From positions 1 through 59,789 of IMG/VR virus record IMGVR_UViG_3300032225_000982: a DNA stretch of 59,789 nucleotides, one strand, 5' to 3'. Made by a program: the position numbers and the translations under genes. The notes under the pieces are model-generated. The model searched no databases. It saw nothing but the letters and a program-made list of their open reading frames with translations, and was not told where the DNA came from. The DNA comes from a virus (Duplodnaviria; Caudoviricetes). Shown here one piece after another: positions 1-59,789 of the stretch. Position 1 is the first letter of the stretch; every line of letters begins with the position of its first letter.

Positions 1-123
1 TGGGGGCCGACGGAGGCGCAGGCGAAGTATGAGGGGCGGCGCGACCTGGGCAATGTGGAAAAGGGCGACGGTCTGCGTTTTCGGGGCCGTGGAGCCATCC
101 AAATAACAGGGCGTGCAAACACA
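1..123. repeat. Terminal direct repeat (copy 1), circular assembly overlap
   Basis: Bases 1-123 (tgggggccgacgg...gcaaacaca) are identical to 59667-59789 and lie inside the endolysin reading frame. Confidence 0.97.
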
Positions 124-372
124 ACGGCAGCGCGGGATGCGCTGAAGCCTGACATGGCGTTGGACGTGTTTTGCGCGTGGCTGGAAACGGCGGAAGGTGC
201 TGGAACAAGCGCCGCGTGGTGGTGGAACGACAGAAAATTAAATGAGTTAGCCGACGCTGGACGGTTTGATGACATCACCCGCAGAGTGAATGGCGGATTT
301 AATGGGCGGGATGATCGCATTGCACGGTGGACAAAAGCAAAGGCTGCTCTGGATGAAACCCCTGCAAAATGA
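1..372 (+). CDS. GH19 (chitinase-like) endolysin, 3' part; gene starts at 59496
   Basis: Frame is open from base 1. Motifs GDGLRFRGRGAIQITGRAN, SAAWWW and ITRRVNGGFNG are typical of phage GH19 lysins. Confidence 0.92.
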   Translation, partial: WGPTEAQAKYEGRRDLGNVEKGDGLRFRGRGAIQITGRANTTAARDALKPDMALDVFCAWLETAEGAGTSAAWWWNDRKLNELADAGRFDDITRRVNGGFNGRDDRIARWTKAKAALDETPAK

Positions 373-384
373 GGATTATCAACC

Positions 385-1398
385 ATGGCACAGCCCGCTT
401 ACAAATGGAGCGACATAGAATCAGTCTATAACGCGGTGATGCTGCACGGCAGTGTGACAGCAGCGGCGCGGTCATTTATACCGCCGATGAGTAATAAGAC
501 TGCTGCGAATCATTACGAAGCGGCTCTTAGCCGCTTCAACAAACCTGATGTGCGCAAAGCGCACAAGGCGATGGCGGTAGCGTATGATCCGGATAATCCA
601 CCGGAATGCGAATTGACGTTAAAAATCAGTCATTTAAACGCCACCGCAGTGGCTTTTAGCGATGCGCATTGGACATCGCTGTCACAGCCTCGCAGCCTAG
701 CGCATGAAGCGCTATTGCGCGCCATTCCTCTGGTGCAGCCCGATATTTTGCTGAGTGTGGGCGATTTGGTGGATATGGGCGAACCATCGCGCCATGACCC
801 GCTGGGGTGGAATCGTCGCGTCAAAGTCAAAGAAGAACTAAGCGCGGCCAAACAGCATCTCGACGATATTATGGGATTAGCGCCGCGCGCGTTGAGATTT
901 TGGGTGCGCGGCAATCATGATGATCGGTTTGATAAATATTTGGCGCTTAATGCAGCAATGTTTGAAGGCGTAGACGGCTTCGATTTTGCTGGGCAATTTC
1001 CAGATTGGAAAATGTGTCATCGGCTGGATTTAAACGACTCCGTTGTGATGCACAGGTTCCACGGCGGAATTCATGCGGGATGGAATAACGCGGTCAAATC
1101 GGGTGTGTCGTTTGTGTCGGGTGATACGCATTCCCTTGAATATAAACCGATGGTTGACATGCGAGGCCGCAGATATGGCGTGCAATGCGGTATGCTGGCC
1201 GATCCAGCATGGCCTTGCTTTGGCTACATGCAAGGCAATACCAGACTTTGGAATCCCGGCTTTGCCGTTTTAACATGGAAGGACGGGGAGCTTATGCCGC
1301 CAGAATTGTGCGAGATTTTAAATGGGGTTGCATGGTTTCGCGGCCAGCAATTGGCCGGTAAACCGCGCATTCGCGTCAAAGCGGGACGCTCCGCGTGA
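385..1398 (+). CDS. Calcineurin-like metallophosphoesterase with N-terminal HTH-like region
   Basis: Motifs SDAH, GDLVD, GNHD, H..HGG and GDTH in the expected order; GAGGA RBS. Confidence 0.85.
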   Translation: MAQPAYKWSDIESVYNAVMLHGSVTAAARSFIPPMSNKTAANHYEAALSRFNKPDVRKAHKAMAVAYDPDNPPECELTLKISHLNATAVAFSDAHWTSLSQPRSLAHEALLRAIPLVQPDILLSVGDLVDMGEPSRHDPLGWNRRVKVKEELSAAKQHLDDIMGLAPRALRFWVRGNHDDRFDKYLALNAAMFEGVDGFDFAGQFPDWKMCHRLDLNDSVVMHRFHGGIHAGWNNAVKSGVSFVSGDTHSLEYKPMVDMRGRRYGVQCGMLADPAWPCFGYMQGNTRLWNPGFAVLTWKDGELMPPELCEILNGVAWFRGQQLAGKPRIRVKAGRSA

Positions 1399-1616
1399 AG
1401 GGCGAGAAGATTGAAAAGATTGACCCTGACAATTGCCTGATTGCAGCTTCCGCTCGAAAGGCGCTGGAGGATGTGTTGTCGCGCAATCCAACCGTGATGA
1501 TGATTGTTTACGAAACGGCGAAACAGATCGGTTACGCCAGCGTGCCACCGTCATCTGCGGTGGCCATGGGTCTTTATGTCAAAATTGGCAACGTGCTGGT
1601 GCCCGACGACGGCTAA
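1395..1616 (+). CDS. Hypothetical protein
   Basis: GTGA overlap with the upstream gene; 73 aa. Confidence 0.65.
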   Translation: MKGEKIEKIDPDNCLIAASARKALEDVLSRNPTVMMIVYETAKQIGYASVPPSSAVAMGLYVKIGNVLVPDDG

Positions 1617-1661
1617 AAACCCGTTCCTGCATTTTGTAAAAAAAATCTTCCGATTTAGGCG

Positions 1662-1730
1662 GAAAGGCTATTTTATTTTTTCCGGATAGGGGGTAAAAAA
1701 CTCTCAGGCAACGACGCCTGAGAGAAAGGA
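1662..1730 (+). promoter_or_regulatory. Sigma70-like promoter, leader hairpin and RBS
   Basis: TTTTAT(1671)-N17-TAAAAA(1694) with an A-tract upstream; hairpin CTCTCAGGC/GCCTGAGAG at 1701-1724, then AAAGGA. GAAAGGCTATTTT is shared with 15151. Confidence 0.6.
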
Positions 1731-1738
1731 CCTACCCG

Positions 1739-2074
1739 ATGACCGACGCAATCATGACCGCCGCCCTTTACGCCAACAAGCTCGGCTACAGCGACGTGGA
1801 CCCCTACGAGGTGATCCGCCAGATCAGCCCCAAAACCATCGAAATCCGCGCCATGAAAGCCGAGCGCGACAATTCTTGGAAAATGGACTTTGTGCCGGGC
1901 GGGTTTTTTGGCACCGTGGTCAACCAGCGCGATCAAAAATGGTTCATCAGCAGCGACCTGGAGCGCAAGATTATCCGCATCCGCCTGCGCCGCGATGGTC
2001 AGTGGTATGACGCCCACGACAACCGCTACTCGCTGGGCGACAAGCCGGTCAAATTTTACGATTACAACTTTTGA
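1739..2074 (+). CDS. Hypothetical phage early-type protein
   Basis: Strong RBS, genome-typical codon usage, own promoter and downstream hairpin. Confidence 0.8.
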   Translation: MTDAIMTAALYANKLGYSDVDPYEVIRQISPKTIEIRAMKAERDNSWKMDFVPGGFFGTVVNQRDQKWFISSDLERKIIRIRLRRDGQWYDAHDNRYSLGDKPVKFYDYNF

Positions 2075-2076
2075 GC

Positions 2077-2110
2077 AAAAACCCCCGGCGAAAGCCGGGG
2101 GAATCGCTTT
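2077..2110. terminator. GC hairpin with GAAA tetraloop, probable intrinsic terminator
   Basis: CCCCCGGC-GAAA-GCCGGGGG at 2082-2101 with an A-tract on the 5' side. Confidence 0.65.
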
Positions 2111-2127
2111 ACTTTGGAAAGGTTTAC

Positions 2128-2409
2128 ATGAAGCTCGACCTGCATTTCACCCCGCACGAAGCCCGCGCGGTCAAATTCCTCGCCGCGCGGTGCGGCGAGG
2201 AAGTGCCTTTGGAGGCACTTGCAAACGCCATTTACGGCGCGGAAGATCGCCCCAGGACATGGAGGCAATCGGCCATGGCCATGATGCGCCAACTGCAAAT
2301 CAAATGCGCGCTTTATGGCCCGATAGAATTCTACCGCAAAAGCCGCCTGGGTGCGGGCGGCAAAGCTATCTACCTCGCAACATCACGAAAGGACGAAACA
2401 CATGGATAA
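2128..2409 (+). CDS. Winged-HTH-like DNA-binding protein
   Basis: GGAAAGG RBS; pattern FTPHEARAVKFL..GEEVPLEALANAIYG resembles the OmpR-type C-terminal wHTH. Confidence 0.55.
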   Translation: MKLDLHFTPHEARAVKFLAARCGEEVPLEALANAIYGAEDRPRTWRQSAMAMMRQLQIKCALYGPIEFYRKSRLGAGGKAIYLATSRKDETHG

Positions 2410-2608
2410 ACCCCTGCCCATCAAGCTGGTGGATTTGGAAATGGCGCAACGCGTCAAGCAAATCAGCCGCGAGATTCCTTCCAGTCCGGAGGTGGTGCGC
2501 GAGGTGCTGGCCACCGTGGCGGAATACCTCACCCACCGCTCCAAAGGCGACGACGACGCCGCCCGCCACGATCTGAAATACGTCACCATGGTGGTTGGGT
2601 TCCTGTGA
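2402..2608 (+). CDS. Hypothetical protein
   Basis: AAAGGA RBS; overlaps both neighbours as in a coupled operon. Confidence 0.7.
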   Translation: MDKPLPIKLVDLEMAQRVKQISREIPSSPEVVREVLATVAEYLTHRSKGDDDAARHDLKYVTMVVGFL

Positions 2609-2868
2609 TGGAAAATCTTCAGAAAATGGCTGTCACGCCCGTTGATGCCCGTTACCTCAAATGCGCCGAGGAAATGCGCGACGAGGCCACCAAGATCGCC
2701 ATGACCATCGCCCGCGCCGGTCATTGCCACCCCGGAATTCCGGCGGCGTTGGATGCCCACGTCTCCGCGATGCTCCAAGCCATCGCCGCCGAGCATATGG
2801 CATACGGACGCGAGACGCTGGCCAAGCATTATCTTGCCAGCGCATTGCGGGTGGAGGCTGGGGTATGA
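2605..2868 (+). CDS. Hypothetical protein
   Basis: GTGA overlap; 87 aa. Confidence 0.65.
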   Translation: MMENLQKMAVTPVDARYLKCAEEMRDEATKIAMTIARAGHCHPGIPAALDAHVSAMLQAIAAEHMAYGRETLAKHYLASALRVEAGV

Positions 2869-3230
2869 ACAAAATGCGCCCAATCTCCGAGATGATCGTT
2901 GGCCTGCGCGCTCTGGCAAATCACCCAGAAGCTTTGATCAGCGACGCTCTATTTGCAAACGACACCGCCAATTACATCGAGGGTGCGACCGACAGTTTGC
3001 GCGAGCATATGCAAATGCTCAAAGAGATGCGGGTAAGGCTGGAGCAGGTGCGCCCCCTGATGGTGGTGGCCGCTAAGGAACTGGAAGAATTTTACGACAT
3101 GTATCGGTCGAACCAACATCAATATGAACGCGACATGGAACTGCCTCGCGCCATCCGCGATTTGCTGCGCTGGTGGGAGCCGGGGACAACAGAACCTGTC
3201 AGCATTAGCCATTGGGGGATTGTGGAATGA
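2865..3230 (+). CDS. Hypothetical protein
   Basis: ATGA overlap after GGAGG; starts MNKMRPISE. Confidence 0.65.
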   Translation: MNKMRPISEMIVGLRALANHPEALISDALFANDTANYIEGATDSLREHMQMLKEMRVRLEQVRPLMVVAAKELEEFYDMYRSNQHQYERDMELPRAIRDLLRWWEPGTTEPVSISHWGIVE

Positions 3231-3460
3231 GCAAGCCAGCAAAAGACGAAGCCGAACTGATGGAGCGGGTGGCAGAAGCCCTATACGATAATTACGATTT
3301 GGACCTACCGATGTCTTTTACTCTCGCCGCCATCCGCGCGGCAGGGTGGGCGGTTGTGCCGGTGGAGCCGACCGAGGCAATGTTGCTTGCCGCGCGCCAT
3401 TTTAAGGCCCGTAAATTCTACCGCGATATGATCGCAGCAGCGCCGGAGGTGAAGCCATGA
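3227..3460 (+). CDS. Hypothetical protein (VVPVEPTEAML motif family)
   Basis: ATGA overlap; the W.VVPVEPTEAM..A motif is common in small phage proteins. Confidence 0.7.
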   Translation: MSKPAKDEAELMERVAEALYDNYDLDLPMSFTLAAIRAAGWAVVPVEPTEAMLLAARHFKARKFYRDMIAAAPEVKP

Positions 3461-3837
3461 GCGGATGGCCTAATCCTTTGAAGCCCGGCATGCCGTTGAA
3501 TCCTGAGAAAGATGGATGGCATTGGCTAGCTGATCCGGCAAGCACTCAATTTTATTTTTGGCACCGTCCGGTAAAGTGGATTGGAGAAATTAAAAGCTGG
3601 TTATTTGGAGGTTGCGTAACGTGGCGCGAAATGAATGAAACGGGCTGGAGATACCTCGGCCCATGCCTAAAGCCAGCCGAGGCAGACAACCTCCTCGTCG
3701 AAAACGCGCGGCTGCGGGAGGCTTTGGAAAATAGCGCCATAATGATTCAAGGCTGTTACGACGCGCCGACCAATCCCAACAGCTTGCCTCAAATGCTATT
3801 GCACTACATTCGCGCAGCCCTGGAGGTGAAGCCGTGA
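3457..3837 (+). CDS. Hypothetical Trp-rich protein
   Basis: ATGA overlap, GGAGG RBS. Confidence 0.7.
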   Translation: MSGWPNPLKPGMPLNPEKDGWHWLADPASTQFYFWHRPVKWIGEIKSWLFGGCVTWREMNETGWRYLGPCLKPAEADNLLVENARLREALENSAIMIQGCYDAPTNPNSLPQMLLHYIRAALEVKP

Positions 3838-4040
3838 TCACTCAACTCAACCCGCCCATTCCCGTTCGCACGCTGGACGGTAAAGGCATGGCGCACATGA
3901 TAATTGATTATGGCGTCGAGCACGATTTGCTTTGGGTGGTGTTTCAAAATGACACTGGCGAATGCTGGTGCTGGCGGAATCAGGACATTCGCGCGCAGAA
4001 CAATATCACCATGGGCAGGGTGACGGAGGCTCCGCCATGA
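3834..4040 (+). CDS. Hypothetical protein
   Basis: GTGA overlap, GGAGG RBS; QLNPPIPV..GKG.AH..IDYG.EH pattern. Confidence 0.75.
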   Translation: MITQLNPPIPVRTLDGKGMAHMIIDYGVEHDLLWVVFQNDTGECWCWRNQDIRAQNNITMGRVTEAPP

Positions 4041-4390
4041 GTGGAGCCAGGGCGGCGATTGTCGCCCTGATCCTCGCCGCTGGTGCCGCCCAGGCGTCGC
4101 CACGGTGTCCACCAACCGGGCTGGCGTCGTGGTATGGCGCTAGTCACAATGGACGCCCGACAGCCTCCGGAGAGCCATTCAGGAGTGCTGCTATGACGGC
4201 AGCGTCGCGGTGCCTGCCGTTTGGCACCGTCGTCGAGGTGATGCACCGCGATAGGTCTGTGGTCGTGCGGATCAACGACCGGGGGCCATACGTTTCATCG
4301 AGAATTCTGGACCTGTCGCACGAAGCCGCGAAGCGCCTGCACATCACCGGCGTGGGGTTTGTGCGAATCAGGGTTTTGCATCGCCCATAA
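4037..4390 (+). CDS. rlpA: RlpA-like (DPBB) lytic transglycosylase with signal peptide
   Basis: GLASWYG, TASGE.F, MTAA, LPFGT, VVVRINDRGPY and ILDLS motifs; N-terminus MSGARAAIVALILAAGAAQA. Confidence 0.88.
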   Translation: MSGARAAIVALILAAGAAQASPRCPPTGLASWYGASHNGRPTASGEPFRSAAMTAASRCLPFGTVVEVMHRDRSVVVRINDRGPYVSSRILDLSHEAAKRLHITGVGFVRIRVLHRP

Positions 4391-4425
4391 AAAATGCCCG
4401 CCCTGGCTCGAACCAAGGCGGGCAA
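4388..4425. terminator. Hairpin after the rlpA-like gene
   Basis: A-tract followed by the inverted repeat GCCCGCC...GGCGGGC. Confidence 0.5.
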
Positions 4426-4522
4426 GTTGGTATCATGGGAAAGGAACAATGATCACATCACGCCAGGAGAGCGCCCCGTCTTATGTCATGGCGGCTTGTG
4501 GCGTGCAAGCGTCAAAACACTC

Positions 4523-4557
4523 TTGCCGCGCGTCAACGCCGCGTTTACAAACGCGGC
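4523..4557 (+). promoter_or_regulatory. Promoter with palindromic operator upstream of the cro-like gene
   Basis: TTGCCG(4523)-N17-TACAAA(4546); perfect inverted repeat GCCGCGTTT-AC-AAACGCGGC at 4538-4557 abuts the ATG. Confidence 0.6.
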
Positions 4558-4794
4558 ATGGAAAACTCTTACGATTTGGCCGCTTTAGCGCGGGACGTTA
4601 TTGATGCAGCCGGTGGCACGGTGGGCGTCGCGCGAAAATTGGGTTATTCGCGCCAACGCGTGCATTACTGGCGCCGTCGAGGTGTGTCGCGTAAAGCGCT
4701 ATCCGCCCTGCATCACACGCTGGGAATTCACCCCAGTGTGGTGCGCCCTGATCTGATTATTGACGTCGTTAAGCCCGCCGACGAAGCCGCGTGA
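4558..4794 (+). CDS. Cro/YdaS-like HTH regulator
   Basis: IDAAGG...VARKLGYSRQRVHYW and C-terminal VRPDL, typical of the Cro/YdaS family. Confidence 0.8.
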   Translation: MENSYDLAALARDVIDAAGGTVGVARKLGYSRQRVHYWRRRGVSRKALSALHHTLGIHPSVVRPDLIIDVVKPADEAA

Positions 4795-5153
4795 GCGATG
4801 ACGACATCACGCTGATTCTGCCGCTGCCGCCCAGCATCAATAAAGCGTGGGTGCCCGTTCGCACCCGCACGGGCGCAAAATTGATCAAGCGCGCCGCGTC
4901 CAAAACCTGGGCGAATTCGGCGCGCTGGGAAGTGTCCATACAACGTGCGCACAAGCAAATTGCCGCGCCGTTTGAAGCGATTATTGAACTGCCAAAAATG
5001 CGCGGCGATGTTGATAACCGGGTGAAGCAACTGCTCGACGCCTGCCAAGCCGGGGGCGCGATCACCAACGACAGGCTATGCCAGCGGTTGGTGGTGGAAC
5101 ATGACGTGGACCGGGAAGGCGCGGTATATCTGACGCTGCGGCCCATCAAATAA
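4791..5153 (+). CDS. rusA: RusA-like Holliday junction resolvase
   Basis: LPLPPSIN, DVDNRVKQLLDA and ITND motifs. Confidence 0.85.
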   Translation: MSDDDITLILPLPPSINKAWVPVRTRTGAKLIKRAASKTWANSARWEVSIQRAHKQIAAPFEAIIELPKMRGDVDNRVKQLLDACQAGGAITNDRLCQRLVVEHDVDREGAVYLTLRPIK

Positions 5154-5170
5154 AATTGCCGATTGGCCTA

Positions 5171-5200
5171 TTGCGCCCCCTCGCCCTATGTTGTAAACAT
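5171..5200 (+). promoter_or_regulatory. Promoter of the recombination/replication operon
   Basis: TTGCGC(5171)-N17-TAAACA(5194); the dyad ATGTT-GTA-AACAT overlaps the -10 box. Confidence 0.5.
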
Positions 5201-5244
5201 ATTTTTGCACTTTGCTTTTTGGTGCTTTTGGGAAAGGAAAAAAT

Positions 5245-6021
5245 ATGGCAATTTCAATGGCGTCATTGCGCCGCAGCACGGAGGTGAAAGCGCCGCGCAT
5301 CATGCTCCATGCGGTGCATGGTATCGGCAAAACCTCGCTTGGCGCGGGCATGCCCAAGCCGGTTATCCTCCAGACCGAGGACGGTCTTGGCATGATCGAC
5401 ATGCCCACCTTTGGGCTGCTTAAAAGCTACGCCGAGGTGATGGAAACCATCGCTTCGCTTTACAGCGAGGATCACGAATTCGAAACTGTGGTGCTGGACA
5501 GCCTCGACTGGCTGGAGCCGCTGGTGTGGGCAGAGACGTGTCGCCTGAACAATTGGAAGGACATCGAGCAGCCGGGCTATGGCAAGGGCTACGCGGCCTC
5601 GTTGGACACATGGCGCGGAATTCTGGATGGGTTGAACGCCCTCCGCGACGAGCGCAAAATGACCATCGCCATGATCGCTCATACGGAGCCAAAGCGTTTT
5701 GAAAGCCCGGAGGTGGAAGCCTACGACCGTTACGCGCCCAAGCTCCAGAAGGCCGCGAGCGCCCTGGTGCAAGAGCATGTCGATTGCGTTTGGTTTATGA
5801 ATTATCGCGTGTCGGTGGTGAAGGACGACAAGAAAGACCCGTCCAGCCGGGCGCGAGGCGTTGGGGGTGGGCAGCGCGTGCTTTACACCACCGAGCGCCC
5901 GTCTCACCTCGCAAAAAACCGCTACCGGATGCCGGAATCCATCTCGCTGCCGGATGACCCGGAGCAGATGTGGCCGACCATCTCCCAACACATTCCCTAT
6001 TTTGCAACCAGCAAGGAGTAA
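5245..6021 (+). CDS. sak4: Sak4-like ssDNA-annealing ATPase (AAA_24)
   Basis: Walker A variant AVHGIGKT, Walker B VVLDSLDWLE, GYGKGY, AKNRY; sits next to an SSB and an exonuclease. Confidence 0.85.
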   Translation: MAISMASLRRSTEVKAPRIMLHAVHGIGKTSLGAGMPKPVILQTEDGLGMIDMPTFGLLKSYAEVMETIASLYSEDHEFETVVLDSLDWLEPLVWAETCRLNNWKDIEQPGYGKGYAASLDTWRGILDGLNALRDERKMTIAMIAHTEPKRFESPEVEAYDRYAPKLQKAASALVQEHVDCVWFMNYRVSVVKDDKKDPSSRARGVGGGQRVLYTTERPSHLAKNRYRMPESISLPDDPEQMWPTISQHIPYFATSKE

Positions 6022-6027
6022 ACGACA

Positions 6028-6561
6028 ATGGCATTTCTCGGCGAAACCTTTGACGCAACCAGCGTCGAACCCGCGCAGCCCCGCGACAATCTGCCGCCCG
6101 GCAATTACACGGCGCAGGTGATCGAAAGCATGATGAAGGAGACCGCCAAAGGCGGGACGATGCTTCAGCTTACGCTGGAAATCATCGATGGCCCCTCCAA
6201 GGGGCGCCGGGTTTGGGACAACCTGAACATTAAGAATCCCAACCCGACCGCGCAGGAAATCGCCTTGCGCACGCTTTCCGCCATTTGCTTGGCCATCGGC
6301 AAGCAACACATTTCGGATAGTGAGGAAATTCATTTCCTGCCCATGACAATCACCGTGGCGGTGGAAGTGGACAACCGGGACAAGGACCTGCCGCCGGATG
6401 AGCAGCGCAAGCGCAACACCGTGCGGGGCTATGCCGCCGCCAGAGGCGATGCGCCGGTTGCCAAGGCGCCGTCTAGCTTCACATCGCGGCAGGCCCCACC
6501 GCCTTCCACGCCCAAGCCCGCAGCGCCTGCCGCTGGTGGTGTCCCGCCCTGGCGGAAGTGA
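6028..6561 (+). CDS. Phage ssDNA-binding protein (DUF669-like)
   Basis: LPPG.Y.AQV, LTLEIIDG..KGRRVWDNLN and a Pro/Ala tail ending PPWRK. Confidence 0.8.
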   Translation: MAFLGETFDATSVEPAQPRDNLPPGNYTAQVIESMMKETAKGGTMLQLTLEIIDGPSKGRRVWDNLNIKNPNPTAQEIALRTLSAICLAIGKQHISDSEEIHFLPMTITVAVEVDNRDKDLPPDEQRKRNTVRGYAAARGDAPVAKAPSSFTSRQAPPPSTPKPAAPAAGGVPPWRK

Positions 6562-6617
6562 ACGGATTGGTCTATCAAATCCAAGTCGTGCGGTCTCCGC
6601 ATGTCCATGTGTCAAGC

Positions 6618-6662
6618 ATGCCCACCCCTCCACCGCTGCAACGGTGGGGGGGCATCTTTCCC
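6618..6662 (+). terminator. GC hairpin followed by a short T run after the SSB gene
   Basis: ATGCCC..CCACCG-loop-CGGTGG..GGGCAT-CTTT. Confidence 0.45.
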
Positions 6663-6685
6663 AAAAAACATCGTCAGGAACCATC

Positions 6686-7633
6686 ATGGTTGCTTTGCCA
6701 CCGGCAGAGGACAAAACCGTCTCTGCGATCTATGACGCCTACGCCGCCGAGCAGGGTTCCGGCTACCGCAACCACTTGGGGGCCAGCATGATCGGTGCGG
6801 AGTGCAGTCGCGCCATTTGGTATTCGTGGAGATGGGCGACGCGCGCCAATCATTCTGGCCGGATGCTGCGCCTGTTCGAAACCGGCCACCAAGCCGAGAG
6901 CCGCTTTATCCACGACCTGCGCCGCATTGGCGTGACGGTGATGGCGCTGGACCCGGAGACCGGCCAGCAATTTAACCTGCGCGACGCCTCCGGGCATTTC
7001 GGTGGCAGCATGGATAGCGTCGCCGTCGGATTCCCCGAGGCGCCCAAGGCGTGGCACGTCTGCGAATTCAAAACGCACAGCGAAAAATCCTTCACGTCGA
7101 TCAAGAAGGATGGCGTCGAGAAATCCAAACCGCAGCATTTTGCGCAAATGCAGGTCTATATGCACCTCGCCGGAATCGAGCGCGCCTTCTACCTTGCCGT
7201 CAACAAAAACACCGACGAGCTATATCAGGAGCGCATCCGCTATGACGCCGAATGCGCGCTGCGCCTTGTCGCCAAGGCCGCCAGGATCATCGCCAGCGTC
7301 GAACCGCCCGCGCGGATCAGCAGCGACCCCACGCATTTCGAATGCCGCTTCTGCGATCACGCCGCCGTCTGTCATGGCGACGCCATGCCCGAGCGGCATT
7401 GCCGGTCATGCCTGCACTCCGCTCCGGCGCCAGAAGGTGAGTGGATGTGCGCGCGGCATGTGGAAGTTATCTCGCCTGAAAATCAACGCACCGGATGCGT
7501 GGCGCATTTGTTCATTCCTGCCCTGGTGCATGGTGAGCAGGTGGACGCGGGCGAGGACTGGGTTCTTTACACCATGCCCGACGGCGAAAAATGGATGGAC
7601 GACGCGCAAGACGCACTGGACTACAAAAAATGA
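6686..7633 (+). CDS. Cas4-like PD-(D/E)XK exonuclease
   Basis: HLGASMIG.EC, GSMD, EFKT, QMQVYM and CRFCDH..VC Fe-S cysteines, plus an extra CRSC..C..C cluster. Confidence 0.85.
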   Translation: MVALPPAEDKTVSAIYDAYAAEQGSGYRNHLGASMIGAECSRAIWYSWRWATRANHSGRMLRLFETGHQAESRFIHDLRRIGVTVMALDPETGQQFNLRDASGHFGGSMDSVAVGFPEAPKAWHVCEFKTHSEKSFTSIKKDGVEKSKPQHFAQMQVYMHLAGIERAFYLAVNKNTDELYQERIRYDAECALRLVAKAARIIASVEPPARISSDPTHFECRFCDHAAVCHGDAMPERHCRSCLHSAPAPEGEWMCARHVEVISPENQRTGCVAHLFIPALVHGEQVDAGEDWVLYTMPDGEKWMDDAQDALDYKK

Positions 7634-9210
7634 CCATCAGCCTCCGCCCCTACCAGCGCGCCAGCATTGACGCGCTTTACAATTATTTTGGTGCCAGCAG
7701 CGGCAATCCGCTGGTCGTGTTGCCCACCGGGACGGGCAAGAGCATTTGTCTTGCCGCGTTCATCCGCGAAGCCATCGAAGCCTATCCTGAAACGCGCATC
7801 CTGATGTTGACCCACGTTAAGGAGCTAATCCAACAGAACTTCTCCGCGCTGCTACGGCTATGGCCGGAAGCGCCTGCGGGCATTTACTCAGCCGGGCTTT
7901 CGCGCCGGGACATCAACGCGCAAATCCTGTTCGCTGGTATCCAGTCAATCCACAAGCACGCCTTCCGCGTGCAACGGTGCGATTTGGTGATCATCGACGA
8001 GGCACACCTGCTGGGGCGCAACGACGGCAGTATGTATCGGGCTTTCCTGACGCAGCTTAACGAAATCAACGCGGGGCTGCTGAAGGTGATCGGCTTTACC
8101 GCCACGCCATATCGGTTGGATTCTGGGCTGTTGCACGAAGGCAAGGACCGGGTTTTCACCGACATCGCCTACGAAGCGTCGGTGTTGGAAATGATCCAGC
8201 AAGGCTATCTCTGCCCGGTGGTGCCAAAGCAGACCGCCACCCAGCTTGACGTGAGCGGTGTCGGGAAACGCGGTGGAGAATTCATCGCCAAGGACCTCGA
8301 AGCCGCCGTTGACCGGGACGAAATTACCGTCGCCGCCGTTGAAGAGATTGTGGAATACGGCGAGGATCGCGGTTCGTGGCTGGTGTTTTGCTCCGGGGTG
8401 GATCACGCACTGCACGTCCGCGACGCCATACGCGCGCATGGCATTTCCGCCGAGACGGTGACAGGCGACACGCCCAGCGGTGAGCGCGCCAGCATCCTGG
8501 CGAATTTCAAAGCCGGGCGGTTGCGGTGCATCACCAACGCCAACGTCCTGACCACCGGCTTCGATGCGCCCGGCACCGATCTGGTGGCGCTGCTCCGTCC
8601 CACCGCCAGCGTGGGTTTATACATTCAGATGGTTGGGCGCGGCACCCGGCTGGCGGAAGGCAAGGACGATTGCATTGTTCTGGACTTTGCCGGGAACACC
8701 GCGCGCCATGGCCCAATTGACAAGGTGAATGGGCGGAAAGAAAAAAGCCCCGAAGGGGGTGGCGAGGCGCCAATCAGGACATGCCCGGAATGCCAAACCA
8801 TCAATCACGCCGCCGTCAAGTTTTGCGTTTCTTGCGGCTTTGAATTCCCGCCGCCCGCGCCCAAGATTGCCGCCAATGCAGCAACGGACGCACTGCTATC
8901 CACGCAAATTCAGGCAGAATGGATTCCGGTTAAGGACGTAACCTATGCGCTGCACGTCAAGCCGGGCAAGCCTTCGTCAATGCGGGTGACCTATGTTTGC
9001 GGGCTGACCATCCACAGCGAGTGGATTTGCTTTGACCATATCGGCTACCCGCGCCAGAAGGCAGAGGGATGGTGGAAGCGCCGCAGCGATGCGCCGATCC
9101 CGGCGAACAGCGAAGCGGCTATCAACGCTGCTAGCACGCTGCGCAAGCCAATCGAAATTCAGGTGCGCCCGGTAGGGAAATACGTCGAAATTACAGGCTT
9201 CAAATTTTGA
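7630..9210 (+). CDS. SF2 DEAH helicase (RadD/YejH-like) with Zn ribbon
   Basis: LRPYQ, PTGTGKS, IDEAH, TAT, TTGFDAP, QMVGRGTR and CPEC..C..C. Confidence 0.93.
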   Translation: MTISLRPYQRASIDALYNYFGASSGNPLVVLPTGTGKSICLAAFIREAIEAYPETRILMLTHVKELIQQNFSALLRLWPEAPAGIYSAGLSRRDINAQILFAGIQSIHKHAFRVQRCDLVIIDEAHLLGRNDGSMYRAFLTQLNEINAGLLKVIGFTATPYRLDSGLLHEGKDRVFTDIAYEASVLEMIQQGYLCPVVPKQTATQLDVSGVGKRGGEFIAKDLEAAVDRDEITVAAVEEIVEYGEDRGSWLVFCSGVDHALHVRDAIRAHGISAETVTGDTPSGERASILANFKAGRLRCITNANVLTTGFDAPGTDLVALLRPTASVGLYIQMVGRGTRLAEGKDDCIVLDFAGNTARHGPIDKVNGRKEKSPEGGGEAPIRTCPECQTINHAAVKFCVSCGFEFPPPAPKIAANAATDALLSTQIQAEWIPVKDVTYALHVKPGKPSSMRVTYVCGLTIHSEWICFDHIGYPRQKAEGWWKRRSDAPIPANSEAAINAASTLRKPIEIQVRPVGKYVEITGFKF

Positions 9211-9247
9211 CGGCCATGCCGCATGCTGACTGACCAACAAGGAGAAC

Positions 9248-9472
9248 ATGGGAATGATCGACGCGAACGAGCATGAGATTGCCGCGATGATGCAGGCATC
9301 AGACCGGGCCGGGGAATTCATCGAAAGCCTGGGCAAGACGGATATGGCGGCGTGGAGCCGCGAGCAATGGAATCGATTCATTGAGGTGATCTGCACCGGC
9401 TATGTGGAAAAATTAGTTGATTTGCGGGCGGGCATTGATGCCGCCATGGACAAAATCAGGACCGTCGGATGA
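9248..9472 (+). CDS. Small replication-module protein (DUF6511-like)
   Basis: AAGGAG RBS; GEFIESLGKTDMA.WS.EQW..FIE pattern; lies between helicase and primase. Confidence 0.7.
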   Translation: MGMIDANEHEIAAMMQASDRAGEFIESLGKTDMAAWSREQWNRFIEVICTGYVEKLVDLRAGIDAAMDKIRTVG

Positions 9473-11685
9473 GTCAGGGCATGTCAAAATTCAGCGATTA
9501 TCTCGCATCACGCAAAGCCACGCCGACGCTGGTCGATGCCGCCATCGCCATGGGCGTTCCGGTGTTTCCATGCGACGCGCAAAAGCGCCCGCTGACCGCA
9601 CACGGGTTTAAGGACGCGACCTCCAACCCGGAGGAAATCCGCCGCCTTTTTGCCAACCCCAAGGCGGCCATGATCGGCATGCCGACGGGCGAAATCACTT
9701 GGCTTGTGGTGGTTGACGTGGACGTGAAGGACGGACGCGCCGGGATGGAGTGGCTGAACGAAAACAGCCACCGCCTACCCCAAACTCGCACGATCCGCAC
9801 AGGCACCGGCGGGCTGCATATCTACCTCCGATGGCCGGGGCAGATGATTCGGAATTCCGCTGGCAAGATCGCGCCCGGTATCGATATTCGTGGTGACGGT
9901 GGGTATGTGATCGTTCCGCCATCCCCAGGCTATGCGGTGGCGGACAATTCCGACGTGGCCGAGGTGCCTGAGTGGCTGATGCCCATCCTCGTCCCACCGG
10001 CCCCGCCAGAACGCCCCACAGCGCCCGCTCAGGTGTCTGCGCCGTCCCGGCCCCACAACCCTGATGGTGGCACGCATTACGGCGTGGCGGCGCTGCACAG
10101 CGAATGCGATGCCATCCGTCGGGCGTGGGATGGGAGCAAACATCACACTTTAAACAAGGCGGCGTTTTCGATTGGTGGGCTGGTGGCGGCGGGCGAACTT
10201 CAGGAGGGTTTTGCGTTTACGGAGCTTTCCGCCGCCCTGGCGGACATCCGCCACGCCTGCAAGGATTTCCGCCATGCGCAAAACACCCTGCGCACCGCGT
10301 TTCAGGACGGGATGCGCCAGCCGCGCGACGTGCCTGAGCGCATGCCCGCCATTCCCGACGATAAGCCCCACCCCGCCGCCGCCTTGCTGGCTAAGGTATT
10401 CGCCCGCAGCGCTGAAAAGCAAAAAGCGCCGCTGCCGGTGGGCGCGGATTTGATGGACGTGCCGGGGGCGCTGAAAATGTTCGTCGAGCATTGCGAGGCG
10501 ACGGCGATCAGCCCACAGCCGTTCCTCGCTCTCGCCGCCGGGATCACGCTAATCGGCACGCTGGCCGGGCGACGCTACTGCACCACCACCGATCTGCGCA
10601 CCAACATCTACGCCATCGGCATTGCAGATTCCGGCGCCGGGAAAGACCACGCCCGCCGCGTGATCAAAAAATGCCTGAACGCCGCCGACCTGTCGCAATA
10701 TTTGGGAGGCTCCGACATCGCATCCGGCTCCGGCCTCCGCACCGCTCTGGCGCGGCATCCCGCCATGCTGTTTCAGATTGACGAATTCGGTGACTGGCTG
10801 ACGGGCATCGTCAGCGACAAAGCTGGAAGCCATCGGAAGCAAATCGCCGCCATGCTCAAGGAGCTTTACAGCAGCGCCAGCGGGCCATGGCAGGGCACGG
10901 AATACGCCGACCAAAGCAAGATGGGACGCCCGCGCGAGGACATCCACGACCCGCACGCATGCTTTTACGGGACCACCACGCCCGGGCAGTTTTGGGGCGC
11001 CATAGCAGGCGCCAGCCTGCACGACGGGCTAATGGCGCGGATGCTGCTTTTCGTCAGCCCATGCAGCTATCCCGACGAACAAGAACCCGCCATGGTCGAT
11101 CCACCTGTCGCCTTGATTGAGGCGCTGCAGGCGATTGCGCGGGGCGCTGGGGGCGGGAATCTGGCCGACCTGATGATGTCCACAATGCCTGCCACGGTCA
11201 CGACAGTGGCCGAGACGCCGGAAGCCAGCGACGCCCGCCGGGCGATGCGCCAGGACCAGCTACAGCAGCAGCGCGAGGCAGAGGGAACGTATGTGACGGC
11301 CATCGCGGGGCGGTTGGCAGAAAACGCCATGAAGCTGGCCCTGATACGGGCGGTGGCGCGCGATCCGGGCAAGCCGGTCATCGACGTGACCGACATCGCC
11401 TGGGGCCGAGCGCTGGCACAGCATTGCGTTGATACCCTGCTGCGTGATGCCGGGAGGCATGTGGGCGATACGGATTTTGAACGGAAAATGAACCTCGCCG
11501 CCGACATCATCCGCAAACACGGGCCAATCGGCGCAAGCGAGATGATCGGTAAAGGATTTCGGTTCTCCGCCAAGGAACGCAGCGAAATCATCGAGACCCT
11601 GCTGACCGGCGGGATCATCGCTGCCGCACCCACAACCCACAAAGGTGCCGGGCGTCCCAGCGTCAAATATGTGATTGCTGGGTGA
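9469..11685 (+). CDS. Bifunctional primase-polymerase fused to a P-loop (DUF3987-like) helicase domain
   Basis: VFPC..K.P..HGFKDAT, VVDVD, GG.HIY and DIRGDGGYVIVPPS; C-terminal SGAGKD and DEFG. Confidence 0.9.
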   Translation: MSQGMSKFSDYLASRKATPTLVDAAIAMGVPVFPCDAQKRPLTAHGFKDATSNPEEIRRLFANPKAAMIGMPTGEITWLVVVDVDVKDGRAGMEWLNENSHRLPQTRTIRTGTGGLHIYLRWPGQMIRNSAGKIAPGIDIRGDGGYVIVPPSPGYAVADNSDVAEVPEWLMPILVPPAPPERPTAPAQVSAPSRPHNPDGGTHYGVAALHSECDAIRRAWDGSKHHTLNKAAFSIGGLVAAGELQEGFAFTELSAALADIRHACKDFRHAQNTLRTAFQDGMRQPRDVPERMPAIPDDKPHPAAALLAKVFARSAEKQKAPLPVGADLMDVPGALKMFVEHCEATAISPQPFLALAAGITLIGTLAGRRYCTTTDLRTNIYAIGIADSGAGKDHARRVIKKCLNAADLSQYLGGSDIASGSGLRTALARHPAMLFQIDEFGDWLTGIVSDKAGSHRKQIAAMLKELYSSASGPWQGTEYADQSKMGRPREDIHDPHACFYGTTTPGQFWGAIAGASLHDGLMARMLLFVSPCSYPDEQEPAMVDPPVALIEALQAIARGAGGGNLADLMMSTMPATVTTVAETPEASDARRAMRQDQLQQQREAEGTYVTAIAGRLAENAMKLALIRAVARDPGKPVIDVTDIAWGRALAQHCVDTLLRDAGRHVGDTDFERKMNLAADIIRKHGPIGASEMIGKGFRFSAKERSEIIETLLTGGIIAAAPTTHKGAGRPSVKYVIAG

Positions 11686-11950
11686 TACCCCCCCCTGACA
11701 ATAATTAATTAATGGGTGGAGGGGATACCCCCCCCTCCCTGACAACAATTAATTAATTCGAAAAATCCGAATTAATTTAATTCTTGAATTATTGTCAGGG
11801 AGGGAGTGTCGCGTGTCGCGGGAACCCCTCACGCGGGCGGGTCATACCCCCCCCCCCCCTTATTATAATAATAATTAATTATAGTAATTAAAAATATCAA
11901 AACCCATCAAGGACTTAGCGCCCGTTTTTTGACAGGCAATTATTGACGGT
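11684..11950. repeat. Probable replication origin: iterated C-tract/TGACA/AT-rich repeats
   Basis: ATAC(C)n...AATTAATT at 11685, 11725 and 11844; inverted copy at 11787-11804; very AT-rich and directly after the primase gene. Confidence 0.7.
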
Positions 11951-12137
11951 CAAAAACAGGAATTCAAATTTGGGTTAGGTGGAGTTGAAGGTTGCTGGGG
12001 ATAGACCCTAGACCCTGGGATGCCTTTAGCGTCAATTCTGGTGGCCGCTGAGGCGGGTGTGGTGGGCGAGAGGCGGCGTCATGCGGAGAACGCATTAAAG
12101 CCGCTGGCGGGCCTCTGGTGGTGTTCCTGGCAAAAGT

Positions 12138-12246
12138 AAAAATAATTTGTTCGATGGGCGCTTTTTGGGTTGCATTGGTTTTTGACGGGGCTTAAAAGGG
12201 GTTCAGGCGGACGGATTGGCCGACGCCGCAGGACGGGACTAGCACC
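12138..12246 (+). promoter_or_regulatory. Early promoter P1 with UP element and leader hairpin
   Basis: AAAAATAATTTGT, then TTGCAT(12170)-N17-TAAAAG(12193); near-duplicate at 12989-13099. Confidence 0.7.
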
Positions 12247-12513
12247 ATGACCAGCACCAACCTCATTTGCGTTACCGGCTACCTTGAAGGTGGCGAGTGC
12301 GCGCATTGCGGCCGCGAGCTTCGCCACTGCATTGTGACCGACGCTGGCATGTTTGGTGCCCGGTGCTTCGCGGCCAAGGTGACCAAGCCGAAGGTTTATT
12401 GCGGCAAGAAATTTCGCCTCAGCACCGACGCGGTAATCAGCCTCGCTCGTATGGCCCGCGATCCGGTCAGACATAACCTCAGCTCGGCCTCCCTCACTTT
12501 TGAGGCGGCCTAA
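12247..12513 (+). CDS. Hypothetical Cys-rich (possible Zn-finger) early protein
   Basis: CAHCGR.L..C and FG..C; follows a promoter. Confidence 0.7.
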   Translation: MTSTNLICVTGYLEGGECAHCGRELRHCIVTDAGMFGARCFAAKVTKPKVYCGKKFRLSTDAVISLARMARDPVRHNLSSASLTFEAA

Positions 12514-12542
12514 TCCTCAAACCAAGGAAAGGAACTAGCACC

Positions 12543-12740
12543 ATGACCAAGGAAGATTTCCACCGCCAGCACGACGAGGCGTATGCGCAGCGCGAAGCCA
12601 TCTGGGCGCAATACGCCACGGCGGCGTGGGACCGGATTGCGGCCCTGGGCGATAGCGCCCGAGCGCTGACCGCCAAGATGGCGGAGCTGGAGCGCGATTA
12701 TCACGCGGCGCTGGCCGCGCGGGCGGGGATTAAGGCGTAA
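12543..12740 (+). CDS. Hypothetical early protein
   Basis: GAAAGGA RBS; helical, 65 aa. Confidence 0.7.
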   Translation: MTKEDFHRQHDEAYAQREAIWAQYATAAWDRIAALGDSARALTAKMAELERDYHAALAARAGIKA

Positions 12741-12996
12741 TGATTCTCCCCACGATCCACATGAACGGCACTAGCGCCGCCGCACTGCTCGAAGGCTATT
12801 GCGATGCCATCTCGGCAATCCACGACGCTCTCGACGCCCTGGCCCGCGCCGCGCCCAATGGCCGGGACTATTACCCGCAAGGGCCGGACGCATGCGCCCA
12901 GGCCGACGACGAACATGACGCCCGCAAGATGCTTTGATTAAGGTGATGAACGAATTGCAGGTTCTTGCCGAACATGTCGCAGACCGGCAAAAATAA
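12740..12996 (+). pseudogene. Hypothetical early protein with an apparent 1-nt frameshift at about 12931
   Basis: The ORF stops at 12937, but the -1 frame continues ALIKVMNELQVLAEHVADRQK to TAA at 12996. Confidence 0.5.
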
Positions 12997-13099
12997 TTTG
13001 TCGAATGCGCTCTTTTTGGGTTGCATCAACCGTTAATGGGCATTAAAAAGGGTGCAGGCGGCGGGATCAACCGACCGCCGCAAGAAAGGAACTAAGACG
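12989..13099 (+). promoter_or_regulatory. Early promoter P2 (paralog of P1)
   Basis: AAAAATAATTTGT, TTGCAT(13021)-N17-TAAAAA(13044), hairpin GGCGG..CCGCC, then AAAGGA. Confidence 0.7.
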
Positions 13100-13300
13100 A
13101 TGACCGCCAACCGCCCCAACACTCCCGGTTTCGATTTCCATCTCGACATCAAGTTTACCGTGACAAAAAATGGCAAGCGCCGCGCAACTTATTTTTCGCG
13201 TCGCGCCATGCGCTGGCTGCCCGTGCCCGTGGTCAATGCCGACCTGTTTGTGGCGCAGGGTCTTGCAACTGAATATCGCCGCATCGAGGAGGCAGCATAA
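13100..13300 (+). CDS. Hypothetical early protein
   Basis: AAAGGA RBS before ATG 13100. Confidence 0.7.
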   Translation: MTANRPNTPGFDFHLDIKFTVTKNGKRRATYFSRRAMRWLPVPVVNADLFVAQGLATEYRRIEEAA

Positions 13301-13503
13301 TGACCTACACAGTCGTTTATTACATCGGCGGAACCCAGGCGGGCGAATGGCGGAAGTGCCTACCCGTCGCCACGCTCGAAGCCGCCAACACCATGGCGGA
13401 AGCCACTGAGCGCATGGGCTACGTCGCCTACGCCCGCCCCACCCGCGAGTGGGACGTGCTGGGGCTGCCCGAGGGTCCGCCCCGCCGCAAACCCCGCCAC
13501 TAA
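13300..13503 (+). CDS. Hypothetical early protein
   Basis: TAATG overlap, GGAGG RBS. Confidence 0.7.
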   Translation: MTYTVVYYIGGTQAGEWRKCLPVATLEAANTMAEATERMGYVAYARPTREWDVLGLPEGPPRRKPRH

Positions 13504-13508
13504 CCCGA

Positions 13509-13558
13509 CCGGTCACCGGATGCGCCCCCCCCCACACGGAGGCGCATCAAGTGACCGG
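13509..13558 (+). other. Long intergenic RNA hairpin
   Basis: CCGGTCAC/GTGACCGG and GATGCGCC/GGCGCATC stems separated by a 2x2 internal loop. Confidence 0.6.
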
Positions 13559-13593
13559 GTGGAATCAACCGCCCGTCAACATGGAGAAAGAAA

Positions 13594-13911
13594 ATGAACA
13601 AAGCACGCCGCAAAATTCTGAGCACCGTCGCAAAGCGACTGTCGGAAATCATGGAGGAAATTGAGGAGGTGAAGGCGCTCGGGGACGAGCTTTCCAATCT
13701 CCGCGATGAAATCAGCAATGTTCGCGATGAGGAGCAGGATGCTTTCGACGCGCTCTCCGAAGGCGCTCAGGCCGGTGACCGTGGCCAAGCAATGGAATCC
13801 GCCATCAACAGCATGGAGGAGGCATTCAGCGCCATCGACGACATCATCGGCGCGCTGGACGACCTCGACATGCAAGGCATCATTGACGCCCTGGAAGGAG
13901 CAGCAGAATGA
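13594..13911 (+). CDS. Acidic coiled-coil phage protein
   Basis: MNKARRK..DEEQDAFD.L.E..Q...RG..ME pattern; GGAG RBS. Confidence 0.8.
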   Translation: MNKARRKILSTVAKRLSEIMEEIEEVKALGDELSNLRDEISNVRDEEQDAFDALSEGAQAGDRGQAMESAINSMEEAFSAIDDIIGALDDLDMQGIIDALEGAAE

Positions 13912-14264
13912 CCATCCAAAACGGACGCACCCGCCGCACGCGGCAAAAGCCGAACGCGCGCTGGGATGCTTACGACAATCTCCCGCCGCTTACACGCCGC
14001 GCGCTGCAAGAAGGGCCGCAGCAATGGTGCGACATCGCGGTCAAAAAATACCTGCGAGAAATGCAGGCCCTGCATCGCAAACTTGGCCCGAAGCAGATCG
14101 ACGCATTCATGGCCGCGCGCATCAACCGATGGCACATGGAGGACATCGCGGAGGCGCATGCGTGGCAACCCGCCCGCAAGCCGTTTGAGCGCAAGCCGCG
14201 TCACCCGATTCCGTCGCCGCACATCGCGGCAGATGCGACCATGCAGATGAGCGGACGCACATGA
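13908..14264 (+). CDS. Hypothetical protein
   Basis: ATGA overlap; AYDNLPP..RRAL motif. Confidence 0.7.
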   Translation: MTIQNGRTRRTRQKPNARWDAYDNLPPLTRRALQEGPQQWCDIAVKKYLREMQALHRKLGPKQIDAFMAARINRWHMEDIAEAHAWQPARKPFERKPRHPIPSPHIAADATMQMSGRT

Positions 14265-14473
14265 GCGGTCAGGAATTCCGCGACGCCATCGCCGCCACGG
14301 GGGTCTCCGTGGCGTGGCTGGCAAAGGCAACCGGGCGCAGCAAGAGTGCGTTCCGTCGGTGGATGGATGGTAGCGCCCGGCCACCGCCCACCCTGATGAA
14401 CTGGCTCATCACCCGCGCCGCCAACCCGCCGCCTACTTTTGAACCCGACCCTCGCAAGAAGAATTTGCCATGA
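14261..14473 (+). CDS. Small HTH protein
   Basis: EFRDAIAATG.S.AWLA..TGRS..AFRRW..G. Confidence 0.75.
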   Translation: MSGQEFRDAIAATGVSVAWLAKATGRSKSAFRRWMDGSARPPPTLMNWLITRAANPPPTFEPDPRKKNLP

Positions 14474-15135
14474 CCACGCCAATTAAGTATCCCGAAATTT
14501 ATGACGAAATTCGGCGCTGCCCGAACGAGCCGCCCGCATCCATCGCCAAGCGCCTAGGATTTGAGGCGCGAACCGTCGGGCACGTCCGCGCCCGAATGGT
14601 GAAGACGGGCGTGGTGGAAAATATTTTCCACAAAAACGTCATTGCGCATCCGGAAATTTATAACGCGATCCGCGAAAATCCCAACGAAATGCCTGCATCC
14701 ATCGCCAAGCGCCTGGGCGTTGCTCCACGTCTCGTCTCTCATGTGCGGGGGCGGATGATCGCCAATGGCGTGGTGCAAAACATCTCAATCCGAAACCTCA
14801 CGCCCATCACCGACGATGAGCGAACGGTCATCCTGGCGCTGCGCGAGCGGGGATTCTCTTATCCCGCCATCGGGCAGAAAATGGGGCGGAGCAAAGGTGC
14901 GATTGAACGCTTGTGCAACAACGCCCGCGACGCCGGGGAGTTGAAGCCAATTGTCTATCAGCCCCGCGAGGCGGTGCAGCGCGCCATCGAGATGGTCGAA
15001 AAGCGCCCACTGCCCAGGCTTGGCCTGAACATGACGGAAGCGGAGGAGCGCGCCGTGGCGTCGCTCCAGAATTCCTTGCGGAACAAAACCAAGTTGGAAC
15101 TGCTCACCATGGTGCGGGGCCGGATGCGAAAATAA
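14470..15135 (+). CDS. Multi-HTH DNA-binding protein (tandem repeat plus a third HTH)
   Basis: Two copies of PEIY..IR..PNE.PASIAKRLG..., then GFSYPAIGQKMGRS. Confidence 0.75.
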   Translation: MTTPIKYPEIYDEIRRCPNEPPASIAKRLGFEARTVGHVRARMVKTGVVENIFHKNVIAHPEIYNAIRENPNEMPASIAKRLGVAPRLVSHVRGRMIANGVVQNISIRNLTPITDDERTVILALRERGFSYPAIGQKMGRSKGAIERLCNNARDAGELKPIVYQPREAVQRAIEMVEKRPLPRLGLNMTEAEERAVASLQNSLRNKTKLELLTMVRGRMRK

Positions 15136-15150
15136 ATTGAGAAAAGTGGC

Positions 15151-15234
15151 GAAAGGCTATTTTCTTTTTCGCGGGAACCCGTTAAAACATTTTTGACGGC
15201 GCGATGAGGCGCCGCAGAGAAACGGAGAGAGAAC
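15151..15234 (+). promoter_or_regulatory. Early promoter P3 with leader hairpin
   Basis: GAAAGGCTATTTT; TTTTCT(15160)-N17-TAAAAC(15183); hairpin CGGCGC-GATGAG-GCGCCG. Confidence 0.55.
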
Positions 15235-15618
15235 ATGAACACCAATTGGGAAACTCAATACGACGCGGTGGTGCTGCATGCCTGGGAGCAGTGGACGCAA
15301 AACGGTCTTGGCCTCGACACCGAGGATTGTGCGCAAACCATTAAAAGCGTGCAAAACGCCGCGACCAACGCATGGCAGGACGGCATGGCGGACGATCAAT
15401 GGGTTTACGCCACCATACGGCTGCTGAACGGCAAAACGATGCCCGCCTATTACATCACCCACACTGATGACGCGGACGAAGAGCATCAGCTTTACGGCGC
15501 ATGGGACGCGCCCAGCCCCGAGCATGCCATCGCGCAAATGCTGACGGAAAGCCAAGGCATGGACGATGGCCGCTGGACCGCTCGCGAGGTGACCCGCAAA
15601 AGCGACGTAATTTCGTAA
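15235..15618 (+). CDS. Hypothetical acidic early protein
   Basis: GGAGAG RBS after the promoter. Confidence 0.7.
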   Translation: MNTNWETQYDAVVLHAWEQWTQNGLGLDTEDCAQTIKSVQNAATNAWQDGMADDQWVYATIRLLNGKTMPAYYITHTDDADEEHQLYGAWDAPSPEHAIAQMLTESQGMDDGRWTAREVTRKSDVIS

Positions 15619-15630
15619 ACGGAAAAAACA

Positions 15631-15981
15631 ATGACCCAAATGACAAACCACACCAATCCAATGACCTACACGATTTATAACGACGATGGCCGCTTGCAGA
15701 TGGGCTTGAATCTTGCCGAAGCTGCGCATGAACTGCTGTCTGCCGACGGCTACCGCTACGAATGGCAGGTGGACGACGACGCATGGCTGACGCTCTACAC
15801 CAGCCACCACTCTGTCAATAGCAGCGGTGGGCCGGGCAAACTGTCGCCCACGCGCTACGCTGGATACGATCTGCGCGAGATTTTCACCGAAATCGTAAAG
15901 CGGCGGTGGCACGGTCTGGGAGCCATGCTCGACACAGATTACGACGCAATGATCGCGGAATTTGAAAAGACGGACGACTGA
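15631..15981 (+). CDS. Hypothetical acidic early protein
   Basis: Follows in the operon; the start could be one of several nearby ATGs. Confidence 0.7.
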   Translation: MTQMTNHTNPMTYTIYNDDGRLQMGLNLAEAAHELLSADGYRYEWQVDDDAWLTLYTSHHSVNSSGGPGKLSPTRYAGYDLREIFTEIVKRRWHGLGAMLDTDYDAMIAEFEKTDD

Positions 15982-16043
15982 TTCGCCCGTCAAAAATTAA
16001 CCGGAATCCGGTTAAGTATTTCCCACCTAAAAACCGCGTCCGT

Positions 16044-16138
16044 CAAAAAATATTAGACCAGGGGCTTGGCGAGGTAAAAAAAACCCTGTAAAAAAATCGG
16101 GCGGGGCGATGATGCCTCGCAGAGAAAGGAATTACAAA
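16044..16138 (+). promoter_or_regulatory. Promoter P4 with leader hairpin upstream of the UvrD gene
   Basis: A-tract; TTGGCG(16066)-N17-TAAAAA(16089); GCGGGGC-GATGAT-GCCTCGC, then AGAGAAAGGA. Confidence 0.55.
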
Positions 16139-17734
16139 ATGGCACCGCTTCCCATTCGCATCGCCGCCACTCAGGCCGCTCCCGCAGCCAAGCACCAGCC
16201 TTCGCCTCAGCAAATTGCGGTTTATGACTGGACCAGCAACGGCACCGGCAGCGCGGTCATTGAAGCCGTCGCAGGCGCGGGCAAAACCACCACCCTCATC
16301 AACCTGCTCGACCGCACCAACGGCGATGTGGCTTTCATGGCTTACAACAAGAAAATCGCGGAAGAGATTGCAATCAAGGCCGCACCGCTCAACCTCGGCG
16401 CCCGGGTGCGCATTGGCACGGTGCACAGCTTTGGCTTTTCCGCCCTGCGCACCGTTTGCCCCCGCGCGAAAGTCGACGGCAAAAAGCTGATCACCATCGC
16501 CAAGCGCATGACGCAAAACAGGCGCCTGCCAATTGAGCTTCACGAATTCGCGGTCAAAGCCGCCGCCATGGCAAAGCAGGCAGGCATCGGCGCGATGACC
16601 GACATCGCCTCGCCCACCGCCTGGGCCGAGATGATCGCGCACCACGCCATCGATGAATTGCTGCCGGAAGGCTACGGCACCGCCGAAGGCATCCGCGCCG
16701 CTTGCGGGCTGCTTATTGCCAGCAACGACATGGCCGATCAAATGGTCGACTTTGACGACATGATCTACCTGCCGCTTCAGCGCGGCTTAGCCATAAAGCC
16801 CTACGACTGGGTGCTGCTCGACGAGGCGCAGGACACCAACGCCACCCGCCGCGCCCTGGCCAGCAAGCTGCTCGCGCCCGGTGGCCGCTTGGTTGCGGTG
16901 GGCGACCCCGCCCAGGCCATCTACGGTTTTACCGGCGCGGACTCCGACAGCCTCGACCTGATCCGCAAAGACTTCAACGCGATCACGCTGCCGCTGACCG
17001 TCTCCTACCGCTGCCCCCAGGCGGTGGTGGCCGAAGCCCGCCGCTGGGTGCAGCACATCCAGCCCGCCGACAACGCCATCGAAGGCAGCGTCGAGCGCAT
17101 CGCGGAGGAGGATTTCTGGGGTTCCGCTAAAAAGGCAGGAATTTACACGGGGCTGACCGCCGACGACGCCATCCTTTGCCGAAACACCAACCCGCTGGTC
17201 AAATTGGCTTACGGACTCATCCGGCGCGGCAAGGGCTGCATCATCGAAGGCCGCGACATCGGCATGGGGCTGATCAAGCTGGCGACCAAATGGAAAACCG
17301 CCGCAACGGTGGAAGACCTGCGCAGCAAACTGGCCCGCTGGTCGCAGGCGGAAATCAAACGCGCCCTGGACAAAGGACAGGATGCGCACGCCGCCAAGAT
17401 TGAGGACCAAACCAGCACGCTGCTCGAAATCATGAGCACGCTGCCCGACGACGCGCCCATCGCCAGCATCCAGGACGCAATCAACAAGCTCTTTGGCGAC
17501 ACGCCCGCAGGCGAGCGCCCTAAGGTGGTCACGCTCTCGACCATCCACAAAAGCAAGGGCCGGGAATGGCCCCGAGTGCTCTGGTGGGGCGCCAACGCCT
17601 ACCAGCCCAGCCCCTACGCTCGCCAGGAATGGCAGCAGGGCCAGGAGCGCAACCTAATGTATGTTGCCGCCACACGCGCCCAGGAAACCCTGGTGCATGT
17701 CACCGTTGAGAAAGAAAGAAGAGGCGAACTATGA
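16139..17734 (+). CDS. UvrD/Rep-family SF1 helicase
   Basis: AVAGAGKT, TVHS, DFDDM, LDEAQD, VGDPAQAIYGF, YRCP, STIHKSKGRE and YVAATRA. Confidence 0.93.
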   Translation: MAPLPIRIAATQAAPAAKHQPSPQQIAVYDWTSNGTGSAVIEAVAGAGKTTTLINLLDRTNGDVAFMAYNKKIAEEIAIKAAPLNLGARVRIGTVHSFGFSALRTVCPRAKVDGKKLITIAKRMTQNRRLPIELHEFAVKAAAMAKQAGIGAMTDIASPTAWAEMIAHHAIDELLPEGYGTAEGIRAACGLLIASNDMADQMVDFDDMIYLPLQRGLAIKPYDWVLLDEAQDTNATRRALASKLLAPGGRLVAVGDPAQAIYGFTGADSDSLDLIRKDFNAITLPLTVSYRCPQAVVAEARRWVQHIQPADNAIEGSVERIAEEDFWGSAKKAGIYTGLTADDAILCRNTNPLVKLAYGLIRRGKGCIIEGRDIGMGLIKLATKWKTAATVEDLRSKLARWSQAEIKRALDKGQDAHAAKIEDQTSTLLEIMSTLPDDAPIASIQDAINKLFGDTPAGERPKVVTLSTIHKSKGREWPRVLWWGANAYQPSPYARQEWQQGQERNLMYVAATRAQETLVHVTVEKERRGEL

Positions 17735-17940
17735 ACGACGCAGAATTTAGGGCCATCGTGGATCAAGGCCCGCTGATCGTAATGGTTGAGAAGGGCCACC
17801 TGCTGGCCCTGCTCGATGAGCGGGACGAGCTTCGAAACGAGCGCGACACCCTTCGAGCGGCGCTGACCGAGGTTATGTCTGGTCTCGACGAAATCATCGA
17901 ATTTGCTCACGGCACTTTGCACGAGGAAACTAAACAATGA
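17731..17940 (+). CDS. Hypothetical coiled-coil protein
   Basis: ATGA overlap; LALLDERDELR. Confidence 0.65.
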   Translation: MNDAEFRAIVDQGPLIVMVEKGHLLALLDERDELRNERDTLRAALTEVMSGLDEIIEFAHGTLHEETKQ

Positions 17941-18056
17941 CATTTGATTTTTTTTGGGGCGTTTTAATCGCAGGATGTATGGGCGGCGTTTTGGGTGCTT
18001 GCGTAGGCATAGCAGCGCAATGGCGCGAGACGGACATTAAGCCGGAGGACAAGTGA
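17937..18056 (+). CDS. 39-aa single-pass membrane protein (not in the ORF track)
   Basis: GAGGA RBS and ATGA overlap; MTFDFFWGVLIAGCMGGVLGACVGIAAQWRETDIKPEDK. Confidence 0.55.
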   Translation: MTFDFFWGVLIAGCMGGVLGACVGIAAQWRETDIKPEDK

Positions 18057-18134
18057 TAAAGGCTTTTGTCCGCCGGGGTTGATCGGGTATCATTCGCCGC
18101 TTACTTTTGACGCGGACCCCGAAGGACAAATATT

Positions 18135-18794
18135 GTGAAAACCGCCCCGCAGCAATCCTGGCCAGCCGATCAAGTTGAGCGCTGGCCCATCGATAAGCTG
18201 GTTCCGTATGCCCGCAACTCCCGCACGCACTCCGACACTCAAGTCGCGCAAATTGCCGCCAGCATCAAAGAATGGGGCTGGACCACGCCCGTGCTGGTGT
18301 CGGAGGACGGCACGCTAATAGCGGGCCACGGGCGCGTCATGGCGGCGCGTAAGCTGGGTCTGTCCGAGGTGCCGGTGATGATCGCCCGGGGCTGGACCGA
18401 GGCGCAGCGCCGCGCTTATGTCATTGCAGATAACAAGCTGGCCCTGAACGCTGGATGGGACGAAGATTTGCTGAAAATTGAATTTCAAGAATTGGGAGAA
18501 ATCAATTTTAATGTGGAATTAGTCGGTTTTTCTCAAGGAGAAATCAGCACTTTATTTCTTGAAACTCAAGAAGGAAAAACAAACGCCGAAGAAGAATGGA
18601 AAGGGATGCCTGAATTTGAGGATGCAGAACCTTGGTTTAGAAAAGTAATTGTGCATTTTGAATGCCAAGCTGATGTAGATGAATTTTTTAGATTGATTGG
18701 TCAAGAAGCCACTGAAAAAACTAAATCAATTTGGCATCCTAAAAAAGAACGCAGAGACTTGGAATCGGCGCGCTGGTCTCAAGAGGATAACTAA
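18135..18794 (+). CDS. ParB/Srx N-terminal domain protein with an AT-rich C-terminal domain
   Basis: LVPYARNSRTH, IAASIKEWGWT.PVL, IAGHGR and YVIADNKL; C-terminus WKGMPEF...KTKSIWHP. Confidence 0.88.
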   Translation: MKTAPQQSWPADQVERWPIDKLVPYARNSRTHSDTQVAQIAASIKEWGWTTPVLVSEDGTLIAGHGRVMAARKLGLSEVPVMIARGWTEAQRRAYVIADNKLALNAGWDEDLLKIEFQELGEINFNVELVGFSQGEISTLFLETQEGKTNAEEEWKGMPEFEDAEPWFRKVIVHFECQADVDEFFRLIGQEATEKTKSIWHPKKERRDLESARWSQEDN

Positions 18795-18795
18795 A

Positions 18796-19716
18796 ATGAG
18801 TGATCTTTTTCCTCAATTTCCGCTTTATATTCCATCAAAGGGGCGGCATGAATATATGATAACAAGCAAAGCTCTCACCGAAATGGGCTTGAAGCATTTT
18901 ATAATTGTAGAGCCGCAACAAGTTAACGATTACAAAAATTCTATAAAAAAAATGGGACTTACCGCAGAAATAATTACACTAGATATGTCATATAAAGAAA
19001 AATACGAATTATGTGATAATTTGGGATTAACAAAATCAACAGGCCCTGGACCGGCAAGAAATTTTGCTTGGGATCATTCAATATCCAATGGGCATAAATG
19101 GCATTGGGTTATGGATGACAATATATCTTCGTTTAGAAGAATGCACAAAAAAGAACGCATTAAAACAACTTCGCCTTCTTTTTGGCGGGCCATGGAAGAT
19201 TTTGTGCTAAGATATAAAAACATAGCAATGGCAGGGCCAGATTATTCAATGTTTGCTTTTGCTGCATCAAAGCAGCCACCATTTATTACTAACACTCGCA
19301 TTTATTCTTGCAATTTAATAAGAAATGATGTCCCATTTCGTTGGCGCGGAAGATACAATGAAGATACAATACTTTCTCTTGACATGCTAAAAGCAAAATG
19401 GTGCACCGTCCAATTTAATGCCTTTTTGCAAAACAAAATGGCAACTCAGGTAATACCTGGAGGAAATACAGCTGAATTTTACCACGCAGAGGGAGAAGTT
19501 AAAGAAGGAAAAAAATATGCAGATAATGGAACATTAGAAAAGAGCAAAATGCAAGTTAGAGTTCATCCTGATGTTTCAAAAATGGTATGGAAGTTTGATA
19601 GATGGCACCATCATGTAGATTATACCAAATTCAGAAATCAAAAACTTATTAGAAGAGATGATATTGAAATTTCAAACAAACCTAACGAATACGGAATGAA
19701 ACTTAAAAGGTTATAA
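18796..19716 (+). CDS. GT-A fold glycosyltransferase, TAGT/GREB1-like DNA-modification type
   Basis: YIPSKGR, ARNFAWD, WVMDDNI (DxD-type), NTRIYSC, RYNEDT and GGNT; AT-rich; placed between ParB and terminase. Confidence 0.75.
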   Translation: MSDLFPQFPLYIPSKGRHEYMITSKALTEMGLKHFIIVEPQQVNDYKNSIKKMGLTAEIITLDMSYKEKYELCDNLGLTKSTGPGPARNFAWDHSISNGHKWHWVMDDNISSFRRMHKKERIKTTSPSFWRAMEDFVLRYKNIAMAGPDYSMFAFAASKQPPFITNTRIYSCNLIRNDVPFRWRGRYNEDTILSLDMLKAKWCTVQFNAFLQNKMATQVIPGGNTAEFYHAEGEVKEGKKYADNGTLEKSKMQVRVHPDVSKMVWKFDRWHHHVDYTKFRNQKLIRRDDIEISNKPNEYGMKLKRL

Positions 19717-19719
19717 ATA

Positions 19720-20073
19720 ATGAGCAAACACCCCGGAGGCAGACCGCCTTACAAACCAACCGACCGCGACCGAGGCATGGTGAAAACCATGATTGGCTAC
19801 GGCATTCCGTATTCCGAAATTGCGAACGTTTTGAAGATCGACCTCAAAACGATGCGCAAATATTATCGCGACGAAATGGACACGGGCGCTACCACCGCCA
19901 ACGCCGCCATGGCGCAGAACCTGTGGAAGAAGGCCATGGGCGACGGGCCGTCATCCGTCAGCGCAACAATCTTTTGGCTCAAGTGCCGCGCTGGATGGCG
20001 GGACGTTGCGCCGCTGGAAGACCTAGAAAAGGGGTTGACCATCAAAGTGATTGGCGGCTTGCCCGATGCCTGA
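19720..20073 (+). CDS. terS: Terminase small subunit
   Basis: GRPPYKPT, an HTH, and IFWLKCRAGWRD; directly upstream of TerL. Confidence 0.8.
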   Translation: MSKHPGGRPPYKPTDRDRGMVKTMIGYGIPYSEIANVLKIDLKTMRKYYRDEMDTGATTANAAMAQNLWKKAMGDGPSSVSATIFWLKCRAGWRDVAPLEDLEKGLTIKVIGGLPDA

Positions 20074-21358
20074 ACTCGTCGTGAAGCTGCCCGAACTGCA
20101 TACCGGGCAGGTTGGCGCGTTTAAGATGCTTGACGCTGGCGGCAAGCCCGCGCGCTTCCGCGCGATCCGCTGCGGGCGCCGCTGGGGCAAAACCAGCATG
20201 GCCAAAACCATGGCGGGCGACCGCATCATGAAGGGCCGCATTCAGGGCTATTTCGTCCCGGCGTATAAATATCAAACTGAAATCTACGACGAACTGCTCG
20301 ACATGCTCCGCCCAGTGGTGAAATCGCACAACAAGACCGAGGGCATCATCCGCTGCATCACCGGAGGGCGGATTGAATTCTGGACCCTGGAAAACGAAAG
20401 CGCGGGCCGATCCCGGAAATATCACGATGTCTATATCGACGAGGCGGCGTTCACCAAACCCAACATGATGGACATTTGGAATCGCGCCATCCAGCCCACG
20501 TTGCTCGATTTCAAAGGCACGGCGACGGTCCTGAGCAACGCCAACGGTGTCGATCCCGACAATTTCTTCTGGCGCATCTGCAACGAGCCAGAACACGGCT
20601 TTGTCGAATTCCACGCCCCCACGGCCAGCAACCCCTACATGTCGCAAGAGGAGTTGGTGCGGCTTGAGGCGGAACGCCCGCCAATGGTGTGGAAACAGGA
20701 ATACCTTGCGGAATTCGTGGATTGGTCTGGCACCCAATTCTTCAAGCTAGAAAACTTGCTCGCTGACGGCGCCCCGGTGGAATACCCAACGCAGTGCGCT
20801 GGCGTGTTCGCCGTCGTTGATACCGCCACCAAAACCGGCAAAGACAATGACGGCACCGCCGTCATTTTTTGCGCCCGTGGCGCATACGGCATGAAGCCAG
20901 AATTGGTCATCCTCGATTATGAAGTCTGCCAGATCGAAGGCGCGCTGTTGGAGCATTGGCTGCCCAACATCTTCGCTCGGTTGGAAGAATTCTCCGCCCA
21001 ATGCGGCGCGCAAATCGGCAACCTTGGCGTCTGGATTGAGGACAAGGCATCCGGCATGGTGCTGCTGCAACAGGGTGTCCGACGCGGCTGGAACACCCAC
21101 AGCATCGACAGCAAGCTGACCAGTCTGGGCAAGGCGGAGCGTGCCATTTCCGTTTCCGGCTACGTTCACCAGGGCAAAGTGAAATTTTCCCGCCACGCTT
21201 ACGAAAAAACGATGATATACAAAGGCGCGACGAGAAACCACCTTATGCAACAGGTTTTGACGTTTACCCTGGGCGTCAAAGACATGGGCGAAGATGACCT
21301 GCTCGACGCATTCTGCTATTCCATCGCTATCGCACTAGGCAACCAAGAGGGGTTCTGA
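20066..21358 (+). CDS. terL: Terminase large subunit
   Basis: CGRRWGKT (Walker A), YIDEAAF (Walker B), QEYLAEF, nuclease VDTA..D and DDLLDA. Confidence 0.93.
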   Translation: MPELVVKLPELHTGQVGAFKMLDAGGKPARFRAIRCGRRWGKTSMAKTMAGDRIMKGRIQGYFVPAYKYQTEIYDELLDMLRPVVKSHNKTEGIIRCITGGRIEFWTLENESAGRSRKYHDVYIDEAAFTKPNMMDIWNRAIQPTLLDFKGTATVLSNANGVDPDNFFWRICNEPEHGFVEFHAPTASNPYMSQEELVRLEAERPPMVWKQEYLAEFVDWSGTQFFKLENLLADGAPVEYPTQCAGVFAVVDTATKTGKDNDGTAVIFCARGAYGMKPELVILDYEVCQIEGALLEHWLPNIFARLEEFSAQCGAQIGNLGVWIEDKASGMVLLQQGVRRGWNTHSIDSKLTSLGKAERAISVSGYVHQGKVKFSRHAYEKTMIYKGATRNHLMQQVLTFTLGVKDMGEDDLLDAFCYSIAIALGNQEGF

Positions 21359-21537
21359 TGGCCGACGCGGTTCAAATGCTTTCCACCGCTCTCGCGGCAC
21401 ACGGCTACAACGTGCCCGCTCACGCACTGCGCGCGGCGTTGGCCATGGCGCGGATTGCCGTCAGCATCCCGCCTTCCGGCCCGTTTGAAGACCACCTCAT
21501 CACCCACCGCAGGCTATCCGAAAAAGGCGTAGATTGA
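21358..21537 (+). CDS. 59-aa hypothetical protein (not in the ORF track)
   Basis: TGATG overlaps at both ends fill the TerL-portal gap exactly; MADAVQMLSTAL...KGVD. Confidence 0.6.
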   Translation: MADAVQMLSTALAAHGYNVPAHALRAALAMARIAVSIPPSGPFEDHLITHRRLSEKGVD

Positions 21538-22943
21538 TGTCCACGATCACCGTCACTGGCGCCAATCTTGGCGGATCGCTGCAAACCCTGCTGATGGCCG
21601 ACGAACTGATTCCCGGTTCCGATGTCAGCTACCAGCTTTGCAAAACAATCTACAGCTATCACCCGCTGGGCCGGAAAATGGTTGATGCGCCCATCGCTAT
21701 GGCGCAATCGCAGGCGCGGCAAATCAGCATTCAGAACGCTCCCGAAACCCGCGTGCGCGAGGCTTTTGAGACCGAATGGAAGCGCGTCCACGCCGACAAA
21801 TACATCGCCCAACTCGGCAGCATCGCCCGCATATACGGCGTTGGCTCCATCATTATCGGCGCAGATGGTGTGGACAGCGAAGCTGAATTGCCGCTTGACC
21901 GCTTGGGCGACCTGAAACTGTATTTTAACATTCTCGACCCGCTGAACACGGCGGGTTCGCTGGTGCTGAACCAAGACCCGAATTCCCCGGACTTCCTAAA
22001 GTCAGCGGCGATCACGGTGGCGGGCAAGCCCTACCATCGCAGCCGCTCCGTGGTGCTGATGAACGAGCAGCCGGTGTATATCGAATACACCACCAGCGCA
22101 TTTGGCTACGTTGGTCGCTCCGTGTTCCAGCGCGCCCTATACCCGCTGAAATCCTTTGTCAGCACCATGGTCACGGACGACATGGTGGCGCGGAAAGCGG
22201 GGCTAATCATCGCCAAGCTGAAGGCGCCCGGCTCCATCATCGACAACGCCATGCAGCGGATGGCGGGCATCAAGCGCCAATTGCTCAAAGACGCGCAGAC
22301 CAACAACGTCATGTCCATCGACCTGACCGAAAGCGTCGAAAGCATTAACTTGCAAAACATCGACGGCGCGGGCGCCTTTGCACGCACCAACATTCTCAAA
22401 AACATTGCCACCGCCGCCGACATGCCCGCCAAGTTGTTGGACAACGAGACCATGGTTGCAGGTTTCGGCGAAGGCACGGAGGATGCCAAAAACATCGCGC
22501 GCTATATCGACGGCATCCGTGAATGGCTGGAACCGGCTTACGATTTCTTCGACGCCGTGGTGATGCGTCGAGCTTGGAACCCTGATTTTTACGCCACCAT
22601 CCAAGCCGACTTTCCCGAGTATCAGGACGTTTCCTACACCGACGCTTTCTATCGCTGGAAAAATGGTTTTGTGGCGACATGGCCAAGCCTGCTCAAAGAC
22701 CCGGAGGCTGACACCAAAGCGGAGGATGTGCGCCAGAAAGCCATCATTTCAATGATGCAGGTGTTGATGCCGATGATGGACCCCGACAACAAGGCGCGGT
22801 TGATCGAATGGGCAATCGACAGCAGCGGCGAAAACAAAATGCTGTTCCCGCAACCGCTGGTTCTGGATTATGAGGCGCTGGCGCAATACGAACCGCCGCA
22901 ACCGGCAGATCAGCCCGATATGCCGAAGCCAGAAGGCATTTAG
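21537..22943 (+). CDS. Portal protein (DUF1073-like)
   Basis: Position after TerL, about 468 aa; ARIYG, HRSR, IATAADMP..LL and G..D..N motifs. Confidence 0.82.
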   Translation: MSTITVTGANLGGSLQTLLMADELIPGSDVSYQLCKTIYSYHPLGRKMVDAPIAMAQSQARQISIQNAPETRVREAFETEWKRVHADKYIAQLGSIARIYGVGSIIIGADGVDSEAELPLDRLGDLKLYFNILDPLNTAGSLVLNQDPNSPDFLKSAAITVAGKPYHRSRSVVLMNEQPVYIEYTTSAFGYVGRSVFQRALYPLKSFVSTMVTDDMVARKAGLIIAKLKAPGSIIDNAMQRMAGIKRQLLKDAQTNNVMSIDLTESVESINLQNIDGAGAFARTNILKNIATAADMPAKLLDNETMVAGFGEGTEDAKNIARYIDGIREWLEPAYDFFDAVVMRRAWNPDFYATIQADFPEYQDVSYTDAFYRWKNGFVATWPSLLKDPEADTKAEDVRQKAIISMMQVLMPMMDPDNKARLIEWAIDSSGENKMLFPQPLVLDYEALAQYEPPQPADQPDMPKPEGI

Positions 22944-22944
22944 G

Positions 22945-23160
22945 ATGGACGATATCGTCCACCATTTGCGGGATGTCGCCGCGTGCCGAAAGGCGGCGGA
23001 TGAACTGCGCGCCAAAGTGCTGCTGGCGCTGCAAGATTTGGAAGACATCCGAATGGCGTCGTCCTACGGCATTGACCTTGATGACATCGAGACCAAAGCC
23101 GCGCGGGCTATCGAAACCATCGCGGACCTAAGCCAGCGCATTGAGGAACTTGGCCAGTGA
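22945..23160 (+). CDS. Hypothetical coiled-coil protein
   Basis: Fills the gap between the portal and head morphogenesis genes; GTGA overlap downstream. Confidence 0.6.
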   Translation: MDDIVHHLRDVAACRKAADELRAKVLLALQDLEDIRMASSYGIDLDDIETKAARAIETIADLSQRIEELGQ

Positions 23161-23960
23161 ATTTCTACGAGACCATCACTGCTGCCGTGCGCGACATCAC
23201 TGACAACGGTTACGACCCGCTCCGCGTCGATCAATGGCTGGTGCTGATTAAGCAAGCGGCGGAACGGTCCCTGACACCTACGGCGGTGATGGAACGCACC
23301 TTGCGCGCATCCCTGGCCAGCGTTTACGCGCGTTATGTGGACAAGGGCGCAATTCTCAAACTCAACCCGGGCGTGTCGCGCTTCACCTTGGATCAAATCA
23401 AGCCCAAGCTCCGCACCGAACTTGACCGGCGCATTATGGCCAGCGCTCAGCTTATCCGCCTCAACCGCGAAGCCGCGATTCAGAAAACCCTGCAACGGTT
23501 CAGCGGTTGGTCCACCTCGATTCCGCAAGGCGGGTCCGACGTGGTGGACAAAAACGAAACCAAGGACGACATCAAGAAATCGCTTAAGCAGCTTCCGTTT
23601 GAAGAACGTCGCGTGATCATCGACCAAGGCCACAAGCTAGTGGCGTCCATCTCCGAAATCCTGGCGACGGACGGCGGCGCCATCGCGGGCGAGTGGCATT
23701 CGCACTGGCGGCAGAAAGGCTACAATTACCGCAAGGACCACAAAGAGCGGGATCGGCAGGTCTACACCATGCGCGGCAACTGGGCCATGAAATCCGGCTT
23801 GATGAAGTGCGGGCCAGCGGGCTACACCGACGACATCACTCAGCCCGGCGAAGAGGTGTTCTGCCGGTGCTGGTATCGCTACATCTACAGCCCCCGTTAT
23901 TTGCCCGACGACATGCTGACCGAAAAGGGCAAGGCGAAGCTGGAGGAATCAAGCAAGTGA
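23157..23960 (+). CDS. Head morphogenesis protein (MuF/SPP1 gp7-like)
   Basis: W.S...R..H..RD and PGEEVFCRC C-terminal motif; follows the portal gene. Confidence 0.8.
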   Translation: MNFYETITAAVRDITDNGYDPLRVDQWLVLIKQAAERSLTPTAVMERTLRASLASVYARYVDKGAILKLNPGVSRFTLDQIKPKLRTELDRRIMASAQLIRLNREAAIQKTLQRFSGWSTSIPQGGSDVVDKNETKDDIKKSLKQLPFEERRVIIDQGHKLVASISEILATDGGAIAGEWHSHWRQKGYNYRKDHKERDRQVYTMRGNWAMKSGLMKCGPAGYTDDITQPGEEVFCRCWYRYIYSPRYLPDDMLTEKGKAKLEESSK

Positions 23961-24247
23961 AAACCATAGCCGACGCCGTTTCCCGCATCGAACAGACCCT
24001 GGCACGCCAAGACAGCGAGGCGAAGCCACTGAAGTCAAAGGCGGGCGGGCTGACCGAAGCCGGGCGCGAGGCATATCACAAAGAAACCGGTGGCACGCTC
24101 CGCGCACCCACCAAAGACCCAAAAAACCGCAGGCACAAATCTTTCTGCGCCCGCATGAAGGGCATGAAAAAGAAGAACACCGGCAGCGAAGCCGCGCATG
24201 ATCCGGATAGCCGCATCAACAAATCTCTTCGCCGCTGGGGCTGCTAG
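23957..24247 (+). CDS. Small basic protein (DUF6321-like)
   Basis: GGL..GR..Y, SFCARMKG and DPDSRINKSLRRW.C; GTGA overlap. Confidence 0.7.
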   Translation: MKTIADAVSRIEQTLARQDSEAKPLKSKAGGLTEAGREAYHKETGGTLRAPTKDPKNRRHKSFCARMKGMKKKNTGSEAAHDPDSRINKSLRRWGC

Positions 24248-24277
24248 TGATAAAAAAACTTGATTTCCATAAAACCA

Positions 24278-24306
24278 TTGCGTGCATGAACTCGACCGCC
24301 CATAAT
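24278..24306 (+). promoter_or_regulatory. Sigma70-like promoter for the capsid operon
   Basis: TTGCGT-N17-CATAAT with upstream A-tracts. Confidence 0.55.
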
Positions 24307-24359
24307 GATGGCGGCTCCGCGCCTTCCGACGCGGGCAAAAGCGCGACCAAAGGCAGCAA

Positions 24360-26207
24360 GTGATCAAAGCCGCTGGCATCATGTTTTTGAACGAAGCGGG
24401 CGAAGTGCTTCTGCTGAAGCGCGGACCCGGCGGCGATTGGCCCGGCGCATGGTGCTTTCCTGGCGGCGAACAAAAGGGCGACGAAACGTCCGAACAGACA
24501 GCGGTCCGCGAGTGCGAGGAGGAGCTAGGCTTCTGCCCGCCCGGCCCCCGCCGCGTTTGGGCGCGTCGCATCAGTGACAATCAATTTCCGCCCGGCGAGG
24601 AGCAACCCGCCGACGTTAACCCTGTGCCGCCGATTGGCGATCCGGTGGATTACACGACGTTCTTGCAGCGCGTCGAAGGTCGCTTCGATCCGCTGCTAAA
24701 CGGCGAACATACCTCATTCGCTTGGTGCAGCGTTGATTCTCCCCGCACACCGCTGCACCCGGGCGCCCGCGTCGCTCTAGAAAAGCTCTCGATGGATGAG
24801 CTTGGGGTGGCGCGGGCAATCATGAAGGGCGATCTTGTCAGCCCGCAGCATTACGAAAACGTGTGGCTATTCGCGCTGCGCATCACCGGCACCGGCACAG
24901 CATACCGCAGCAAGATTGACGAATACGTTTATCGGAAGCCGGAAAACTACCTCAATCAGCATTTTCTGGACCGCTGCAACGGGCTTCCCGTGATCTGGGA
25001 GCATCCCAAAGCGGGCAAGCTGGACAGCAAAGAATTCATCAATCGCGTCATCGGCACCATCCTTTTGCCCTACATCCAAGGCGAAGAAGTTTGGGGAATC
25101 GCCAAAATCTACGATGACGAAGCCGCCATGCAAATGGCGTCGAAGCAACTCTCGACCTCACCTGCCGTTGTTTTCCGTCAAACGGATGGCAATGTGCAGG
25201 AAAGGCTTGAGGACGGGTCTAATCTTCTGATAGAAGGCAAGCCCAGTCTATTGGACCATCTTGCTATTTGCGAAGAGGGTGTATGGGACAAGGGCGGTCC
25301 TCCCGCCGGAGTCGAACTGCCCGAAACCATTGAAACAACCTCCGGAGGTAATACTATGGCTGAAGTTGAGAAAGAAATGGAAGGCGCTGAAAAGCGTGCG
25401 GACGCTGACGGCGCCAACCTCGACAAGCTGCTGATGGGCATTGACGCCCTGTGCAGCCGCATGGATAAAATGCACGAAGCTCATCAGGAAATGAAGGGCC
25501 GACTGGATTCCCTGCAGGACCTGAAAATGGCCAAGGCCGCTGACGACGATGACGACGACATGGCCGACAACGTCGAGCTTGAAGTCGAAGAGCCGCAGAT
25601 GGTTCGCGCCGGTGGCGCCATGCCGCCGCGCATGATGGCTGACGATGACGACGACGATATGGCGCCGCCCAAGGTGCAGAAGGCCGACGACGACATGAAG
25701 GCCGACAGCGCCCGCCGCGCCGCCAACGATGCACACGTTGCTGCGGAAATCCGCCGCCTCTCCGCTCTGATCGGCAAGATGCCCAAGAGCATGAGCGATG
25801 CGGATTACGCCGCGATGGCCGACTATCAGGCCCGCGCCGATAGCGTTTACAGCGCCTTCGGTGAACGCGCCCCCGCCCCGCTCCAGGGCGAGACGGCCCC
25901 CGCCTACCGCATCCGTCTGGCGAAGGGCATGCAGAGCCATAGCGAAGCCTGGAAGTCGGTTCCGCTGCGCGATCTGCCTGAAAACGCGCTCGACATCGCG
26001 GAAGCCGCCATCTACGCCGATGCCACCGCCGCTGCTCGCAGCCCGGTTGGTGTCTCGGCTGGCAGCCTCCGCGCGATTAAGAAGCGTGACGCCGCCGACC
26101 GCGTGATCACTGAATTCGTCGGTGAGCCTAGCGCATGGATGGGCGAATTCCGGACGGCACCGCGCGCAATTGCGAAGCCGTTCTTCCGTCGCAACGCTAT
26201 GCACTAA
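24360..26207 (+). CDS. Nudix hydrolase fused to a DUF2213-like prohead protease and scaffold
   Basis: Nudix box GGEQKGDETSEQTAVRECEEELG; VIWEHP, LSTSP and DHLAIC.G.WD; acidic scaffold tail; upstream of the decoration and capsid genes. Confidence 0.8.
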   Translation: MIKAAGIMFLNEAGEVLLLKRGPGGDWPGAWCFPGGEQKGDETSEQTAVRECEEELGFCPPGPRRVWARRISDNQFPPGEEQPADVNPVPPIGDPVDYTTFLQRVEGRFDPLLNGEHTSFAWCSVDSPRTPLHPGARVALEKLSMDELGVARAIMKGDLVSPQHYENVWLFALRITGTGTAYRSKIDEYVYRKPENYLNQHFLDRCNGLPVIWEHPKAGKLDSKEFINRVIGTILLPYIQGEEVWGIAKIYDDEAAMQMASKQLSTSPAVVFRQTDGNVQERLEDGSNLLIEGKPSLLDHLAICEEGVWDKGGPPAGVELPETIETTSGGNTMAEVEKEMEGAEKRADADGANLDKLLMGIDALCSRMDKMHEAHQEMKGRLDSLQDLKMAKAADDDDDDMADNVELEVEEPQMVRAGGAMPPRMMADDDDDDMAPPKVQKADDDMKADSARRAANDAHVAAEIRRLSALIGKMPKSMSDADYAAMADYQARADSVYSAFGERAPAPLQGETAPAYRIRLAKGMQSHSEAWKSVPLRDLPENALDIAEAAIYADATAAARSPVGVSAGSLRAIKKRDAADRVITEFVGEPSAWMGEFRTAPRAIAKPFFRRNAMH

Positions 26208-26219
26208 GGATAGAGCATC

Positions 26220-27125
26220 ATGGCAAATTCAGTCTCTTTTAACCCGATGCTGACCACCACCAACATTGGTGGCTTCAGCACTCAGTCCTATGGTCTCGTC
26301 CAGGGTGTTGCCATGGACGATCCGGCGGTGCGCTATGCACTTGCCGGTGGTCTGCTGGCGACCAACGAGACCTACCCGATGTGGGGCGGCGTGGGCGTTT
26401 ACGCCAACGTCCCGGCCCTGGCTGGCAACAGCACGTCGGTTGGCCCCGAACTTGGCCCCATTGTTGGCCGCGCCACCACGCTTAGCGCGGGCGCCGCAAA
26501 GCAACTTATTGGCTTCAGCACGTTCAACCAAGCGACCGCTTGGGTGTCCTGGCCCCAGAGCAACGTTCCGACCGCCGCTGGTGGTATGACGGTGCCTTAC
26601 TTCCCGTTGAACAGCGGCGCTCGCATCGCCGTGGCTTGCGATCCTTCGCTTGCTGCGAGCCTTGTGAACAACAGCATCGCGCAGGCGGTGTATTGGGACT
26701 TGAACGCCCAGTGCCTCGTGGCCTCGGCTTCCGCCACTTACGCCGTGACCTCGCTTACTTGGTCCGCCACCAATGGCGGTCAGGTTGCGGTTGTGGCTTC
26801 CGTGGCAACCCCGGTTGCGGGCGTGGGCGACAGCTTCACTCTCGCTGGCGTAACCAACACCGGCACCGGCTTGGTCTCCGCCATCAACACCGTGCATCAG
26901 GTCAACACCTTCACCAACAGCCAGAACTTCACGTTCCTGCTGCCGGGTGATTCTTCGACATGGGGCACGCTGGGCGGCAGCATCACGCTGGTCTACAGCG
27001 AAGGCGCTCTGCCTTGTAAGGTTCTCCGCGTTCAGTCGGGCAACAGCAAGACCGTTGTCTGGGACCCGGTGAACAACGTCGCCAACTGGAACAACAGCGG
27101 CACTGCCGCGCTCATTCAGATTTAA
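26220..27125 (+). CDS. Capsid decoration/cement protein
   Basis: Lies between protease and MCP; PMWGGVG and GARIAV; beta-rich. Confidence 0.65.
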   Translation: MANSVSFNPMLTTTNIGGFSTQSYGLVQGVAMDDPAVRYALAGGLLATNETYPMWGGVGVYANVPALAGNSTSVGPELGPIVGRATTLSAGAAKQLIGFSTFNQATAWVSWPQSNVPTAAGGMTVPYFPLNSGARIAVACDPSLAASLVNNSIAQAVYWDLNAQCLVASASATYAVTSLTWSATNGGQVAVVASVATPVAGVGDSFTLAGVTNTGTGLVSAINTVHQVNTFTNSQNFTFLLPGDSSTWGTLGGSITLVYSEGALPCKVLRVQSGNSKTVVWDPVNNVANWNNSGTAALIQI

Positions 27126-27137
27126 GGAGCCGCTGCA

Positions 27138-28160
27138 ATGGCGAATATCACCCCGTCCCGCGTAATGGTTTCTCCGCACTACATGGTGCCGGAGAAGCTG
27201 TTGCAATACAACCAAGCCTCGGGCGCGTTTGACGCCCTGGCCGGTGGCAACCCCCAGGTCCGCCTGGGCGAAGGCGATCTTTACGTCTATATCGACGCCT
27301 TCGACATCCGCACCATCACGGCGGCTGGCCAGAGCGGTTACAACTCGCTCCCCAGCGTCAGCGTCGTGGCGCGTCAAATCAGCACCCCGACCTATCTGCA
27401 GCGGGTTCGTGCTGAATACGACCATCACGACACCGCTGCCATGTCGCAGTGGGGCGTGAGCATCGTCGAGGCGCAACGCCTCGGCATGCGCCAGGGCCAC
27501 TTCCAGCTTATGCGCTCTGCTCTGCTGTATGGCTTCAACGGCGCTCAAGGTGAGGGCCTGCTGAACACCAGCGGCGCCACCACCGTGAACCTGCCTGCGG
27601 ATTCCAACGGCAACAACACCGTCGTCACCTACGACAACGGCCAGATGGCGTTCTTCCTGCTCTCGCAGGTGTCCGCGCTGAAGACCCGCACCATGCAGCT
27701 TGGCATTGGCCATCGCATCGTGGTGCTTGGCCCGCAGCGCATCTTGGGCGCCTTCGAATATCAGGACATCGTGCAGGTGACGCAATTCCAGCGCGCTGGC
27801 GCTGGCACGCTGTCCACTGCCGGTGTGGTCAAGGCCGTCGGTGAGATGAACGAGGACGAAATCCTCTGGTGTTATGACGACACCCTGATCGGCAAGGGCG
27901 CCGGTGGCACCGACGCCGTGTTGATCATTCTGCCGGAAGTTGAAAAGCCCAAAGCGAACAAGATCAACACCAACGCCTTCGCCGACCTCTCGCCCGGCCT
28001 CGCTGCCTGCACGCTCCAGTATTGCGACATGGCGGCACCGCGCGAAATTCCGACCCCGCTTGCGGGCGGCGCGATTGACGTGCTTTCCGAACTCCGCGTC
28101 ACCTCCGGGTGGGGCGTGCGTCCGGAAGCCATCGCCATCGTGTCGATGCAGTATCAGTGA
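27138..28160 (+). CDS. Major capsid protein
   Basis: 340 aa, strong codon bias, AAGGAG RBS; LLYG....GEGLLN and GWGVRPEAI, consistent with an HK97-fold DUF2184-like family. Confidence 0.82.
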   Translation: MANITPSRVMVSPHYMVPEKLLQYNQASGAFDALAGGNPQVRLGEGDLYVYIDAFDIRTITAAGQSGYNSLPSVSVVARQISTPTYLQRVRAEYDHHDTAAMSQWGVSIVEAQRLGMRQGHFQLMRSALLYGFNGAQGEGLLNTSGATTVNLPADSNGNNTVVTYDNGQMAFFLLSQVSALKTRTMQLGIGHRIVVLGPQRILGAFEYQDIVQVTQFQRAGAGTLSTAGVVKAVGEMNEDEILWCYDDTLIGKGAGGTDAVLIILPEVEKPKANKINTNAFADLSPGLAACTLQYCDMAAPREIPTPLAGGAIDVLSELRVTSGWGVRPEAIAIVSMQYQ

Positions 28161-28164
28161 GCCG

Positions 28165-28233
28165 GGTTGTGGCGCGGGGCTTCGGCTTCGCGCCACGGCC
28201 ACCCTGCCGCGCGGCTGGACCCCGCGCGGTTTC
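28165..28233 (+). terminator. Double hairpin after the MCP gene (cUUCGg 16-bp stem plus CCGCGCGG stem)
   Basis: 28165-28180 pairs with 28185-28200 around TTCG; 28207-28214 pairs with 28222-28229, followed by TTT. Confidence 0.55.
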
Positions 28234-28253
28234 CATCGGACCCAGAGGATAAC

Positions 28254-28769
28254 ATGCCCACTCTCTACGTCGCCAATTGCTCAAAGCAGAAACACGATTT
28301 TATCTACCGAATTCCGGAGGAAACCTCCATTCGGCGCCAGCAGATTGCGCCCGGTTCGCAGATCGTGGTTTACCAACCGAATTCCGCGCTTGAGATTGTG
28401 AAGGCCATTGTCGATCAGCACGCCATTTATGGCCTCGTTGACGTGGCCGACATCGACCGGCGCAAGCCTTTCGTTGGGCTGTGCTATCGCTTCGACAAGC
28501 CGATCAACGTCGAAAAGATCATGCAGGCCGACGAACACAATTCCGGCGTGCTGGAGCGCGAAAGCCAGGAGGCGCGCAAGCTCTCCGCCGCCGCCCTGCA
28601 CAACGCCATCGAACGCGCCACGGAAGGCGCGGTGCGCGTCGAGAATCTTGAGCTTGAGGTGGTGCAGCAGAACGGCAGCACCGAACCCGGCTTGAACGAG
28701 ACCGTCAGCGTCACGCGCGAAACGAGCGGTGAGCCGCCCCGCCGTGGACGACCGAGAAAAGCAGCATGA
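28254..28769 (+). CDS. Hypothetical head-associated protein
   Basis: GAGGA RBS before ATG 28254; ends RRGRPRK. Confidence 0.7.
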   Translation: MPTLYVANCSKQKHDFIYRIPEETSIRRQQIAPGSQIVVYQPNSALEIVKAIVDQHAIYGLVDVADIDRRKPFVGLCYRFDKPINVEKIMQADEHNSGVLERESQEARKLSAAALHNAIERATEGAVRVENLELEVVQQNGSTEPGLNETVSVTRETSGEPPRRGRPRKAA

Positions 28770-29236
28770 ATAATGCGCCCACCCTAGAAGGCTTTCAGGA
28801 CTTCGTCACAAATGTGATGGGCATCAACCCGTTGTATTTGCCGTCCAACAGCCCTTCAATCGGGTGGGCGTTTTCCGTCGCGCTGATGATCGTAAACCCC
28901 GCACTCGCGGTGGTAGCAACGCCAAGCATGGCGCCGGTTCAAACCAGCATTTACGAACAGGCGGTTTACAATCTGGCTGGCGACAACCTCATCAACTACG
29001 CCCAAGACCAGCCGGGCCGCACCTACTTTGCCGATCTGCGCAAAGCGTATGGCCTCAACGCCTTCGCCGCAGGCGTCGTGACTTCCGCATCCGATAGCGG
29101 CACCAGCGACAGCCTCGCGGTGCCAGAGGCTCTACAGGCGCTGACGCTCTCGCAATTGCAGAACGTCAAAACCCCCTGGGGACGTCAATATCTGGCGTAT
29201 GCGCAAACCTATGGCACGATGTGGGGCGTGGCATGA
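28766..29236 (+). CDS. Head-tail adaptor (DUF4054-like)
   Basis: VYNLA, GVVTSASD and TPWGRQYL; position. Confidence 0.65.
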   Translation: MNNAPTLEGFQDFVTNVMGINPLYLPSNSPSIGWAFSVALMIVNPALAVVATPSMAPVQTSIYEQAVYNLAGDNLINYAQDQPGRTYFADLRKAYGLNAFAAGVVTSASDSGTSDSLAVPEALQALTLSQLQNVKTPWGRQYLAYAQTYGTMWGVA

Positions 29237-29682
29237 CGACCCTGCATCTCGGCGTTATCGACCAGCCTTATGACGACGGCGCGACCACCGGAATGGTGGC
29301 CGAAATCCTCGAAGACAAATATCATGTCATGGAGGTATTTTTTGAAAGCCGCGTTGATGAAGTGATTGGCGCGCTTGAGCGGTCCATTCAGGGTGCCATT
29401 GACGCATTGGACATGGGCGCACCGGTTGAAAACATCGATCCCTTCGGTGGTGCTACGGGCGAAATTGAAGCGGCGTTTCGGCATTTCCTTGACAGCAAGG
29501 AAATGGAAAGCCTGGGAATTCCCGGCGTTCCAACGCAAGCGGCGCTTGATGGCGTGAGCCATCGGTTCAAAAACCCGCGCCACAAGAAAACCAAGGGCGG
29601 CAAAAAGGTGAAGCGCGCTCCGCGCCCATCCTTCATCGACACGGGGCTTTATGAAGCCAGCATGAAGGCTTGGATCACCTGA
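29233..29682 (+). CDS. Neck/tail-completion protein
   Basis: C-terminal PRPSFIDTG.Y..S; position. Confidence 0.6.
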   Translation: MTTLHLGVIDQPYDDGATTGMVAEILEDKYHVMEVFFESRVDEVIGALERSIQGAIDALDMGAPVENIDPFGGATGEIEAAFRHFLDSKEMESLGIPGVPTQAALDGVSHRFKNPRHKKTKGGKKVKRAPRPSFIDTGLYEASMKAWIT

Positions 29683-30635
29683 TGGCGACCGTCGATGAAA
29701 CCCTCGCCAACCTGCCAATCCGCGACGCGCTGCAAGCGGGCATTCAGTCGCTTTCGGCTGGCGAGACCGTTCGTTTCACTCGGTATGTGAAGCGCATCTT
29801 GCCGATTGACGGCTACGTTTTTTGGCTGGCGGGCGAGAGCATCGAGATTGCCGGTTCGTTCCACTATTCGGTGGGGCGCACGCAAACTGAAGACGAAACC
29901 GTCTCGGTCAATAAAGTGATTTTCACTACCACGGACGAAATCTCCGAATTCAACGTGGTCAATCCGCAAACGCTTTGGATTGCGACTTTCGACGGCATCC
30001 GCTTCGCTTTCGCTCGGCGCGGCAACCGCTACACGCAGGCGGGCGTCAACCACTACGAGGGCGATGCGGTCTATTCCGCCCTGGCGTCGCAGCTTGTTGA
30101 AAATCTCTACACGCTGCTGGCGTCGGAGCCTATCGTCTCCAACAGCCTGCCTGCGTGGCTGACAATCCAAACCTATTCGCCAATTTGGCTTGCGCCAAAA
30201 AATCCGGACATCATTCTGTATCCGTCATATTTGGTGCCCGCAAACATCAGTCCGCCTTATGGCGTGGTGCACATCGAACCGGGCCGCACAAACGCCATTC
30301 AGGCCGCGCCGCGTTTGAACAACCGGACTTCGCATTATCAGCTTGCCACGGATCACGTCCGCGTGACCCTATACGGCTACAACAACGCGCAGGCTCAAGA
30401 CTGGCTCGACACGGTGAACCAATTCAGTGTCGATACCGACGCGCTGGGCATTATGAGCATGCCTATCATGCGCGACGAAAAACGTGGCCAAATGGAACTG
30501 CTGGCCATCGCAATGAAGAAGACAATCGAGTTTGATGTAAGCTATTATCAAACTCGCATTAACGATATTGCGCGCCAGCTTATCACGAGCTGTGTCGTGC
30601 AGTATGAAGTTTCACCGTATCCAACCGCCGCATAA
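29682..30635 (+). CDS. Head-closure/tail-terminator-like virion protein
   Basis: Position between neck and sheath genes; coupled start. Confidence 0.5.
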   Translation: MATVDETLANLPIRDALQAGIQSLSAGETVRFTRYVKRILPIDGYVFWLAGESIEIAGSFHYSVGRTQTEDETVSVNKVIFTTTDEISEFNVVNPQTLWIATFDGIRFAFARRGNRYTQAGVNHYEGDAVYSALASQLVENLYTLLASEPIVSNSLPAWLTIQTYSPIWLAPKNPDIILYPSYLVPANISPPYGVVHIEPGRTNAIQAAPRLNNRTSHYQLATDHVRVTLYGYNNAQAQDWLDTVNQFSVDTDALGIMSMPIMRDEKRGQMELLAIAMKKTIEFDVSYYQTRINDIARQLITSCVVQYEVSPYPTAA

Positions 30636-30647
30636 CAGGAGTTTCTA

Positions 30648-31037
30648 ATGCCTCAGAATCCCAACCAAGTTTTCCCCGGCGTCGCCAACGGCGTTGCCAA
30701 GCCGCAGTATATGGACGCCCAGGGCGTGCAGGTGGTTGCCAACGCTGCCTCGGCTGCGCTCAACATCACCGCCGCCGCCGTCATCAAGGCGTCTGCTGGC
30801 CGCATCGCACGCATCGTGATCCTGGCCCCCGGCAGCACCTCGGGCGCTTTCACGTTCAACAACTGCGCCACCACGGGCGCTGCGACCACCGCCAATCAGG
30901 TGTTCACCCTGCCCTACAATGGCACGAACAACATCGCTGGCGCCGTCTTTAACATCGACGTTCCCTGCTCTGCTGGCATCGTTTGCTCGGCGGTTCCGGG
31001 CGGCGGTTCGCCGCAGGTGATTGTGACTTACACCTAA
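30648..31037 (+). CDS. Small beta-rich virion protein
   Basis: AGGAG RBS; Ala/Thr/Gly-rich; high-expression codon usage. Confidence 0.6.
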   Translation: MPQNPNQVFPGVANGVAKPQYMDAQGVQVVANAASAALNITAAAVIKASAGRIARIVILAPGSTSGAFTFNNCATTGAATTANQVFTLPYNGTNNIAGAVFNIDVPCSAGIVCSAVPGGGSPQVIVTYT

Positions 31038-31071
31038 TTCGTCGCATCACCGTTCTACCTAGGAGAATTCA

Positions 31072-32682
31072 ATGCCAACCATTGTTCAAGTAAATGTGAC
31101 GCAGACGGTTGGCGCAGCGCCCGCCACTCTGCAAAAGACGGGCGCGCTGATTTCCCAAGGTGGGACGACCACCAGCCCGGGCACCGCGACGCTCATCACG
31201 CAGGAAGCCGATCTGACGGCGATCTTGACTGCGCCCGCCCCGCTAACTCAGGTGGTGGTGGCCGGAGCCGTTGTGACAGCCACTACGGTTTCGCCGCATG
31301 GCTATACCGTCGGAAGCCAGATCGTTTTGACGATGGCTGGCATCACCGACGGTGGGCTTGGGCCGTCGGCTTATAACGGCACCTACCTCTGCACCATCAC
31401 TAGCACGACGCAATACACCTACAACCTGGGCCAGGAATTGATCCTGGCTTCGGGCACGGGCGGCACATACGTTCCGCAAAGCGCGATCCAGCTTACCGCG
31501 ATGGGCAACACGTTCTTTGCCCAGGGTTCTGGCTTGTCCTGCTATGTGTTGGAGCTTGGGCCGGGCAACACGGAAGATGGCGTGGCCGCGCTGGCCGCAT
31601 ACATCCAGGCCAATCCCAACAGCGATTACACGCCCGGCGCGGAAGGCTACTTCTACGCCTACGTTGTGCCGAAACAGTGGGACGGCAACGCGGATTTCCT
31701 GGCTTTGCTGGCGGAATTCGAATCCACCACGGCGCGCACCTATTTCTTCATCACGACCACGCTGGCCACTTACAACAGCTACACCAACTTGATGAAGTGC
31801 GCGTTTACGCTGATTGAGTCGCCGCAATTCGGCACCTACAGCGCAAACGAATTGATCGGCGCGGTTTGGACCTCGGGCGCCATCACGTTCACAACCCTTA
31901 ACACCAGTGGCATTTCTAAGGGCGACTGGTTCACCATCGTGGGCTGCACTCCCGCAGAATACAACGGCACCTATCAAGCCGTCGTGGCCAATGGCGTGGA
32001 CATCACTGCCTATAAGGCGGTTGACCCTGGCGCGCTTACCGTTACCGGCAGCCTCAAGGCCAGCCTGTATGGCAACGCGGGCGCTCCGGTTACTGAATTC
32101 ACGGTGGTGTCCGCTTTCTGGAACTTTCTGGCTTACGAACCCAGCGCAGCGAACCTCGTTGCACCGTTCGCCTTCAAGTATCTTTACGGCGTGACGCCGT
32201 TCCCGACGCGCGGCAACAACGCTCTGCTGACCACGCTCAAGGCCGAAAGTGTCAACGTCGTGGGCACGGGCGCGGAAGGCGGCATCAGCAACACCATCCT
32301 GCTCTGGGGCACCACGATGGATGGCCACGATGCCACTTATTGGTATTCGGTGGACTGGGTGCAGATCAACGTTGACATCGCCATTTCTAACGCGGTCATC
32401 AACGGTTCGAACAACCCCCAGAACCCGCTGTATTACGATCAAAACGGCATCAACCGGCTTCAGGCGGTGGCGCAAACGGTCATGCGCAACGCCATCTCTT
32501 TTGGCCTCGCGCTCGCGCCCATCACGGTTAACGCGGTGCCGTTCGTGACCTACGTCTCGCAGAACCCGGCGGATTACCCTGCTGGCATCTATCGCGGCCT
32601 CTCGGTCACCTACACGCCGCAGCGCGGCTTCATCCAGATCGTGTTTTACGTCAACGTCTCGTCGTTCCCGGCTGGCGGCTGA
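31072..32682 (+). CDS. Contractile tail sheath protein (DUF3383-like)
   Basis: IVQVNV N-terminus; FKYLYGVT, WYSVDWVQ and LYYDQNGI; upstream of the tube gene. Confidence 0.8.
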   Translation: MPTIVQVNVTQTVGAAPATLQKTGALISQGGTTTSPGTATLITQEADLTAILTAPAPLTQVVVAGAVVTATTVSPHGYTVGSQIVLTMAGITDGGLGPSAYNGTYLCTITSTTQYTYNLGQELILASGTGGTYVPQSAIQLTAMGNTFFAQGSGLSCYVLELGPGNTEDGVAALAAYIQANPNSDYTPGAEGYFYAYVVPKQWDGNADFLALLAEFESTTARTYFFITTTLATYNSYTNLMKCAFTLIESPQFGTYSANELIGAVWTSGAITFTTLNTSGISKGDWFTIVGCTPAEYNGTYQAVVANGVDITAYKAVDPGALTVTGSLKASLYGNAGAPVTEFTVVSAFWNFLAYEPSAANLVAPFAFKYLYGVTPFPTRGNNALLTTLKAESVNVVGTGAEGGISNTILLWGTTMDGHDATYWYSVDWVQINVDIAISNAVINGSNNPQNPLYYDQNGINRLQAVAQTVMRNAISFGLALAPITVNAVPFVTYVSQNPADYPAGIYRGLSVTYTPQRGFIQIVFYVNVSSFPAGG

Positions 32683-32698
32683 GTAGGAGAAAACAACC

Positions 32699-33145
32699 AT
32701 GGCAGCTAATCCACAAGTCGCTCAGGGCACGCTCAACCGGTTACGGGGCAGCGTAGTCATTCCGGACTACCCGGCCCTGCAAGTCACGGCGCCCTTCCTG
32801 GGGCGCCCTGGCATCGCCATCGCCTTTGAAGGCGAAACGACGACGATGATCCCGACGATGACGGGCACCATCACCTCGCCGTTTCCCTATCAGATGGTGA
32901 CGGTGACCATTTCGCTGCTCAAGACCCAGAACCTTGCGGCTCTCTGGGAGGCGCAGCGTCAGGCGTTGAGCACGATTGGCGACATCACGGTGACGCCCGA
33001 TACCGTGTCGCTTCCGGCTTACACCTTCAACAACTGCGCCATTCAGAATGTGCGTGAGTTGAATTTCGCAGGCGAGGACGCGAGCTATTCCGTCACCGTC
33101 AGCGGCTACTACCAGATCAACAACAACCTCTGGAATCTGGTTTGA
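32699..33145 (+). CDS. Tail tube protein
   Basis: 148 aa, beta-rich, directly after the sheath gene. Confidence 0.72.
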   Translation: MAANPQVAQGTLNRLRGSVVIPDYPALQVTAPFLGRPGIAIAFEGETTTMIPTMTGTITSPFPYQMVTVTISLLKTQNLAALWEAQRQALSTIGDITVTPDTVSLPAYTFNNCAIQNVRELNFAGEDASYSVTVSGYYQINNNLWNLV

Positions 33146-33151
33146 TCGAAC

Positions 33152-33230
33152 GGGTGCAGCTAGGGCGACGGTCCGAAAAGCAGGCATAGTCCACCTGCCT
33201 GCTGCATCCTAACCCACGGACGCGAAGGAT
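33152..33230 (+). ncRNA. Candidate cis-regulatory three-way-junction RNA in the 5' UTR of the tail chaperone gene
   Basis: P1 33152-60/33201-09, P2 33163-66/33171-74, GAAAA junction, P3 33180-84/33194-98. Confidence 0.45.
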
Positions 33231-33238
33231 GACGCAAA

Positions 33239-33808
33239 GTGAAGATTAACAACAAGTTAAATTTAGTGGTTGAAGTCGAAACCAGCGAAGGCACTATCTT
33301 CGTGCATAGCACTCCGCTTTCGCGCGAGGTGTTTGAGCGATATTTCCTAATCATCGGCAAGACGTTTGCCAGCCTGATTAGCGAGGGGTTGAGCTTTGTT
33401 TCTGGCCCGCGCGTGGCGGCTATGATGCTCCGGAAGATTGCTCAAGACGCTGGTGTTTGGGAAGGGCGCGACGGGATCAGCAACGGGTTAATGGCCGAAA
33501 TTCGTCGGCTATCAAACGTGGTGATTCCTAGCACGTCAGGGTGGATGACGATGCCCTTCCAAGATGCCATTGACCGGAAAACAATGGACGAAGATGACAT
33601 TGCGGAGGTAGAAGGACTGATAACTTTTTTTATCTGCGCCTCTGCCATGTCCCGGAAGACCGAGATCGGCCCCGTTCTGGAGAGGATGCGTTTGTGGGGA
33701 GCGTTGACCACATTATTGAACTCTACGGAATACGCCGCATCATTGCCGACATCGACAACGGAAGAGACTTCGGAGACGCCGATGATCACCTCGTCAGTGC
33801 CGCATTAG
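33239..33808 (+). CDS. Tail assembly chaperone (gpG-like)
   Basis: Between tube and tape measure genes; contains the slippery heptamer T TTT TTT at 33625-33631. Confidence 0.72.
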   Translation: MKINNKLNLVVEVETSEGTIFVHSTPLSREVFERYFLIIGKTFASLISEGLSFVSGPRVAAMMLRKIAQDAGVWEGRDGISNGLMAEIRRLSNVVIPSTSGWMTMPFQDAIDRKTMDEDDIAEVEGLITFFICASAMSRKTEIGPVLERMRLWGALTTLLNSTEYAASLPTSTTEETSETPMITSSVPH

Positions 33809-33936
33809 GGTGGGTGGCCGGAGAAGGATTTTATGATTTTTTCGGCAAGCATGTGGATGAATGGCGATGGGAATCCGTCGCTGAATTTCGCCAGCGCCAT
33901 GTTACCTTGGCGCTGAAGAAAATAGGAATGGGTTGA
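33631..33936 (+). CDS. gpT-like -1 frameshift extension of the tail chaperone
   Basis: The -1 frame is open from the slippery site to TGA 33936, which abuts the tape measure ATG. Confidence 0.6.
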   Translation, partial: YLRLCHVPEDRDRPRSGEDAFVGSVDHIIELYGIRRIIADIDNGRDFGDADDHLVSAALGWVAGEGFYDFFGKHVDEWRWESVAEFRQRHVTLALKKIGMG

Positions 33937-35784
33937 ATGGCGGTCAAAAGCATCATTGATGTCGATGTGAACGACGACGCCTTCAAGGCGTTCATGGATT
34001 TGTTCGCCAAGTATCAGGCAGCCCTAAAAAAGCTGCCGGGCGCTTGGAACAGCGTGGAACAATCCTCCGAAAAGACCGGCAATATCGTCGAAACGATGGC
34101 CGAGTCTTTGAACAAGACCGTTGACATCATCGGAAAACAACTTGAAGCGCAGCAAAAAATGCGGCGCGAAGTTGAAAAGACCGACCGCACAATGATCAGC
34201 CTTGGCCGCAGCACGGCGCGCGTTGCTGGGGCTGTCAAAGACACTACTTTGTCTTTGTTGAAATGGAGTTCTATTGGCTTCGGTTTTCTGACCGCTGGCT
34301 CTTTCTTCGGCCTCGGTTCTTTAGCGCGGGCATCCAGCCAAACACGCTCTCAGGCAATGGGCGTAGGTATTACGCCTGCTCAATTGCAAGCGGCAAACCT
34401 TACCTACGAACGCTATGGCAATATGGAGCCAATTCTCTCGTCTATCGCGCAAATGCAAACTGATGAAGCTCAAAGATACCGGTTTGAAGCTCTTGGAATT
34501 GATAGACCCGAAACCCTAAGCCCTTTTGAAATTTTGCCACGGTTGTTGGAAGGTATGGGTAGGGAATATGGCGAGTTAATGAGGACTGGCGGAACCTCGC
34601 TGGCTCCCAGCACGTTAGGAACCACTGATTTTGGTTTCTCGCCAAATATGCTTCGCATGCTCGCCCAAACATATCAAAGCGGTGAGTTGCGTGATCTGAA
34701 TGCGGGCCTTTCTGAACGCGCGCGGACCATTGGTGGAAACCCTGACAGCGGAAGAACTTGGGCAAACTTCCTTGCCGATATCGGAACCGCTGGAGCGCGT
34801 TTTCAAACGACTTTGATTGATATCCTGAAGCCGCTTGCAGACCCAATTAAAAACGTGGTTGATGCCTTCGGCGAACTCGTGCGCTCCGGTTTAACAAGTC
34901 AAACATTCCAAGACGGCATCCGGGAATTTGCAACTTGGATCAGTGCGTTAGGAGAGACGTTAAAAGCTCCCGAGACAAGAACGGCTCTTTCCAAATTCTA
35001 CGACGACCTTAGAAACCTTGCCGACCGCTTGAAATCGGCAGGTGAGTCCGTGCTTTCGTTCGTTGAAGCTATGGGAAGTGTGGTTGCATGGATTAGGCGC
35101 CAATTTTCGTTCACTCGCCCAGATGTTCCCGCACCCGGCAATGCAATGGGAGATTATGAGCCTTTTCAACGAATGTCTTACACGCCCGGCAATTATAACA
35201 CGTTCATCGACCAAATGACGCGAGCCGAAAGCGGTGGCAGAGATGACGCTCGCAACCCGCGCTCATCAGCTAGTGGGCGGCATCAATTCATCGACGAAAC
35301 GTGGCTCAGCGTAGCAAGACGGTTTGGTGGTTCGCGCATTGCCGGAATGTCTGACGAGCAAATTCTTGCGTTACGCTCTGACGCCGATTTTTCACGTCAA
35401 ATGGCGATGTCACATACTCAATTTGATATTGCCCCGGAGCTACTGCGATCCGGAGTGGACCCAACCAATCTTGCGCTTTACGCTGGTTGGCGTTTTGGTG
35501 GGCGAGGCGGTGCGGCAGTTATGCAAGCGGGTAATGACACACCTCTCAGTCAAATCCTCAGCGCAAAAGCAATTGCAGCTAACCCGCATTTGCAAAATTT
35601 AACGGCGGGTCAATGGCGCAACAGATACTTGGGTCAATTCCCCGGCGGAGGCGAAGGGCAGCCCGGAAGGCAAGTGCTCTCCGTTCAGCCTGGGCAGGCG
35701 GTTCATGTGGTCATTAACGACAACACGGGCGGTAACATCGTCAACACGTCGGCCTCGCTCGGCGCTCCGGGGTATTACGCATGA
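33937..35784 (+). CDS. Tape measure protein with C-terminal lytic transglycosylase domain
   Basis: Helical N-terminus, hydrophobic segment, and AESGG..ARNPRSSASGRHQFIDETW. Confidence 0.8.
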   Translation: MAVKSIIDVDVNDDAFKAFMDLFAKYQAALKKLPGAWNSVEQSSEKTGNIVETMAESLNKTVDIIGKQLEAQQKMRREVEKTDRTMISLGRSTARVAGAVKDTTLSLLKWSSIGFGFLTAGSFFGLGSLARASSQTRSQAMGVGITPAQLQAANLTYERYGNMEPILSSIAQMQTDEAQRYRFEALGIDRPETLSPFEILPRLLEGMGREYGELMRTGGTSLAPSTLGTTDFGFSPNMLRMLAQTYQSGELRDLNAGLSERARTIGGNPDSGRTWANFLADIGTAGARFQTTLIDILKPLADPIKNVVDAFGELVRSGLTSQTFQDGIREFATWISALGETLKAPETRTALSKFYDDLRNLADRLKSAGESVLSFVEAMGSVVAWIRRQFSFTRPDVPAPGNAMGDYEPFQRMSYTPGNYNTFIDQMTRAESGGRDDARNPRSSASGRHQFIDETWLSVARRFGGSRIAGMSDEQILALRSDADFSRQMAMSHTQFDIAPELLRSGVDPTNLALYAGWRFGGRGGAAVMQAGNDTPLSQILSAKAIAANPHLQNLTAGQWRNRYLGQFPGGGEGQPGRQVLSVQPGQAVHVVINDNTGGNIVNTSASLGAPGYYA

Positions 35785-36488
35785 GCATTCTTGCTGGCAT
35801 TGGCCGGTCCATTTATCAGATCGGCTTTCAGCTTACGCCGATTATCCTCGTGCAAGGTATTGCCAAAAGCTTTCCCGGCCAAATGATGCCCATCATTATT
35901 TTGACGGAAGGCCCGAACCTGCTTGTGACCGTTTTGTCCGGTAAAAGCCCGTTCAACCCTGACAGGTTTTTTGCGCACTTCTCCCCGGTCCCGGGCGGCA
36001 AGCTAGCCAATTTCGTGATTGGCCAATACCCTTTCGCCAACCAGTCGGTAGCGGCCAACGCGATCATCAGCGAGCCGCTCACCATTTCAATGCGGATGTC
36101 TATTCCGGTTAACAAGTCGGGCGGGCATACGGCGAAGCTGGCCACGATGGTGCTGCTCCAATCCAAGCTCAAGGATCACGCAAACTTAGGCGGAACCTAC
36201 ATCGTCGCAACTCCGGCGGGATTCTATTCCAATTGCATCTTAACGGGCCTCACGGATGTCAGCACCGGCGAAAGCCCAATTCCACAAAACGCATGGCAGT
36301 GGGATTTCGTGCAGCCCCTTATCACACTACGAGAAGCCGAAGCCGCGCAAAACACGTTCATGGCCAACACGACGAACCAGCTGCCGTCCGACGGTGCGTT
36401 GAGCGGAAATTCCGGCGGCGTTCCGTCCACAAACGTCCCAGGCTCTCAAGGCACCAATTTGCCGCCCGGCGTGCAAGGACCGAACTAA
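35781..36488 (+). CDS. Baseplate tube-initiator (Dit-like) protein
   Basis: Follows the tape measure gene; YPFANQ.VAANA.I..P and WQWDF.QP. Confidence 0.62.
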   Translation: MSILAGIGRSIYQIGFQLTPIILVQGIAKSFPGQMMPIIILTEGPNLLVTVLSGKSPFNPDRFFAHFSPVPGGKLANFVIGQYPFANQSVAANAIISEPLTISMRMSIPVNKSGGHTAKLATMVLLQSKLKDHANLGGTYIVATPAGFYSNCILTGLTDVSTGESPIPQNAWQWDFVQPLITLREAEAAQNTFMANTTNQLPSDGALSGNSGGVPSTNVPGSQGTNLPPGVQGPN

Positions 36489-36979
36489 TGACCACCTTCA
36501 CCGAATTCACGCCGTCCAACACGGAAGTTTTCACCTTCCAACCCACCCTAGACGACGAACCGTATGTCATCGCCGTTCCGTGGTCTCTTTTCGGTCAGCG
36601 GTATTATGTGACGTGCAGAACGCTCGGCGGCAATCTTGTGTTCTCGCTTCCGCTTATCGGCTCTCCCGCTGGCATCAACGTGCAGGGCGCAATCTGGGAG
36701 CCAAACAACGCCACGATTACCGCTGCAATCCCGCACGGGTTCAGAGTGGGTTCGATCATCAACCTCACTCTTTCGGGCATGGCGCCGGATACCTATAACG
36801 GCACCTTCGCTTGCAAGATCATTAATAGCACGCAATTCACGTTCCCACTGAATTCCTTTCCCGGGGAAGTCTCCACGCTCGGATCGGTGCAATACAACAT
36901 CAACCTTGCAGCGGGTTATTTCACGGCATCGACGCTCATTTATCGTCCGCAGAACAGGATGTTTGAGGTGACGCCGTGA
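36488..36979 (+). CDS. Baseplate protein with an inserted PHG-type beta domain
   Basis: FTFQPTLD, W.LFGQRYY and INLAAGYF; insert ATITAAIPHGFRVG...YNGTF. Confidence 0.62.
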   Translation: MTTFTEFTPSNTEVFTFQPTLDDEPYVIAVPWSLFGQRYYVTCRTLGGNLVFSLPLIGSPAGINVQGAIWEPNNATITAAIPHGFRVGSIINLTLSGMAPDTYNGTFACKIINSTQFTFPLNSFPGEVSTLGSVQYNINLAAGYFTASTLIYRPQNRMFEVTP

Positions 36980-38025
36980 GGTTCTATGACATTACCATCA
37001 CGGACCCCACGAACGCAGACAAAAAGCAAATATACACAAGCTGGTTCAACGGTAAAAATGACCCCGGCGCGCTCAATTTGATTCTTGACGCTCCGGTCAC
37101 GACGTTCTCTCGCCCCCTTGGCGCGACAATGTTGGAACTGTGGGGCATTCCGATCCAAACTATCAGCAACGCCAATAACTTGAACAACAAGCTCATCTCC
37201 GTTCAAGCTGGGTTCAAGCCCGGTTTGCCGCTGGCCACGCAAGCCTCGGAGAAGCAATCCGGGCCGATCATCAACGGGTATATTTTGCAGGCTTTCGGAA
37301 ACTGGATTGGCACCAACATGACCCTGAATTTGGTCGTCGTTCCTGGCACTCCGCGTCAGCAAACGCAAACGGCTACGACTGCGGGGCAGCAACCGGCGGC
37401 TGCGACAAACACCACAAGACCTCCGCTAGGCTCCCCGACGGCTCCGGTTGATTTTCATTTTAACATGCCTGTTGGTATGAGCTTGCGAGTGGCCGTAGAA
37501 AACACGCTTACTACTGCGCTGCCTAATTTCACGCGGCAAATTCGCATCAGCACCCTTCTATCCCCGGGGCCTCGCAATTTTGTGTCGCGGTCTCTCTCTG
37601 AATTTGCTCAAACAATCAAAACTCTTTCAAAACAACTCAACTCTGATGTTGAATATCCTGGCGTTGACATAACCCTCACTCCGAACAACAGCATTCTTGT
37701 GTCTGACGGAACGGAAGAGGTTAAACGCATTGACATTTCATACCTGGATTTGATTGGGCAGCCTACCTGGATTGAGCCGCTAAAAATTCAATTCAAATGC
37801 CCTATGCGCGCAGATTTGCAAGTCGGGTATAACATTACGCTACCCAAGGGACGGTTCTATGGCATTCAGCCAAGTGACCCAAACTTGCCAAGAGATTATC
37901 GGTTTCAATCGGCGCAGCAAGGCACGTTCAGGATCATAGAACTTCGGCACGTCGGAAATTTCCGGCAACCCGATGCGAATTCCTGGGTCACGGTTGTGAC
38001 TTGCGCATTCAGACGGCAGGTGTAG
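36976..38025 (+). CDS. Baseplate hub protein
   Basis: RFYDITI, DLIGQPTW and RHVGNFR.PD...W.T; position before the spike gene. Confidence 0.68.
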   Translation: MRFYDITITDPTNADKKQIYTSWFNGKNDPGALNLILDAPVTTFSRPLGATMLELWGIPIQTISNANNLNNKLISVQAGFKPGLPLATQASEKQSGPIINGYILQAFGNWIGTNMTLNLVVVPGTPRQQTQTATTAGQQPAAATNTTRPPLGSPTAPVDFHFNMPVGMSLRVAVENTLTTALPNFTRQIRISTLLSPGPRNFVSRSLSEFAQTIKTLSKQLNSDVEYPGVDITLTPNNSILVSDGTEEVKRIDISYLDLIGQPTWIEPLKIQFKCPMRADLQVGYNITLPKGRFYGIQPSDPNLPRDYRFQSAQQGTFRIIELRHVGNFRQPDANSWVTVVTCAFRRQV

Positions 38026-38028
38026 TCC

Positions 38029-38625
38029 ATGGCCAGCAACTCACAAACCACGCCGTTTGCTCGCGGCATCGTCAATTACACCCGCACCGAAATTGACGCA
38101 CAAATCCAGCAGCTTGGGCAGGCGCTGCCGGTTTCGGTGGTGGCGGTGAACAAGGGCATGGTGACGGTCAATTTTGAACTTAACGGCCCGATCACCTTTC
38201 CGCAGATTGAAGTGCCGCAGGCGATTTCGCGCTACGCTCGCCCGCCGACGCAGGTGGGCGACAAGGGCTTTGTAATATCCGCTGACGCTTATCTCGACGG
38301 CATGACGGGACTTGGCACTGGCACGGCGACCTATAACCAGCCCCCGCCCAACCTTTCGGCCTTGGTATTCTTTCCGCTTGCAAATACGTCCTTCCCAACG
38401 GTGGACGCAAACGCCTATAATATCACAGGGCCAAACGGTTGCGTCATCAAGGACGACAGCGGCGCAAGCGTGATAACTCTGACTCCATCGTCCATCACTC
38501 TTTCCTGCGGGGGGCACTCAATCGTGATTGATAGCGGCGGGGTGAAGATTGATGGAAAGGTATTCTTGACCCATAAACACAGCGGCGTCGCAGTCGGCTC
38601 CGGCAACACGGGCAACGTCGTCTGA
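38029..38625 (+). CDS. Baseplate central spike (gpV/gp138-like)
   Basis: P.QVGDKG OB-fold region and C-terminal HKHSGV metal-binding tip. Confidence 0.8.
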   Translation: MASNSQTTPFARGIVNYTRTEIDAQIQQLGQALPVSVVAVNKGMVTVNFELNGPITFPQIEVPQAISRYARPPTQVGDKGFVISADAYLDGMTGLGTGTATYNQPPPNLSALVFFPLANTSFPTVDANAYNITGPNGCVIKDDSGASVITLTPSSITLSCGGHSIVIDSGGVKIDGKVFLTHKHSGVAVGSGNTGNVV

Positions 38626-38960
38626 TGCGGGTTTATGGGCGCGATCCGAAAACCAACCAATGGATGGAGGTGCAAACCTCCGCCGACGAGCAAAACGATT
38701 ATGTGTATGTGACGGCGCTGGTGCAGTGCCTGAAACTGAGCATCAACGAAAGCCCCTTCTGGGGCAACTGGGGAATTCCGGCGCAGCAAAGCGTGTTGCA
38801 GCAGATATTCCCCGACTTCTATGTCGCGCTGATGCAGCAGCGGTTCTCGCCATATTTCGCCGCTCTGCAAATCACCAAAGTGCAATCCACCACGCCGACG
38901 TATAATGTCAGTGTGACGAACAATCAGGGTGTCAAAATGGCTATGAGTGTGCCGGTATGA
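38625..38960 (+). CDS. Baseplate wedge / sheath initiator
   Basis: LKL..NESPFW..WGIP; upstream of baseplate J. Confidence 0.62.
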   Translation: MRVYGRDPKTNQWMEVQTSADEQNDYVYVTALVQCLKLSINESPFWGNWGIPAQQSVLQQIFPDFYVALMQQRFSPYFAALQITKVQSTTPTYNVSVTNNQGVKMAMSVPV

Positions 38961-40378
38961 GCGGAACTATCCCCATCGTTCTTGGCCCGGCTGGGATGAT
39001 TCCTGCCGTCCCAGCGGAGGTGCATGCCCAGCTTATCGCCAACGTCGTGGCGACCAACCCCGGCTACACCGCAAACCTTCCTGGCACGCTGATCGAAGAC
39101 ATCAGCAGCACGGACGTGGCGGCGATCCTGCTTTGCAATTCGGCCTTGGTCGAACTGGTGAATTCCGTTACGCCATACGGCGCCAACCAATTCATCTTGA
39201 ACCAGCTTGGCCAAATTTATGGCGTGCAGCAGGGACAGGCCACCAACACCTCCGTCTATGTGGTGTTCACCGGCACGCCCGGCTTCATCATCCCGATTGG
39301 CTTCGTGGTTTCGGACGGCACATATCAATACGCCGTGCAGGATGGCGGCATCATCGGTGCGGGCGGCGTAACTCCGTCGCTCTACTGCCTCGCCACCACG
39401 GCGGGTTCTTGGGCGGTTCCGGCCAATACCGTGACGGCGCTGGCAAGCTCGGTTCCCTCGACGATCACTTTGAGCGTCACCAACCCCCTGCCGGGCACGC
39501 CTAGCGCGGGCGCGCAGTCGGTGGAGAGCTATCGCGCTCAAGTGCTGCAAGCCGGTCTAGCGGCATCGCAGGGCATGCCGCGCTATCTCAAAACCCTGCT
39601 GGCCAACGTCCCAGGCGTGCAACCCCGGCTTATTTCCATTGTGTCAAGCGGCTCGTCCTGGGAAATCATCGTGGGCGGCGGCGACCCGTATCAGGTGGCA
39701 TACGCCATCTACACGGCGCTTTTCGACATCAGCAACCTTGTGGGTTCCACGATGTCAATTTCAGCAATTTCGGCTACGTCTCCCGCCGTGATAACAACCG
39801 ACCTCAACCACGGACTGACAACCGGCGACACCACTACAATTAGTGGGGTGACTGGCACTGGTGGAATAGCGGGCATTAACCAAACGTTTAGTGTGACGCG
39901 AATCAGCAACACTACTTTTAGCGTGGTGTTCAATGCTACCGGGACCACATACACGGGCGGCGGCGTTCTAACTCCGAACGCGCGCAATCAGGTTATCACG
40001 ATCAACGACTACCCGAACACCTATTCCATCCCGTTCGTGGTGCCTCCCGCGCAATCGGTGGCGGTCTCGTTGACGTGGAACACGAATTCTCCGAACAGCG
40101 TTTCGGCTTCGTCTATGGCTGCGCTGGGCGCGACGGCGCTGGTGAATTACATCAACAGCATCGCGGTAGGCGCCCCGATGAATCTGTTTGAATTGCAAAA
40201 CGCCTACCAGCTTGCGACCGCCAGCATTTTGCCGACCGCCTTCCTCACTCGCATGGTGTTCGCAGTCACCATCGACGGTGTGCTGACAAATCCGGATGCG
40301 GGCACGGGCATCATCGCGGGCGATCCCGAAAGCTATTTCCTGACCAACGTCACCGCCATCAGCATCGTGCAGGGGTGA
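38957..40378 (+). CDS. Baseplate J-like wedge protein
   Basis: L..LG..YG, FTGTPG..IP.G, VTNP..G..G...S.ESYR and NVPGV. Confidence 0.82.
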   Translation: MSGTIPIVLGPAGMIPAVPAEVHAQLIANVVATNPGYTANLPGTLIEDISSTDVAAILLCNSALVELVNSVTPYGANQFILNQLGQIYGVQQGQATNTSVYVVFTGTPGFIIPIGFVVSDGTYQYAVQDGGIIGAGGVTPSLYCLATTAGSWAVPANTVTALASSVPSTITLSVTNPLPGTPSAGAQSVESYRAQVLQAGLAASQGMPRYLKTLLANVPGVQPRLISIVSSGSSWEIIVGGGDPYQVAYAIYTALFDISNLVGSTMSISAISATSPAVITTDLNHGLTTGDTTTISGVTGTGGIAGINQTFSVTRISNTTFSVVFNATGTTYTGGGVLTPNARNQVITINDYPNTYSIPFVVPPAQSVAVSLTWNTNSPNSVSASSMAALGATALVNYINSIAVGAPMNLFELQNAYQLATASILPTAFLTRMVFAVTIDGVLTNPDAGTGIIAGDPESYFLTNVTAISIVQG

Positions 40379-40382
40379 CGCC

Positions 40383-41087
40383 ATGACCACGTTGCAGAAA
40401 ACCATTCCGTCATATCTCTACACGCAATACGCGGACGATGACGATCTGCAAGCCTTCGTGGCGTCCTACAACCAAATCACGCAAAGCTACGTCAACACCT
40501 TCAACCAGCTTGATCTGCCGGTCTACACCAAACTTTCCGGCGCGCTGCTCGACTGGGTGGGGCGCGGCGTTTACGGCTATCCTCGCCCAACAATTCCGGC
40601 AGTTGCGGCAAGCGTGATTGGCCCGGTCAACACCTACGGTCCCGATTTCTTCGTTCCGCTGAACACGCAGGAATCAACCGCAGCCTCAAACTACAACACC
40701 ACCGACGACATTTATAAGCGGCTGCTGACGTGGCACTTTTATAAGGGCGACGGGAAAGTTTTCAACATATCCTGGCTTAAGCGCCGGATTGTTCGTTTCC
40801 TATATGGCGCGGACGGAATTTCTCCGGTCATAACCCAAACCTACGACATTGGCGTGACGTTCTCGGCTGGCAACAACGTGAACATCACCATGCCCGCTTC
40901 GCCGCAAGCTGACATTCTCATCGCCGCCATCGCAAGCGGGGCGGCGGAGACGCCATTTCAATACACGTCTAATTTTACGACATACGATCCCGGGACGACG
41001 GTGGACTGGGAAAACACCAGCAACGCCATCGTTGACTGGGAAAACACAAGCACGGCTCTCGTGACTTGGAACAACAATCCGATTTGA
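40383..41087 (+). CDS. Baseplate wedge protein (DUF2612-like)
   Basis: GALLDWVGRGVYG.PR and TDDIYKRLL; follows baseplate J. Confidence 0.68.
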   Translation: MTTLQKTIPSYLYTQYADDDDLQAFVASYNQITQSYVNTFNQLDLPVYTKLSGALLDWVGRGVYGYPRPTIPAVAASVIGPVNTYGPDFFVPLNTQESTAASNYNTTDDIYKRLLTWHFYKGDGKVFNISWLKRRIVRFLYGADGISPVITQTYDIGVTFSAGNNVNITMPASPQADILIAAIASGAAETPFQYTSNFTTYDPGTTVDWENTSNAIVDWENTSTALVTWNNNPI

Positions 41088-41096
41088 GGTGCATCA

Positions 41097-45563
<4,467 letters not shown>

Positions 45564-45577
45564 TCCAAGAGGACAAA

Positions 45578-45727
45578 ATGGACGACAAGCAAATCACGCT
45601 CACCTTCACCGTCGGGCAGGTTAACCAACTTCTGGCGCTGCTGGGCGAACTGCCGTTTTACAAATCGGCTGACGCCATCGCCGCTATCAAGGCGCAGGGC
45701 AACCAGCAACTGGCCGCGCCTGAATGA
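45578..45727 (+). CDS. 49-aa fibre-associated protein (not in the ORF track)
   Basis: GAGGA RBS; MDDKQITLTFTVGQVNQLLALLGELPFYKSADAIAAIKAQG; ATGA overlap. Confidence 0.7.
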   Translation: MDDKQITLTFTVGQVNQLLALLGELPFYKSADAIAAIKAQGNQQLAAPE

Positions 45728-46122
45728 TCGTTTCGGATAACAGGCTGCTTAGCATCGTTCCGCCCTGGCAGCCTAGGTATGTCTGGCCGGTTTCGGAGCC
45801 TGATGACAGCCTGGATTATTCGCTGGACATCTCCGCCGTCCTGGCCGACGCGGAGGACACGGTGGATTATGCCACCGCTTCCGTCGCGCCGTCGGGGGCA
45901 GGGGAACTGATGGCGGAGAGAATCACCTACGCCAATGACGTAGTGGCGGTTTGGCTGGCGAACGGTGCGGTGGGACGGCTATATAGCGTCAACGTCAAGG
46001 TGTTCTGCGTATCGGGGCGTGAATTCTCGTTCTTTATCGACCTGCCAATCAGCTATAACACTCTTGTCGTTCCGCCCGGCCCGCCGCCATCGCCATATTA
46101 TAGCACTCCCATTTCGACCTGA
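45724..46122 (+). CDS. Fibre-tail adaptor-like Ig-fold protein
   Basis: P.D.LDYSLD, SVAPSG.GEL and G..GRLY.V; paralog of both halves of 47777-48697. Confidence 0.6.
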   Translation: MIVSDNRLLSIVPPWQPRYVWPVSEPDDSLDYSLDISAVLADAEDTVDYATASVAPSGAGELMAERITYANDVVAVWLANGAVGRLYSVNVKVFCVSGREFSFFIDLPISYNTLVVPPGPPPSPYYSTPIST

Positions 46123-46133
46123 GAGGTTTACCG

Positions 46134-46526
46134 ATGTCGCAATCCTATCCCAATGACCAGAGCAACCCGGCGGGTGCAATTCCGGTGTGGATTGCGCCCG
46201 GCAATGACGGCGCTGGCTACACGCCCATCGTCGCGCCCGTCACTACCATCACTACGGGTGGCACGGCGGTCACGGTGCTGACCGGCCCGATTTCGGGCGG
46301 CACGATTTCAAATCCGTTGACGGCGGCTGGGCAGGGCATCGGCGCCGCCGAAAACCTCTACATCAGCTTTGTCGGCACGCCCGGCTCGACCGACGCGGCA
46401 GCCGTCGGCGGCACGCTCACGCTGGTTCCTGGGGCGTCTTACTCGCTCCCGGCGCTGGCAAGCGGCGTCACGCTCAAAGCGAATGCCGCGACCTCCGCGC
46501 ATCGCTTCACCGCATTTTCGTGGTGA
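46134..46526 (+). CDS. Small beta-rich virion protein
   Basis: GAGG RBS; Ala/Gly/Thr-rich. Confidence 0.6.
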   Translation: MSQSYPNDQSNPAGAIPVWIAPGNDGAGYTPIVAPVTTITTGGTAVTVLTGPISGGTISNPLTAAGQGIGAAENLYISFVGTPGSTDAAAVGGTLTLVPGASYSLPALASGVTLKANAATSAHRFTAFSW

Positions 46527-46532
46527 GTCGCC

Positions 46533-46787
46533 ATGCCGCTTGAAAAAGGCAAGAGCCAAGAGACCATTTCGCGCAACATCAAGCGCGAGATGGAAGCCGG
46601 GAAGCCACAAAAACAAGCGGTAGCCATCGCGCTGCGCACCGCTGGCGCACCGAAACCCGATGCCATCCATTCCTATATGGATTCCGTTCGCATGGGGAAC
46701 CCTTGCTGGGCGGGCTATCAGGCATTCGGCACCAAAGAAAAAGATGGCAAAACCGTTCCCAACTGCGTTCCGACGAGGCCGAAATGA
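46533..46787 (+). CDS. Small basic two-module protein
   Basis: MPL.KG.S..TIS.NI..E...GKPQKQAVAIAL plus PCW.GY...G.K.K.GK.VPNCVP. Confidence 0.7.
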   Translation: MPLEKGKSQETISRNIKREMEAGKPQKQAVAIALRTAGAPKPDAIHSYMDSVRMGNPCWAGYQAFGTKEKDGKTVPNCVPTRPK

Positions 46788-47776
46788 GCCAACTTCTCTG
46801 GGCGAATAACGCCTCCTCCGTCACGGTAGGCGCCATCGCCTACAACGCCAGCACGGTCACGCTTTCCGCCGGAACGGGCGCGGAATTCCCGGTGCCAAAT
46901 GCGGGCTATCAGTATTTCCTGGCGACGCTTTCGCCCGCGACGCCGGGCGCGCAAGTGCCTGAGATTGTCAGGGTGACGGCGGTCTCCGGCGACACGTTCA
47001 CGATTGTGCGCGGCCAGGAAGGCACGCCCGCGCAGGCTTGGGCTTCCGGCTCTATCATTCAAAACCTGATCACCAAAGGCACGCTCAATGCCCTATCTCA
47101 AATGGTTGTGTATGCAGGCAACCCAAATGGCAACGTGGCTGGCGCAGCTTCTGCTGCTGGGCTGCCTCCTTCTATGGTTTGGGATAGCAGCAACAATCTT
47201 GTCTGGATTTGCACAGGTTCAGGCAATGCTGCAACGGCGTCCTGGGCTGCTCAAGCCCCGCTAAACAGCCCAGCATTTACCGGCACCCCCACGGCGGTTA
47301 CGCAAACGCTGTCCGACAACTCGACGCGGTTGTCCACCACGGCTTTCGTGCAGGGCATCGCCGCGACCAAGGCCAATCTGGCAGGCTCTGCCGGGCAGCT
47401 ATTCAGCGTGGCTTCAGCCGTCTCCAACGCCAATGCGGTAAATCTCGGGCAATTCCCGGCCACGCTCATTTCCACTCCGGGCAGCGCCACGCTTCCAAGC
47501 GGTCTCATCATTAAGTGGGGCGTCAGCAACATTGTGTATAGCCCTAACATTGTGAGTTTTAATACGCCATTTCCTAACGCATGCTTTCAAGTGATCGTTT
47601 GCGAAGGCGCTGCAAACAATGCAACTTGGGGGCCAGCGGGGCGTCCCACTATCCACGGAGTTTCCGCCAGAAACCCGGGCAACTACACGGGTTGGGCTTT
47701 ATATTGGAATGGGTCTGAATGGAAAGATGATAGCCCAACCGGCATCACTCAGAGCTACATCGCCGTTGGTTGGTAA
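46784..47776 (+). CDS. Tail fibre protein (gp53-like C-terminus)
   Basis: EIVRVTA..GD..TI.RGQEGT, APLNSPAFTGTPTA, LPSGLIIKWG, F.TPFPNAC and YIAVGW. Confidence 0.8.
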   Translation: MSQLLWANNASSVTVGAIAYNASTVTLSAGTGAEFPVPNAGYQYFLATLSPATPGAQVPEIVRVTAVSGDTFTIVRGQEGTPAQAWASGSIIQNLITKGTLNALSQMVVYAGNPNGNVAGAASAAGLPPSMVWDSSNNLVWICTGSGNAATASWAAQAPLNSPAFTGTPTAVTQTLSDNSTRLSTTAFVQGIAATKANLAGSAGQLFSVASAVSNANAVNLGQFPATLISTPGSATLPSGLIIKWGVSNIVYSPNIVSFNTPFPNACFQVIVCEGAANNATWGPAGRPTIHGVSARNPGNYTGWALYWNGSEWKDDSPTGITQSYIAVGW

Positions 47777-48697
47777 ATGACGGATTTCGCCCGCACCGTT
47801 GTCGTCGATGTGCTGGGACGAAACTTCCTGCAATGGCCGACTGCGCACCTCGGCCAAGAACTGGACTATTTTCTCAACGCCTCGGCGCCGCTGGCTTATG
47901 ATCTGCTGGCGTCGGTGTCGGTGTCAGTTTCGCCGTCAGGCACGGGCGAATTGCAGGTTGTCGATGTGACGGTGACGGGTTCCACCATCCGGGTGAAATT
48001 TTCGGGCGGCGTGACTGGGCGCGTGTATCGAGTGCGCGTTGATACCGTGACGGAGATTGGCCGGGAATTCTCGTGGATTCCGGTTGTGCCGTTCTCCATA
48101 GAGGGCGCGATCCCGCCTTTGCCCATTCCACCCGTCGCGGATTTCGGGGCATCATTCGTCTGGACCTACTCCGGCCCCGTGCGGCCACTTCCACCGCAGC
48201 CGGTGCGCGTCCCTGCAACATTCACGGGCGCTCCGTTCGTGGCGCGCATGACCACGATCAACCCCAGCGGGCAGGTATTTTTGCAATGGCCGGTGGGCGA
48301 AGCCAATCAGCAGCTTGATTACTACCTCGATACCGTGACAGCGATCTACCAAGACGGTGACGAAATCTCCAGCCTCCGCATTAGCGTCGCACCTTCCGGC
48401 GCGGGCGAATTGACTATTTCCGATGTGTCGATGGACCTGGGCATCATTCGGCTGGATTTTACCGGCGGCGTTCCGGGGCGGCTCTACAGGGTGCGCATCG
48501 ACGTGAACACGCTGCTAGGGCGCGACTATTCCTGGGTGGTCAACCTGCCGATCAGTCGGGAATACGCAGTGGGTCCGTTCCCTGTTGCGCCCGATCCTGG
48601 CTTCGGGGAAGTAGCCACATGGGCCATGATTGTGCTAGAAAACGGTAGGGGCTTCTGGCGATTGGAAAACGACCTGGGCAACTGGGTATGGGGCTGA
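47777..48697 (+). CDS. Tandem fibre-tail adaptor-like protein (two domains)
   Basis: Two copies of FLQWP..LDY..SV.PSG.GEL..GG..GR.YRVR.D..GR..SW. Confidence 0.62.
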   Translation: MTDFARTVVVDVLGRNFLQWPTAHLGQELDYFLNASAPLAYDLLASVSVSVSPSGTGELQVVDVTVTGSTIRVKFSGGVTGRVYRVRVDTVTEIGREFSWIPVVPFSIEGAIPPLPIPPVADFGASFVWTYSGPVRPLPPQPVRVPATFTGAPFVARMTTINPSGQVFLQWPVGEANQQLDYYLDTVTAIYQDGDEISSLRISVAPSGAGELTISDVSMDLGIIRLDFTGGVPGRLYRVRIDVNTLLGRDYSWVVNLPISREYAVGPFPVAPDPGFGEVATWAMIVLENGRGFWRLENDLGNWVWG

Positions 48698-51906
<3,209 letters not shown>

Positions 51907-51907
<1 letters not shown>

Positions 51908-53931
51908 TGTTTAGCGCAAATACAACTCAAGTAGGTTTCACGCCAAATCTTGTAGCGTCTCGCGCGATTGCTGTTGGCAATGCTTTTACTTCTCCATATG
52001 TGTCGGTATATCCATGGTCAAATTCTGGGTTTGGCACTAAATATACTAATCCATCCACATTGCCTGGAACTTGGGGACTAGGCGTTGCATTTACGGCATC
52101 GGGGTCCGCAATTGCCATTGCCGCAGACTCATCCCCCTTCATATATGCCTATCCGTGGTCTGGCTTCGGCTTCGGCACTAAGTATGCTAATCCAGCCACA
52201 TTACCGGCGGGAACAGGAAACGGCGTTGCATTTAGCCCTGATGGCTCCGCAATTGCTGTTGCTCACGCTACGTCGCCATATGTGACGGCCTATCCATGGT
52301 CAGGTTCTGGATTCGGGACTAAATATGCTGATCCATCCACGTTGCCAGCAGGAACAGGAAACGGCGTTGCATTTAGCCCAAGCGGAAACGCGCTTGCTGT
52401 TGCAAATTCTTCAAGTCCTCTAACAACAGTATACCCATGGTCTGGTTCTGGCTTTGGCACGAAATACGCCGATCCATCTACCGCCCCTTTGAGCGGTAAC
52501 AGCGTGGCATTCAGTCCTGACGGCGCCGCTTTGGCTGTGGACACCTCTGTGTATCGTTGGTCTGGTTCTGGCTTTGGAACGAAATACTCCGACCCGGCAA
52601 GTCTTCCAACAGGTGGCACTCAAGGTGTTGCTTTTAGCCCCGATAATAAAAGTATTGCATTTAGCGATACTGCAACGCCTTATGTAGCTGCATACCCATG
52701 GTCAACAACTAGTGGCTTTGGAACCAGATACTCTAATCCAGCAACCTTACCCGGTGGAATTGCGCACGACGTTGCTTTTAGCGGAGACGCAACTGCTATT
52801 GCTGTTGCCCACAATAATGGCGCAAGAATATCCGTATATCCATGGTCTACCGGCGGCTTTGGAACTAAGTATACCGACCCCGCAACTACTCCAACACAAG
52901 ACGGCTATTCTGTCGCCTTTACATCTAGCGGAGGATCAGCTCAACAGATTGCTGTTTCTCACGACTCGTCGCCTTACATCACGGCCTATCCATGGTCTTC
53001 AAGCGGCTTCGGCACGAAATATGCCAACCCTGCTACGTTACCCACGGGCGGCGGACAAAGTGTAGCTTTCAGTCCTAGCGGTTCCGCAATTGCTGTTGCC
53101 CATACCAATTCGCCATTCGTCACGGCGTATCCATGGTCAGGTTCTGGCTTTGGCACGAAATACGCCAATCCAGCCACGTTACCCACGGGCAACGCAACTG
53201 GTGTAGCTTTCAGTCCTAGCGGTTCCGCAATTGCTGTTGCTCATGAAATTGATCCCAACGTCACGGCCTATCCATGGTCTGGTTCTGGCTTTGGCACGAA
53301 ATACGCCGATCCATCTACGTTGCCGGTATCGGGTTGCAATAGCGTAGCCTTTAGTCCTGACGGTTCTGCGATAGCTGTAGCAAACAACTTCGACATCTAC
53401 GTTACGGCGTATCCATGGTCAGGTTCTGGCTTTGGCACCAAATATGCTAACCCCGCGACGTTACCTACGGGCAACGGAAATGGTGTAGCATTCAGCCCTT
53501 CCGGGTCTGCCATTGCGGTAGCTCATTTTAATTCTCCATATATAACAGCATATCCATGGTCAGGTTCTGGCTTTGGAACTAAATACGCTAACCCATCCAC
53601 GTTGCCGACAGGAACTGGCTTGGGTATAGCATTCAGCCCTGACGGGGCTGCGGTAGCTATAGCCCATATCAATAGTCCCAACATCACGGCCTATCCATGG
53701 TCAGGTTCTGGCTTTGGGACTAAATATGCTGACCCATCCACGCTGCCTGCGGATTTTGGAAATGGCGTAGCCTTTAGTCCTGATAGCTCTACGATAGCTG
53801 TGGGGGGCAGCGCTACCCCTTTCATATACGCCTATCCATGGTCTGGTTCTGGCTTTGGCACTAAATATGCCAATCCAGCCACATTGCCAGTAGGAACTGT
53901 GCGCGGCGTCGCCTTCTACAAAATTGCTTAG
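51907..53931 (+). CDS. 14-repeat beta-propeller protein, probable fibre-tip receptor-binding protein
   Basis: 14 copies of an approximately 44-aa unit VAFSP.G.AIAVA...YPWSGSGFGTKY.P.TLP. Confidence 0.8.
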
Positions 53932-53942
53932 GAAAAAGATAA

Positions 53943-54212
53943 ATGACCGATACCACCAAAGAAGCCCCAAAGACCCGCGAGGAAATCCTTGCCGTCAACC
54001 TCGAAGCGCGCGAGCAAGAGGTGATGCACTACCAGATCAACATCGACAACTATACGCTGGCGCTTGATAACATCGCCGCCATGAACAGCATTGACCGCGC
54101 TGAACTGTCTGGTTTTGTCGATCAGTTGACTGGCCTTCTTGCCTCTGAGCGGCTAGAGCAGAAGAAGGCTAAGGTGATGCTGGCGGTGCTGAAGCAGCAA
54201 CTGGAAGACTGA
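53943..54212 (+). CDS. Hypothetical coiled-coil protein
   Basis: AGGA RBS; helical; follows the propeller gene. Confidence 0.7.
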   Translation: MTDTTKEAPKTREEILAVNLEAREQEVMHYQINIDNYTLALDNIAAMNSIDRAELSGFVDQLTGLLASERLEQKKAKVMLAVLKQQLED

Positions 54213-54213
54213 G

Positions 54214-54684
54214 ATGCTCTACGTCAAAGCCATCGACAATCAGATTGTCGCGTATCCTTACACGCAGACTGATTTGATCTGGGAAAACCCTTCGACAAGT
54301 TTCCCGGCTGGTGGCATTCCGCCCGCAAGTCTGGCTGAGTGGAACGTTTTCCCGGTTCACTTTGCACATCAGCCAACGGTTGATGCTTTGACGCAGCGCG
54401 TGGTTGAGATCGCCCCGTTGTATGATGGGCAATCTTGGATTCAGCAGTGGGCTGTTGAGCCTCTCCCGCAGGATGAGATTGACGCCCGCAATGCCCAGCA
54501 GGCAGCCTCAGTGCGCGCAGATCGGAATGCCCGGCTCGCCGCCACTGACTGGCGCGTAATCAAGGCGCTGGAAGATGGCAACGGCCTTAATTTTGAGCTT
54601 GCTGCATACCGGCAAGCTTTGCGAGATGTTCCTTCCCAACCCGGCTTTCCTTGGGATATTATTTGGCCGGAGGCACCGCAATGA
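54214..54684 (+). CDS. Tail fibre assembly chaperone
   Basis: VR..RNARLA.TDW, YRQALRDVP.Q.GFPW and WP. Confidence 0.78.
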   Translation: MLYVKAIDNQIVAYPYTQTDLIWENPSTSFPAGGIPPASLAEWNVFPVHFAHQPTVDALTQRVVEIAPLYDGQSWIQQWAVEPLPQDEIDARNAQQAASVRADRNARLAATDWRVIKALEDGNGLNFELAAYRQALRDVPSQPGFPWDIIWPEAPQ

Positions 54685-55400
54685 CCATCCCACGCAATCT
54701 ATCGAACCTTGCCCCTGGCGCTAGCACTGGCGGCGTTTTGAGCGCAAGCTATGGCGGCACTGGTTTAACAACGCTGACCGCCGCCAACAACGCGCTTTAT
54801 TCAACTTCCGCTTCGGCGCTGATCGCAGGCACGCTTCCTGTTGCTGCTGGCGGCACCGGCGCTACAACGCTGACCGGCGTGTTGAAAGGCACTGGCACAA
54901 CCGCTTTTGTCGCTGCCACCGCTGGAACAGATTTTGTCGCGCCGGGCACCGCAACCACCTTCAGCGCTACTCAAACCTTTAACGGCTCCTCCAGCGTCCT
55001 TGGCGCGGTCTTCACGGACATTGCCGAAACCACCACAATCAGCGCAACGGCTGCCACCGGCACGATCAACTTCGACATCACGACCCAGAGCGTTCTGTAT
55101 TACACCAGCAACGCCTCGGCCAACTGGACCGTAAATTTCCGCGCTTCCTCTGGCACATCGCTGAACTCGGCCTTGGCCACAGGGCAAACCGTCACGGTGG
55201 CATTCCTCGTCACCCAAGGGGCAACCGCGTATTACAATAACGTAGTTCAAGTTGATGGTTCTGCTGTCACGCCCAAGTATCAGGGGGGCACCGCTTGGAC
55301 TTCCGGCAATGCTTCCAGCATTGATATTTACACCTACACCATTGTGAAGACGGGTTCCGCAGCGTTTACCGTGTTTGCTAGCCAAACAAAGTTTGCGTGA
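54681..55400 (+). CDS. Short fibre protein
   Basis: LPVAAGGTG repeats, AATGTINFD..QSVLYYT and IDIYTYTI.KT. Confidence 0.7.
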   Translation: MTIPRNLSNLAPGASTGGVLSASYGGTGLTTLTAANNALYSTSASALIAGTLPVAAGGTGATTLTGVLKGTGTTAFVAATAGTDFVAPGTATTFSATQTFNGSSSVLGAVFTDIAETTTISATAATGTINFDITTQSVLYYTSNASANWTVNFRASSGTSLNSALATGQTVTVAFLVTQGATAYYNNVVQVDGSAVTPKYQGGTAWTSGNASSIDIYTYTIVKTGSAAFTVFASQTKFA

Positions 55401-55409
55401 GGTAATAGG

Positions 55410-56231
55410 ATGCCGACAATCATCACCAGAGGCGCGGGTTCCGCTAGAGGGTTTGGGTTTGGTGGTATTGTTGCGGCTCCACCGGGCCAGCAAGCATATA
55501 CAACTCCAGGCACTTATTCTTGGGTTGCTCCTGCTGGTGTGACTAGCGTTTCGGTGGTTTGCGTTGGTGGCGGTGGCGGTGGTGGAAGCGGTAGCAATTA
55601 CTATGGTGGCGGTGGTGGTGGTCTTGGTTATAAAAATAATATTAACGTCACACCTGGAAATTCATATACCGTTGTTGTTGGGTCTGGAGGCGGTGGTGGA
55701 GCCGCTGGCGGAGAAAGCTACTTTAATACAACATCTGTAGTTCGCGGTGCTGGCGGCACATATGCTGGCACGGGCGGCACATATAGTGGAGATGGCGGCG
55801 GAAACGGTGGCTCTTCAAATGCTGCATTATATTCAGGAGGCGGCGGGGCTGGTGGATATGCCGGTAATGGCGGATCAGCGCCTGTCGCACCAGGATCGCC
55901 AGGAGCGGGCACCCCAGGTTCTGGTGGTGGCGGCGGAAGTGGTAGTTCGTATTATATGTCTGGAGGCGGTGGGGTAGGAATATTGGGACAAGGCGCTAAT
56001 GGCGCAGCAGGTGGAAATGGCGCATCTTCGTCTAGCGCTGGTGGTGGCGGCGGTTCTGGAGGAGAAAACGGCAAAGGGTATTTAGAATCAGGCTCTGGCG
56101 CATTGTATGGAGGCGGCGGTTTTAGGTCTGATGCTGGAGTAGCAGGGACAAATGGCGGAAACGGTGCAGTCCGCATAATCTGGCCCGGTATAACTCGGCA
56201 ATTCCCCTCAACTGGAACAGGTAACTTATGA
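55410..56231 (+). CDS. Glycine-rich fibre-tip protein
   Basis: YTTPGTYSW.AP.GVTSVSVVCVGGGG...G.GAVRIIW. Confidence 0.78.
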   Translation: MPTIITRGAGSARGFGFGGIVAAPPGQQAYTTPGTYSWVAPAGVTSVSVVCVGGGGGGGSGSNYYGGGGGGLGYKNNINVTPGNSYTVVVGSGGGGGAAGGESYFNTTSVVRGAGGTYAGTGGTYSGDGGGNGGSSNAALYSGGGGAGGYAGNGGSAPVAPGSPGAGTPGSGGGGGSGSSYYMSGGGGVGILGQGANGAAGGNGASSSSAGGGGGSGGENGKGYLESGSGALYGGGGFRSDAGVAGTNGGNGAVRIIWPGITRQFPSTGTGNL

Positions 56232-56542
56232 ATTTGTTTATTCAAATTGAAAACGGCCAACCCGCTAACCATCCAGCACTTGAAGATAACCTTATTCAAG
56301 CGTTTGGCGCTGTTCCCAGCAACTGGGAGAGATTCGTTCGAGTTAAACGACCAGTCCCAGGTTTGTATGAAGTCATTGAATTTAACGAACCGACATATCA
56401 AAAAGTTGAAAACGTTTGGACTGATGTGTGGTCATTGCGCCCAATGACTGAAGACGAAATTGCAAAACAACAAAAAGTGCGTGACGAACTTAAAAAATTA
56501 AATTCCCCTCGCAACGTAATTTGGCCGGAGGTGCCACAATGA
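56228..56542 (+). CDS. Fibre-associated chaperone-like protein
   Basis: ATGA overlap; W.DVW..RPMT.EE; ends IWPEVPQ. Confidence 0.65.
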   Translation: MNLFIQIENGQPANHPALEDNLIQAFGAVPSNWERFVRVKRPVPGLYEVIEFNEPTYQKVENVWTDVWSLRPMTEDEIAKQQKVRDELKKLNSPRNVIWPEVPQ

Positions 56543-56769
56543 CTCAAGACATTTTCAACGCCATGATGTCCATCGGGGTGGCCGGTTTTGGCTGGCTGCT
56601 CAAGACAGTCTGGGACGCCATCGGCTCGCTGAAGGACAGCCTCAGTAAGCTGGAGCGTGAAATCCACACCTCGTATGTCAGCAAGGCGGATTACCGTCAG
56701 GACATCACGGAGATGAAGGACATGCTCAAAGCCATCTTTTCAAAGCTCGATACGAAAGCCGATAAATGA
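56539..56769 (+). CDS. Membrane-anchored coiled-coil protein (possible lysis accessory)
   Basis: N-terminal hydrophobic helix, YVSK.DY and KLD.K.DK. Confidence 0.65.
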   Translation: MTQDIFNAMMSIGVAGFGWLLKTVWDAIGSLKDSLSKLEREIHTSYVSKADYRQDITEMKDMLKAIFSKLDTKADK

Positions 56770-57293
56770 TCCAAGCTCATTATGACGCGGCGGTTCGGAC
56801 GACCAGCGACATCAATGAACACCTTCCGACCCTCCTCAATCTAGCCAACGAGTGCAATCACGTCACGGAGTTTGGCGTGCGCTGGGGCGCAAGCACCTGC
56901 GCCTTCATGATGTCAACGGCGCGGCTGGTCAGCTATGACATTGTGCAGCACCCCGCCGCCCTGCGCCTTTTTGAAGTCGCCTTCGAGGAAGGCAGGCAAG
57001 CGGAATTCATCCAGGCGGACACGCTGAAGCTCGGCACCATCGACGAGACCGATTTGCTTTTCATCGACACGCTGCACAACTACGGCCAGCTTTTGCAGGA
57101 GCTATTCACCTTCCACGGCAGCGTCAGGAAATACATCGTCTTGCACGACACGGTGACGTATGGTGAGCGCGGCGAGAGCGGCGGCCCCGGGTTGATGCAA
57201 GCGGTGCGGGAATTCCTGACGACGTTCCCGCGCTGGGAAATCAAGCAGCACTACCAAAACAACAACGGGTTAATGGTTCTCGGGCGCGCATGA
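56766..57293 (+). CDS. Class I SAM-dependent methyltransferase (Methyltransf_24-like)
   Basis: VTEFGVRWG.ST, SYDI, DLLFIDTLH.Y and IVLHDT. Confidence 0.82.
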   Translation: MIQAHYDAAVRTTSDINEHLPTLLNLANECNHVTEFGVRWGASTCAFMMSTARLVSYDIVQHPAALRLFEVAFEEGRQAEFIQADTLKLGTIDETDLLFIDTLHNYGQLLQELFTFHGSVRKYIVLHDTVTYGERGESGGPGLMQAVREFLTTFPRWEIKQHYQNNNGLMVLGRA

Positions 57294-58981
57294 TTCCGCT
57301 GATAGTTTGCACGACGCGGCCTGAAAACTCTGGGCCTTCGCCGCTGACCGTGATGCGCGAGAGCGTCCACGCCTACGGCGCGCTACAAACCGAATTGCAG
57401 GTCTTCCGCACCGGCCACGGCAATTTTGGCGCCGCATACAATTATGCAATGCAAAAAGCGTTTGAGACGCACGACGAAATTCTGATTGCCAATGACGACA
57501 TTGTGTTGAACCCATCGACCATCCGCGTGCTGATGGAAGATGTCGCCACCCTGCGCGCTACGGTGCCGCGCATTGGCCTTGTAGCTGCACGATCCGACTC
57601 CGTGCGCTATTGCCAGAACATCCACCATATGCGGAATCCCGACGCGGTGGAGGTTGAAGCCGTCTCGCCTATCCTGGCTTGGATTAGTCGTGAGGCTTTT
57701 GAAGCCGCGCCGTTTCCGCCCATCAATTGGTATTCGGATGATGTGCAGTGCGCCGACCTTTCCGCGCTGGGCTATCAGCATTTCGTTTCGCGTGCCTATG
57801 TGCATCATGTCGGATCGTCCACCATCGGGCACGACAATCAGCGCCACATCGACGAGGCGCGACCATGGATCGTCGCAAACCGCCCCCAATACGCCACGCG
57901 CTGGGGCTTGATAACGAGGCCACCCTTGAAAATCGCTGTTTACGCCATCGCCAAAAACGAGGCACAATTTGTAGAACGCTTTTGCGAAGCCGCCCGGGAC
58001 GCCGACGCCATCGTGATTGCCGACACCGGCAGCACGGATGAGACGGCGGAACTAGCCGTGAAGTGCGGCGCGCTGGTGCATACCATCTCCGTGCGCCCAT
58101 GGCGGTTCGACGTGGCGCGCAACGCCGCCCTGGCCCTGGTGCCTGCCGACATCGACGTGTGTGTCAGCGTCGATCTGGATGAGGTGCTGGAACCCAACTG
58201 GCGGGAGGAGATTGAACGCCTCTGGGTGCTCAACGAGACGACGCGAATGCGCTACCCGTTCGACTGCGGCCAGGGGCTGATTTTCCAGAACGAGAAAATT
58301 CACTCTCGGCACGGCTATCGGTGGGCATACCTCTGCCACGAATACATCACGGCTGATAAGCGCATCACCGAGGCGTGGGTGGACACCGACAAGTTGCTGA
58401 TGAAGCATCTGCCCGACCCGACCAAAAGCCGTGGCCAATATCTGGACATGCTGAAAGCGGCGCGCGACGAAGACCCCAACTGCGAGCGCAGCGCATTTTA
58501 TTATGCGCGCGAGCTTTACTACCATGCGCAACATCAAGAGTGCGTTGACGCCTTTGCGCACTACCTCGCTATGCCCAGCGCCAAGTGGCCGAACAACAGG
58601 TCATTTGCCTATCGGACACGGGGCCGGTGCTATTGGCAATTGGGCGAGCAGGCAAAGGCGGAGAAAGAATTCCAACTGGCTTCGTTGGAGGAACCCAACA
58701 CCCGGGAACCTTGGTGCGAGCTTTCGGTGTTGTGCTACCGGCAAGGCCGGTGGGCGGAATCCTTCGCTTACGCCATGCGAGCGCTGGCGATCACAATCAA
58801 AGTCATCACATTTTCATCTGATCCCGCAGTTTGGGGCGCGCAACCGCATGACCATGCTGCTATTGCAGCGTATCGCTTAGGCATGAAGTCAGTCGCCATT
58901 GAGCAAGGGCAACTGGCGATAGCTTTGGCGCCGGATGATGATCGGTTGAAAGCCAATCTCAAGTTTTACATGGAGGACTGA
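57290..58981 (+). CDS. Double GT2 glycosyltransferase with TPR tail
   Basis: Domain 1: NFGAAYN, ANDD, WYSDD, HHVGS. Domain 2: AKNE, DTGSTD, FDVARN, DLDE, HE. TPR-like helices follow. Confidence 0.87.
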   Translation: MIPLIVCTTRPENSGPSPLTVMRESVHAYGALQTELQVFRTGHGNFGAAYNYAMQKAFETHDEILIANDDIVLNPSTIRVLMEDVATLRATVPRIGLVAARSDSVRYCQNIHHMRNPDAVEVEAVSPILAWISREAFEAAPFPPINWYSDDVQCADLSALGYQHFVSRAYVHHVGSSTIGHDNQRHIDEARPWIVANRPQYATRWGLITRPPLKIAVYAIAKNEAQFVERFCEAARDADAIVIADTGSTDETAELAVKCGALVHTISVRPWRFDVARNAALALVPADIDVCVSVDLDEVLEPNWREEIERLWVLNETTRMRYPFDCGQGLIFQNEKIHSRHGYRWAYLCHEYITADKRITEAWVDTDKLLMKHLPDPTKSRGQYLDMLKAARDEDPNCERSAFYYARELYYHAQHQECVDAFAHYLAMPSAKWPNNRSFAYRTRGRCYWQLGEQAKAEKEFQLASLEEPNTREPWCELSVLCYRQGRWAESFAYAMRALAITIKVITFSSDPAVWGAQPHDHAAIAAYRLGMKSVAIEQGQLAIALAPDDDRLKANLKFYMED

Positions 58982-58983
58982 TC

Positions 58984-59499
58984 ATGGACAAAATTCTGAA
59001 CATCATTCGCACCGTGGCGCCATCCATTGCCACGGCGCTAGGTGGCCCGCTGGCGGGCATGGCCGTCACCGCCGTGAGCAACGCTGTCCTGGGGCGTCCC
59101 GATGGATCGGAGGAGCAGATAGCGGCGGCGATGCAAAGCGCCACGCCGGAACAGCTTCTTGCGCTCAAAAAGGCGGAGCAGGAATTCCTGATCCACATGC
59201 GGGAGTTGGACATCGACCTGGAACGCCTTGCGGGCGAAGATCGAAACAGCGCGCGGAATCGTGAGGTGCAGACCCACGATTGGGCGCCGCGCATCTTGGC
59301 TGGGCTTGTGACGACAGGCTATTTCGGCGTGTTGTTCTGGATGCTGAAATTCGGGTTGCCATCCAATGGTGCGTCGGAAGCGTTGCTTGTTATGCTGGGG
59401 GCACTGGGTAGCGCATGGGGCGGTGTGATCACCTACTATTTCGGCTCTTCGGCTGGCAGCCGGGCCAAGGACGGCATCATTCAGCGGCTGCAAAAATGA
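58984..59499 (+). CDS. Holin (3TM-type)
   Basis: APSIATALGGPL, DR.SAR.RE, two C-terminal TM helices and YYFGSS.GS; upstream of the endolysin. Confidence 0.75.
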   Translation: MDKILNIIRTVAPSIATALGGPLAGMAVTAVSNAVLGRPDGSEEQIAAAMQSATPEQLLALKKAEQEFLIHMRELDIDLERLAGEDRNSARNREVQTHDWAPRILAGLVTTGYFGVLFWMLKFGLPSNGASEALLVMLGALGSAWGGVITYYFGSSAGSRAKDGIIQRLQK

Positions 59500-59789
59500 T
59501 CACCACGGCGCTGATGAAGCAGTTGGGCTGGGTGTATCCGGATGCCTGGGCGGCATCCTTCGCCGCCGCCTGCCCGGCGTATGGCATCGACACCAAGGAC
59601 CGGATCGCCGCATTTTTGGCGCAGGTTGGGCATGAGAGTGGCGGCGGAAAATTCATCCGGGAAATCTGGGGGCCGACGGAGGCGCAGGCGAAGTATGAGG
59701 GGCGGCGCGACCTGGGCAATGTGGAAAAGGGCGACGGTCTGCGTTTTCGGGGCCGTGGAGCCATCCAAATAACAGGGCGTGCAAACACA
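59496..59789 (+). CDS. GH19 endolysin, 5' part (continues to 372; about 180 aa in total)
   Basis: MITTALMKQ...RIAAFLAQVGHESGG..IREIWG; ATGA overlap with the holin. Confidence 0.92.
   Translation, partial: MITTALMKQLGWVYPDAWAASFAAACPAYGIDTKDRIAAFLAQVGHESGGGKFIREIWGPTEAQAKYEGRRDLGNVEKGDGLRFRGRGAIQITGRANT
59667..59789. repeat. Terminal direct repeat (copy 2)
   Basis: Identical to bases 1-123. Confidence 0.97.

Follow-up and report, generated by a model that had tools for sequence, protein, structure and literature searches.

We report an imported AT-rich cassette immediately upstream of the terminase genes in a Caudoviricetes genome of 59,789 nt (record IMGVR_UViG_3300032225_000982), the whole of which constitutes the window analysed here. 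The cassette encodes the C-terminal part of a ParB-like protein and a TAGT-family glycosyltransferase (GT), and represents a widespread module present in hundreds of unrelated phages. The C-terminal domain of the ParB-like protein, designated C-dom, is a near-constant companion of this GT. We consider it probable that the two proteins constitute a ParB-tethered, precursor-independent glycosyltransferase which acts on DNA and functionally replaces a methylase. The features of the locus are summarised in Table 1.

Table 1 Features of the cassette and its surroundings (positions refer to the window)
Feature	Position	Strand	Evidence
ParB-like protein, 219 aa, GTG start	18135..18794	+	Pfam ParB_N, phrog_620, phrog_498, AF2, Foldseek
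Codons 1–109 of the ParB gene, GC-rich and resident	18135..18462	+	GC3 0.76; ParB-N of relatives
Imported AT-rich cassette (ParB linker, C-dom and GT)	18463..19718		GC, sharp edges, homology break against relatives
C-dom, ParB residues 148–219, about 70 aa, predicted GT-docking domain	18576..18794	+	Motifs EWxGMPEF and TxKTKSIWxP
TAGT-family GT-A glycosyltransferase, 306 aa	18796..19716	+	PF20691, phrog_842, AF2, Foldseek
Terminase small subunit (terS), resident DNA	19720..20073	+	phrog_309 (E 9.6e-11), phrog_12540 (E 1.1e-14)
Terminase large subunit (terL)	20051..21358	+	phrog_2 (E 6e-31), Pfam Terminase_6N

Composition and boundaries of the cassette

The block is 1,256 bp in length and has a GC content of 0.351, compared to a mean of 0.581 (standard deviation 0.036) over all remaining windows of that length, which corresponds to z = -6.4. 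The lowest value among 45 non-overlapping windows of this size from the rest of the genome was 0.504. In 200-nt windows, the GC content drops from 0.60–0.67 to 0.30–0.41 across about 18450–19750, and no second trough of this kind was observed in the 59.8-kb genome. GC3 values are 0.76 for ParB codons 1–109, 0.26 for codons 110–219, 0.27 for the GT gene and 0.71 for terS. Scanning at 40-nt steps places a sharp left junction between 18462 and 18463, directly behind codon 109 of the ParB gene (between ...NAGWD and EDLLK... in the protein). The right junction was found at 19716–19719, between the stop codon of the GT gene and the terS ATG at 19720, and the block ends 1 nt before this start codon.

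The original prediction had described an abrupt switch within the ParB gene at about 18470 and a switch back at about 19735 in terS. The sliding-window plot shows the former as the edge of the sole trough in the genome, slightly displaced from the predicted point. A switch back close to terS was also found, but it lies ahead of that gene and not within it.

Independent confirmation that the block is foreign DNA comes from the nucleotide homology to a relative with a 91% identical terL (L087), which ends at 18461 and returns at 19719. GC, GC3, junctions and homology breaks agree with the earlier proposal that the C-terminal part of ParB and the GT arrived as a single block. Since the best nucleotide identity of the cassette to any fetched locus is 70–71%, no donor was identified. 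AT-richness as an intrinsic property of the GT gene was ruled out, with GC contents of 0.58–0.63 for this gene in GC-rich phages (L012, L015, L028). No terminator-like site was found on the + strand from 17700 to 20200. Around the cassette, nine promoter-like matches were counted, with 4.5 expected.

The ParB-like protein

The ParB-like protein consists of an N-domain with a ParB/Srx CTPase fold (residues 1–109), a helical linker (110–147) and the C-dom (148–219). The assignment of the N-domain is based on HMM matches as well as on the fold. The protein scores 27.1 bits against Pfam ParB_N (PF02195; cut-off 26.3) and matches phrog_620 (E 2.5e-54), and its residues 4–153 match phrog_498, which comprises ParB-methylase fusions (E 2e-52). 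The AF2 model has a pLDDT of 88.1, and its best PDB fold match is the CTP/CDP-bound ParB of M. xanthus (7bnk, E 2.3e-8, rmsd 2.9 Å over 137 columns), with Noc, KorB, PadC and sulfiredoxin among the further Foldseek matches. N28 and G64 are invariant in ParB-N, and R30, H65, R67, D99 and N100 are conserved in at least 90% of the sequences. When mapped by eye onto MxParB, these residues may include the phosphate-binding Arg and Asn of a putative NTP pocket, with GHGR where GERR is expected. The protein does not resemble a canonical ParABS partition ParB, which has a ParA partner, an HTH domain for parS binding and a dimerisation domain at the C-terminus; the C-terminus here is the C-dom. Its score against TIGR00180 (28.1 bits) is below the cut-off of 58.45, and no ParA/CbiA-type match was found among the 89 ORFs scanned.

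The glycosyltransferase

The GT gene is co-oriented with the ParB gene, and its ATG at 18796 follows the ParB stop codon at a distance of 1 nt, with AGAGGA 8 nt upstream; this codon is most likely the start, rather than the TTG at 18697. The GT matches Pfam TAGT (PF20691) with 139.2 bits (cut-off 27.5, E 2.2e-40) over residues 8–219, covering profile positions 1–202 of 205, and the six-frame TAGT search of the genome yielded 140.2 bits. The match to phrog_842 has an E value of 3e-42. The AF2 model (pLDDT 89.9, pTM 0.89) gave 108 Foldseek matches in the PDB at E ≤ 0.001. Among those listed, the best are the GT-A enzymes LH3, POMGnT1, GpgS, TarP/S, GnT-I and AvpGT, with E values from 1.3e-5 and TM scores of 0.36–0.47. 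The profile score far above the cut-off and the GT-A fold in both the model and Foldseek show that the protein is a member of the TAGT family, in line with its original designation as TAGT/GREB1-like. The GT profile found 0 matches when run against PDB sequences, and neither the GT nor terS has a family in NCBIfam.

Comparison of 46 sequences showed that R17, D107-D108-N109 and E189-D190-T191 are invariant. Their order is that of the published active-site motif R...DDD...EDY/F, but the third residues differ (N instead of D, T instead of Y/F).

Linkage of the C-dom and the glycosyltransferase

The C-dom, for which there is no Pfam family, was found upstream of the GT in 78 of the 80 viral loci, whose GC contents span 0.30–0.70, and in 27 of the 32 loci from prokaryotic genomes. 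Seven residues (W155, M158, P159, E160, F184, T196 and P202) are invariant across 46 sequences. In the cultured phages Aeh1, Vibrio 1.076.O and Kuja, the domain sits N-terminal to the GT in one fused protein, as detected with hhalign in Aeh1p093 (probability 98.1, E 1.2e-13), NVP1076O_12 (97.2, E 3e-11) and Kuja gp032 (84, E 7e-6). Database proteins include a fusion of C-dom, GT and DNA polymerase A (P0074), a tandem of two C-dom-GT units (P0045) and a fusion of the GT with an SNF2 helicase that lacks the C-dom (P0075). No ParB_N fusion was present among the best 120 longer proteins. A search for longer proteins with the C-dom yielded 29 matches of 147–226 aa, most of them with ParB_N, and no new architectures. 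The nearest ESM Atlas clusters to the C-dom are unnamed viral proteins of 73–92 aa (scores 0.92–0.93), which are a lead to possible stand-alone C-dom proteins such as an 86-aa ORF in locus L078.

The near-universal linkage and the fusions identify the C-dom as a dedicated partner of this GT clade, predicted to dock onto it, and not as a domain of ParB, to which the segment WKGMPEF...KTKSIWHP had been assigned before. GT identity between phages correlates more closely with C-dom identity (Spearman 0.41, Mantel p 0.001) than with ParB-N identity (0.21, p 0.027); the value for ParB-N and C-dom is 0.11. Judged by gene adjacency and co-occurrence, ParB and the GT resemble a ParB-activated enzyme pair of the 5mYOX/ParB type.

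A model of the C-dom/GT complex reached ipSAE values of 0.87, 0.86 and 0.87, compared to 0.05 for the best control; in the calibration of the tool, 116 of 157 solved complexes and 2 of 215 mismatched pairs attained the ipSAE mark applied. The partner pLDDT does not fall below 80, and the runs share at least 84% of their contacts. In the modelled interface, W155, M158, P159 and E160 of the C-dom face GT residues 132–139, 158–165 and 292–306; T196 lies outside. The model supports binding of the GT by the C-dom. As the C-dom is carried on the ParB C-terminus, the GT would be docked onto ParB.

The slot in related phages

In sister phages, the slot between ParB-N and terS is either empty or occupied by a fusion of ParB-N to an N6/N4 DNA methylase, and is thus exchangeable, as had been anticipated. 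Relative L087 shares 94% identity over ParB residues 1–109, followed by an N6_N4_Mtase domain (E 4e-21), and a second such fusion (L090) has a ParB-N with 86% amino acid identity. A further relative (L084) is devoid of ParB and GT and has a separate SNF2-like gene and an N6_N4 methylase. Contigs of two other studies (X2 and X3) join 18119 to 19719 with 15 other letters in between, and one contig each of X4 and X1 diverges from the genome at 18461; for X2–X4, stretches lacking cover were taken into account only if spanned by a contig. The genome studied here lacks a DNA methylase, as judged from six-frame searches with C5 DNA_methylase and N6_N4_Mtase, the controls of which matched.

Terminase genes lie at most two ORFs after the GT in 33 of the 54 loci examined. 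The fused GTs of Aeh1 and Kuja are, however, not beside terminase genes, and the packaging-coupled activity suggested in the original prediction is a conjecture. The position of the slot is also a general module boundary. An RfaE-II/TagD-like cytidylyltransferase gene directly follows the GT in 9 of the 54 loci, and at some loci there are genes for FkbM methyltransferases, for class-I methyltransferases or for a radical-SAM protein. Genes of these types are also found in surface-glycan clusters. The genome studied has no such accessory genes, and terS directly follows the GT.

Search for a precursor pathway

No precursor-pathway gene was detected in Pfam scans of 89 selected ORFs (46 + 43), and six-frame searches of the genome with Thymidylat_synt, C5 DNA_methylase, N6_N4_Mtase and 2OG-FeII_Oxy_3 were without match, with working controls. 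Tet_JBP (PF12851) matched 0 of 25 and 0 of 3 records in six-frame searches; its control matched nowhere, and this result was not counted as absence. Divergent 5mYOX enzymes can escape PF12851, and thousands of 5mYOX-like contigs are described as lacking this annotation (PMC13229309). The early-region ORFs scanned are mostly shorter than 200 aa and without Pfam match, except for a metallophosphatase, a PD-(D/E)XK nuclease, helicases and a primase.

Only two families, the GT and ParB-C-dom, are common to all 13 complete or near-complete phages compared, and the next family occurs in 7 of 13; this count is based on BLASTP clustering at E 1e-4, where a common partner that evolves fast could go unnoticed. 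Among the remaining shared families, those sampled with Pfam comprise Mu-F, prohead protease, SSB, YqaJ, connector, lysin and comparable proteins. The earlier observation that no hydroxymethylating partner is recognisable therefore stands for this genome and extends to families shared with the 12 other phages. TAGT genes typically occur together with TET/JBP (5mYOX) or with some other source of hydroxymethylpyrimidines, and such an association thus appears to be missing here at the level of recognisable genes.

The fused GT is also carried by phages Aeh1 and 65, which are absent from the phages with genes 42 and 56 in Table 4 of Petrov 2010 (PMC2993671). Thymidylat_synt gave one full match in Aeh1 and none in Vibrio 1.076.O; Kuja, with two fused copies, has one similar gene.

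Proposed function and alternatives

We propose that the cassette encodes a two-subunit glycosyltransferase, most likely acting on DNA, with a TAGT/JGT-type GT-A enzyme as the catalytic subunit and the C-dom as an obligatory accessory domain. By analogy with ParB-N-methylase fusions and ParB-activated thymine dioxygenases, ParB would bring the GT to double-stranded DNA or keep it there, leading to broad post-replicative modification of phage DNA, and a hydroxymethyl- or hydroxy-pyrimidine precursor pathway would not be needed. ParB-N itself is arguably not required for catalysis, since it is dispensable in the fused forms. In this reading, the cassette came in through recombination at the conserved ParB-N boundary and displaced a methylase domain. 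Because it replaced this domain, its selective value would most likely be that of the methylase, namely protection from DNA-targeting host defences. DNA as the substrate, DNA targeting by ParB and an anti-defence purpose are what we infer from these data; an anti-restriction role in particular is suggested by the equivalence with the methylase. More tentatively, the docked GT might attach its sugar directly to ordinary unmodified DNA, the target being a base heteroatom, the backbone or a DNA end, and a ParB clamp would make the reaction processive; we regard this specific chemistry as possible but doubtful. To our knowledge, every characterised TAGT/JGT enzyme has a hydroxyl group as its acceptor, either on 5hmC or 5hmU or on a sugar. 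We also counted against the DNA-directed reading the deviation of DDN and EDT from the published consensus, the dispensability of ParB-N in the fused forms, the sensitivity limit of the BLASTP clustering, the lack of a ParB_N fusion among the best 120 longer proteins, the glycan-type accessory genes at some loci and the Tet_JBP search without a working control.

Among the alternatives, a classical TAGT role, in which an unrecognised phage enzyme or the host supplies 5-hydroxymethyl- or 5-hydroxy-pyrimidines and the 'orphan' state is an annotation gap, appears improbable. It agrees with the Pfam membership of the GT, with the hydroxymethylpyrimidine acceptors reported for the family (10.1101/2023.12.21.572611; PMC13390438), with the Thymidylat_synt-like gene of Kuja and with the many 5mYOX-like contigs that escape annotation. 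The controlled six-frame searches for ThyS-like, C5-methylase and 2OG-oxygenase genes, the 89 ORFs, the short early-region ORFs, the lack of a third family common to the 13 genomes and the absence of Aeh1 and 65 from the phages listed with gene 42 argue against it.

We assign a marginally lower probability to a GREB1-like protein glycosyltransferase that acts on ParB, terminase or a DNA-bound or virion protein, with the C-dom as substrate or adaptor. GREB1, which belongs to the same family, is reported to transfer O-GlcNAc to ER-alpha (PMC7968844), the invariant T196 lies in TxKTKS outside the predicted interface, LH3 and POMGnT1 are protein glycosyltransferases among the best fold matches listed, and terminase genes are frequent neighbours. 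However, the same ParB-N scaffold bears DNA methylases in sister phages, and the GT is fused to DNA polymerase A and SNF2 helicase. Moreover, terminase and capsid families of the module-bearing phages are unrelated to each other, leaving no common protein acceptor besides ParB/C-dom. Least likely is a non-DNA polymer or small molecule as acceptor, such as an envelope glycan, a teichoic-acid-like polymer (lysogenic conversion) or the nucleotide pool. TarP and TarS among the fold matches, the cytidylyltransferase genes and the FkbM methyltransferases are consistent with such an acceptor, whereas the ParB partner, the polymerase and helicase fusions, the slot equivalence to a DNA methylase and the absence of accessory genes ahead of terS in this genome argue against it.

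The locus is a concrete, minimal and testable two-gene unit of 1.6 kb in all, with a predicted physical link between its two proteins and cultured phages that carry the fused form. Comparison with the sister phages amounts to a natural experiment, in which one ParB scaffold bears either a DNA methylase or this unit. Should DNA prove to be the substrate, the recently shown role of ParB-fold partners would widen from dioxygenases and methylases to glycosyltransferases, and the system may reveal precursor-free DNA glycosylation, with a bearing on restriction/CRISPR evasion and DNA-labelling tools. If it is not, the TAGT-family annotation in phages has been over-read. Glycosylation of unmodified DNA, if true, would be a new DNA-modification chemistry and would account for a considerable fraction of those phage GT-A genes that published surveys have set aside as 'orphan'.

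Comparison with known systems

The alpha- and beta-glucosyltransferases of T4 transfer sugars to phage DNA after replication and serve in anti-defence. Unlike the GT described here, they are GT-B enzymes that need hmC made by gp42, and no homology to them was found in the PDB sequence search. T4-type DNA glucosylation is described as an anti-defence measure in PMC13216743.

TAGT (PF20691) is reported to include the T2/T6 beta-glucosyl-HMC-alpha-glucosyltransferase and 5mYOX/ThyS-associated phage GT-A DNA glycosyltransferases (Pyle et al. 2024), and phage GT-A enzymes with the motif R...DDD...EDY/F are reported to glycosylate 5hmC in DNA (10.1101/2023.12.21.572611). Trypanosome JGT and animal GREB1 are relatives of this family. 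The GT shares with these phage enzymes the profile match (139 vs. 27.5 bits), the GT-A fold, the phage origin and the order of the Arg, DD and ED motifs, as well as the occasional attachment of tailoring genes and second GTs. It differs by the motif variants DDN and EDT, an obligatory C-dom partner and about 85 additional C-terminal residues (220–306) beyond the Pfam model, including the predicted ParB-binding tail; a TET/5mYOX, C5-methylase or ThyS-like partner was found neither here nor as a family common to the 13 genomes.

Phage fusions of ParB-N to N6/N4 DNA methyltransferases are frequent (PMC12704722). Those of phrog_498 (L087, L090 and AcaML1 Gp25) have the same ParB-N subfamily, linker and slot upstream of terS. 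In the system described here, by contrast, the effector is predicted to be docked non-covalently via the C-dom and would transfer a sugar instead of a methyl group.

A ParB-like protein is reported to activate a phage T-dioxygenase on dsDNA (5mYOX176/ParB176; PNAS 2026, PMC13229309). Like that pair, the system studied here has a short protein with a ParB-CTPase fold and without a classical DNA-binding domain, encoded beside a post-replicative DNA modifier (a predicted one in our case). A C-terminal part of ParB is required there and presumably also here, and the enzyme has a C-terminal extension predicted to touch ParB. However, the enzyme encoded here is a glycosyltransferase and not a dioxygenase, its dependence on ParB is putative, and the C-terminal domain of its ParB is a GT-specific module, which other phages carry as part of the enzyme polypeptide.

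Genome organisation

The window record is complete (59,789 bp), carries a 123-bp terminal direct repeat and encodes nearly all of its genes on the + strand. The early/replication module, with an AAA_24 ATPase, DUF669, a PD-(D/E)XK nuclease, a helicase, a primase-polymerase and a UvrD-like helicase, is followed downstream, in this order, by the genes for ParB, the glycosyltransferase (GT), terS, terL, the portal and structural proteins.

An HTH protein features an internal duplication, with the motif PEIY(D/N)xIRxxPNExPASIAKRLG occurring twice, and a head-module protein begins with a NUDIX domain (E 2.4e-18), which is an unusual site for a NUDIX hydrolase. Collagen triple-helix repeats were found in two very large fibre-like proteins, one of which additionally has a C-terminal Peptidase_S74 chaperone domain. 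Another glycan-related pair, at the right end of the genome, encodes a CmcI/rhamnosyl O-methyltransferase-like protein (weak match, E 3e-4) followed by a family-2 glycosyltransferase with TPR repeats. These two proteins could act on glycans of the virion or of the host surface; they have no link to the ParB-GT cassette.

Coordinates of the features in the window and in selected related loci
Feature	Location	Strand	Length
HTH protein	14470-15135		221 aa
ParB (ParB-N 1-109, linker 110-147, C-dom 148-219)	18135-18794	+	219 aa
AT-rich block (ParB linker, C-dom and GT)	18463-19718		
GT	18796-19716	+	306 aa
terS	19720-20073		
terL	20051-21358		
NUDIX head-module protein	24360-26207		615 aa
Fibre-like protein with Peptidase_S74	41097-45563		1,488 aa
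Fibre-like protein	48701-51907		1,068 aa
Glycan-related pair	56766-58981		175 and 563 aa
SNF2-like helicase/methylase insertion	L084:2002-4259		2.35 kb
GT locus with cytidylyltransferase-like gene	L064:1462-2823		
ORF upstream of GT, C-dom alone	L078:5739-5999		86 aa

The AT-rich block

The abrupt composition switch in the original prediction proved right, and the AT-rich ParB/GT feature is real. The block has a GC content of 0.351 (z = -6.4 relative to every other window of that length) and forms the one deep GC trough in a genome with an overall value of 0.58; the lowest value among 45 non-overlapping windows of block length was 0.504. GC3 is 0.76 for ParB codons 1-109, 0.26 for codons 110-219, 0.27 for the GT and 0.71 for terS. 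The left edge is sharp, between positions 18462 and 18463, straight after the conserved ...LALNAGWD of ParB-N, and the right edge falls between the stop codon of the GT (19714-19716) and the terS ATG. A similar composition step within ParB was observed in five more loci (L003, L010, L021, L027 and L052). Since only 1 nt separates the ParB stop from the GT ATG, a ribosome-binding site (AGAGGA) is present and no terminator-like site was found on the + strand from ParB to terS, the three genes are apparently transcribed as one unit.

The slot upstream of terS in relatives

For comparison of the slot, 80 loci with terL relatives were fetched. In L084 and L083 (terL 97% identical), the sequence follows the window over 17731-18119 and within about 15 nt reaches the equivalent of 19719, so that ParB and GT are both missing. 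L087 (terL 91%) shows nucleotide homology over 18056-18461 (87%) and again from 19719, and its slot ORF of 419 aa is ParB-N (94% identity over residues 1-109) fused to an N6_N4 methylase. L090 (terL 79%) encodes a 523-aa fusion of ParB-N with a different methylase. Contigs from public sequencing runs agree with these states: only 15 other nucleotides separate 18119 from 19719 in one contig each of X2 and X3, from two other studies, and divergence from the window at 18461 was seen in X4 and in a minor X1 contig. Therefore, at least three slot states exist among close relatives, namely empty, ParB-N-methylase and ParB-N-C-dom with GT, with the end of ParB-N as breakpoint. The slot is thus exchangeable, as had been proposed.

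L084, the closest relative by terL, carries, between UvrD and a small ORF, an insertion that encodes an SNF2-like helicase and, separately, an N6_N4 methylase. The same insertion is also present on an X2 contig.

At each of 54 loci, one or two of the nearest non-overlapping ORFs downstream of the GT were considered, near-duplicate loci (26 of 80) and most short opposite-strand ORFs being omitted; at 33 of the 54, a terminase subunit was among them. These terminases belong to several unrelated families, and the fused C-dom-GT genes of the phages Aeh1 and Kuja sit elsewhere, away from terminase. According to this count, the replication/packaging boundary is a preferred site; the count does not demonstrate the mechanistic coupling to packaging that had been proposed.

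The glycosyltransferase and its partner domain

The GT matched the Pfam TAGT profile with 139.2 bits, and GT-A enzymes were the top PDB matches listed by Foldseek for its AF2 model (pLDDT 89.9, pTM 0.89), in line with the predicted family and fold. No PDB relative was detected by sequence search and no match in NCBIfam. GT relatives are encoded on at least 598 viral contigs. An alignment of 46 homologues has 62% mean column identity and 73 invariant columns, including R17, HWVMDDNI (D107, D108, N109) and NEDT (E189, D190, T191).

C-dom, the C-terminal domain of ParB, goes together with the GT. Using ParB residues 150-219 in tblastn, C-dom was found upstream of the GT in 78 of the best 80 viral loci (GT identity 58-78%, GC 0.30-0.70); in the other two, the GT lies about 210 nt or less from a contig end. 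Of these 78, 67 also gave a tblastn match to ParB-N; the remaining 11 include L022 and L029 with divergent ParB-N (sub-threshold Pfam hits) and L078, where an 86-aa ORF holds C-dom alone. A class-I SAM methyltransferase gene separates the C-dom gene from the GT in L008, L022, L023 and L029. Of 32 prophage-like loci from prokaryotic genomes, among them Ideonella, Rubrivivax, Rhodovulum, Erwinia, Pantoea, Chryseobacterium and Bartonella MAGs, 27 have C-dom upstream of the GT. Cultured bacteria with the prophage-like pair are Pantoea stewartii ATCC 8199 (L203), Erwinia sp. OLFS4 (L202), Rhodovulum euryhalinum DSM 4868 (L200) and three Chryseobacterium strains (L210-L212).

C-dom has no Pfam family and contains seven invariant residues (W155, M158, P159, E160, F184, T196 and P202). 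It may also occur as a free-standing protein, as in L078. An ESM Atlas look-up with C-dom returned unnamed viral proteins of 73-92 aa. In cultured phages (3 examined of 23 phage records found), the GT ORF is 389-446 aa long, with C-dom as an extension at its N-terminus; in hhalign, the ParB alignment matched Aeh1p093 with a probability of 98.1 (E 1.2e-13), NVP1076O_12 of Vibrio phage 1.076.O with 97.2 (E 3e-11) and Kuja gp032 with 84 (E 7e-6). Ten of the best 120 of 162 longer database proteins were read; in P0074, P0045, P0110 and P0122, C-dom stands immediately N-terminal to the GT.

A model of the GT with ParB 148-219 scored 0.87/0.86/0.87, compared to 0.05 for the best control; in calibration, 116 of 157 solved complexes and 2 of 215 mismatches scored this high. 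The pLDDT of the partners was at least 80, contact agreement at least 84%, and the invariant EWxGMPEF segment lies in the modelled interface, which supports predicted binding of C-dom to the GT. Pairwise GT identity followed C-dom identity (rho 0.41) more closely than ParB-N identity (rho 0.21), and ParB-N and C-dom of the same protein gave a rho of only 0.11. Coming from related sequences, these values are no more than indicative.

Search for a precursor pathway

As originally predicted, no hydroxymethylating partner was recognisable. Pfam searches of 89 selected window ORFs (46 at E ≤ 0.01, 43 at E ≤ 0.001) and six-frame profile searches with working controls revealed no ThyS-like, C5-methylase, N6/N4-methylase or 2OG-FeII_Oxy_3 gene in the window; a Tet_JBP search found nothing, its positive control likewise giving no match. 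In a family-agnostic test, ORFs of at least 50 aa from the window and 12 other (near-)complete module-bearing records (GC 0.35-0.67) were clustered by BLASTP. Only the GT and ParB-C-dom occurred in 13 of 13 genomes; the third most shared cluster was present in seven. Ten further shared clusters sampled by Pfam comprised one without a Pfam family and nine identified as Mu-F, prohead protease, SSB, tape-measure-like, YqaJ, connector, DUF968, HTH and peptidase M15. For the cultured phages, one full ThyS-family match was found in Aeh1 and none in Vibrio 1.076.O. Aeh1 and 65 are absent from the phages given as carrying gene 42 or 56 in Table 4 of Petrov et al. 2010 (PMC2993671).

Substrate and comparison with known systems

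DNA is the likely substrate of the GT, since some members of the TAGT family glycosylate DNA, the partner adopts the ParB CTPase fold, the same ParB-N bears DNA methylases in sister phages, and the GT is joined to DNA polymerase A in P0074 and P0084 and to an SNF2 helicase in P0075. In addition, activation of a phage thymine dioxygenase on dsDNA by a ParB-like protein has been demonstrated (PMC13229309). In P0045 the GT is joined to another C-dom-GT unit, and in P0033 and P0039 its fusion partner is a further TAGT-like domain of more canonical type (DDD...ED.DF/Y).

Caution regarding DNA arises from GREB1, a TAGT-family member that is a protein glycosyltransferase (PMC7968844), from GT motifs differing from the published consensus and from fused forms that lack ParB-N. 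It also arises from accessory genes at some loci, which fit glycan pathways generally as well: a cytidylyltransferase-like gene, FkbM and class-I methyltransferases, radical SAM/SPASM proteins and second GT domains. A small cytidylyltransferase-like gene lies directly 3' of the GT at 9 of 54 loci (L064, L013, L016, L039, L042, L044, L051, L055 and L059), with a radical SAM/SPASM gene in between in L064; it scored equally against RfaE domain II and glycerol-3-phosphate cytidylyltransferase, under both cut-offs. These two kinds of genes may make a special sugar donor.

The literature searched contained no account of the ParB-C-dom/TAGT module or of C-dom; Iyer et al. 2013 and the supplements of Pyle et al. 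lay outside its scope and may bear on priority. Pyle et al. (10.1101/2023.12.21.572611) mention that ParB-like and terminase genes occur close to GTs, and leave about 65% of GT contigs, those with no neighbouring 5mYOX (TET/JBP-type dioxygenase) or ThyS gene, out of consideration. O'Toole et al. credit Iyer et al. 2013 with the proposal that ParB homologues direct modification machinery. A ParB-fold survey lists methylase fusions in phages (PMC12704722), and in a term search of it 'glycosyl' appeared a single time, in the title of a cited work. Phage GT-A DNA glycosyltransferases and the trypanosome TAGT relative JGT share the motifs R...DDD...EDY/F (10.1101/2023.12.21.572611), which the R17/DDN/EDT of the window GT mirror with changes. 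ParB-C-dom with its GT unites two known kinds of system, TAGT glycosyltransferases and ParB-partnered DNA-modifying enzymes.
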